Virus record (IMG/VR): IMGVR_UViG_2579778952_000009
Coordinates: 1-15,746 of that record
Source: a virus
Taxonomy: Duplodnaviria; Heunggongvirae; Uroviricota; Caudoviricetes
Length of the DNA: 15,746 nt
Strand: one strand, 5' to 3'
This document shows, piece after piece, positions 1 through 15,746 of the stretch. Numbering within the stretch: the first letter of the stretch is position 1; the number at the start of each line of letters is the position of its first letter. A program made the translations under genes and the position numbers. The notes beneath the pieces were generated by a model. The model had not been told where the DNA came from, ran no database searches, and was given only the letters and a program-made list of their open reading frames with translations.

Positions 1-276
1 GTGGCTTCTGTTTCTATCAGCTGTCCCTCCTGTTCAGCTACTGACGGGGTGGTGCGTAACGGCAAAAGCACCGCCGGACATCAGCGCTATCTCTGCTCTC
101 ACTGCCGTAAAACATGGCAACTGCAGTTCACTTACACCGCTTCTCAACCCGGTACGCACCAGAAAATCATTGATATGGCCATGAATGGCGTTGGATGCCG
201 GGCAACCGCCCGCATTATGGGCGTTGGCCTCAACACGATTTTCCGCCATTTAAAAAACTCAGGCCGCAGTCGGTAA
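1..276 (+). CDS. insA: IS1 InsA (transposition inhibitor / N-terminal part of the InsAB' transposase)
   Basis: 91-aa ORF with GTG start, [43 protein letters not shown]..., the recognisable IS1 InsA zinc-finger protein. Confidence 0.9.
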
Positions 277-698
277 CCTCGCGCATACAGCCGGGCAGTG
301 ACGTCATCGTCTGCGCGGAAATGGACGAACAGTGGGGATACGTCGGGGCTAAATCGCGCCAGCGCTGGCTGTTTTACGCGTATGACAGGCTCCGGAAGAC
401 GGTTGTTGCGCACGTATTCGGTGAACGCACTATGGCGACGCTGGGGCGTCTTATGAGCCTGCTGTCACCCTTTGACGTGGTGATATGGATGACGGATGGC
501 TGGCCGCTGTATGAATCCCGCCTGAAGGGAAAGCTGCACGTAATCAGCAAGCGATATACGCAGCGAATTGAGCGGCATAACCTGAATCTGAGGCAGCACC
601 TGGCACGGCTGGGACGGAAGTCGCTGTCGTTCTCAAAATCGGTGGAGCTGCATGACAAAGTCATCGGGCATTATCTGAACATAAAACACTATCAATAA
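195..698 (+). CDS. insB: IS1 InsB reading frame (expressed as InsAB' transposase via -1 frameshift)
   Basis: 167-aa frame overlapping insA in the -1 frame, with the slippery A6C motif at 249-258. The translation matches IS1 InsB from memory. Confidence 0.85.
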
Positions 699-713
699 GT
701 TGGAGTCATTACC

Positions 714-1903
714 CTCTTTGCGATAATACAGTCTATAATATTGACTCTTTGAATGATCCATATTCATTAATAAAAGCCATACTTATAGCACAAAGGGCAA
801 ATGAAGAAAGCGAGATAAAGTCAAGTCGGGTTAAATTATCATGGAAGAAAAAACGGCAGGATGCACTGGAGTCAGGCACGATTATGACGGCGTCTTGTCC
901 GAGATGGCTCTCCTTAGATGACAAAAGAACGGCTTTTGTTCCAGACCCCGACAGGGTGAAAACTATTGAGCTAATTTTTAAACTCAGGATGGAAAGGCGC
1001 TCATTGAATGCAATAGCCAAGTATTTAAATGATCATGCTGTAAAGAATTTCTCAGGAAAAGAAAGTGCATGGGGACCTTCTGTAATTGAAAAATTATTAG
1101 CGAATAAAGCTCTGATAGGTATATGCGTACCTTCATATCGTGCAAGAGGTAAAGGAATAAGTGAAATCGCTGGCTATTATCCTAGAGTCATATCAGATGA
1201 TTTGTTTTACGCTGTGCAGGAAATTCGGTTGGCACCTTTTGGTATTAGCAATAGTAGCAAAAACCCTATGTTGATAAATCTACTTCGAACAGTTATGAAG
1301 TGCGAGGCTTGTGGTAATACCATGATTGTTCATGCGGTATCTGGAAGTTTGCATGGCTATTATGTTTGTCCGATGAGAAGACTGCATCGATGTGACAGGC
1401 CATCAATAAAGAGAGATTTGGTTGATTATAATATCATTAATGAGTTGCTTTTTAATTGTAGTAAAATCCAACCAGTTGAAAACAAGAAAGATGCTAATGA
1501 AACTTTAGAGTTGAAAATTATTGAGCTCCAGATGAAAATTAATAATTTAATTGCTGCATTATCTGTTGCGCCTGAAGTTACCGCTATAGCAGAAAAAATC
1601 AGAGTATTAGATAAGGAATTACGAAGGGCTTCTGTATCATTAAAAACTTTGAAGAGTAAAGCGGTGAGCTCACTTGGTGATTTTCATGCTATTGACTTAA
1701 CCAGTAAAAATGGGCGAGAGCTATGTCGTACACTTGCCTATAAAACATTCGAAAAAATCATAATCAATACAGATAATAAAACCTGTGATATCTATTTTAT
1801 GAATGGCATTGTTTTTAAACACTATCCTTTAATGAAAACAATATCCGCCCAGCAGGCGATAAGTACTCTCAAATATATGGTTGATGGTGAGGTTTATTTT
1901 TGA
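714..1903 (+). pseudogene. Large serine recombinase, 5'-truncated remnant (recombinase domain and zinc-ribbon retained, catalytic resolvase domain missing)
   Basis: The frame is open from the IS1 junction but has no ATG; the track ORF begins at TTG 749. The translation has a zinc-ribbon CEACGNTMIVH...YYVCPMRRLHRCD and a coiled-coil tail typical of large serine recombinases; the first residues correspond to the end of the catalytic domain. It is AT-rich and occupies the position of ybcK in DLP12. Confidence 0.6.
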
Positions 1904-2014
1904 GTAATAATCACTTTTTCAACCGTGCTATAGTAAGAAAGTTAGGTAAGTACAATAAAATTATCTATCCTGAACGAAGCGTCCTGAGCTATGGTTTTAC
2001 TATAGGGACTGCCA

Positions 2015-2332
2015 ATGGATGCTGGCGTTCTCGTTCTAGCAGTTCAACAATCCCCAATCACAAAACAATTCACTGATAACGAACTTTGCACACTCGCCTG
2101 GTTATGGCGAGCAGGGAATGTGATGTTAATTGCCTACCAGAACGTTACTCATCTTCTTCAGGATGCGGAGCATGGTGAAGCTGGTCACTTCACTTCCATC
2201 GAGCAAGAATATCCCCAGATACTCAACAGAGCGCGAGCAATCCTCGTCCGAGAAACGGCACATGTAAAACTTCAGCCGTGGCAGGATGATAAGTGGAGTC
2301 GAGTATTGCCGTATTTGCGTCAAATCTGTTAG
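2015..2332 (+). CDS. Hypothetical protein, 105 aa
   Basis: ORF with ATG start and a weak AGGGA Shine-Dalgarno upstream. No motif recognised. It lies in the cargo slot between the recombinase remnant and the KilA-N-like gene. Confidence 0.4.
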   Translation: MDAGVLVLAVQQSPITKQFTDNELCTLAWLWRAGNVMLIAYQNVTHLLQDAEHGEAGHFTSIEQEYPQILNRARAILVRETAHVKLQPWQDDKWSRVLPYLRQIC

Positions 2333-2536
2333 GAGTATAGCCGCCAGCCATGAGTGTTGTATTAAAACAAGGATGTCTATATATGGGATAGCGAGAGTAT
2401 GAATATCAGTTATTTTGAGAGTTAACTGATTGTGAAATTAGTTTTTTTCACAAACGAGTGGGGTTACTATGATGAGTGTTCTAATGCATAGGGAACACCT
2501 AATTTTTTCAATGAATTCAAATTGATAGGATCAAAA

Positions 2537-3466
2537 ATGGCACAACAGAGAACTACCTCCCTCAGATCCATACCTTTAGACTTAGATGTTAAGCAAGAGG
2601 CTGTCATTAACGGTATAGAAATGGGGGTACTCGATAACGGAATTCCGTACCTTACTCAGAATGGGTTGGCAAATGTTTGTGGTGTTCAGCGTTTGCGAAT
2701 CAAGGAAATTACCGATGAGTGGGCTCAATCCGTTGAGAACGGTATTTTCAAAAAAGGAAGAATGACTTTTATTGGTACATATCTTCTTAATGAAGGTTTT
2801 ACAGATGAAAAACTTTATATACCAATAATTCGAAATGGTGTTGAGTACCATGCTTATCCAGATGTTGTATGCATGGCTATACTTGAATACTATGCCTTTG
2901 AAGCAAAACAAGCAGAAAGTGAGACTGCAATTAGATCTTACAGAGAGCTTGCTAAAAAAGGCCTCAAGACATTTATATACGAGGCGCTAAAATATCAACC
3001 GGAGGACCCGTGGAGGCATTACCATGACAGAGTATCTTTATTAAAAGATAAGGGAACCATACCTGATGGGTATTTCATTATATTTAATGAAATTGCAGGT
3101 ATGATGGTAGATCTCATCAATGCTGGATTAGCGATTAATCAGCATACCGTACCTGATGGCAGTGTTGGTTCTTGCTGGGCGCGTCACTGGAAAGCAAAGG
3201 GGTTAGCAACAGAATTTGGAGAAAGAGTAGACTGTGAGCATTATTACCCTGAAGATTTTCTTCAGGCAAGTTCCAATCCTCAGATCATTAATGCCTATCC
3301 TGATTCTGCATTGTCAGAGTTTCGTAGATGGTTTAAGCATGAATATTTAACCACAAAGTTCCCACCGTATATTCTTAAAAAATCAAACGTGCTTCCTGGT
3401 GGTACAGAAGATGCTAATCGTCTGATAGAAGCTTTCAAAAAATCAGAGCTAGAAAATAAACCATAA
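2537..3466 (+). CDS. Hypothetical protein, 309 aa, with a KilA-N-like N-terminal segment (candidate antirepressor-like or BstA-like protein)
   Basis: Track ORF 2522-3466; the likely start is ATG 2537, preceded by AGGA at 2527-2530. The N-terminal segment VLDNGIPYLTQNGLANVCG resembles the KilA-N core pattern D-G-x-I-N-A-T-x-x-C-K-A-x-G and the second KilA-N protein in this window (EDGMICLTDMWKASG). The gene is AT-rich relative to the nin genes downstream. Confidence 0.55.
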   Translation: MAQQRTTSLRSIPLDLDVKQEAVINGIEMGVLDNGIPYLTQNGLANVCGVQRLRIKEITDEWAQSVENGIFKKGRMTFIGTYLLNEGFTDEKLYIPIIRNGVEYHAYPDVVCMAILEYYAFEAKQAESETAIRSYRELAKKGLKTFIYEALKYQPEDPWRHYHDRVSLLKDKGTIPDGYFIIFNEIAGMMVDLINAGLAINQHTVPDGSVGSCWARHWKAKGLATEFGERVDCEHYYPEDFLQASSNPQIINAYPDSALSEFRRWFKHEYLTTKFPPYILKKSNVLPGGTEDANRLIEAFKKSELENKP

Positions 3467-3564
3467 TTGTTTTTTGGCTTTTGATTTTACATAATCATTT
3501 TGCCATAATCATGTCATCGGAGCCTGAACAACTCCGGTGACTTCTGCGCTAAACGGGGACGTTT

Positions 3565-3666
3565 ATGCGCACATACAATCCAAACTCTCTTCTCCCTTCA
3601 CAGATGCAGAGATGCACCTGCGATTTTTTGCATCCAGCGTTTGACCTCTGCGGAGGTGAAGCGTGA
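3565..3666 (+). CDS. ylcH: Small protein, 33 aa (YlcH-like)
   Basis: Found by manual reading (below the track's size cutoff): ATG 3565 to TGA 3664-3666, [33 protein letters not shown]. Its stop overlaps the ybcN GTG start (GTGA), and its position matches ylcH in DLP12. Small ORF, so moderate confidence. Confidence 0.4.
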
Positions 3667-4118
3667 ATCTCCCACAAGATGGCATCAAATTACATCGCGG
3701 TAACTTCACCGCTATCGGTCGGCAGATCCAGCCTTATCTGGAGGAGGGCAAATGCTTTCGCATGGTGCTTAAACCGTGGCGTGAGAAACGCAGTCTTTCC
3801 CAGAATGCACTCAGCCACATGTGGTACAGCGAAATCAGTGAATACCTCATCAACAGGGGTAAAACGTTCGCCACTCCAGCTTGGGTAAAAGATGCTCTCA
3901 AACACACATATCTCGGTTATGAAACCAAAGACCTGGTTGATGTCGTAACCGGTGATATCACCACTATCCAGTCGTTACGCCATACCTCCGATCTTGATAC
4001 CGGAGAGATGTATGTCTTCCTGTGTAAGGTTGAAGCCTGGGCGGTGAATATTGGCTGCCACCTGACTATTCCGCAGAGCTGCGAGTTCCAGCTGCTCCGT
4101 GACAAGCAGGAGGCGTAA
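3663..4118 (+). CDS. ybcN: NinB-family recombination protein (YbcN)
   Basis: 151 aa with GTG start. The [18 protein letters not shown] region resembles lambda NinB (LDQNRKLWACLGDVS). The translation matches DLP12 YbcN from memory. Its stop overlaps the ninE start (TAATG). Confidence 0.85.
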
Positions 4119-4288
4119 TGGCTACACCGCTTATTCGTGTCATGAACGGACACATCTACAGAGTATCAAATCGTCGTAAGCGTAAGCCTGAGCCGAAGCC
4201 ATCCGAAATACCAACACTGCTCGGATATACCGCTAGCCTGGTTGATAAAAAATGGTTGCGACTGGCAGCAAGGAGGAATCATGGCTGA
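4118..4288 (+). CDS. ninE: NinE family protein, 56 aa
   Basis: Manually read [59 protein letters not shown]. It lies between ninB and ybcO as in lambdoid nin regions and overlaps the ybcO start by 8 nt. Confidence 0.7.
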   Translation: MATPLIRVMNGHIYRVSNRRKRKPEPKPSEIPTLLGYTASLVDKKWLRLAARRNHG

Positions 4289-4571
4289 TTTGAGAAAAGC
4301 AGCGCGTGGTCGGGAATGCCAGGTAAGAATCCCTGGCGTATGTAATGGCAATTCTGAAACGTCTGTACTGGCACATATCCGGCTGGCTGGATTGTGCGGT
4401 ACCGGTATCAAACCGCCAGACCTGATTGCCACCATTGCATGTTCTGCCTGCCACGACGAAATCGACCGCCGCACACATTTTGTCGATGCTGCATATGCAA
4501 AAGAATGCGCGCTGGAAGGTATGGCGAGAACACAGGTTATCTGGCTGAAAGAGGGGGTTATTAAGGCGTGA
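4281..4571 (+). CDS. ybcO: YbcO (DUF1364, putative nuclease), 96 aa
   Basis: ATG 4281 is preceded by AGGAGG at 4271-4277. [40 protein letters not shown]... is Cys-rich. Its stop overlaps the rusA GTG start. Confidence 0.8.
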
Positions 4572-4930
4572 ATACCTACAGCATCACATTACCCTGGCCT
4601 CCGAGCAATAATCGCTATTACCGCCATAATCGCGGGCGCACGCACATCAGCGCAGAAGGGCAGGCATACCGCGATAACGTCACCCGAATCATTAAAAACG
4701 CAATGCTGGATATCGGCCTGGCTATGCCAGTGAAAATCCGTATTGAGTGCCACATGCCGGATCGCCGTCGCCGTGACCTGGATAATCTGCAAAAAGCCGC
4801 TTTTGACGCACTCACCAAAGCAGGTTTCTGGCTGGATGATGCTCAGGTCGTTGATTACCGCGTTGTGAAGATGCCTGTTACCAAAGGTGGGAGGCTGGAA
4901 CTGACCATCACCGAAATGGGGAATGAATGA
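4568..4930 (+). CDS. rusA: Holliday junction resolvase RusA
   Basis: 120 aa with GTG start. [26 protein letters not shown]...[29 protein letters not shown] matches RusA from memory, including the catalytic Asp-rich region. Confidence 0.9.
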
Positions 4931-5067
4931 TGTTTGAGTTTTATATGGCAGAACTTCTTCGCCACCGCTGGGGGCATCTGCGCTTATATCGTTTCCCCGG
5001 TTCTGTTTTGACCGATTACCGAATACTGAAGAATTACGCCAAAACCCTGACAGGAGCAGGAGTATGA
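4927..5067 (+). CDS. ylcG: Small protein YlcG-like, 46 aa
   Basis: Manually read [49 protein letters not shown], beginning at ATGATG overlapping the rusA stop. Its position between rusA and quuD matches DLP12. Confidence 0.5.
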
Positions 5068-5152
5068 AGTCAGAGATAACAATCAACTAATACTGTTTTG
5101 TTGATTTTTGCTTGTAATTGGCGTTCTGGTCTGATTTTTGTGGAGTAAGTTG

Positions 5153-5536
5153 ATGCGTGATATTCAGATGGTTCTTGAGCGTTGGGGAGCGTGGGCGGCT
5201 AATAATCATGAAGATGTGACCTGGTCGTCCATTGCCGCCGGTTTTAAGGGATTAATTACTTCAAAAGTAAAATCTCGCCCGCAATGTTGTGACGATGACG
5301 CGATGATTATTTGCGGGTGCATGGCCCGTCTGAAAAAGAACAACAGCGATTTGCACGATTTATTAGTAGATTATTATGTAGTCGGTATGACATTCATGTC
5401 ACTGGCAGGTAAGCATTGCTGCTCTGATGGTTATATCGGGAAAAGGTTACAGAAGGCTGAGGGCATAATTGAAGGGATGTTAATGGCATTAGATATCCGG
5501 TTAGAGATGGATATCGTTGTTAATAACTCTAATTAA
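5153..5536 (+). CDS. quuD: Late-gene antitermination protein Q (QuuD-like)
   Basis: ATG 5153 with GGAG 6 nt upstream (the track ORF starts at TTG 5138). [24 protein letters not shown]... has the Cys cluster [16 protein letters not shown] and matches DLP12 QuuD from memory. Confidence 0.85.
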
Positions 5537-5552
5537 TATGCCAATTGTTTAC

Positions 5553-5587
5553 TAAAAATTATTAAAAATGGGGCGTTGAGACGCCCC
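5553..5587 (-). terminator. Candidate Rho-independent terminator of nmpC, minus strand
   Basis: GC hairpin GGGGCG-ttgaga-CGCCCC at 5570-5587. On the minus strand it is followed by AUUUUUAAUAAUUUUU. It lies about 140 nt downstream of the nmpC stop. Confidence 0.45.
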
Positions 5588-5675
5588 CAAAAATAAAGGG
5601 TAATATATAACTGAAGGTTTATATAGTTAGAAGCAAGGTTGTGCTTCTAAAGGAAGTGGCTTGAGGGAGCCACTT

Positions 5676-5717
5676 ATATGTTGGGGAGGCAACGCCTCCC
5701 GCAACATATCTTTTTCG
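5676..5717 (+). terminator. Candidate intrinsic terminator, plus strand (possible tR'-like element downstream of quuD)
   Basis: Extended inverted repeat atatgttggggaggc-aac-gcctcccgcaacatat followed by CTTTTTC. It lies about 140-180 nt downstream of the quuD stop. Confidence 0.4.
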
Positions 5718-5725
5718 TAATCAGA

Positions 5726-6808
5726 TTAGAACTGGTAAACCAGACCTACAGCAACGATGTCATCAGTATCAATACCAGCTGTTTTGGTAAACTTACTATC
5801 GTCAATTAAGTTGATTTTGTAATCAACAAAAGTGGACATGTTTTTATTAAAGTAGTAAGTAGCACCGACATCGACATACTTGACTAAGTCTCGGTCACCA
5901 TGAACACCAAGGTCTTTACCTTTTGACTGAAGGTAAGCAACAGATGGGCGCAGACCGAAGTCAAACTGATATTGTGCTACTGCTTCAAAGTTTTGTGCTT
6001 TGTTTGCAATATGGTTATTACCAAAAACGGTCATATTCTGAGTTTCAGAATATGTGGTAGCCAGATAGATATTGTTCGCATCATATTTCAGGCCTGCAGC
6101 CCATACTTCCGCATTTTTGCCGGAGGCATTGAATTTGCTCTTACCATAGGCGACCTGACCGTCAGTGCGATCTGATTTAGCATAGGTTGCACCCACGCCG
6201 AATCCTTCATACTCATAAGTAGTGGAGAAACCGAAACCATCACCATTGGCTTCAGTTACGTCAGTGCGGTCATTTTTACCCTGATACTGAGCAGCAAAGT
6301 TCAGGCCATCGACCAGACCAAAGAAGTCGTTGTTACGATAAGTTGCAACACCAGTAGTGCGACCAGTCATGAACACATCTGTTTGGGTCCAGGTATCACC
6401 ACCGAATTCTGGCAGGACGTCAGTCCACGCACCGATGTCGTATGCTACACCGTAGTTACGGCCGTAATCGATTGAGCCGTAATCACCAAATTTCAGGCCT
6501 GCAAATGCAAGACGGGTTTTGTCTTTGGAAGAACCTTGAGATTCAGCGCGGTTGCCTTTGAATTCATATTCCCACTGACCGAAACCAGTCAGTTGATCGT
6601 TGATTTGGGTTTCACCTTTGAAGCCAAGACGGGCATAAGTAGTATCACCATCATCTGCATCATTAGAGGAGAAGTAGTGCTTAGCATTAACTTTCCCGTA
6701 CAGATCCAGCTTGTTACTGTCTTTATTATAAATTTCAGCTGCCTGAGCAGACATCGCCATCAGTACTGATGCAGCTACAGCAGAAATTGCCACTGTTAAT
6801 TTTTTCAT
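5726..6808 (-). CDS. nmpC: Outer membrane porin NmpC/Lc (OmpC family), apparently intact
   Basis: The track ORF is 5726-6868; the start is set at the internal [23 protein letters not shown] signal peptide (ATG at 6808 with an AAGGG SD). The protein has an AEIYNKD mature N-terminus and the C-terminal beta-barrel signature ...VAVGLVYQF. No insertion sequence interrupts it. Confidence 0.9.
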
Positions 6809-7235
6809 CGTGAGCCCTTTTTTTGAACTATTATTAAAAAATGATGTCACTGCGTGATAAATATTCATCTAATCAATGTGATTATTTCAAGATGTAAGTT
6901 TTGGTTTCTCGTTTAATTTGTGAAGTAGATCTCTATTTTTATCTGAACTTTTTTCTATCGAATCCTATTCATGGCTCTTGGCTGAATAAAAATAAATCTA
7001 TTAGCCAATTTATATTAATGGCTGTTATTTATAAGTGCTCTATAATTTGAAGGTTCAATTTAAATTGGCTAAAAATAACGCTGGAAATTATTTGTTGGTT
7101 ATTTGTTGAGATTTGCTTATGTATTTGTAGTGGTGTTTTCAATACTCGGTAGCATTCTCGCAAATATCATTTAGTGGTTTACGTACGTAAAAAATTGGTT
7201 ATGCTGTTAAGAGTGGTTACTTCGTCACACAGCTT

Positions 7236-7268
7236 AAACCCGCCGTCGAGCGGGTTTTTCCATTTTTT
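7236..7268 (+). terminator. Intrinsic terminator upstream of the lysis cassette
   Basis: 8-bp stem AAACCCGC / GCGGGTTT with loop cgtcga, followed by TTCCATTTTTT. Confidence 0.55.
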
Positions 7269-7380
7269 GAGTCTCGATATTAGCTGATAACCCAATACCT
7301 GAGTTATTCACTGACTCCGAGTCTGTTACGTTTCGTAGTATTCCCTCAATTTACACCCGCTTTGTCTGCGAGGTGGGGTT

Positions 7381-7596
7381 ATGAAATCCATGGATAAGTT
7401 AACAACGGGTGTCGCCTATGGCACCTCAGCAGGTAGTGCCGGGTACTGGTTTTTACAGCTGCTCGATAAAGTCACGCCCTCACAGTGGGCAGCAATAGGT
7501 GTGCTGGGTAGCCTGGTATTTGGCCTGCTGACGTACCTGACAAACCTTTATTTCAAGATTAAAGAAGATAAGCGCAAGGCTGCGAGAGGTGAATAA
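7381..7596 (+). CDS. essD: Class I holin (lambda S-like) with dual-start motif
   Basis: 71 aa, [10 protein letters not shown]..., with a Met1-Lys2-x-Met4 dual start typical of holin/antiholin pairs, predicted transmembrane segments and a charged C-terminus. GAGGTGGGG SD upstream. Matches DLP12 EssD from memory. Confidence 0.85.
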
Positions 7597-8093
7597 TGCC
7601 TCCATCATTACGAAAAGCTGTTGCTGCTGCTATTGGTGGCGGGGCTATTGCTATAGCATCTGTGTTAATCACTGGCCCAAGTGGTAACGATGGTCTGGAA
7701 GGTGTGAGACATAATCCTTACAAAGACATAGTTGGTGTATGGACTGTATGTTACGGGCATACAGGAAAAGACATCATTCCCGGTAAAACGTATACCGAAG
7801 CAGAGTGCAAAGCCCTCCTGAATAAAGACCTTGCCACTGTCGCCAGACAAATTAACCGGTACATCAAAGTCGATATACCGGAAACAACGCGCGGCGCTCT
7901 TTACTCGTTCGTCTACAACGTGGGTGCTGGCAATTTCAGAACATCGACGCTTCTTCGCAAAATAAACCAGGGTGATATTAAAGGCGCATGTGATCAGCTA
8001 CGGCGCTGGACATACGCTGGCGGTAATCAATGGAAAGGGCTGATGACTCGCCGTGAGATTGAGCGTGAAGTCTGTTTGTGGGGGCAGCAATGA
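7596..8093 (+). CDS. rrrD: Phage lysozyme / endolysin (GH24 family)
   Basis: 165 aa. The start overlaps the essD stop (TAATG). Matches DLP12 RrrD from memory. Confidence 0.9.
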
Positions 8094-8527
8094 GCAGGTT
8101 AACCGCGATTATCTCCGCTCTGGTTATCTGCATCATCGTCTGTCTGTCATGGGCTGTTAATCATTACCGTGATAACGCCATTACCTATAAAGAACAGCGC
8201 GATAAAGCCACGTACATCATCGCTGACATGCAGAAGCGTCAACGTGACGTAGCAGAACTCGATGCCAGATATACAAAGGAGCTTGCTGATGCTAACGCGA
8301 CTATCGAAAGTCTCCGTGCTGATGTTTCTGCTGGGCGTAAGCGCCTGCAAGTCGCCGCCACCTGTGCAAAGTCAACGACCGGAGCCAGCGGCATGGGCGA
8401 TGGAGAAAGCCCAGGACTTACAGCAGATGCTGAACTCAATTATTACCGTCTCCGAAGTGGAATCGACAAGATAACCGCGCAGGTTAACTACCTGCAGGAA
8501 TACATCAGGACGCAATGCCTGAATTAA
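8090..8527 (+). CDS. rzpD: Spanin, inner membrane subunit (Rz-like)
   Basis: ATG 8090 overlaps the endolysin stop. It has an N-terminal transmembrane segment [23 protein letters not shown] followed by a coiled-coil region. The track ORF starts earlier, at 8078. Confidence 0.8.
8289..8474 (+). CDS. rzoD: Spanin, outer membrane lipoprotein subunit (Rz1-like), embedded in rzpD in the +1 frame
   Basis: Embedded [39 protein letters not shown]... with a signal peptide, a lipobox-like VSAC and a Pro-rich segment. The start is chosen at the ATG preceding the signal sequence; the track ORF begins at 8262. Confidence 0.6.
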
Positions 8528-8559
8528 TTTTTTTGCAAATCACAAAGTCCATTTAATGA

Positions 8560-8582
8560 GCCTCGCGATGCGGGGCTTTTTG
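8560..8582 (+). terminator. Intrinsic terminator after the lysis cassette (first of a tandem pair)
   Basis: gccucgc-gau-gcggggc stem (one G-U pair) followed by UUUUU. Confidence 0.5.
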
Positions 8583-8588
8583 CAATAA

Positions 8589-8613
8589 ATGCGTACCGCA
8601 ACGCATGTTTTTT
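8589..8613 (+). terminator. Intrinsic terminator after the lysis cassette (second of a tandem pair)
   Basis: atgcgt-accgca-acgcat hairpin followed by GTTTTTT. Confidence 0.5.
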
Positions 8614-8728
8614 ACACCGAACCTGCCCCTTTGGAATGGGCCTTTGAGGATACCAGTTAGTGCTGGCGAGCCTCGGTGGGCTGGTTTCCTGTGCGGCAAA
8701 GGTTCATTTCAAAGAGTAGGTACACGCT

Positions 8729-9226
8729 ATGAAATCATTAACCCTCTTCAATCAACCAATTCGTATCGGTGAAGATGGCATGATCTGCCTCACTGATATG
8801 TGGAAAGCCAGTGGTAAAAGTGAATCTGAATCGCCTTACCACTACCTGCGAAACAAGCAGACCAAAGAGTTCTTAGCCGAGCTGGAGAAAAACCACGAAT
8901 CTGTGGTTTTTACTGAGCGCGGTGTACACGGTGGAACATATGGCGGGAAGTTTGTTGCTTACGATTATGCGGCTTGGTTAAACCCCGGGTTCAAGTACGC
9001 GGCCTATAAAGTCCTCGATGACTACTTCACCGGAGAACTTCAGCATCGCAACAGCTTAAGTGCGCAGCTCAACATGAAATGTCATGAGTTTGACCAGAAG
9101 AAAGACATGGCGAGCTTCTGCGGACAAGGGCTGGCAGCATGGCGCTATACGAAGCCAGTGTTGGTCGCTGAGATTAACTCCCTGGCTAACCAGCTGCAGA
9201 TTACGATCCCCGGGCTTCCGGGATGA
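8729..9226 (+). CDS. KilA-N domain protein, 165 aa (antirepressor-like)
   Basis: IRIGEDGMICLTDMWKASGKSESESPYHYLRNKQTKEFLAELEK fits the KilA-N pattern (DG-x-I-x-x-T-x-x-x-K-A-x-GK ... W/YLR-x-x-x-T-x-EFL). Its stop overlaps the next ORF's start (ATGA). Confidence 0.7.
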   Translation: MKSLTLFNQPIRIGEDGMICLTDMWKASGKSESESPYHYLRNKQTKEFLAELEKNHESVVFTERGVHGGTYGGKFVAYDYAAWLNPGFKYAAYKVLDDYFTGELQHRNSLSAQLNMKCHEFDQKKDMASFCGQGLAAWRYTKPVLVAEINSLANQLQITIPGLPG

Positions 9227-9534
9227 GTGATCGTGTTATTGAATGCGCCTCCAGAGCGGGGCGCGACTTCTCAGAGTTCATGAAAGGCGAGAAGGGCATG
9301 ATGGAAGCATTGGCCTCGGTGGATGAGTTTGGCGAGCAGCTGCGCCTCAACGGCTGTGTCAATCATCACTTTGTTAGCTACATGATGCGGAACTCGATCA
9401 TGCAGGCATTCATGGACATGGCAAAAGCCGAGAGGAAAGAAGAGCGCCGGCGGAAGCAAAAGCGAAGTAGCCATTACAAAGCCTATCTACGGGTGGGCTT
9501 GATAATGGCTTATACCCTACACGGGATAACTTAA
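9223..9534 (+). CDS. Hypothetical protein, 103 aa, translationally coupled to the KilA-N gene
   Basis: ORF overlapping the upstream stop by 4 nt, with a basic C-terminal stretch KAERKEERRRKQKRSSHYKAY. No motif recognised. Confidence 0.45.
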   Translation: MSDRVIECASRAGRDFSEFMKGEKGMMEALASVDEFGEQLRLNGCVNHHFVSYMMRNSIMQAFMDMAKAERKEERRRKQKRSSHYKAYLRVGLIMAYTLHGIT

Positions 9535-9756
9535 CTGATATCCCTTTTAAAGGATAAAGGTATTCAAGCCTGACACATCATGCGCTGTATCGTCGCCGTA
9601 TTCCCGTATTAACAGAGACCGTAGCCCGACGGGGAACTCCTTCTGCGCGAGTGTGCGGGAATAATCAAAAACGATGCACACCGGGGTTACCGGGTACACA
9701 TATTTCATCATGCCAGCGAGTCCGGTTCTGGCACGGAAGAAACCGGACGTTATGAT

Positions 9757-10167
9757 TTAGTGCGGAAATATTTGTGTAGTGTTCTGAATGTTCTCAGTAA
9801 AGAGTAATGAATTATCAAAGGTATAGTAATACCTTTTGTTTTCGTGGATATTTGTAATCCATCTGAAAACCCCTGCTGTAGCAAGATTTTTCCTGTATTC
9901 GTAAAATGATAACTCTCCTGATTTGAATCCTTTTAAGGTGGCTTCTATAAGGCATTTATTTTTTGAAAATCTTACATTTACAACCTTACCCTGTCCTTTT
10001 ATTAAAACCGTATTATCGTTTTCAAGAACAAGATGAATATTCTCTGTAGCTAAATAGTAAATGTAATGTGAGACATTGTGACGTTTTAGTTCAGAATAAA
10101 ACCAGTGATAGTTTAAATTATTTCGCACTTTATCGAATATTTGTTTAAAAATGGCAACCTGAGCCAT
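9757..10167 (-). CDS. ybcV: YbcV (DUF1398 family prophage protein)
   Basis: The start is set at [14 protein letters not shown]... (ATG 10167 with GAAGG 7 nt upstream). The translation resembles DLP12 YbcV from memory. The track ORF extends to 10182. Confidence 0.8.
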
Positions 10168-10223
10168 TGTAGTACCTTCCATGTGATATGAGGGGCGTAG
10201 TCTGCACGATTATCTAAATTGCT

Positions 10224-10457
10224 TCAATCTGGTCTGATCTGTTTTCTGAGCAATTCAGTAATGTCACTCTTTTCTTTGTTTGCTTCAGGAGAAACTCTTT
10301 TTTCTGAGCACAGTCTCCGGCGGCAGGCTTCAATGACCCAGGCTGAGAAATTCCCAGACCCTTTTTGCTCAAGAGCGATGTTAATTTGTTCAATCATTTG
10401 GTTAGGAAAGCGGATGTTGCGGGTTGTTGTTCTGCGGGTTTTGTTCTTCGTTGACAT
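10224..10457 (-). CDS. ylcI: YlcI/YnfO-family small protein (DUF3950-like), 77 aa
   Basis: MSTKNKTRRTTTRNIRFPNQMIEQINIALEQKGSGNFSAWVIEACRRRL... resembles the YnfO/YlcI family from memory. It is chosen over the overlapping plus-strand ORF 10219-10485 because it is co-oriented with ybcV and carries the recognisable motif. Confidence 0.5.
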   Translation of the reverse strand: MSTKNKTRRTTTRNIRFPNQMIEQINIALEQKGSGNFSAWVIEACRRRLCSEKRVSPEANKEKSDITELLRKQIRPD

Positions 10458-10559
10458 GAGGTTGCCCCGTATTCAGTGTCGCTGATTTGTATTGTCTGAA
10501 GTTGTTTTTACGTTAAGTTGATGCAGATCAATTAATACGATACCTGCGTCATAATTGAT

Positions 10560-10845
10560 TATTTGACGTGGTTTGATGGCGTAGATGCACGTTGTGACAT
10601 GTAGATGATAATCATTATCATTTTGCGGGTCCTTTCCGGCGATCCGACAGGTTACGGGGCGGCGACCTCGCGGGTTTTTGCTATTTATGAAAATTTTCCG
10701 GTTTAAGGTGTTTCCGTTCTTCTTCGTCGTAACTTAATGTTTTTATTTAAAATACCCCCTGAAAAGAAAGGAAACGACAGGTGCTGAAAACGAGCTTTTG
10801 GGCCTTTGTCGTTTCCTTTCTCTGTTTTTGGCCGTGGAATGAACA
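10560..10845. other. Lambda-type cohesive end site (cosQ-cosN-cosB), with the 12-nt cohesive-end sequence GGGCGGCGACCT at 10657-10668
   Basis: The sequence ...cgacaggttacg|gggcggcgacctcgcgggtttttgctatttatgaaaattttccggtttaagg... matches the lambda right-end/left-end junction and cosB from memory, including the dyad aaaggaaacgacagg...cctttgtcgtttccttt before the nu1 start. Confidence 0.8.
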
Positions 10846-11027
10846 ATGGAAGTCAACAAAAAGCAGCTGGCTGACATTTTCGGTGCGAGTATCCGTACCA
10901 TTCAGAACTGGCAGGAACAGGGAATGCCCGTTCTGCGAGGCGGTGGCAAGGGTAATGAGGTGCTTTATGACTCTGCCGCCGTCATAAAATGGTATGCCGA
11001 AAGGGATGCTGAAATTGAGAACGAAAA
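10846..11027 (+). pseudogene. nohD: Terminase small subunit Nu1 homolog, 5' fragment (first ~60 codons only)
   Basis: MEVNKKQLADIFGASIRTIQNWQEQGMPVLRGGGKGNEVLYDSAAVIKWYAERDAEIENE matches lambda Nu1 from memory. Similarity stops after ...gagaacgaaaa (11027), where the sequence continues as side-tail-fibre repeats in another frame. Confidence 0.8.
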
Positions 11028-13022
11028 TCCGAAACTGCAGCGGCATCATCAAAGAACGCGGCGAAAACCTCAGAAACGAATGCAGCTAATAGTGCACAGG
11101 CGGCAGCGACCTCAAAGACTGCATCGGCAAACTCCGCGACAGCAGCCAAAAAATCAGAAACCAACGCGAAAAATAGCGAGACAGCCGCAAAGACGAGCGA
11201 AACCAACGCAAAGTCCAGCCAGACGGCAGCGAAAACCAGCGAAACGAATGCCAAAGCCAGTGAAACTGCGGCAAAAAACAGCCAGGTTGCAGCAGCCCAA
11301 AGCGAGAGCGCGGCAGCCGGTTCTGCGACTTCAGCAGCTGGATCAGCAACTGCTGCGGCTAACAGCCAGAAAGCTGCGAAGACGAGTGAAACTAACGCAA
11401 AGTCCAGCCAGACGGCAGCGAAGACCAGCGAAACGAATGCCAAAACCAGCGAAACTGCGGCGAAAAACAGTCAGGATGCAGCAGCCCAAAGCGAGAGTGC
11501 TGCAGCTGGTTCTGCAAGCGCGGCGGCTGCTTCTGCCATTGCATCAGCCAACAGTCAAAAAGCTGCAAAAACCAGTGAAACCAACGCAAAGGCGAGCGAG
11601 ACTGCGGCTGCTAACTCGGCGAAAGCATCAGCTGCAAGCCAGACGGCTGCAAAAGCAAGTGAAGACGCAGCCAGGGAGTACGCAAGCCAGGCAGCAGAGC
11701 CGTATAAATATGTCTTACAGCCGCTTCCTGATGTGTGGATACCGTTTAACGATTCACTGGATATGATTACGGGCTTTTCGCCATCATATAAAAAGATTGT
11801 TATTGGTGATGATGAAATAACAATGCCTGGCGACAAGATTGTAAAGTTTAAACGCGCATCAAAAGCAACTTACATTAATAAATCTGGTGTGCTGACAGAG
11901 GCTGCAATCGATGAACCTCGCTTTGAAAAGTATGGATTGCTGATTGAAGGGCAGCGTACAAACCTGTTAATAAACAGCACAAATCCATCAAAGTGGAACA
12001 AGTCATCAAATATGATTTTAAATACATCAGGTGTAGATGATTTTGGTTTCCAGTACGCAAAATTCACATTAAAACCAGAAATGGTGGGGCAAACCTCAGC
12101 CATTTCTATTGTCACAGTATCTGGAAGCAAAGGATATGATGTTACCGGCGATGAAAAGTATGTAACTATCTCATGCAGGGTACAAAGTGGGACTCCAAAT
12201 TTAAGATGTCGATTACGATTTGAAGAATATGATGGATCTACCTACAAATTCCTGGGTGATGCTTACTTAAATATGACAGATTTATCGATTGATAAAACTG
12301 GCGGCGCTGCAAGTCGTATTACTGCAAGGGCTGTTAAAAATGAAGCAAGCAAATGGATTTTCTTTGAGGCAACAATTAAGGCACTTGATACAGAAAATAT
12401 GATCGGTGCGATGGTGCAATATGCACCACCAAAAGGGGGAAGCACTGGTGCAGATGATTATATTTATGTTGCAACTCCTCAGGTCGAAGGCGGTTCGTGC
12501 GCTTCTTCGTTTATTATTACTGAGGCAACGCCAGTCACAAGAGCCAGTGATATGGTGAATATACCAACAAATAACAATATCGGTACACCACCTTTAACAT
12601 TTCTAGCTGAAGTTCATACAAACTGGAACGAAACGCCAAATGCAGCACCACGAATTTTTGATACCAGTGGTGGGAGCACAACTCCGGGTCAATATATAAG
12701 TGTTGCTATTAGTTCAACATTATTTCCTGGTGTTACGATGCACAATAAAAACGGTAGTACAGTAGCCGCCGTATCGCCAGTATTATTTGAATAAAAATCT
12801 GTTCTTGGATTTGTTTTAAATGAATCTGGTAATGTGCATTTCGTTAGCAATGCCCAGCATGGGACTCCTAAAACCACGGATCATGTCGGTGTTAAATCTG
12901 GTTATTTCTTCAGGATTGGGGGACAGACTAATAGCGGTCTACGTCATCTTTTCGGTCACATTCGTAATTTTCGTATATGGCATAAAGAATTAACCGATGC
13001 ACAAATGGGAGAGGTAATATAA
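11028..13022 (+). pseudogene. Side tail fibre (Stf-like) gene, 3' portion, fused to the nohD fragment by deletion and carrying an in-frame TAA at 12792-12794
   Basis: Frame 0 is open from 11019 and encodes Stf-type repeats (AAKTSETNAKSSQTAAKTSETNAKASETAAKNSQ...), then a C-terminal domain. A single TAA at 12792 interrupts the same frame, which continues to 13022 with a LamG-like ending (GHIRNFRIWHKELTDAQMGEV). Confidence 0.7.
11187..11564. repeat. Imperfect tandem direct repeat, two copies of 189 bp (63 codons), inside the tail-fibre fragment
   Basis: Copy 1 starts gcaaagacgagcgaaaccaacgcaaagtccagccagacggcagcgaaaaccagcgaaacgaatgcc... at 11187. Copy 2 starts gcgaagacgagtgaaactaacgcaaagtccagccagacggcagcgaagaccagcgaaacgaatgcc... 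at 11376. Each copy contains shorter degenerate sub-repeats encoding AKTSETNAK. Confidence 0.75.
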
Positions 13023-13303
13023 TGCGAGACTTAATTATCAAATTCACAGACAAGGCCGACTTTTCGGCCTTTATGGATAGCATTGGTTATGACGATGACG
13101 AGGTGATGCAGAACAATGTTCTCATTGATGTGATAGGTAACGTGTACAAAGAAACCGGGGAAATTACTGAAGATGGCGAGCCGGTATGTGTTAAGGAAGA
13201 CGGATATTTTGTAAACGTGCGCATCATTAATGATGTGAAAACACCGTCAATATTCGATGAATACGCGGTTGTTGTTGAGCATCAACTTCGTGGCTGGATG
13301 TGA
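13022..13303 (+). CDS. Hypothetical protein, 93 aa, acidic
   Basis: ORF whose ATG overlaps the upstream stop (TAATG). No motif recognised. It lies in the tail-fibre module. Confidence 0.45.
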   Translation: MRDLIIKFTDKADFSAFMDSIGYDDDEVMQNNVLIDVIGNVYKETGEITEDGEPVCVKEDGYFVNVRIINDVKTPSIFDEYAVVVEHQLRGWM

Positions 13304-13312
13304 GGGAGACAA

Positions 13313-14017
13313 ATGGCTACATCGACAGTAATTCCTGGAGATATCACCACGCTAAAGGGAGATGTCAGTAAAACTAAGGAAGATATTTCCTCAATTAACG
13401 GAAAAGTATCAACGCTTCAGATTGATATGACCAGTGCAAAGCAGGATATCAGCACCAGATACACAAAAACTGAAGTTGATAATAAGCTGAAAAACAAAGT
13501 GGAAGCGAACGATCTGGAAAGCGGTCGTTATGGCGGTGATTTTTACCCGCTGACTGGCCGCGAAGCGTTTTATTTATGGGGGTTGGGCACGACTACTGCG
13601 GCGGCAAACCTTTATCTTAATCCTGACCCTGCAATTTCGTCTGTACTGCGGTCCACATCGTCTATCCGCTATAAACATTCAGTAGAGACGATAGATTCAG
13701 AGCACGCCGATGTCATTTTCAGGATGCGCCCTGTGTGGTACAGGTCGCAATGCGAAAATGACAGGCGTGACTGGGGGTTCTACGGATTGATTGCCGAGGA
13801 AGTAGGAGAAATTGCCCCTCAGTTTGTACACTGGCGACCAGCTAACGAAGATGATGCTCCTGAAGCTATTTCCAGCAATGGCCTTGTTGCCGAAGGTGTA
13901 ATGTACGAACGTCTGGTTGTTCCACTGATTCACCATATCCAGAAGCTGACTGAAAGAGTTGATGAACTTGAGTCAGAATTAAAGTTGTTATTAACTTCCC
14001 GAAGCGATATCGGATAA
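13313..14017 (+). CDS. Tail-fibre-like protein with C-terminal intramolecular chaperone (peptidase S74-like) domain
   Basis: GAGGGAG SD upstream. The N-terminal region is heptad/coiled-coil-like. The C-terminal SSIRYKHSVETID...RPVWYRSQ...WGFYGLIAEEVGEIAPQFVHW...LVVPLIHHIQKLTERVDELESELKLL fits the S74 chaperone pattern (SDxRLKxNI...Y.W......GfIAQEVeevlPeaV). Confidence 0.65.
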   Translation: MATSTVIPGDITTLKGDVSKTKEDISSINGKVSTLQIDMTSAKQDISTRYTKTEVDNKLKNKVEANDLESGRYGGDFYPLTGREAFYLWGLGTTTAAANLYLNPDPAISSVLRSTSSIRYKHSVETIDSEHADVIFRMRPVWYRSQCENDRRDWGFYGLIAEEVGEIAPQFVHWRPANEDDAPEAISSNGLVAEGVMYERLVVPLIHHIQKLTERVDELESELKLLLTSRSDIG

Positions 14018-14027
14018 AGGAGGAATA

Positions 14028-14321
14028 ATGGATATAACACCTTTCCTTCATGCACTTTGTGCTGTGGCTGCGCAGGTACTGGTTGGTCTTTTTACCGGAA
14101 ACTGGGCTTACGGGGCGATAGCCGGTTGTACGTTCTTCATTGCGCGTGAACACACCCAGGCAGAATATCGCTGGATCGAAATGTTCGGGCATGGCAAGCG
14201 AATGAATATGCCGTGGTGGGGCGGTTTTGATACACGTGCATGGGATGTGGCAAGCCTGATGGATTTTGCTGTGCCGGTGGTGGCGTGTCTGCTGGTCTGG
14301 CTGTTGGTTAATCGTGGGTGA
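14028..14321 (+). CDS. Small hydrophobic (membrane) protein, 97 aa
   Basis: AGGAGG SD 7 nt upstream. Two or three hydrophobic segments (FLHALCAVAAQVLVGLF, YGAIAGCTFFIA, FAVPVVACLLVWLLV). Tightly coupled to the upstream gene. Confidence 0.5.
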   Translation: MDITPFLHALCAVAAQVLVGLFTGNWAYGAIAGCTFFIAREHTQAEYRWIEMFGHGKRMNMPWWGGFDTRAWDVASLMDFAVPVVACLLVWLLVNRG

Positions 14322-14996
14322 AAAAAGGTGAGCTGTATATGCAACGGAGGAAGAAAACTCGTTGCTGGAAGCCTGGAAAAAGTATCGGGTGCTGCTAAAC
14401 CGTGTGGACACTTCCGTAGCACCAGATATCGAGTGGCTTATTCAACCATAATAAACAGTATGTATATCATAGGTTATTAATTGTGAGTTTTTTCGGTGTG
14501 TTATTTGTTTGTTTGATGTTATGCTTTTGCGCCCCAAAAGGTTGTTTAGATGTATTTTATCAATTGATTTTCAATATCGTTTAATAAAGAAAAATTAAGC
14601 AAGCTGGATGTTGGTTTTTTGTTAATTGAATGGTTCTAATAATGTTTTTTTACTGTTGTTGAATGTGACTTGATAAGAAATGCAAGTAAAAATGATACTC
14701 TTTTTATTTTAAATTCAAACGGTTGACATATATATAGCAAGAGGTTTCAGGTGCGTTGTAGTGAGTTTATGTTAATAAAAAGCATAGTAAGCGTTGAAAA
14801 ATGTAACTTTGAAATACGTTAGAATAAAAAACAATATACATATAATAATTTAATCTTAAATGAAACTTATTAAAATTTGCAAACTATAATTTTGTGTATA
14901 AAAATATAAATGCACATCATCCTGATTATGATTGTGTATTTAATTGGCTGTTATTTGACTACTATCAACTTGTTTTAATTTTATGATAGGTGCAAG

Positions 14997-15746
14997 ATGG
15001 ATTATGTTTGCTCCGTAGTTTTCATCTGTCAATCATTTGATTTAATTATAAACAGGAGAGTTATCTCGTTCAAAAAAAATTCATTGTTTATTGTAAGCGA
15101 CAAAATTAGAAGAGAGTTACCAGTATGCCCCTCTAAACTAAGAATTGTTGATATAGATAAGAAAACATGTTTATCCTTTTTTATCGACGTGAATAATGAG
15201 TTGCCTGGCAAATTTACTCTTGATAAGAATGGCTATATTGCTGAAGAGGAACCTCCATTATCGCTTGTTTTTTCTCTGTTTGAAGGGATTAAAATAGCAG
15301 ACTCACACTCCCTTTGGTTAAAAGAAAGACTATGTATATCCTTACTTGCCATGTTCAAAAAACACGAAAGTGTAAATTCATTTATACTAACAAATATAAA
15401 TACATTTACATGTAAAATTACTGGAATAATCAGTTTTAATATTGAGCGGCAATGGCATTTAAAAGATATTGCGGAATTGATTTATACGAGTGAAAGTTTA
15501 ATAAAAAAAAGATTAAGGGATGAAGGAACGTCATTTACTGAAATATTGAGAGATACTAGGATGAGGTATGCAAAAAAACTCATAACTTCAAACTCTTATT
15601 CTATCAATGTCGTAGCCCAGAAATGTGGCTATAACAGTACTTCATATTTCATATGTGCATTTAAAGATTATTATGGTGTCACGCCATCTCATTATTTTGA
15701 GAAAATAATCGGCGTCACAGATGGAATAAACAAAACAATTGACTGA
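14997..15746 (+). CDS. appY: AraC-family transcriptional regulator AppY
   Basis: 249 aa, [41 protein letters not shown]..., with a C-terminal AraC-type HTH ([27 protein letters not shown]). Matches DLP12 AppY from memory. Very AT-rich gene, ending at the window edge with TGA. Confidence 0.9.

Follow-up and report, generated by a model that had tools for sequence, protein, structure and literature searches.

A BstA-family gene in the ybcK–ybcN slot of a DLP12-like prophage and a candidate aba element across its start codon

The window, the whole stretch of 15,746 nucleotides of viral DNA analysed here, carries a gene for a 309-residue protein that is a member of the BstA family. We regard it as highly probable that this protein is an abortive-infection factor and that its gene is a single-gene moron of a DLP12-like lambdoid prophage. 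Both the family and the exact sequence are already known, and the gene is routinely detectable: PADLOC, the PHROGs and recent PGAP annotation all name it. Judged by sequence comparison, only four points appear to go beyond the searchable literature, namely the non-canonical slot in which the gene lies, a candidate aba element, a spacing rule for a repeat pair across the family, and a link to IS1595-family elements.

Family identity and domain layout

The coding sequence (WP_000068668.1) is intact from its ATG to its TAA, and a Shine–Dalgarno sequence precedes it at a suitable distance, as a sequence-only reading of this DNA had described.

2537–3466, + strand: bstA coding sequence, 309 aa, assigned from profile matches and from a cluster representative with PF26567 (BstA_C)
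2527–2530, + strand: Shine–Dalgarno sequence AGGA, 6 nt 5' of the ATG, read directly from the sequence

Matches to BstA profiles extend over the full length of the protein. The PADLOC BstA model (PDLC02356) aligns with residues 10–304 over profile positions 5–291 of 292 (E 3.6e-121), and PHROG 6287, annotated as 'BstA abortive infection system, replication inhibitor', matches from end to end (E 1.8e-136). BstA-BTP1 is 40% identical over 306 aa, again end to end, and the BstA-Ec type is 38% identical. The copy in Escherichia coli NCTC8623 encodes a protein 100% identical to that of the window, and this copy (LR134234, 4557005–4557922) is one of 72 BstA homologues that Owen et al. 2021 (PMC8585504) list in their Table S1, so the BstA assignment of this exact protein is already published. 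The sequence-only reading had left the choice between BstA, an Ant protein and something new, and had proposed a search with BstA profiles; the full-length PADLOC and PHROG matches, the identity to BstA-BTP1 and the perfect match to a listed homologue settle it for BstA. Identity with the experimentally characterised BstA-Ec was also considered and is rejected, since BstA-Ec is a separate 897-bp entry in the same table, with its own upstream primer site and 38% identity.

A search of 5.8 billion proteins returned 1250 relatives, and PF26567 (BstA_C) is present in all among the matches listed. Across 35 diverse homologues 64 columns are invariant, and the window protein retains every one of them. 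Local Pfam and NCBIfam scans contain no model that matches it, which accounts for the name 'hypothetical protein' in older RefSeq annotation and 'BstA C-terminal domain-containing protein' in newer annotation. The AF2 model (mean pLDDT 83) has two domains connected by a low-confidence hinge at residues 160–170: an N-terminal domain of β-hairpin and helix and a helical C-terminal domain, which reaches a pLDDT of 85 when modelled separately. The modelled boundary agrees with the published BstA domain boundary (Owen et al. 2021, PMC8585504). Sequence and profile searches of the PDB found no relative.

The protein had also been described as KilA-N-like, with an N-terminus resembling the KilA-N core of the ORF at 8729. 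That ORF encodes a true KilA-N and ORF11CD3 protein (KilA-N E 1.3e-15) and provides a positive control. The same Pfam model (PF04383) does not match the 309-residue protein even at E values up to 10, BLASTP finds nothing in common between the two proteins, and hhalign gives a probability of 0.2% when a profile of 35 BstA homologues is aligned with one of 17 relatives of ORF 8729. The proposed resemblance is not borne out by these comparisons, and KilA-N membership is rejected on the Pfam, NCBIfam, BLASTP and hhalign results. A remote KilA-N homology of BstA is stated by Owen et al. 2021 (PMC8585504), and Foldseek against viral models (BFVD) returns low-TM matches enriched for antirepressor, Bro, KilA-N, Rha and 'repressor domain' proteins, the weak fold matches of the N-terminal domain being DNA binders of the APSES/KilA-N, Bro and antirepressor types. 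'KilA-N-like' is therefore at best a statement about fold class; a weak resemblance at that level stands, and membership of the Pfam family does not. From the DNA-binding domains of KilA-N/APSES, Bro-N and Ant proteins the window protein differs in having no Pfam KilA-N match, no profile similarity and no PDB sequence relative.

These fold matches bear on a different reading, in which the protein is a regulator of the Ant, KilA, Bro or Rha class that displaces or binds the prophage repressor, or regulates transcription, instead of aborting infection. A PADLOC HTH model that matches residues 25–150 (E 2e-8) and a Rha-type remnant located directly upstream of bstA point the same way. The Pfam scan, however, finds no P22_AR_N, P22_AR_C, ANT/KilAC, Bro-N or Rha domain in the protein, its profile shows no similarity to that of a real KilA-N family, and over its full length it matches BstA, a family in which the members tested act in defence. 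The Rha remnant is a gene of its own, truncated, and occurs also where bstA does not. We consider an antirepressor-type function very improbable.

The insert, its slot and the carrier prophage

The gene occupies a discrete insert between a serine-recombinase remnant and the nin genes.

1–713, + strand: IS1, partial at the window edge and truncating ybcK, 99% identical to IS1A (InsB matches DDE_Tnp_IS1, E 2e-78)
714–1903, + strand: ybcK serine-recombinase remnant, left border of the slot, 384 of 508 aa, N-terminal part missing
2015–2332, + strand: 105-aa ORF, the 5'-truncated C-terminal half (P22_AR_C) of a Rha-family protein (Pfam P22_AR_C, E 7.7e-14)
2321–3479, + strand: bstA-specific single-gene insert (moron) of 1.16 kb, comprising an AT-rich leader, bstA and 13 bp past the stop codon, with borders set by comparison with phage Turner
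2445–2473, + strand: weak σ70-like promoter match (TTTTCA-17-TATGAT) from a consensus scan only, overlapped by an inverted repeat, TGTGAAA-N8-TTTCACA (2431–2452)
3663–4930, + strand: ybcN–ninE–ybcO–rusA nin block, right border of the slot, from the RefSeq annotation of identical sequence

The borders of the insert follow from the free lambdoid phage Turner, which is homologous to the window over 714–2320 and again from 3480, leaving 2321–3479 as the bstA-specific segment. Homology to DLP12 of the E. coli B/K-12 type ends at 1912 and resumes at 3504, with ybcL and ybcM in the intervening position. The earlier proposal of an exchangeable moron slot with different cargo in K-12 is thus sustained, and the 'recombinase remnant' on its left side proves to be ybcK cut by IS1. 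The slot is used by other defence genes as well: PD-lambda-1 in phage PhiR26_1 occupies the same region upstream of ybcN. In the GE3 prophage, a SIR2 protein is encoded at the rexAB position. Base composition agrees with the earlier description on both counts, with 33.8% GC in the 204-bp upstream spacer (2333–2536) and 39.0% in bstA versus 51.0% in ybcN–rusA (3663–4930). The ybcK remnant, at 36.3% GC, lies below bstA itself.

The 105-aa ORF immediately upstream corresponds to the C-terminal half of the Rha protein (202 aa) of phage PhiR26_1, with 82% identity. A two-gene system composed of bstA and this ORF was considered and rejected. The ORF belongs to the context and is not a partner of bstA, because it is a Rha gene reduced to its 3' half, adjoins ybcK also in phage Turner, which lacks bstA, and is missing beside other BstA homologues; in NCTC8623 it is a pseudogene.

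The carrier is a DLP12-like lambdoid prophage located at the tRNA-Arg gene beside fimZ. The insert is present at ≥99% identity in 110 of 5426 complete E. coli genomes (~2%), always chromosomal and in single copy. In GE3 and NCTC8623 the prophages look complete, with integrase, repressor, O/P, nin, Q, lysis, terminase, portal and capsid genes. In the genomes identical to the window the prophage is defective: only part of the integrase is left, the repressor and O have been lost through a bet–P fusion deletion, the terminase is cut and the head genes are absent. Between NCTC8623 and the window the insert is 99.9% identical, compared with 96.8% for the adjacent nin region, which suggests a recent exchange of the cassette. 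Several E. coli genomes contain IS-inserted or truncated copies of bstA, and these may reflect a cost of the gene or its decay.

With ybcK to its left and ybcN to its right, bstA follows the replication genes of the prophage and departs from the canonical post-repressor position. Owen et al. 2021 (PMC8585504) called the position downstream of the prophage repressor, with a shared promoter, 'strikingly conserved' and proposed PRM as that promoter; the same paper also lists homologues outside this position. BstA genes directly follow the repressor in BTP1, in Lonsdalea, in the BstA-Ec type and in one further locus of our set (L130). Relatives in IMG/VR that are ~90% identical in protein sequence are, like the window gene, intact and not behind a repressor, and one of them follows a dATP/dGTP pyrophosphohydrolase–DUF551 gene. 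The post-repressor position is therefore a typical but not an obligatory feature of BstA. It had been suggested that homologues in classical immunity regions would count against a defence role. This expectation was ill-posed, as BstA-BTP1 itself and many homologues directly follow a cI repressor.

Since the window gene is not behind a repressor, the PRM promoter cannot be used and its expression control would have to differ from the family model. Promoter and terminator scans of the bstA region gave nothing above chance (five σ70 sites, with 4.6 expected), and the σ70-like site at 2445–2473 is not kept in relatives. Transcription may come from a promoter of its own or by read-through from upstream.

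These observations raise the alternative that bstA is an intact but silent or decaying hitch-hiker in a dead prophage, unexpressed since the repressor-promoter context was lost. It would fit the gene losses in the closest genomes, the IS1 that cuts ybcK, the outcome of the promoter scan and the disrupted or truncated copies elsewhere. Against it, the ORF is identical in ~100 genomes, including those with the intact-looking GE3 and NCTC8623 prophages, and every family-invariant residue is kept. The higher conservation of the insert relative to its flanks points to recent spread and not to decay, and the ~90%-identical relatives outside the cI slot likewise retain an intact gene. We judge a silent relic improbable.

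Repeat pair across the start codon

The self-immunity element of BstA-BTP1, aba, is a 63-bp DNA segment made up of 29 bp upstream of bstA and the first 34 bp of the gene (Owen et al. 2021, PMC8585504). Function depends on the CCCGCC direct repeats at its two ends, spaced 56 bp apart, and is abolished by single substitutions in one repeat; the element acts as DNA at high copy (PMC8585504). Each BstA homologue tested has a cognate aba in its own locus (PMC8585504). The window contains a repeat pair of similar layout.

2490–2558, + strand: candidate cognate aba or BstA operator element, two imperfect AGRGAAC-ACCT repeats 57 bp apart astride the start codon
2490–2500, + strand: repeat copy 1 (AGGGAACACCT), at –47 from the ATG, with AGGGAAC; motif and position as in relatives
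2547–2558, + strand: repeat copy 2 (AGAGAACTACCT), at +10 in codons 4–8, with AGAGAAC; its start is 57 bp from that of copy 1

AGRGAAC occurs only three times on both strands of the 15.7-kb window (2490, 2547 and 3051), always on the + strand and always within the bstA insert. Relatives with ~90% protein identity have AGrGAaCACCCT at –47 and AGAGAwCnACCT at +10, the position and motif of copy 1 recur in four further loci (L006, L007, L010 and L089), and more distant members of the clade contain AGGGAACACCCT and AGAGATCACCCT, likewise 57 bp apart. DNA homology between the window and relatives in otherwise unrelated contexts starts at 2490–2493, with no alignment upstream of this point. The two copies in the window are imperfect and match at 7 of 12 positions when aligned ungapped, or at 10 of 11 with a 1-nt gap. 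On the basis of the 57-bp spacing, the clade-conserved motif and position and the start of homology at copy 1, we assign 2490–2558 as a candidate aba of the window's E. coli allele. A test for a self-immunity element internal to the ORF had been proposed; copy 2 does lie within the coding sequence, but copy 1 is upstream, so the candidate spans the start codon and is not internal. An exact 8-mer, TTTTTTCA, that occurs at 2443 and 2503 (60 bp apart) was rejected as the aba repeat: both copies lie upstream of the gene, the first is not retained in relatives, and the interval does not fit.

A similar spacing is found throughout the family. In 81 BstA loci from species-dereplicated genomes, we located the best direct repeat near the start codon; its spacing is 57 bp in 30 loci and 56 bp in 11 (41 of 81 together), versus 0–4 at ten control offsets. 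An independent set of 65 non-identical IMG/VR viral loci gave 57 bp as the best spacing in 23, with each other spacing found in ≤5 loci. The sequence of the repeat is specific to the lineage: CCCGCC in BTP1, ATCCCT in the BstA-Ec type, GGCCACC(C) in alphaproteobacterial homologues and AGrGAaCACCCT in the window clade. In the BstA-Ec-type locus, AGCAGATCCCTACA at –39 and AGCGAATCCCTGCA at +18 form an ATCCCT pair 57 bp apart, and the cloning-primer site of Owen et al. lies at –86. A Klebsiella phage homologue has TGGTCAyCA at –31 and +26. The searchable text and supplements of Owen et al. 2021 (PMC8585504) contain no mention of repeats in the homologues or of IS1595 cargo, and a full-text literature search on BstA, aba and direct repeats likewise found no mention of the homologue repeats.

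The repeat pair is not confined to prophage-borne copies. In 21 of 68 genomic loci (about a third), the gene directly upstream of bstA on the same strand encodes an IS1595-family transposase, with Zn_ribbon_IS1595 and DDE_Tnp_IS1595 domains (E 1e-39). DNA homology between species at these loci extends from ~70 bp 5' of the transposase gene as far as the stop codon of bstA. In 15 of 18 loci a conserved left end, CCTATATACTTAGCTAGCC, is matched by an inverted copy 3' of bstA, between 15 bp and ~2.2 kb past the stop codon; the ends were found by a motif search with the conserved left end, as generic inverted-repeat finding gave none. The left end and its inverted downstream copy place bstA, on this evidence, inside an IS1595-family transposable unit. 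The repeat pair persists in these IS1595-borne genes, where a longer in-frame ORF would put both repeats within coding sequence. If this reading is true, BstA would not be strictly a prophage system.

From these patterns we put forward, as a proposal with about even chances of being right, that all BstA systems share, as their general aba and operator, a repeat pair spanning the start codon with a spacing of 56 or 57 bp. The repeats would be BstA binding sites whose sequence sets cognate specificity, 2490–2558 would be the aba of the window, and the same module would also travel as IS1595 cargo. A competing explanation treats the pair primarily as an autoregulatory operator or translation-control site, with self-immunity in BTP1 arising secondarily from titration. 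Two observations suit such an operator: in every lineage the ribosome-binding site and start codon lie between the repeats, and the pair persists in the IS1595-family copies, which have no lytic cycle to protect. On the other side, induction of the BTP1 prophage requires aba, which works in trans, as DNA, at high copy number. One role does not preclude the other, and we consider a primarily regulatory function possible though rather unlikely.

Proposed activity and comparison with known systems

The activity envisaged for the window protein derives from homology with BstA-BTP1, BstA-Ec and BstA-Kp, all of which defend despite ~40% mutual identity (Owen et al. 2021, PMC8585504). BstA would be produced in the lysogen and, upon infection by a heterologous phage, would gather at the replicating phage DNA and stop its replication, so that the infected cell lyses without progeny and the population is protected. 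When the carrier prophage itself replicates, aba on its amplified copies would neutralise the cognate BstA. We infer that aba does so by supplying BstA's own binding sites, that is, by titration, with the repeat sequence of each lineage setting cognate specificity. The carrier in the window is defective and cannot replicate; if bstA is expressed there, the protein would be a domesticated host defence and the aba dispensable. Several features count against this activity at the window locus: the allele is only 38–40% identical to the tested BstA proteins, its position is non-canonical and comes with no convincing promoter, its repeats are imperfect, and copies elsewhere are IS-disrupted or truncated.

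BstA-BTP1, from prophage BTP1 of Salmonella Typhimurium D23580, resembles the window system in family, two-domain layout, prophage location and length (307 versus 309 aa), and both have a direct-repeat pair astride the start codon, with a spacing of 56 bp in BTP1 and of 57 bp in the window. The two differ in that BTP1 bstA directly follows the cI repressor whereas the window gene lies in the ybcK–ybcN (nin) slot, and in the repeat itself, CCCGCC in BTP1 and AGRGAAC-ACCT in the window. The NCTC8623 homologue has the identical protein and the same ybcK–bstA–ybcN arrangement, but its carrier looks complete from integrase to portal and that of the window is a remnant. BstA-Ec (E. coli NCTC10963) and BstA-Kp (Klebsiella pneumoniae 52.145) belong to the same family and have a cognate aba in their loci. 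The BstA-Ec-type locus shares the 57-bp arrangement across the start codon, in the form of its ATCCCT pair; unlike the window gene, BstA-Ec lies after a LexA-like repressor and before N. Lambda RexAB and PD-lambda-1 are similarly prophage-encoded defences in exchangeable slots, although their proteins and mechanisms are unrelated.

Taken alone, the finding contributes little: a BstA gene was correctly spotted, and its exact sequence stands in the homologue table of the founding paper. It does show that the window lineage, which ~2% of complete E. coli genomes contain, occupies the nin-region slot in prophages of the DLP12 type instead of the post-repressor position. The locus would also be a natural example of BstA retained in a dead prophage that no longer requires self-immunity. 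The 56/57-bp repeat pair across the start codon gives a simple, testable rule for locating aba. If confirmed, the repeat rule and the IS1595 cargo would help to explain the cognate specificity between BstA and aba and the spread of the system.

A direct-repeat pair at the bstA start codon

Across the BstA family, the start codon of bstA is straddled by a pair of direct repeats with a spacing of 56 or 57 bp. In a survey of the DNA around each start codon (comparison loci L010-L088 and L095-L174; window equivalent 2490-2558), this pair was the top-scoring direct repeat at 41 of 81 genomic bstA loci, where control offsets gave 0-4, and likewise at 23 of 65 viral ones. The sequence of the repeats is specific to each BstA lineage. 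Judged by sequence, the family-wide pair is a predicted generalization of the architecture of aba, the self-immunity DNA of BstA mapped in the Salmonella prophage BTP1; no mention of such a pair was found in the text or supplements of Owen et al. 2021 (PMC8585504).

The repeat motif of the window's candidate aba, AGRGAAC, has copies at 2490 and 2547 and occurs elsewhere in the window only at 3051-3057, where a third copy (AGGGAAC) lies within bstA on the same strand. Upstream of the gene, the inverted repeat TGTGAAA-N8-TTTCACA (window 2431-2452) overlaps the -35 element of the sole promoter-like site. The T-run in its loop varies in length (T7 in the window, T8 in NCTC8623), and the inverted repeat shows no conservation in relatives.

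bstA within IS1595-family elements

Transposable elements of the IS1595 family enclose BstA homologues at a series of loci (L012, L013, L014, L018, L021-L023, L027, L028, L031, L035, L036, L047, L049, L052, L064, L066, L069, L075 and L081), with the transposase gene directly upstream of bstA. The left end of these elements, CCTATATACTTAGCTAGCC, is conserved, and a matching copy in inverted orientation, the right end, lies downstream of bstA, with additional cargo sometimes positioned between the gene and the right end. Database annotations of the IS-borne homologues give a longer in-frame ORF of 341-346 aa.

Features of IS1595-family elements carrying bstA
L014 145-2211: example of an element with bstA
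L018 5848-6873: longer in-frame bstA ORF
L013 5854-6882: longer in-frame bstA ORF
L018 7228-7719: cargo, HEXXH (ImmA/IrrE-like) ORF

If the putative start of the longer ORF is used, both DNA repeats of the IS-borne genes would be translated, giving two copies of (T/S)PATP at a distance of 19 residues.

Disrupted bstA copies and neighboring genes

Several genomes contain truncated bstA copies or IS1, IS2 or IS3 insertions in or beside the gene (E. coli genome matches H1-H6 and H86; protein cluster P0039, 187 aa, with 54 member sequences). These lesions may indicate that the gene is costly, or they may be part of normal prophage decay.

Other genes of the window
5726-6868, -: porin gene, an nmpC/ompC-like moron flanked by quuD and the lysis genes
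8729-9226, +: KilA-N + ORF11CD3 protein (Pfam E 1.3e-15 and 2.4e-13)
9223-9534: 103-aa ORF, no family match

The porin gene is intact here, whereas an IS1 interrupts its E. coli B counterpart (L005 6291-8150). The ORF at 8729, in which the sequence-only reading had seen a KilA-N core, is a genuine KilA-N + ORF11CD3 protein by its two Pfam matches and is unrelated to BstA; it follows the lysis genes and precedes the 103-aa ORF.

Related prophages carry other defence cargo. The rexAB position beside the repressor holds a SIR2-family protein in the E. coli GE3 prophage (L001 6493-8094), and PD-lambda-1 is found in the region upstream of ybcN in phage PhiR26_1 (L090 1-1391). On one viral contig (L119 1390-2361), a putative AbiC-family protein (Pfam putAbiC, E 3e-13) is immediately followed by a BstA homologue with 65% protein identity, a pair that would be a small defence cluster.

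Follow-up and report, generated by a model that had tools for sequence, protein, structure and literature searches.

The locus considered here is a gap of 189 nt (5537-5725) between quuD, a late antiterminator gene on the plus strand, and a porin gene of the nmpC/lc type on the minus strand, and the question it raises is which RNA, terminators or regulatory signals are packed between these two convergent genes. The window, i.e., the whole stretch of 15,746 nt that was analyzed, is a DLP12-like lambdoid prophage in which the following genes are relevant:

4568-4930, rusA
5153-5536, plus strand, quuD, late antiterminator gene of the Q21/933W family, 127 aa (PF06530, E = 3.5e-53)
5726-6808, minus strand, porin gene of the nmpC/lc type, 360 aa, likely start ATG 6808 (PF00267, E = 2e-151)
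7381, start of the holin gene, phage 21-type
7596, endolysin
8078, Rz

Identity of the gap between quuD and nmpC

The gap is the published, already known ipeX locus. Aligned with the quuD-nmpC gap of DLP12 in Escherichia coli K-12, the comparison that an earlier note on this DNA had called for, it agrees in 188 of 189 bases; with the region that follows lc in phage PA-2 (J02580), the identity is 99.5%. It is therefore ipeX itself and not a look-alike. Locus, strand and position (from the nmpC/lc stop codon to the terminator) are the same as those of the IpeX RNA of DLP12 and PA-2: the segment starts directly 3' of the porin stop codon (5726-5728), has the same orientation as the porin gene and extends to a Rho-independent terminator. 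The RNA of about 170 nt that the earlier note had placed at the nmpC 3' end is thus a described one; its 3' end, which it shares with the nmpC transcript, is expected from the position of the terminator at about 5560-5564, so that the distance from the stop codon to the U-tract would be 162-166 nt compared with about 167 nt for IpeX. Two features distinguish the locus from that of K-12, namely a private base at 5612, the sole difference in the gap, and an uninterrupted nmpC reading frame without IS5, whereas K-12 nmpC is split by IS5 (IS5B). Since nmpC is intact here, the porin promoter can drive synthesis of the RNA, as in PA-2. The phage porin is labelled 'ompC: porin OmpC' in near-identical genomes.

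In one review, IpeX is described as a 167-nt RNA of DLP12 that is part of the porin transcript and is processed; other reviews trace it to PA-2 and DLP12 and give its targets as OmpC and OmpF. According to the literature, IpeX lowers both OmpC and OmpF, and ompA is reported to be unaffected. Of 5426 complete E. coli genomes, 2444 contain a 389-nt segment that spans the gap. Searched against Rfam, the whole window yielded no family at the gathering score, and the region 5450-5800 at E <= 10 gave chance-level matches only, with none to MicF (RF00033); IpeX seems to be absent from this database. The primary IpeX paper (2006) reportedly found dependence on Hfq for ompF only and a requirement for the ompC 5' untranslated region, and is said to give an untranslated region of 247 bp, which does not fit the ~165 nt seen here. 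The RefSeq feature table of K-12 (NC_000913.3, 570000-582000) lists micF among its ncRNAs and no ipeX in the quuD-nmpC gap, and ipeX is not mentioned in the supplements of one Term-seq paper and one Hfq-CLASH paper.

Hairpins of the nmpC 3' untranslated region

The gap contains the following elements, with helices numbered in the direction of the minus-strand RNA:

5553-5569, minus strand, U-tract after the minus-strand terminator, AUUUUUAAUAAUUUUUA (sequence and terminator scan)
5570-5587, minus strand, terminator hairpin of nmpC and IpeX, GGGGCGU CUCA ACGCCCC (terminator scan and fold)
5590-5624, minus strand, unpaired invariant IpeX core (RNA nt 102-136), a predicted candidate antisense seed
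5604-5625, minus strand, weak AT hairpin (helix 4; -1.3 kcal/mol)
5612, private base change, plus-strand T (A in the RNA); plus-strand A (U in the RNA) in K-12 and all further alleles examined
5627-5650, minus strand, IpeX hairpin 3, perfect, 9 bp, UUAGAAGCA CAACCU UGCUUCUAA
5654-5675, minus strand, IpeX hairpin 2, perfect, 8 bp, AAGUGGCU CCCUCA AGCCACUU
5676-5709, both strands, hairpin 1, a long dyad of 15 bp with one bulge
5710-5716, plus strand, CTTTTTC run 3' of hairpin 1, candidate site at which read-through transcripts from quuD end (sequence)

The structure of the gap exceeds chance expectation. The minus-strand RNA of 5553-5725 folds at -63.4 kcal/mol compared with -31.2 +/- 3.8 kcal/mol in 200 dinucleotide shuffles, none of which equals it (z = -8.4), and for the plus strand of the gap z = -6.0. 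The two strong hairpins that had been recognized from the sequence, at 5570-5587 and 5676-5709, are both present, but a count of two was too low because the hairpins at 5627-5650 and 5654-5675 are also strong. The hairpin formed by 5570-5576 and 5581-5587 (7 bp, 6 of them G-C, -12.5 kcal/mol) is terminator-like for the minus strand alone because its U-tract is found on the minus side (AUUUUUAAUAAUUUUUA) and the plus side reads CAAAAAUAAAGG, as had been noticed; its assignment as the nmpC terminator holds as well, given the G+C-rich hairpin with a minus-strand U-tract that is also picked up by the terminator scan. Correctly placed, too, was the T-run of the dyad at 5676-5709, which is confined to the plus strand (CTTTTTC) and has as its minus-side counterpart AAGUGGCUCC, with no U-run. 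Fold energies of the dyad are -20.8 kcal/mol (plus strand) and -22.2 kcal/mol (minus strand); in the minus-strand RNA, it forms the initial stem-loop of the nmpC 3' untranslated region, 17 nt past the stop codon. It was missed on the plus strand by the terminator scan because of the bulge; judged by sequence and fold, the combination of hairpin and U-run that defines an intrinsic terminator occurs at both the minus-strand site and the plus-strand dyad. The AT hairpin 5604-5625 is unpaired in a divergent clade of alleles and is unlikely to be a genuine element.

A scan of viral contigs with a conserved 16-mer of the porin C-terminus gave 120 loci. The same downstream sequence is found in 104 of these, at 91-99.6% identity, and three loci (L009, L028 and L037) carry a divergent, ~70% identical version of ipeX. 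In this second clade (L009:6290-6468, L028:4671-4849 and L037:2497-2676), the gap is also located between a quuD homologue and a porin gene and is more diverged than the flanking genes; the backbone differs, with a DnaB-like helicase upstream and a DNA methylase downstream according to the reading of the ORFs. In a search of one genome per species, the invariant block was found in Escherichia only (E. coli lineages and E. albertii), along with chance matches, so that the covariation test extends over this genus, with no more distant homologues to strengthen it. Two loci are found in other contexts. In one (L103:1-600), an ORF for an IS1-type transposase adjoins the ipeX terminator and the similarity to the window stops ~10 nt past the U-tract. 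In E. albertii NBRC 107761 (L129:6900-7800), a porin fragment is found with a copy of ipeX, and the similarity ends after the terminator T-run; the neighboring, chromosomal-looking ORFs have N-termini that we take to be MinC-, YcgL-, YcgM- and YcgN-like.

Folded singly, the divergent alleles have altered stems but still form hairpins 1 to 3 and the terminator, in unchanged order. Across an alignment of 18 alleles that includes the ~70%-identical clade, 94.5% of the cells are paired, five pairs are changed on both sides (three of them in hairpin 2), and none of 500 shuffles reaches the observed pairing or covariation score; pairing falls to 41-50% when the partners are slid out of register. The loop CCCUCA of hairpin 2 is constant while three stem pairs covary, with CCCUUA in E. 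albertii; hairpin 1 shows compensatory changes in E. albertii and in the L009 clade; hairpin 3 is kept in the divergent clade under a different sequence; and the terminator at 5570-5587 is paired in every cell, its sole changes being to G.U. In the divergent clade, the inner stem of hairpin 1 is misaligned by MAFFT at the point where the bulge closes, and some of the cells scored as not paired are artefacts of this kind. The wobble cells include 24 G.U in the IpeX sense. Outside helix 4, a single A.C cell is taken as genuine (L098, helix 2); eight others, all in the L009 clade, are judged to be misaligned because those stems fold perfectly alone. The G.U pairs in the IpeX sense therefore point to selection acting on the minus-strand RNA, the long dyad included.

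The plus strand after quuD and the late regulatory block

The location of the long dyad near a Q-type gene had suggested that it corresponds to tR'. This reading is contradicted by a homologue of the pR', qut and terminator region that lies past nmpC:

7178-7262, plus strand, late regulatory block, ~78% identical to the annotated promoter/qut/terminator of VT2-Sakai and phi24B
7178-7205, plus strand, pR'-like promoter, -35 TTTACG (7178-7183), -10 TATGCT (7200-7205), 16-nt spacer
7209-7220, plus strand, conserved initial transcribed or qut segment, AAGAGTGGTTAC in the alignment with VT2-Sakai and phi24B
7236-7257, plus strand, tR'-like terminator followed by a T-run (terminator scan)

This block is found between nmpC and the holin gene, 120 nt before the latter and ~1.5 kb from the gap, so that the window has a lambdoid pR'-qut-tR' module of the 933W/VT2-Sakai type. 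In phages of that type, the end of Q overlaps the annotated late promoter, which is followed by qut and then by the terminator; here, ~5513-7176, comprising the last quuD codons, the gap, nmpC and the nmpC promoter region, intervenes between Q and the late promoter. QuuD matches the phage 21 Q structures 6jnx and 6p18 and shares 78% amino-acid identity over 126 residues with the Q protein of VT2-Sakai (933W-type). The protein tracks the 157-aa 933W-type Q to about residue 120 and then diverges up to its stop (5486-5536 compared with L004:613-714); the porin module is apparently joined within this end of the Q gene. In phage Lambda_2E9 (L136:1860-2060), a related Q is followed by a reverse-oriented blc (lipocalin Blc), with a plus-strand terminator at 1977-2000, unrelated to the dyad, between Q and the blc 3' end. 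Judging by these arrangements, the site after Q looks like a recurrent slot for inserted genes.

In contrast to the module at 7178-7262, the dyad at 5676-5709 has no promoter or qut upstream, as 5537-5675 was free of promoter-like sites in a promoter/terminator scan, and it is not followed by late genes: nmpC, which comes next, is on the opposite strand, and the holin gene starts only at 7381. With the block of late promoter, qut and tR' situated beyond nmpC, the dyad is not tR'. The rival view, under which a late promoter just after quuD would make the dyad the tR' of the late operon, draws on the strength of the hairpin, on its plus-strand T-run, which ends ~175-180 nt past the quuD stop, and on lambda, phage 21 and phage 82, in which pR' is immediately 3' of Q. 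It is nevertheless very improbable in view of the 933W-type homologue that matches the type of QuuD, the lack of a promoter-like site in the gap, the association of the dyad with the porin module, after which only the antisense of nmpC follows, and the unrelated terminator that Lambda_2E9 has in the same place before a different reverse-oriented gene. The probability that the gap encodes a small plus-strand protein is close to negligible. Both the PA-2 record (ORF1) and the phage 434B record (CPT_434B_68) annotate a plus-strand ORF that starts in the dyad; this candidate was rejected because the ORF from ATG 5678 has 43 codons, begins within a hairpin of -21 kcal/mol and continues through nmpC in antisense orientation, and it is not among the listed ORFs of at least 50 aa.

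The dyad together with CTTTTTC is best read as an insulator at the end of quuD that protects the porin module, and it may stop plus-strand transcription that is not antiterminated. The A-run opposite CTTTTTC (5710-5716) is kept in the alignment of alleles. Against plus-strand termination count the G.U variants in the IpeX sense, which are predicted to weaken hairpin 1 on the plus strand. As each of the two terminators is located beyond the other, the two transcripts would overlap by ~150 nt; consequences of the overlap, such as cleavage by RNase III, are a matter of speculation.

The unpaired core of IpeX and the porin leaders

The core at 5590-5624, which reads AACCUUC-N-GUUAU-N-UAUUAC in the RNA, is the longest stretch that is invariant between the two ~70%-identical clades, and parts of it are complementary to the K-12 leaders of both reported targets. 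Positions 5605-5619 and 5591-5599 complement the ompC leader at -21 to -7 and -31 to -23 (15 + 9 bp). In the common allele, AACCUUCUGUUAUAU pairs with ompC AUAUAACAGAGGGUU (-21 to -7, spanning the Shine-Dalgarno sequence) through 14 Watson-Crick pairs and one G.U, CCUUUAUUU pairs perfectly with AAAUAAAGG (-31 to -23), and the predicted hybrid of AACCUUCUGUUAUAU...CCUUUAUUU with ompC AAAUAAAGG-C-AUAUAACAGAGGGUU amounts to -26.7 kcal/mol. In an overlapping register, GUUAUAUAUUACCCU (5597-5611) complements ompF AGGGUAAUAAAUAA with one mismatch; together with further pairs into the first codons, the ompF site covers -15 to +10, and the hybrids range from -18.6 to -21.6 kcal/mol. The divergent clade has lost the second, 9-bp ompC helix; its ompF 14-mer is perfect in L028 and L037, with one further change in L009, and the L028-clade allele has the 12-mer UUAUUUAUUACC in common with MicF. 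In 5352 of the 5426 genomes, identity in the ompC leader is 99% or higher. The plus strand of the core aligns with this leader over ~30 nt with a score above those of all 500 shuffles, so that the seed may have arisen from an inverted porin leader.

Compared with random 75-mers from the collected loci with the ipeX copies masked, the ompC score is equalled in 4 of 10000 cases and the ompF score in 101 of 10000 (40 of 10000 for the L028 allele). Among 487 unique start regions with a Shine-Dalgarno sequence, an ATG and an open frame, which served as a matched control, one equals the ompC score and 7-24 equal the ompF score; the scores of ompA and nmpC are at the null median. When corrected for accessibility, the energies are -14.4 kcal/mol for IpeX-ompC, -10.5 to -15.1 for IpeX-ompF and -17.1 for the MicF-ompF control, with 0 or above for the ompA and MicF-ompC combinations and +2.1 for the L028 allele with ompC; opening of the seed costs ~3.8 kcal/mol. 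Duplex prediction with the whole RNA against ompC, ompF and nmpC was not significant; a signal emerges only if the unpaired core alone is searched. In silico, the core thus has the accessibility, the conservation and the complementarity above chance that are expected of the seed of a base-pairing sRNA. One control start region (leader ...GGGUAAAUAACAGAGGUGGCUUAUGAGUAUUUCU) pairs with the core at -27.5 kcal/mol, as strongly as ompC; we take it to be that of the phage 434 cI repressor gene (MSISSRVKSK...). Its pairing is probably due to chance, and such pairings therefore occur by chance at about 1 in 500.

The private base change at 5612 is located in the middle of the 15-bp ompC helix. With T, the predicted ompC hybrid drops in strength from -26.7 to -21.6 kcal/mol, and that with ompF becomes slightly stronger. 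This T is absent from K-12 and from the ~120 viral-contig loci, and among the 1750 complete E. coli genomes in which the surrounding 60-mer occurs, none matches the window exactly; the change may be a sequencing error or a real variant.

Taken together, the locus is, with high probability, the ipeX locus of a DLP12/PA-2-type lambdoid prophage with an intact nmpC, to which the proposals of antisense pairing and of an insulator are added. Minus-strand transcription of nmpC would cross the ~165-nt 3' untranslated region and stop at 5570-5587, and IpeX would correspond to this region, either entire or after processing, with stem-loops at 5676-5709, 5654-5675 and 5627-5650, the AU-rich unpaired core at 5590-5624, and the terminator with its U-tail. 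The core would pair with the ompC leader from -31 to -7 and, in the overlapping register, with ompF from the Shine-Dalgarno sequence into the first codons, similarly to MicF, and in both cases would block ribosome binding, while the phage porin mRNA, lacking such a site, would escape. On the plus strand, the long dyad would end quuD transcripts and shield the inserted porin module from antisense transcription. Ordinary antisense repression, with pairing predicted as the mode of action, is the likeliest mechanism of IpeX, at a chance slightly better than even. The more specific proposal of a two-register seed (ompC -31 to -7; Shine-Dalgarno sequence and start codon of ompF), possibly an inverted copy of a porin leader, that spares the phage porin mRNA is evenly balanced between being right and wrong.

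In the published view, base pairing plays no part in the action of IpeX. According to reviews, complementarity between this RNA and ompC has not been found, the regulation is possibly indirect and the effect on ompC needs no Hfq; one review calls IpeX Hfq-independent. The complementarity of the antisense core described here may be a new addition. An indirect action, e.g., through titration of a protein or envelope-stress signalling, with the complementarity being incidental, is a serious alternative to which we assign a chance appreciable but clearly below even. Apart from the statements in the reviews, it would accommodate the three conserved, covarying hairpins, which are without function in the pairing model and might serve to bind a factor, and the control start region that scores like ompC; it does not account for the fact that the sole long invariant unpaired block is an anti-RBS segment for both known targets and not for ompA, with energies comparable to those of the MicF-ompF control. 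The effector could instead be the loop CCCUCA of hairpin 2 (5662-5667), an anti-Shine-Dalgarno sequence that would contact UGAGGG, which is present in the ompF Shine-Dalgarno sequence and at the 5' end of the ompC leader. The loop is unchanged where its stem covaries, but a contact of 6 nt only, the variant loop of E. albertii, the common occurrence of GAGG-type sites, which implies poor specificity, and the fact that conservation of 6 nt against a background identity of 70% is not significant make this an improbable option.

Antisense repression through the core, the preferred mechanism, would place IpeX next to the chromosomal antisense porin sRNAs MicF and MicC, with which it shares the predicted pairing across the Shine-Dalgarno sequence and start codon of ompF; with MicF, the pairing energies are of similar size, in addition to the 12-mer shared by the L028-clade allele. 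The two RNAs are not homologous, as judged by the lack of an Rfam MicF match at E <= 10, and the pairing of IpeX is a prediction; furthermore, the IpeX seed is located in the 3' half of a 3' untranslated region, whereas that of MicF is at the 5' end of a free-standing sRNA. CpxQ, SroC, DapZ and MicL are sRNAs derived from 3' untranslated regions. Like these, IpeX uses the terminator of the mRNA, has its candidate seed just upstream of it and reportedly arises by processing of the parent transcript; in contrast to them, it is called Hfq-independent for ompC in the literature.

Altogether, the locus needs no new explanation, being ipeX with flanking terminators. Its layout is that of a reverse-oriented accessory gene wedged between Q and the late promoter, with a terminator facing each way, and it indicates that a hairpin after a Q gene need not be tR'. 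For twenty years, IpeX has been described as acting without base pairing, and the 15 + 9 bp ompC site and the ompF site make this question testable. If the two-register seed is real, the statement of no complementarity, repeated since 2006, would be overturned, IpeX would be no exception among the porin-regulating RNAs, and the change at 5612 would be a natural seed mutant. Because ipeX adjoins an intact phage porin gene here, the strain is probably able to replace its host porins with that of the phage, in the manner of PA-2 lysogens.

What the first reader, a model, noticed from the sequence alone, without database searches (positions are those of the whole stretch)
8729..9534. KilA-N domain gene plus overlapping small basic ORF occupying the post-lysis (bor) moron position
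Seen: the two ORFs are translationally coupled (ATGA overlap at 9223-9226) and lie directly after tandem terminators that close the lysis cassette; there is no bor-like lipoprotein ORF on the minus strand. The first has a clear KilA-N signature; the second is basic at its C-terminus and has no recognisable domain. Established: the region between Rz and cos in lambdoid phages is a classical moron slot (bor in lambda). Inference: this pair may be an antirepressor-type or exclusion module expressed independently of late transcription. It is the second KilA-N-type protein in a 15-kb remnant.
Basis: partly seen in the sequence, partly recalled or inferred. Interest (0 to 1): 0.45.

Follow-up and report, generated by a model that had tools for sequence, protein, structure and literature searches.

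The report
KilA-N version of the phage rha locus

Summary
The two ORFs are real. ORF1 (8729-9226) has KilA-N and ORF11CD3 domains. ORF2 (9223-9534) overlaps it by ATGA. They follow two intrinsic terminators after Rz, where K-12 DLP12 carries borD.

The pair is HK620 hkbK/hkbL, also found in HK97, HK022, mEp phages, Stx phages and about 7% of complete E. coli genomes.

Corrections:
- ORF2 is canonically 85 aa. The 103-aa form here comes from a 10-bp deletion seen in 9 of 408 E. coli records.
- The "second KilA-N protein" is a truncated Rha-family P22_AR_C fragment.

New context: a ~100-nt hairpin leader (8621-8721) buries the ribosome-binding site. It is supported by covariation, has no Rfam family, and is the leader of P22 and phi80 rha. 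It matches 85 of 89 nt of the P22 small RNA "P22F". P22 Rha shares the ORF11CD3 domain.

So the pair is a KilA-N allele of the rha slot, inside the late operon. No promoter was found, which argues against independent expression. ORF2 is a three-helix protein found only next to KilA-N genes. The molecular target is unknown.

The parts
8558..8581 (+). Intrinsic terminator T1 after Rz (stem GCCTCGC / GCGGGGC, loop GAT, T5)
   Evidence: Read from the sequence and present in the MFE fold. An equivalent hairpin plus T run, with a different sequence, precedes the cassette in HK620, Klebsiella phage RAH1, P22 and other contexts. It is annotated as a terminator in mEp235 and phi80.
8589..8613 (+). Second terminator T2 (ATGCGT-ACCGCA-ACGCAT, then T6). 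It occupies the place of a small GC-rich hairpin (GCGCA-N5-7-GCGCAT) that is not followed by a T run in most relatives.
   Evidence: Terminator scan, MFE fold, and comparison of leaders.
8621..8721 (+). Structured mRNA leader, a long imperfect hairpin. P1 8621-8626/8716-8721 buries the Shine-Dalgarno UAGGU. P2 is 8629-8646/8697-8714. P3 is 8647-8650/8687-8690, with a 6-nt 3' bulge at 8691-8696. P4 is 8652-8658/8679-8685. Positions 8635-8720 correspond to the P22 small RNA P22F.
   Evidence: The MFE is -48.7 kcal/mol with z = -3.2. Eighteen divergent leaders each fold alone into the same architecture. Covariation on 61 distinct sequences: 83% of cells paired versus 37-51% when partners are slid; 27 of 36 pairs with double changes versus 6-13; 0 of 500 shuffles reach the score. 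RNAalifold on an unfitted MAFFT alignment also finds covarying pairs. The Shine-Dalgarno is paired in 51 of 61 leaders. No Rfam family matches. It matches 85 of 89 nt of P22F (PMC13397905).
8729..9226 (+). ORF1, 165 aa: KilA-N domain (aa 9-101, nt 8753-9031) plus ORF11CD3 domain (aa 109-161, nt 9053-9211). It is 96% identical to HK620 HkbK.
   Evidence: Pfam, PHROG phrog_129 'transcriptional regulator', and 96% identity to HK620 HkbK. AlphaFold model pLDDT 82: an alpha/beta domain 1-84 plus a long helical hairpin 86-156. Foldseek gives only weak hits, to DdrC and the Mbp1 APSES DNA-binding domain.
9223..9534 (+). ORF2, 103 aa here and 85 aa canonically (equivalent to HK620 HkbL). It is a three-helix protein with a basic C-terminal tail. 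The conserved part is 9223-9449. Positions 9450-9534 are a frameshifted extension.
   Evidence: phrog_875, E 4e-51. The family is small: 138 clusters, the named ones all Enterobacterales, and 21 representatives in 1.84 billion proteins. AlphaFold pLDDT 93.5 with helices 3-20, 26-42 and 48-80. No PDB fold or sequence match.
9449..9450 (+). Junction of a 10-bp deletion (GCGTAAGCGA lost between GCG repeats) that frameshifts the ORF2 C-terminus. The canonical stop would be TAG at 9468-9470.
   Evidence: Alignment with PhiR49_1 and Stx2 phage 1717 and their translations. A query across the junction matches at 99% or more in only 9 of 408 E. coli records.

Best explanation
The pair is the KilA-N allele of the classical rha slot of lambdoid and P22-like phages. 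This slot is a replaceable cargo position between the lysis genes and the packaging genes, inside the late operon.

Shown:
- The same conserved leader RNA, preceded by an intrinsic terminator, heads P22 rha and phi80 rha (Phage_pRha domain).
- It also heads this KilA-N+ORF11CD3 gene, the HK97/mEp235 KilA-N+P63C gene, a P22_AR_N+ORF11CD3 gene, an HNH-AP2 gene and an ORF2-like+T5orf172 gene.
- P22 Rha and ORF1 share the ORF11CD3 C-terminal domain.

Inferred mechanism:
- Transcription reaches the pair only when Q-modified RNA polymerase reads through the terminators after Rz, so the pair is expressed late in lytic growth.
- Translation of ORF1 is further gated, because the leader hairpin base-pairs the Shine-Dalgarno sequence.
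- The hairpin forms in vivo and survives as a stable ~89-nt RNA. This was seen as P22F in P22 infection. Whether that RNA results from activating processing, inactivating processing or plain decay is unknown.
- ORF2 is made by translational coupling through the ATGA overlap, in fixed proportion to ORF1.
- ORF1 probably binds DNA through its KilA-N domain and oligomerises through the ORF11CD3 helical hairpin.
- ORF2 occurs only next to KilA-N genes, whatever their C-terminal domain. It most likely modulates or partners the KilA-N domain.
- By analogy with Rha, which blocks phage growth in IHF-deficient hosts, the product is probably harmful when mis-expressed. That would explain the double gate.

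The molecular target (a repressor, host DNA, or competing phage DNA) is not known. In this defective prophage the module is probably a passenger, with a slightly damaged ORF2.
For: Identity and distribution:
- The region is 100% identical in DLP12-like prophages of several E. coli genomes, and the same pair is present in HK620, HK97, mEp235, HK022 and Stx phages.

Late-operon context in intact phages.

Leader:
- The covariance model R1 finds the leader upstream of HK97 and mEp235 KilA-N+P63C genes that were not in the seed (76 bits).
- R1 also finds it upstream of P0191 (39 bits, E 4e-6), phi80 rha (127 bits) and P22 rha (114 bits).
- blastn shows the HK620-type leader is 100% identical upstream of phi80 rha.

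Link to Rha:
- P22 Rha is Phage_pRha + ORF11CD3. It is 35% identical to ORF1 over the ORF11CD3 region.
- A natural Phage_pRha + ORF11CD3 protein is 97% identical to ORF1 over 77% of its length (P0133).
- P22F RNA was detected in infected cells and matches the window at 85 of 89 nt (PMC13397905).
- The Rha phenotype and IHF regulation come from the phi80 record note and PMC4936722.

ORF2:
- It follows a KilA-N gene in all resolvable cases, with ATGA in 264 (plus 8 mis-picked frames) of them.
- ORF2 DNA that is 91-95% identical is paired with KilA-N proteins only 23% identical to ORF1.
- A distant ORF2-like domain is fused to T5orf172 (hhalign probability 95.6%). One such gene lies next to a KilA-N+P63C gene.
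Against: - No experiment addresses this allele. DNA binding, oligomerisation, an ORF1-ORF2 interaction and toxicity are all inferred.
- Near-identical ORF2 pairs with very different KilA-N proteins. That argues against a tightly co-evolving protein interface.
- The P22F ends do not look like a simple RNase III double cut. The 5' end lies in the P2 arm and the 3' end lies 6 nt before the AUG. The RNA may therefore be only a decay-resistant remnant.
- In HK620-type leaders a weak promoter-like pair (TTCACA-N16-TATTAA) can be read upstream of the hairpin (by eye). Some autonomous transcription in some relatives cannot be excluded.
- The covariation alignment was fitted to the model, which inflates the pairing counts.
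- The primary rha papers could not be read.
Confidence: 0.6

Rival explanations
1. Classical antirepressor. ORF1, with or without ORF2, binds and inactivates CI-type repressors of this or co-resident prophages. This would lock in lytic growth or cross-induce neighbours, as P22 Ant and the Gifsy antirepressors do.
For: ORF1 belongs to the Bro/Ant/Rha domain network. PHROG hits include 'anti-repressor' families at weak E-values. The same leader heads a P22_AR_N+ORF11CD3 gene that matches 'anti-repressor Ant' at 1e-105. P22 rha is annotated as anti-repressor. Gifsy-1 AnrP is an antirepressor-like protein under RNA-gated translation (PMC4825925).
Against: ORF1 has no P22_AR_N, ANT or Bro-N domain. 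No Arc/Mnt-type operator module lies next to it. Late-only expression would come after the lysis decision has been made. The known Rha phenotype is inhibition of phage DNA synthesis, not induction. No repressor interaction has been tested.
Confidence: 0.2
2. Anti-phage exclusion or abortive-infection module, BstA-like, that protects the lysogen from other phages.
For: [quoted passage not shown] There is a weak PADLOC hit to candidate system PDC-S22 (E 1e-8, over the KilA-N region only). The slot is a cargo position that holds bor in lambda and DLP12.
Against: ORF1 has 165 aa, against 307 for BstA, and a different C-terminal domain. No promoter was found, terminators lie upstream and the ribosome-binding site is sequestered, so expression in a quiescent lysogen is unlikely. 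No PADLOC model of a named defence system matches, and ORF2 matches none at all.
Confidence: 0.1
3. In this window the module is only a decaying relic of a defective prophage with no selected function. The leader hairpin is just a nuclease-resistant structure or a mosaic boundary sequence rather than a regulator.
For: The prophage lacks head and tail genes, because Nu1 is fused to fibre remnants. ORF2 carries a frameshifting 10-bp deletion. IS1 and a recombinase interrupt the early region. The leader is shared among unrelated downstream genes, as expected of a recombination linker. P22F could be a decay intermediate.
Against: ORF1 is intact and 96% identical to HK620 HkbK, and ORF2 keeps residues 1-78. 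Compensatory base changes preserve pairing in 27 of 36 leader pairs across many lineages. This indicates selection on structure and not only on sequence. The cassette is kept in many functional phages.
Confidence: 0.3

Closest known systems
rha (orf201) of phage P22 and rha of phage phi80
   Same: Same position: after Rz/Rz1, before the packaging genes, co-oriented in the late operon. Same upstream terminator and same structured leader (R1 scores 114 and 127 bits). The window's leader is nearly identical to P22's. P22 Rha shares the ORF11CD3 C-terminal domain.
   Different: The N-terminal domain is KilA-N instead of Phage_pRha. P22 and phi80 have no ORF2 homologue overlapping the 3' end. The Rha phenotype (growth inhibition in IHF-deficient hosts) has not been tested for the KilA-N allele.
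HK620 hkbK/hkbL, HK97 p60/p61 and mEp235 gp59/gp60
   Same: HK620 carries the same two genes (96% protein identity for ORF1) with the same ATGA overlap and leader type. HK97 and mEp235 carry the same ORF2 and leader family.
   Different: HK97 and mEp235 pair ORF2 with a KilA-N+P63C protein only 23% identical to ORF1. The window copy of ORF2 is frameshifted at its end. None of these genes has a tested function.
P22 small RNA P22F (Naaz et al. 2026, PMC13397905)
   Same: Window 8635-8720 matches the 89-nt RNA at 85 positions, with the first 80 nt identical. It is the body of the leader hairpin.
   Different: P22F was reported as an unexplained small RNA upstream of rha. Its covariation-supported structure, its sequestration of the ribosome-binding site and its spread across many different downstream genes are shown here. 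They are not in that paper as far as I read it.
RNA-gated antirepressor operons: P1 c4-icd-ant, P22 sar-ant, Gifsy-1 IsrK-orf45-anrP
   Same: A Bro-network regulator whose translation is blocked by RNA structure or pairing around the ribosome-binding site. A terminator lies just upstream, and there is an ATGA-coupled small ORF (PMC4825925).
   Different: No Rfam C4 or isrK match, even at E up to 10. The small ORF lies downstream of the regulator, not upstream. No trans-acting RNA has been identified. The block is a local hairpin.
BstA abortive-infection protein
   Same: [quoted passage not shown]
   Different: Different C-terminal domain, about half the length, a different genomic position and no sign of lysogenic expression.

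Membership tests
KilA-N domain proteins (Pfam PF04383) | Profile match above the curated threshold over the whole domain | tested here: met
   57.6 bits against a cut-off of 23.8, covering residues 9-101 of the protein and positions 8-106 of 107 in the profile.
KilA-N domain proteins (Pfam PF04383) | Alpha/beta DNA-binding fold related to APSES domains | tested here: inconclusive
   The model has strands 2-6 and 9-13 and helices up to residue 84. The Foldseek hit to the Mbp1 APSES domain has only E 0.31, and DdrC has E 0.09.
ORF11CD3 domain (Pfam PF10549) | Profile match above the curated threshold | tested here: met
   50.5 bits against a cut-off of 25, covering residues 109-161 and the full 54-position profile. 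It is modelled as a helical hairpin.
rha-slot module of lambdoid and P22-like phages | Position directly after Rz/Rz1, co-oriented with the late operon and upstream of packaging genes | tested here: met
   In the window Rz ends at 8527 and a Nu1 remnant starts at 10846. The order is the same in P22, phi80, HK620 and PhiR49_1.
rha-slot module of lambdoid and P22-like phages | Leader homologous to the one upstream of P22 and phi80 rha | tested here: met
   Covariance model R1 scores 112 bits on the window, 114 on P22 and 127 on phi80. The leader matches P22F at 85 of 89 nt.
rha-slot module of lambdoid and P22-like phages | Phage_pRha N-terminal domain (PF09669) | tested here: not met
   ORF1 has KilA-N instead. 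P22 and phi80 Rha have PF09669.
rha-slot module of lambdoid and P22-like phages | Rha phenotype: the product blocks phage growth in IHF-deficient hosts | not testable with these tools
   Known only for phi80 and P22 rha (record note; PMC4936722).
P22 Ant-type antirepressor | P22_AR_N, ANT or Bro-N effector domains | tested here: not met
   None of these domains is found in ORF1 or ORF2. The only P22_AR_C match in the window is the unrelated fragment at 2015-2332.
P22 Ant-type antirepressor | Binds and inactivates a prophage repressor | not testable with these tools
BstA abortive-infection family | KilA-N-like N-terminus plus the BstA C-terminal domain (~307 aa) | tested here: not met
   ORF1 has 165 aa and an ORF11CD3 C-terminus. 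PADLOC gives only a weak PDC-S22 hit over residues 60-90.
bor-type lysogenic-conversion moron | Lipoprotein gene on the opposite strand with its own promoter in the Rz-cos interval | tested here: not met
   BorD tblastn finds nothing in the window. The minus-strand ORFs in 8528-9756 are 48-67 aa and lack a Bor match.
c4 / IsrK-type RNA-controlled antirepressor operon | Upstream c4/IsrK-family RNA detectable with the Rfam models | tested here: not met
   No Rfam match at gathering scores in the window or in 5 related loci. Nothing relevant appears at E up to 10 over 8480-8780.
c4 / IsrK-type RNA-controlled antirepressor operon | Ribosome-binding site of the first ORF sequestered by RNA structure | tested here: met
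   This is a prediction only. The Shine-Dalgarno is paired in the MFE structure of 51 of 61 distinct leaders, with a median unpaired probability of 0.07.

The most novel reading that the evidence does not exclude
The ~100-nt leader, seen experimentally as P22F, may be an undescribed and widespread cis-regulatory RNA class. It would act as a common expression gate for a whole set of interchangeable and probably toxic Bro-network cargo genes in phage late operons: Rha, KilA-N, P22_AR_N, HNH-AP2 and T5orf172 types. It may also be the element through which host state, such as IHF or RNases, controls the classical Rha phenotype. ORF2 would then be a dedicated partner or antidote of the KilA-N domain.
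Probability: 0.3. Interest if true: 0.6.

Novelty: new member of a known kind. Interest (0 to 1): 0.38.

Why it matters
The pair itself is common prophage cargo, and finding it here changes little. The analysis does tie together three items that the records and papers read here treat separately:
- the uncharacterised KilA-N/HkbL gene pair of HK620, HK97 and Stx phages;
- the classical but mechanistically unexplained rha gene of phi80 and P22;
- the newly reported P22 small RNA P22F.

If the shared leader is a real translational gate, there is now a concrete, mutable element for testing how Rha-type genes are kept silent. That test would need stem mutations and compensatory mutations. It could also show why these genes become harmful in IHF-deficient hosts. 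The work also marks ORF2 as a KilA-N-specific accessory protein worth a binding test. For annotation, it suggests that P22 rha starts at the conserved ATG at 39644, not at the GTG inside the hairpin.

Tried and rejected
- **Defence system:** PADLOC gave only a weak partial hit for ORF1 and nothing for ORF2.
- **Solved relatives:** phmmer against PDB sequences found nothing for either protein. Foldseek against PDB gave no significant match for ORF2, only generic helical bundles, and only weak ones for ORF1.
- **ORF2 as a zinc-binding protein:** C8, C45, H48 and H49 are conserved in close relatives. The cysteines are lost in the distant ORF2-like domains of P0190 and P0191, so I dropped this idea.
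- **Natural ORF11CD3-ORF2 fusion as evidence of interaction:** P0001 is a single sequence and probably a frameshift at the ATGA, so I did not use it.
- **Known RNA families:** Rfam found nothing at gathering scores. The best sub-threshold hits (rimP leader, isrJ, DUF805b) are far below their cut-offs.
- **Own promoter:** the consensus scan found none in 8614-8728. A TTCACA-N16-TATTAA pair in HK620-type leaders is not conserved in other types.
- **IHF site:** the ATATCAAC motif seen in many relatives lacks the full IHF consensus and is absent from the window type. I did not pursue it.
- **RNase III as the processing enzyme:** the P22F ends do not fit a paired double cut, so I left this open.
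- **Literature:** searches for hkbK/hkbL and for KilA-N toxicity gave nothing relevant. The 1995 rha paper is not held in the library.
Full report
**What the window is**

The region is 100% identical to a DLP12-like defective lambdoid prophage in several complete E. coli genomes, next to appY and ompT. Gene order, from Pfam and the RefSeq annotation:
- IS1, then a serine recombinase, then a P22_AR_C fragment;
- ninB-like/ybcN, ninE, ybcO, rusA, Q;
- a porin gene on the minus strand;
- holin 7381-7596, lysozyme 7596-8093, Rz 8078-8527 with Rz1 embedded;
- the pair under study;
- a DUF1398 gene (ybcV-like) and a DUF3950 gene (ylcI/ynfO-like), both on the minus strand;
- a Nu1 remnant fused to tail-fibre remnants, then appY.

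**Checking the observation**

ORF1 (8729-9226) and ORF2 (9223-9534) are present, with ATGA at 9223-9226. ORF1 matches KilA-N (E 1.3e-15) and also ORF11CD3 (E 2.4e-13). ORF2 matches no Pfam family.

Two intrinsic-terminator-like hairpins follow the Rz stop: T1 at 8558-8581 and T2 at 8589-8613.

K-12 DLP12 has borD in this interval. Homology between the window and K-12 breaks at 8338 and resumes at 9581. BorD finds no match in the window.

Two corrections are needed:
- ORF2 carries a 10-bp deletion between 9449 and 9450, relative to PhiR49_1 and Stx2 phage 1717. The canonical protein has 85 aa and ends RKRAEAKAK. The last 25 residues here are out-of-frame read-through. Only 9 of 408 E. coli records with this region carry the deletion junction.
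- There is no second KilA-N protein. ORF 2015-2332 is the P22_AR_C end of a truncated Rha-family gene.

**How common the pair is**

- The pair is HK620 hkbK/hkbL (96% protein identity for ORF1).
- It is also in Stx phages 1717 and 2851, PhiR49_1, Shigella and Salmonella phages.
- At 74% DNA identity it occurs in Klebsiella phage RAH1, where it sits among tail genes.
- ORF2 DNA matches in 407 of 5426 complete E. coli genomes.
- HK97 and mEp235 have ORF2 at 91-95% DNA identity. There it lies behind a different KilA-N protein, KilA-N+P63C, only 23% identical to ORF1.
- Across all fetched loci, every ORF2-like ORF with a resolvable neighbour follows a KilA-N gene. There are 265 with ORF11CD3, 8 more where my script picked the wrong frame, and 5 with P63C. 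The ATGA overlap is present in 264 plus those 8.
- No ORF2 follows the P22_AR_N+ORF11CD3 gene or P22 and phi80 rha.

**The proteins**

- *ORF1.* The model (pLDDT 82) is an alpha/beta domain (1-84) followed by a long helical hairpin (86-156) that corresponds to ORF11CD3. Fold matches are weak: DdrC at E 0.09 and the Mbp1 APSES domain at E 0.3.
- *ORF2.* The model (pLDDT 93.5) is a three-helix protein with a basic tail. It has no fold or sequence relative in the PDB.
- *Family size.* The ORF2 family is very small. It has 138 clusters at 90% identity, and the named ones are all Enterobacterales. It has 21 representatives among 1.84 billion proteins.
- *Distant relatives.* The most distant members (P0190, P0191) carry the ORF2-like domain fused to a T5orf172/MUG113 domain. 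This is supported by hhalign probability 95.6% and by reciprocal PHROG hits. One sits in the post-lysis slot of an unrelated phage. The other sits next to a KilA-N+P63C gene and an Arc/Mnt/Bro-N region.

**The leader**

- *Structure.* The 200-nt interval before ORF1 is not a promoter region by the consensus scan. Positions 8621-8721 fold into a long imperfect hairpin whose base pairs the Shine-Dalgarno UAGGU.
- *Conservation of the fold.* HK620 and Klebsiella RAH1 have different sequences with the same fold, each preceded by its own terminator. From 274 leaders (56 distinct), 18 divergent representatives each fold alone into the same architecture. That architecture is a basal CCUUU/AAAGG stem, a lower stem, a GAGGA/UCCU stem with a 6-7-nt 3' bulge, and an upper stem.
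- *Covariation.* RNAalifold on the plain MAFFT alignment finds 12 pairs, 7 of them with compensatory changes. I then built covariance model R1 and aligned 61 distinct matches to it. In that alignment, 83% of cells pair, against 37-51% when partners are slid. Compensatory changes occur in 27 of 36 pairs, against 6-13 in the slid controls. None of 500 shuffles reaches the covariation score. The alignment is fitted to the model, so these numbers lean in its favour.
- *Strand.* G-U pairs place the structure on the + strand RNA (by eye).
- *Ribosome-binding site.* The Shine-Dalgarno is paired in 51 of 61 leaders.
- *Known families.* No Rfam family matches.

**Link to rha**

- R1 also hits upstream of genes that were not in its seed. 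These are HK97 and mEp235 KilA-N+P63C, a P22_AR_N+ORF11CD3 gene ("anti-repressor Ant" PHROG, 1e-105), an HNH_3+AP2 gene and the ORF2-like+T5orf172 gene.
- blastn with the HK620 leader shows it is 100% identical upstream of phi80 rha, and present upstream of Rha-family genes in many phages.
- R1 scores 127 bits upstream of phi80 rha and 114 bits upstream of P22 rha.
- P22 has the same order as the window: terminator, small hairpin, window-type leader, then ATG at 39644. The annotated GTG start at 39575 lies inside the hairpin.
- P22 Rha is Phage_pRha + ORF11CD3. It aligns with the C-terminal third of ORF1 at 35% identity.
- A database protein joins Phage_pRha to an ORF11CD3 region that is 97% identical to ORF1's (P0133).
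- The phi80 record describes rha as causing "DNA synthesis inhibition in IHF- hosts". PMC4936722 summarises the Friedman laboratory work: Rha blocks phage growth in IHF-defective hosts, and IHF regulates rha. I could not read the primary papers.

**Experimental trace of the leader**

A 2026 small-RNA sequencing study of P22-infected Salmonella reports an 89-nt RNA, P22F. It was validated by RT-PCR, and its 3' end lies 6 nt from the rha start. Its function is unknown, and the authors liken such RNAs to IsrK (PMC13397905).

Its sequence matches window 8635-8720 at 85 of 89 positions, and the first 80 nt are identical. So the hairpin is transcribed during lytic infection and accumulates as a stable species. 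Its ends do not match a simple paired RNase III cut. It could be a processing product or a decay-resistant remnant.

**Interpretation**

The pair is a KilA-N allele of the rha slot. It lies inside the late operon in all intact relatives. The terminators upstream must therefore be read through by Q-modified polymerase for the phage to reach its packaging genes. The pair is then transcribed late (inference).

Terminators, the lack of a promoter and the sequestered ribosome-binding site together suggest tight silencing in the lysogen. That is the opposite of a bor-type, lysogen-expressed gene.

The closest working analogies are other RNA-gated Bro-network regulators: P1 c4-icd-ant, P22 sar-ant and Gifsy-1 IsrK-orf45-anrP (PMC4825925). 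The Rfam models for those RNAs do not match here, and the small ORF lies downstream rather than upstream.

What ORF1 and ORF2 act on remains unknown. Antirepressor and exclusion roles are possible but unsupported. In this defective prophage the module may have no selected role.

**Verdict**

The object is a known, widespread cassette of unknown function. The added value is the link between the KilA-N/HkbL pair, rha and the P22F leader RNA.

Noticed in passing
window 2015-2332 (and 749-1903, 1-698): ORF 2015-2332 is only the P22_AR_C end of a Rha-family gene, 86-87% identical to 'Rha protein' genes of phages PhiR5_1 and PhiR26_1. Its N-terminal part is missing, next to a ybcK-like serine recombinase ORF and an IS1 copy. 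The prophage therefore once carried a second Bro-network gene in its early (nin) region.
   Followed up: partly
L295 (P22, NC_002371) 39575-39652: The annotated GTG start of P22 rha/orf201 (39575) lies inside the conserved leader hairpin. The ATG conserved in all relatives is at 39644 and is preceded by AAGAAGG. This would make Rha 178 aa rather than 201. The phi80 rha start (L294 2593) likewise lies 36 nt upstream of the conserved ATG.
   Followed up: partly
L221 2-138 and L260 4-144; L012 2550-2686; L016 3878-4009 and L017 166-297; L283/L285 3363-3483; L294 4093-4206: The same leader RNA model hits upstream of unrelated cargo genes: P22_AR_N+ORF11CD3, HNH_3+AP2 and ORF2-like+T5orf172. It also hits as second copies within one phage, including a second phi80 site upstream of ORF x171.28.
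   Followed up: partly
window 9493-9558: This 66-bp segment just after ORF2 recurs in HK620, HK97 and mEp235, but 180-240 bp further downstream of their ORF2. The window type therefore lacks an intervening segment, and the blastn pieces overlap by about 15 bp at the junction. Its content and meaning were not examined.
   Followed up: no
window 9547-9711 (minus strand): A 54-aa minus-strand ORF between ORF2 and the DUF1398 gene is annotated as a hypothetical protein in PhiR49_1. The DNA from 9581 onward is also conserved in K-12 DLP12, where no gene is annotated.
   Followed up: no
window 10846-12794: The Nu1 (small terminase) ORF keeps only its first ~80 residues and then runs into a long, highly basic, repetitive out-of-frame stretch. 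RefSeq annotates the region as a Nu1 pseudogene joined to a head-fibre pseudogene. The whole head and tail region has been deleted.
   Followed up: partly
window 5726-6868 (minus strand): An intact 380-aa porin gene (OmpC/OmpD/NmpC type) lies between Q and the holin gene. In K-12 DLP12 the equivalent nmpC is split by IS5.
   Followed up: no
window 8499-8579: There is a sub-threshold Rfam hit to isrJ (14.6 bits against a gathering score of 37, E 2.8) over the end of Rz and terminator T1. isrJ is the small RNA downstream of the antirepressor-like anrP gene in Gifsy-1. The hit is probably chance.
   Followed up: no
L009 (JARKOR010000234.1, labelled Candidatus Nanosynbacter MAG): A 4-kb contig binned as a Nanosynbacter (Saccharibacteria) genome carries the leader, which scores the same as the window's, and an ORF2 97% identical to the window's. 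This looks like mis-binned Enterobacteriaceae phage DNA.
   Followed up: no
window 8262-8474: The +1-frame ORF inside Rz has a lipobox-like LGVSAC motif. This is as expected for the embedded Rz1 spanin lipoprotein, so the lysis cassette looks complete.
   Followed up: no

Follow-up and report, generated by a model that had tools for sequence, protein, structure and literature searches.

A nohD::stf deletion scar in a DLP12-type cryptic prophage of E. coli that retains a lambda-like cos site

How does a lambdoid prophage come to have a cos site that is followed by the beginning of a terminase small subunit gene and then, within 60 codons, by side-tail-fibre (stf) sequence, and what does such a join still encode? 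This question is raised by a 15,746-nucleotide stretch of DNA, analysed here as a whole and referred to as the window (IMG/VR virus record IMGVR_UViG_2579778952_000009). The window is a DLP12-type lambdoid cryptic prophage, running from ybcK to appY, at the argU...appY/ompT locus of E. coli. Among lambdoid prophages, DLP12 is the textbook case of lost morphogenesis genes with cos and nohD still in place. The placement between argU/fimZ and appY-ompT was confirmed by the appY end of the window and by the locus of Z0117EC0005, which is near-identical to the window from position 2784 onward. This locus contains, on its left, fimZ, tRNA-Arg, a truncated integrase, nin genes, rusA, quuD, an ompC/nmpC-type porin, essD, rrrD and Rz; in its middle, a KilA-N protein, a DUF1398 protein, ynfO, a terminase small subunit pseudogene and a fibre protein pseudogene with its N-terminus missing; and on its right, three small tail-fibre ORFs, a tfa fragment, appY, ompT and envY. 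The late region was likewise confirmed as DLP12-type by rusA, quuD, the porin (a Pfam match), essD, rrrD, the lambda-like cos and nohD. Neither the annotation of the near-identical Z0117EC0005 locus nor the Pfam matches of the window's left end include a large terminase subunit or any head or tail gene.

Two other parts of the window differ from some of its relatives. At the left end (1-1903), a ybcK-type serine recombinase ORF (749-1903) has an IS1 transposase (195-698) immediately before it; the IS1, this recombinase and a P22 Ar fragment set the left end apart from the Z0117EC0005 locus, and among complete genomes only E200086 covers it (in 2 pieces, 99.8%). To the left of the point corresponding to 2784, where an IS3 transposase is found immediately upstream, the Z0117EC0005 locus has no match to the window. 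Further right, a module at 8206-9469, made up of a KilA-N/ORF11CD3 protein (8729-9226) and a 103-aa ORF, takes the place of the bor segment of lambda and K-12 DLP12 and is 99.6% identical to its counterpart in the intact SB0258h1 prophage.

The join itself, its two parts and the tail-fibre sequence that follows are as follows.

10846 to 11027, plus strand: nohD'/nu1' fragment, starting with ATG, 60 codons plus 2 nt; encodes the complete winged-helix DNA-binding domain without the oligomerisation and gpA-binding part
11025 to 11027, no strand: deletion junction with the 3-bp microhomology AAA; the left parent reads ...AACGAAAA up to the break and GCTGCG after it, the right parent ...CAAAGAAA up to the break and TCCGAAAC after it
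11028 to 13022, plus strand: stf remnant, codons 130-794; no start codon, no N-terminal PF08400, in-frame TAA at 12792-12794
13022 to 14451, plus strand: distal tail-fibre module, comprising a 93-aa ORF, then a tail-fibre-domain protein of 234 aa that carries a Peptidase_S74 chaperone domain, then an ORF of 97 aa, and a tfa fragment at 14341-14451

On the left side of the junction, BLAST against phage lambda aligned window 10295-11027 to lambda 48141..48502/1..372 with 96.6% identity over 734 columns, spanning cos and running into nu1. As lambda nu1 starts at 191, a match that ends at 372 corresponds to codon 60 plus 2 nt, and the nu1 homology stops in the window right after GAGAACGAAAA, at 11027. 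A preliminary description, made from the letters alone, had placed the end of the nu1 similarity after gagaacgaaaa (11027), with about 60 nu1 codons kept and Stf-type repeats in another frame from 11028; the lambda alignment puts the end at the same base, and the rest of this description held as well. On the right side, window 11025-13500 matches the stf region of E300010 (L002 3001-5476) at 99.96% identity, and across window 11025-15746 only 6 of the 4722 positions are different in the locus of 980-2, which has an intact stf gene of 794 aa. These identities are far above chance on both sides. Alignment to nu1 and to stf thus defined both the junction and its microhomology: the two homologies share the three bases AAA at 11025-11027, and where strains with a longer nohD read GCTGCGCCGG... 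past the breakpoint, the window reads TCCGAAACTGC. Such an overlap is compatible with illegitimate recombination, although in A-rich sequence it exceeds only slightly what chance would give. Read directly from the coordinates, codons start at 10846 + 3n in nu1 and at 11028 + 3n in stf, so that the join is out of frame. By megablast, 8 of the 5426 complete E. coli genomes contain the junction in full. We considered an assembly artefact and ruled it out, because the junction is carried by 8 independent complete genomes.

The part of nu1 that was kept is well conserved. All 60 of its residues are identical to the DNA-binding domain of lambda gpNu1 (PDB 1J9I), and they also span the 56-residue construct 7LW0. 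The Pfam profile Phage_Nu1 (PF07471) matches with E = 7e-36 along no more than positions 1-78 of its 164, and the C-terminal two thirds of gpNu1, which mediate self-assembly and gpA binding (residues about 60-181), are absent from the window. As the homology ends at codon 60, this is a pseudogene fragment and not a functional terminase subunit. RefSeq annotates it in Z0117EC0005 as a terminase small subunit pseudogene with its C-terminus missing.

Beyond the junction, the stf frame that starts at 11028 encodes uninterrupted Ala/Ser/Thr/Lys/Glu/Asn repeats and then a globular C-terminal part, and is open to 12794. It holds no ATG, GTG or TTG before 11733, the site of its first in-frame start codon. 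The preliminary description had nu1 fused to the middle of an stf gene. The breakpoint lies instead at codon 130 of 794, just past the N-terminal PF08400 domain; the remnant has no Pfam match, and full-length Stf of E300010 matches PF08400 at residues 3-132. What was lost is therefore the first 129 codons, corresponding to this 'prophage tail fibre N-terminal' domain, and the remaining shaft and C-terminal domain are collinear with codons 130-794 of 980-2 Stf, except for the stop at 12792 and a small number of further substitutions. At position 12792 the window has TAA where four comparison loci have CAA (Gln), namely those of Z0117EC0005, E300010, TCM3e1 and 980-2. This TAA is a second, independent inactivating mutation in the stf remnant.

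Within the stf shaft, a segment of about 189 bp (63 aa) is duplicated in tandem, with copies at 11172-11413 and 11361-11602 that are 83.5% identical. Three clustered differences from 980-2 (11382, 11387 and 11393) fall inside it and look like gene conversion between the copies.

The distal tail-fibre module also lies behind intact stf in the 980-2 and SB0258h1 prophages. In the window, the tfa fragment is followed by appY (14997-15746), in which the window ends. Together with the stf shaft and C-terminus, the surviving tail-fibre sequence covers 11028-14451, about 3.4 kb. An earlier claim that the whole morphogenesis region is missing is thus correct for the terminase large subunit, head and tail genes, all of which are absent, and too broad for these approximately 3.4 kb of distal tail-fibre sequence.

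Upstream of the nu1 fragment, we aligned the cos region base by base to lambda.

10627 to 10633, plus strand: cosQ-equivalent heptamer GGGTCCT, identical to lambda 48473-48479, which we take to be cosQ
10652 to 10673, plus strand: cosN, identical to lambda 48498-17, with the 12-nt cohesive end GGGCGGCGACCT at 10657-10668
10709 to 10823, plus strand: cosB region, with R3 (10709-10724), R2 (10768-10783) and R1 (10808-10823) and an A/T-rich IHF-site spacer

The boundaries of the cosB elements are those that we assume from the lambda literature, and the identities were computed. R2 and R1 are identical to lambda, and R3 has one change, C53T, at its first base (10709), a site that is not among the differences of either K-12 DLP12 or LH10-b-1 from the window. 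The R2-R1 spacer differs from lambda by 1 gap and a few substitutions, and cosQ, cosN and R3/R2/R1 keep the lambda order and spacing. The impression that cos is intact was therefore borne out at the sequence level, with cosQ, cosN, R2 and R1 identical to lambda and one edge substitution in R3. Judged by this conservation, if a lambda-like phage superinfects, its terminase should still recognise the cos of the window. Just to the right of cosN, position 10679 (lambda +23) carries a C-to-T change, the first difference after cosN, that is absent from eight comparators (lambda, K-12 DLP12 and six other E. coli prophages).

The same chromosomal site looks very different from strain to strain: at argU-appY, some strains carry a prophage with complete head and tail genes and others carry differing, lineage-specific deletions.

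PM4-5, 980-2 and SB0258h1: complete lambda-like prophage
K-12: full nohD, with an A fragment (aaaD) joined to tfaD
LH10-b-1: A fragment joined to a lom fragment
E300010: nu1 to lambda 697 (codon 169) joined at the stf ATG, with a 4-bp GATA overlap
24A16CRGN010: head genes as far as a capsid gene interrupted by a satellite, followed by IS1 and mid-stf
Window type: nu1 codon 60 joined to stf codon 130

The complete prophages of PM4-5, 980-2 and SB0258h1, like phage lambda, share with the window cos and nu1, and in them nu1 begins the order nu1-A-W-B-C-D-E...J-lom-stf; unlike the window, they hold the approximately 19.7 kb that it is missing. K-12 DLP12 (qsr') resembles the window in ybcK/nin/rusA/quuD, the nmpC-type porin, essD/rrrD, cos, nohD, tfa fragments and appY-ompT, in a lambda-like cos/nu1 region (97.3% identity) and in having lost the morphogenesis genes and kept cos. 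It differs in having a full-length nohD and aaaD joined to tfaD, with breakpoints at PM4-5 7775 and in tfa, whereas in the window nohD is cut off at codon 60 and most of stf remains, together with its accessory ORFs. Since the K-12 and window deletions are not nested, they are independent events; the K-12 and LH10-b-1 deletions are not nested either, and deletions at this site have therefore arisen independently more than once. The existence of independent deletion alleles with other breakpoints at the same locus indicates that such deletions recur. The allele of E300010 and PEC41 is also a nu1::stf scar, and in E300010 it lies at the same locus, next to a right flank that is almost identical. 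Unlike the window, this allele is 711 bp longer (nohD to lambda 697 and stf codons 1-129), has the 4-bp GATA overlap and keeps the stf ATG.

The nu1(697)::stf-ATG junction is base-identical in PEC41 (L011 5461-5581) and E300010 (L002 2560-2680), which are different prophages at different loci; the PEC41 copy adjoins intS and a tRNA-Arg gene, and its Q and lysis genes differ. This identity indicates that deletion scars spread between prophages by recombination. In addition, two DLP12-type prophages, those of 980-2 (L015 13187-19636) and 24A16CRGN010 (L014 136-6796), carry a satellite-like element inside the major capsid gene. This element, which encodes an integrase, AlpA, an Icd-like protein, a primase and SSB, resembles a capsid-forming PICI, and in 980-2 a full-length major capsid gene and a decoration gene lie behind it.

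From the junction and its relatives, we infer both the mechanism of the deletion and the number of its steps. It is very probable that the window descends from a DLP12-type prophage in which illegitimate recombination at the AAA microhomology removed everything between nohD codon 60 and stf codon 130, leaving an element that makes no particles and keeps cos. Recombination between these two 3-bp sites would have taken out the rest of nohD (its 3' two thirds), terminase A, every head and tail gene, lom and the N-terminal domain of stf. By alignment coordinates, the missing stretch would span 19,664 bp in lambda, about 19.77 kb in PM4-5 and about 19.73 kb in SB0258h1, and 30.3 kb in 980-2, where the satellite is inserted. 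Translation of nohD' would then run into a meaningless Arg-rich reading of stf, and the stf remnant would be left without a start codon and with the nonsense codon at 12792. When we queried complete genomes with the two flanks for a direct ancestor, no genome had both flanks at 100% without the junction. The left flank reaches at most 99.6% identity to any non-junction genome, and the best right-flank relatives carry unrelated left halves. With both flanks mosaic and no direct ancestor among the genomes queried, a base-by-base reconstruction of the event is out of reach, and a comparison of right-flank mismatches for phylogenetic signal gave 2-6 differences that were mostly private or clustered in repeats.

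The locus is thus best seen as a recombinational mosaic, and the number of steps depends on which relatives are given weight. The morphogenesis genes may have been lost earlier, by erosion through an A'::'lom stage like that of LH10-b-1 and then one like that of E300010, with the window junction arising as a secondary 711-bp deletion in that scar. The breakpoints of LH10-b-1, E300010 and the window are perfectly nested, on the left at PM4-5 7129 < 7454 < 7687 and on the right in lom, at the stf ATG and at stf codon 130; relative to E300010, the window is missing exactly L002 2290-3000 (711 bp); and E300010, at the same locus, shows 2 mismatches to the window-type Z0117EC0005 in about 6.4 kb from the junction into ompT. 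The flanks point elsewhere. The left flank of E300010 is 98.0% identical to the window, whereas SB0258h1, which comes closest on that side (99.6%, its proteins identical from RrrD to YnfO), has the full set of head and tail genes. On the right, the closest chromosomal relative is 24A16CRGN010, with 2 mismatches in 12.1 kb and a left half 94-98% identical to the window; it keeps full nohD, A, W, B, C and D up to the satellite-interrupted capsid gene. Furthermore, the E300010-type junction occurs in 2 genomes only, one of them at another locus. Weighing these observations, we hold stepwise erosion to be a tentative reading, a plausible minority view, and place most of the remaining probability on a direct deletion of about 19.7 kb. 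The single deletion of the preliminary description accordingly stands as a nohD'/stf deletion junction; that it was single is not demonstrable, with a nested E300010 intermediate on one side and full-gene relatives of the flanks on the other.

We think it unlikely that the junction did not arise within the molecule at this site, but by illegitimate recombination between two lambdoid elements or by ready-made import through homologous recombination. Identity does shift sharply at the junction (against E300010, 98.0% on the left and 99.96% on the right), the same stf allele (99.9%) occurs in another prophage, at the icd/e14 locus of TCM3e1, and the E300010 junction recurs in the different PEC41 prophage, which shows that scars move between elements. 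However, the near-identity on the right runs through the tfa fragment into chromosomal appY-ompT, so the stf block belongs to the locus and not to an incoming phage, and the outcome and consequences would be the same as those of an intramolecular deletion.

A different question is whether the deletion created a gene, as the join opens a long reading frame.

10846 to 11766, plus strand: 306-aa ORF, nu1 codons 1-60 followed by 246 out-of-frame stf-repeat codons

The encoded sequence begins MEVNKKQLADIFGASIRTIQNWQEQGMPVLRGGGKGNEVLYDSAAVIKWYAERDAEIENE and continues into a stretch rich in Arg, Gln, Leu, Lys and Pro, with a tail pI of about 12. The tail is an out-of-frame (+1) reading of the stf repeats because the stf part lies in another frame than nu1. 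Taken as a genuine chimeric gene, the ORF would provide the Nu1 DNA-binding domain with a new, highly basic tail: the start region of nu1 is intact and identical to lambda from 181 into the ATG, the winged-helix domain is encoded in full, and the ORF lies downstream of the late genes quuD, essD and rrrD. Yet the same alternative frame runs for 281 codons without a stop in the intact stf of 980-2, the exact protein has no entry in a collection of 15 billion proteins and no homologue, and both halves of the junction are pseudogenes according to RefSeq. Evidence from conservation is impossible here because the junction allele is clonal. A scan for promoters and terminators over 10200-13100 gave counts not above those of shuffled sequence. 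We rejected the ORF as a real gene, given that its alternative frame is also open in intact stf and that it lacks a database entry; the probability that it is one seems very small. The ORF is a true open frame that is an artefact as a gene, its long tail a compositional by-product, in agreement with its initial reading as a frame artefact. It is no less improbable that the fusion, made from a late transcript, would supply free Nu1 winged-helix with a polybasic tail that acts as a dominant-negative decoy, sitting on R elements in the cosB of a superinfecting lambda-like phage or in that of the resident cos, and hinders terminase assembly; if it did, a packaging-level exclusion function would have arisen from a deletion scar.

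As it has no gpA, no Nu1 C-terminal domain and no head or tail genes, the element cannot package DNA or form particles. The function left to its cos, and the consequences for packaging and recombination, we infer from established lambda biology. From a lone cos in the chromosome, a helper phage could do no more than initiate packaging; normal termination needs a second cos 38-52 kb downstream. Packaging driven by a helper from the cos of the window would thus be one-ended at most and proceed rightwards into appY-ompT. Binding and nicking of this cos by the terminase of a lambda-family helper may also produce a double-strand end that stimulates recombination. In K-12, lambda-DLP12 hybrids that carry DLP12 R, Rz or nu1 are viable and half of the crossovers adjoin cos, and breaks at cos were proposed as a stimulus of lambda-DLP12 recombination (De Paepe 2014, PMC3945230), the one relevant paper among those we found on chromosomal cos cleavage in cryptic prophages.

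The window junction is thus an ordinary decay scar, a lineage-specific deletion allele of a known cryptic prophage whose two halves RefSeq already lists as pseudogenes. Its modest value lies in the series to which it belongs: one locus offers the full range from an intact prophage to several scars, independent or nested, with 3-4 bp of microhomology in each. Such a series is usable for the tempo and mechanism of prophage decay, and also for the study of retained cos sites as entry points for recombination with, or transduction by, helper phages.

Follow-up and report, generated by a model that had tools for sequence, protein, structure and literature searches.

A lambdoid side-tail-fibre cassette in a cryptic Escherichia coli prophage and the three small genes at its 3′ end

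The locus and its four-gene unit

The window, by which is meant the whole 15,746-nucleotide stretch of DNA analysed here, contains a DLP12-type cryptic prophage that adjoins appY. A crippled side-tail-fibre gene, stf, is followed there by three intact, closely packed open reading frames of 93, 234 and 97 aa. The features are as follows.

11022-13022, + strand: stf pseudogene, side tail fibre (called a pseudogene by PGAP)
13022-13303, + strand: orf93, 93 aa, phrog_1361
13313-14017, + strand: orf234, 234 aa, phrog_3299
13658-13675, + strand: predicted autoproteolysis motif S116-S-I-R-Y-K121 in orf234 (Ser codon TCG at 13658-13660, Lys codon AAA at 13673-13675)
14028-14321, + strand: orf97, 97 aa, phrog_1443
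14341-14451, + strand: 3′ remnant of a tail fibre assembly (tfa/tfaX-like) gene (PGAP pseudogene; translation read by eye)

Chance reading frames are ruled out, since all three proteins have many homologues; their PHROG matches have E-values of 2e-43 to 8e-140. The stf stop is overlapped by the ATG of orf93 in the TAATG at 13020-13024, and GGGAGAGG precedes this ATG. The sequence GAGGGAG (13302-13308), overlapping the orf93 stop, lies 4 nt ahead of the orf234 ATG, and AGGAGG (14018-14023), immediately 3′ of the orf234 stop, lies 4 nt ahead of the orf97 ATG. The first-pass annotation had described a tightly coupled three-gene operon; the coordinates, overlaps and Shine-Dalgarno sequences held, but the unit begins at stf and has four genes. 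No sigma-70-like promoter site was found on the + strand from 12700 to 14320. In a functional phage, stf, orf93, orf234 and orf97 would be expressed from a single late transcript. A search of the whole window against Rfam gave no match.

The stf remnant had been taken to be frameshifted. It is instead a single open frame, 11022-13022, with a sole in-frame stop at 12792-12794, and it is the N-terminal tail-attachment domain that is missing, deleted by fusion to nohD′. What is left consists of Ala/Ser/Thr-rich shaft repeats and a distal module, made up of a GTA-spike-fibre domain and a ConA/Laminin_G_3-like lectin end. Its identity to residues 129-731 of the Stf of phage IdasGreatGrand is 92%, and it matches phrog_1419 (positions 365-793), NF048003 GTA_spike_fiber and Laminin_G_3. 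The corresponding position in K-12 reads nohD-aaaD′-tfaD-ybcY′-tfaX-appY, and the early impression that the gene set is unlike that of K-12 was correct. The tfa/tfaX-like remnant shows where the DLP12 fibre region formerly ended, ahead of appY.

What survives here is the 3′ accessory end of a side-tail-fibre cassette of lambdoid type, left behind in a cryptic E. coli prophage of the DLP12 type. This kind of cassette is ordinary, and the three genes form its normal full-length end. The head and tail genes are gone from the host prophage, and here the 5′ end of stf is gone too; a virion cannot be constructed from the window, and the three intact genes are leftovers. They are a possible recombination reservoir, defective prophages with intact fibre cassettes being known recombination donors to incoming phages. 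The proposal as a whole, that stf-orf93-orf234-orf97 is a lateral-fibre cassette left in a dead prophage, is held with good though not full confidence.

The probable S74 mini-fibre and its small acidic partner

The 234-aa protein is divided into a putative docking peptide at residues 1-15, MATSTVIPGDITTLK, a coiled coil (~10-65), a tip (66-115) and an S74 intramolecular chaperone (116-234). The N-terminus resembles the coiled coils of P22 gp26 and the LPP zipper, and Pfam Peptidase_S74 (PF13884) matches residues 116-172 with 27.3 bits against a cut-off of 22, so that both the coiled coil and the C-terminal chaperone signature reported at first sight are upheld. The best PDB match is 8hqz, the L-shaped fibre of phage T5 (E=5.7e-8). 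When the two are aligned, SSIRYK of orf234 falls on TSGIEYK of the T5 fibre, and S116 is position 1 of the Pfam S74 model; the catalytic Ser/Lys dyad, the presence of which had been left to be checked, is by this alignment Ser116/Lys121. No 234-aa allele departs from STSSIRYK, and T1-like homologues, a 346-aa allele and Gp24 of the T5-like phage IrisVonRoten (Bas32) keep the S-x4-K spacing. The predicted cleavage ahead of Ser116 would yield a 115-aa mature fibre.

The N-terminal peptide has its counterparts in Gp24 (MVTKTVIPTDITKLK), the 346-aa allele (MATSTVIPDDIKTLK) and SLUR29 (MATVTVIPNDITRLK), and two PHROG families, phrog_4563 and phrog_19752, cover only residues 1-33 of orf234. In the fetched orf97-bearing loci, which are nearly all E. 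coli prophage contigs (mostly from IMG/VR for the 234-aa gene), the slot that separates orf93 from orf97 is occupied by the 234-aa gene in 35 cases and by the 346-aa gene in 20, and is empty in 16, the pattern of an exchangeable fibre gene. Every allele in this slot ends in Peptidase_S74. Judged from its sequence, orf234 is a complete minimal distal fibre.

Only ~50 aa separate the coiled coil from the predicted cleavage site; this tip is conserved between lambda-like and T1-like phages, unlike the hypervariable tips of many receptor-binding proteins, an observation that counts against the proposal. Cassettes of the phage 21 type combine this Stf distal module with orf93 but lack an S74 gene, and the mini-fibre is therefore dispensable.

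The infectious lambda-like phages IdasGreatGrand and PhiR49_1 have J, lom and an intact stf, followed by genes of 93/94, 234 and 95-97 aa with 93-98% identity to those described here and the same spacing. Virulent T1-like phages have orf234 homologues of 225-245 aa, ~58-60% identical, at the same position. A fibre gene, a 92-aa gene overlapping its stop, a gap of 9-12 nt and an S74 protein gene are likewise found in the T5-like IrisVonRoten, the T1-like SLUR29 and KarlJaspers and the Nonagvirus JenP2. The opinion that 234 aa is too short for a complete fibre can be set aside: this is the native length, and the same trio stands behind the intact stf of IdasGreatGrand and PhiR49_1.

The 93-aa protein is acidic, as had been noted, with a computed pI of 4.1 and 20 D+E against 8 K+R. 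An AF2 model (pLDDT 77) has the order strand-helix-helix-hairpin and a disordered C-terminal LRxW tail; it was built on a shallow alignment, and a profile of diverse relatives retrieved almost solely close E. coli copies. The model gave no significant fold match, orf93 has no sequence or fold similarity to fibre chaperone families of the Tfa/gp38/Mu-U type, and NCBIfam has no match for it or for orf97. Its gene always overlaps the stop codon of fibres with one common distal module, GTA-spike-fibre plus ConA-like lectin, in lambda-, T1-, T5-, rV5- and Nonagvirus-type phages. Across the fibres that precede orf93 homologues, the C-terminal ~330 aa can be aligned without exception, ending in RIGGQT..GERHLFGHIRNFRIWHKELTD. 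The orf93 product is a small alpha/beta protein that probably serves the distal fibre module in assembly or as an adaptor.

In the mechanism proposed here, Stf would be the proximal fibre, ending in its lectin-like module. The start/stop overlap would keep production of orf93 in step with that of Stf, as befits a dedicated assembly factor or adaptor for the distal module. The orf234 protein would trimerise through its coiled coil; the S74 chaperone would fold the tip and then cut itself off at Ser116 with the help of Lys121. The 115-aa mature trimer would dock on the Stf fibre by the conserved N-terminal peptide, giving a two-part or branched lateral fibre like that of Gp22/Gp24 in IrisVonRoten. 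A search for the docking site found no segment of the Stf distal module that tracks the presence of the S74 gene.

IrisVonRoten has the same gene order and spacing. Its proximal fibre, Gp22, is 47% identical to the Stf of the cassette, Gp23 (92 aa) is 42% identical to orf93, and Gp24 has the N-terminal peptide and the S74 domain in common with orf234. In contrast, Gp24 has 574 aa with two predicted receptor-binding domains, where orf234 has the coiled coil and ~50-aa tip only, and IrisVonRoten has no orf97. A Gp22-type proximal fibre homologue followed by a separate distal fibre gene is also the order in the window, where the proximal gene is the pseudogene. The IrisVonRoten fibre has been modelled with the proximal Gp22 carrying the chaperone-bearing distal Gp24; the role of Gp23 was not discussed (preprint 10.1101/2024.09.12.612763), nor are the small genes in the KanT1 and BASEL papers. 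Branched LtfA/LtfB fibres were demonstrated genetically in the T5-like phage DT57C, in which the second fibre protein also attaches to the first by its N-terminus, the S74 domains are autocleavable and O-antigen is the first receptor (PMC4728585, PMC10713586). DT57C differs in that LtfA carries an S74 domain itself and that LtfB presumably docks mid-shaft; a small 92-aa gene was not reported, and a relation to Stf was considered through the S74 domain alone. With the K1F endosialidase and T5 pb1 (8hqz), orf234 shares PF13884, a Ser-x4-Lys at the start of the domain, and a C-terminal domain followed by a coiled-coil tail, but its folded part is tiny, 115 aa compared to several hundred or more. 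Like lambda stf/tfa and tfaD/tfaX of the K-12 DLP12, the cassette closes the late operon, behind J and lom, and its intact relatives have the PF08400 Stf N-terminal domain. It differs in having no Tfa-type chaperone; its distal module is of the GTA-spike-fibre and lectin type, and orf93, an optional S74 fibre and orf97 replace tfa.

Two other explanations of these genes have been considered. The first-pass annotation favoured a trimmed or repurposed module, and a truncated receptor-binding module that the remnant retained to serve the host in a new way would agree with the shortness of orf234 for a fibre, with its covering only the last ~240 of 1385 columns of the phrog_3299 profile, and with its location in a decayed prophage. 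This is highly improbable, as length and spacing are identical in infectious phages and in 35 fetched orf97-bearing loci, and virulent T1-like phages have kept the 225-245-aa version; the annotation had itself named intact relatives with the same lengths as a finding that would speak against it, and in gene length and synteny they do. The gene also encodes a conserved N-terminal peptide and is served by a start codon and ribosome-binding site of its own, features that it shares with independent fibres of 346 and 574 aa. A same-frame search upstream of 13313 revealed no longer ancestral orf234 frame, because orf93 ends at 13303. Of 5,426 E. coli genomes only 11 share this DLP12 arrangement over most of its length, and their identity of 99.9-100% speaks for recent clonal descent and against long retention.

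It is also unlikely, if less so, that orf93 and orf234 are trans-acting folding helpers of the Stf distal module, with the S74 domain acting on Stf, rather than parts of the virion. The orf234 homologue of KarlJaspers is annotated in GenBank as 'putative lateral tail fiber chaperone', a name for which no paper was found, whether by the term or by accession, PHROG or FIG identifier. The Stf of the cassette has neither an S74 domain of its own nor a Tfa-type partner, and the conserved tip of orf234 would suit a helper. Against this, the S74 chaperones of the K1F endosialidase and T5 pb1 act in cis, on the trimeric segment directly N-terminal to them, and an Stf with this distal module occurs in phage 21-type cassettes, which contain no S74 gene. 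Furthermore, the same slot holds proteins of 346, 348 and 574 aa in which domains of considerable size separate the docking peptide from the chaperone. The attachment of the distal to the proximal fibre in the IrisVonRoten model (10.1101/2024.09.12.612763) likewise argues for a virion part.

The membrane protein family of orf97

The 97-aa protein is hydrophobic at both ends and is modelled as three helices, 4-23, 26-52 and 74-96 (pLDDT 91), in agreement with the initial description of a small protein with two or three transmembrane segments. It has no Pfam or NCBIfam match, and its fold matches are generic helix bundles only. Clustering at 90% gave 469 relatives, and at 50% 460 clusters; almost all are standalone proteins of 90-120 aa without a Pfam match. 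Pfam at E up to 10 yielded only noise with 71 family members, among it weak matches to the PhoR transmembrane hairpin in 12 of them; one member has a weak match to Phage_holin_8 (E=0.04). Throughout the family H8, R40, E41 and W72 are fixed or almost fixed, and Q44, A45, E46 and P83 almost fixed. This core, H…RE..QAE…W, looks like an active or binding site.

The genes upstream of 113 distinct family members in the fetched loci include an S74-domain ORF in 33, orf93 in 9 and another ORF of at least 300 aa in 33. Among 20 sampled neighbours without an S74 domain or orf93, mostly ORFs of at least 300 aa, 15 were assigned by PHROG to tail fibres or tailspikes. A gap of at most 30 nt separates the family member from the gene before it in 85 of 104 cases, and 40 show an overlap. 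Family members also stand directly behind the P22-like JEP4 tailspike, the fibre of P2/HP1-like prophages and tfa of phiHAP-1. Temperate phages of sipho-, myo- and podo-type carry the family directly behind tail-fibre or tailspike genes. In temperate phages orf97 is the conserved last gene of the cassette.

Receptor-linked superinfection exclusion by small envelope proteins encoded beside receptor-binding genes is known from Cor of T1/phi80 and Llp of T5, and HK97 gp15 is an inner-membrane protein encoded within the tail operon. The gene for orf97 is likewise that of a small envelope protein beside receptor-binding genes, but the protein has no sequence or profile similarity to these three and no lipobox. 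Its high conservation beside receptor-binding proteins that vary means that it cannot be receptor-specific as Cor and Llp are. PADLOC gave no match for orf93, orf234 or orf97.

A superinfection-exclusion or envelope role for orf97 is plausible. With low confidence, the protein is proposed to insert in the inner membrane and most likely to protect there the envelope of the producing or lysogenic cell from further phage attack, or to alter the envelope otherwise; its action would be independent of which receptor-binding protein precedes it. The position beside receptor-binding-protein genes fits exclusion, while the absence of an own promoter-like site does not. Lacking a promoter of its own and start/stop-coupled to late genes, orf97 is unlike a gene expected to be expressed from a repressed prophage. 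It is put forward only tentatively that the orf97 family (phrog_1443) is an undescribed, widespread class of small inner-membrane proteins, either generic, receptor-independent exclusion factors or modifiers of envelope or polysaccharide pathways, that travels with receptor-binding modules.

An equally tentative suggestion is that orf97 is a late-acting membrane factor tied to the biology of the receptor-binding protein, and not an exclusion or immunity factor. Candidate roles are the handling of S74 chaperone fragments after their release, fibre or spike maturation at the membrane, keeping progeny from sticking to the envelope at release, and a holin-like function. The start/stop coupling that ties it, in many lineages, to the fibre or spike gene ahead of it, the missing promoter-like site, the frequent position behind S74-bearing fibres and the single Phage_holin_8 match all point this way. 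On the other hand, virulent T1-, T5- and Nonagvirus-type phages have the stf-orf93-S74 cassette without orf97, and HC6, an apparently virulent phage, has only a 51-aa fragment of it left, from which it follows that orf97 is unnecessary for fibre assembly. A holin was rejected: orf97 is never beside an endolysin, its neighbours being fibre or spike genes and genes of no assigned function, the C-terminus (…LLVNRG) is not charged in the manner of holin tails, and the lysis genes essD/rrrD are ~6 kb upstream.

Significance of the cassette

Taken alone the window has very little significance, and its "odd short fibre" is a normal gene. The comparison defines a modular lateral-fibre cassette across lambda-, T1-, T5- and Nonagvirus-type coliphages, made up of a proximal fibre, a 92-93-aa partner that is obligatory and a distal S74 fibre that can be exchanged. 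This is of use in annotation, where orf93, orf234 and orf97 are all currently given as "hypothetical protein", and also in host-range engineering. The helper, orf93, and the membrane protein, orf97, represent two conserved and unstudied families. Only the orf97 family is a lead worth following; linked to receptor-binding proteins, it would make an inexpensive and clearly defined subject for a phage-exclusion or envelope screen.

The cassette and its intact relatives

In the window, the side tail fibre gene (stf) is followed by three genes, named here by their length in amino acids, at exactly the positions given to them in the first-pass annotation.

11022–13022, + strand, stf, pseudogene of the side tail fibre gene
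13022–13303, + strand, orf93
13313–14017, + strand, orf234
14028–14321, + strand, orf97

The tight coupling described earlier is confirmed. The start of orf93 overlaps the stop of stf (TAATG), the gaps from orf93 to orf234 and from orf234 to orf97 are 9 and 10 nt, and a strong ribosome-binding site can be read in the window sequence before each of the three. The product of orf93 is acidic, as stated (pI 4.1), and all three proteins have strong PHROG family matches.

The same cassette is intact in two infectious lambda-like phages, IdasGreatGrand and PhiR49_1, in the order J, lom, stf, and then genes of 93/94, 234 and 95–97 aa. Their products are 78–98% (orf93), 95% (orf234) and 93–95% (orf97) identical to those of the window. 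The first-pass annotation considered orf234 too short for a complete fibre, hence trimmed or repurposed, a reading to be checked against intact relatives. Since infectious relatives carry genes of the same lengths, with 234 aa in both phages, this is the native length and not a truncation.

orf234 as a probable distal fibre protein

The S74 intramolecular chaperone domain noticed in orf234 is recognized by Pfam (Peptidase_S74, PF13884) above threshold at residues 116–172. The closest solved structure is the L-shaped fibre of phage T5. TSSIRYK of orf234 aligns with TSGIEYK of the T5 fibre, and Ser116/Lys121 is therefore the predicted catalytic pair; the Ser/Lys dyad is thus present. In other phages the gene after the 92-aa gene encodes 245 aa (SLUR29), 225 aa (KarlJaspers), 348 aa (JenP2, annotated as “putative endosialidase-like protein”) or 574 aa (IrisVonRoten), and Peptidase_S74 lies at the C-terminal end in all three that were scanned (SLUR29, KarlJaspers and IrisVonRoten). 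The fetched loci with orf97 come almost entirely from E. coli prophage contigs in IMG/VR. Between orf93 and orf97, 35 of these loci have a 234-aa gene, 20 a 346-aa gene and 16 nothing (phage 21 type). The alleles are found in loci L013–L092, for example L022 and L057. The 234-aa allele is an S74 mini-fibre and the 346-aa allele an S74 fibre with a middle domain of ~200 aa (phrog_4563 type); the gap before orf97 is fixed for each slot type, at 10 nt (234 aa), 42 nt (346 aa) and 12 nt (empty).

The N-terminus of every allele reads M[AV]T.TVIP.DI..LK; the sequences then part and come together again in the S74 domain. The putative docking peptide at the N-terminus of orf234 is MATSTVIPGDITTLK. This layout read from sequence, in which the N-terminal peptide is constant, the middle varies and the C-terminal chaperone is predicted to remove itself, is that of an exchangeable distal fibre mounted on a constant partner. 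Cleavage would leave 115 aa of orf234, made up of the peptide, a coiled coil and a tip of ~50 aa. Between lambda-like and T1-like phages, conservation is high in the tip and the chaperone, and the length of the coiled coil is variable. The shortest of the distal-fibre series, orf234 has every sequence-testable feature of the S74 fibre proteins. In KarlJaspers the annotated start of the homologue bas06_0035 (L007, 5270–5947) is probably four codons too far upstream; the conserved start, MAT.T.IP, is found at codon five (MGLI-MATVTNIP...).

The GenBank label of this KarlJaspers homologue is chaperone, which would fit a protein acting in trans on another fibre. This is less likely than a distal fibre, as phage 21-type fibres, which have the same distal module, manage without an S74 gene, and the S74 domains of K1F endosialidase and T5 pb1 work in cis.

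A distal fibre also has precedents. In IrisVonRoten, Gp24 has been modelled as attached to the proximal fibre Gp22 (BASEL follow-up preprint, 10.1101/2024.09.12.612763), and Gp22 is 47% identical to the Stf of this cassette. Genetic evidence exists for branched two-protein lateral fibres in DT57C (PMC4728585, PMC10713586), and lateral or side tail fibres of siphoviruses can be formed by one, two or more proteins (BASEL papers). The cassette belongs with the multi-protein fibres of this kind, a type already known.

The small genes orf93 and orf97

In 179 phage records there is a homologue of orf93 (35–52% identity), and its immediate upstream neighbour is in every case the gene of a lateral or side tail fibre. 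It overlaps the fibre's stop codon in every locus inspected: phage 21, the T1-like SLUR29 and KarlJaspers, the T5-like IrisVonRoten, the rV5-like JeffSchatz and the Nonagvirus JenP2. With JenP2 left out and IdasGreatGrand Stf included, ~330 C-terminal residues align across these six fibres, with the end motif RIGGQT..GERHLFGHIRNFRIWHKELTD; this distal module is the part that matches GTA_spike_fiber and Laminin_G_3. Because the shared module precedes the orf93 homologues, orf93 is the fixed companion of a single type of fibre end. An AF2 model built on a shallow alignment (pLDDT 77) gives it a small strand-helix-helix-hairpin fold and a conserved C-terminal tail, LRxW, that is disordered in the model. 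Structural and profile searches yielded no named family or fold, and its position leads us to infer that orf93 helps to assemble the fibre end or serves as its adaptor.

The model of orf97 has three helices (pLDDT 91), and a fold search returned generic helix bundles only. There are 469 relatives in a 90%-clustered collection, and 460 clusters at 50% identity. Nearly all are standalone proteins of 90–120 aa; Pfam finds no domain in any of them, and none is named. Close relatives share the near-invariant stretch FIAREHTQAEYRWI...MPWWGGF; family-wide, H8, R40, E41 and W72 are invariant or nearly so, and Q44, A45, E46 and P83 nearly invariant. By the positive-inside rule the 40–73 loop would be cytoplasmic. 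By searches of Pfam, PHROG, NCBIfam and PADLOC, orf93 and orf97 are in no described family, and a literature search by accession, PHROG or FIG identifier found no paper on either.

The genomic context of orf97 is informative. In the P22-like JEP4 a tailspike gene overlaps orf97 by 4 nt and the integrase gene is next; in P2/HP1-like prophages of Aeromonas and Leclercia orf97 directly follows the tail fibre, and in Halomonas phage phiHAP-1 a tfa gene. A siphovirus-type prophage has GpJ, a downstream S74-bearing fibre and then orf97, and in Comamonas a GpJ-like gene and a 72-aa ORF precede it. In P22-like, P2/HP1-like and GpJ-type prophages and in phiHAP-1, family members directly behind tailspike or tail fibre genes, often overlapping them and in several cases behind a fibre with an S74 domain, include:

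L009, 3989–4288
L095, 6001–6300
L097, 6001–6297
L098, 6001–6294
L010, 4001–4306

Further members of the family were sampled by a pattern scan of IMG/VR. Over all fetched loci, the ORF upstream of orf97 has an S74 domain in 33 of 113 distinct sequences, is orf93 in 9 and is another ORF of at least 300 aa in 33; 85 of 104 gaps measure at most 30 nt. Twenty upstream neighbours lacking both an S74 domain and orf93, most of them ORFs at least 300 aa long, were sampled: PHROG assigned 15 to tail fibres or tailspikes and one to a portal protein, and gave no call for four. No orf97 accompanies the same fibre cassette in the virulent T1-, T5- and Nonagvirus-type phages. Escherichia phage HC6, which appears to be virulent, has only an unannotated 51-aa fragment (L012, 3965–4120) matching residues 41–93, behind an 859-aa S74-bearing fibre gene. 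The same fragment match was seen in Salmonella phage ST1UNAM and phages PBM-2 and PBM-3.

High conservation of orf97 beside widely varying neighbours means that it cannot be specific to one receptor. Our best guess, a tentative one, is generic protection at the level of the envelope, either the superinfection exclusion proposed in the first-pass annotation or modification of an envelope pathway. The lack of a promoter-like site of its own and the tight coupling to late genes argue against protection. The alternative, a late-acting factor in assembly or release, is only slightly less likely.

The stf remnant in a defective prophage

The fibre remnant is not frameshifted. The stf frame is open from 11022 to 13022 with a sole stop codon, and is 92% identical to residues 129–731 of IdasGreatGrand Stf.

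10846–11766, 306-aa ORF, chimera, nohD/stf fusion read out of frame
12792–12794, in-frame stop in stf, Gln at that place in IdasGreatGrand Stf
12834–13022, 62-aa ORF, last part of Stf, downstream of the stop
14341–14451, tfaX-like 3′ remnant of a tail fibre assembly gene, between orf97 and appY
5726–6868, − strand, intact ompC/nmpC-like porin gene, 380-aa ORF annotated ‘porin OmpC’

Fusion to the 5′ portion of nohD has cost stf the N-terminal domain for tail attachment, which in intact relatives is PF08400. Residues 1–80 of the 306-aa ORF are the NohD/Nu1 N-terminus (Pfam Phage_Nu1), after which it enters the Ala/Ser/Thr-rich stf repeats out of frame, giving an Arg/Lys/Pro/Gln-rich artefact. 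This ORF marks the deletion junction through which the prophage lost the 5′ end of stf and every head and tail gene. In strain E300010 a complete nohD abuts an stf whose N-terminal domain is still present, and orf93, orf234, orf97 and appY come next; the window therefore carries a further deletion of a prophage already without head and tail genes. The arrangement is common, over most of its length and at 99.9–100% identity, to only 11 of 5,426 complete E. coli genomes. The tfaX-like remnant suggests that recombination put the block from stf to orf97 in the place of the older tfaD/ybcY region of DLP12. The porin gene in the DLP12 remnant is intact, in contrast to its K-12 counterpart nmpC, a split pseudogene.

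A role of the cassette in virion assembly is impossible in this window. Since it is also of a known type, the locus itself is of low interest. The orf97 family is a modest lead, which can be pursued independently of this locus.
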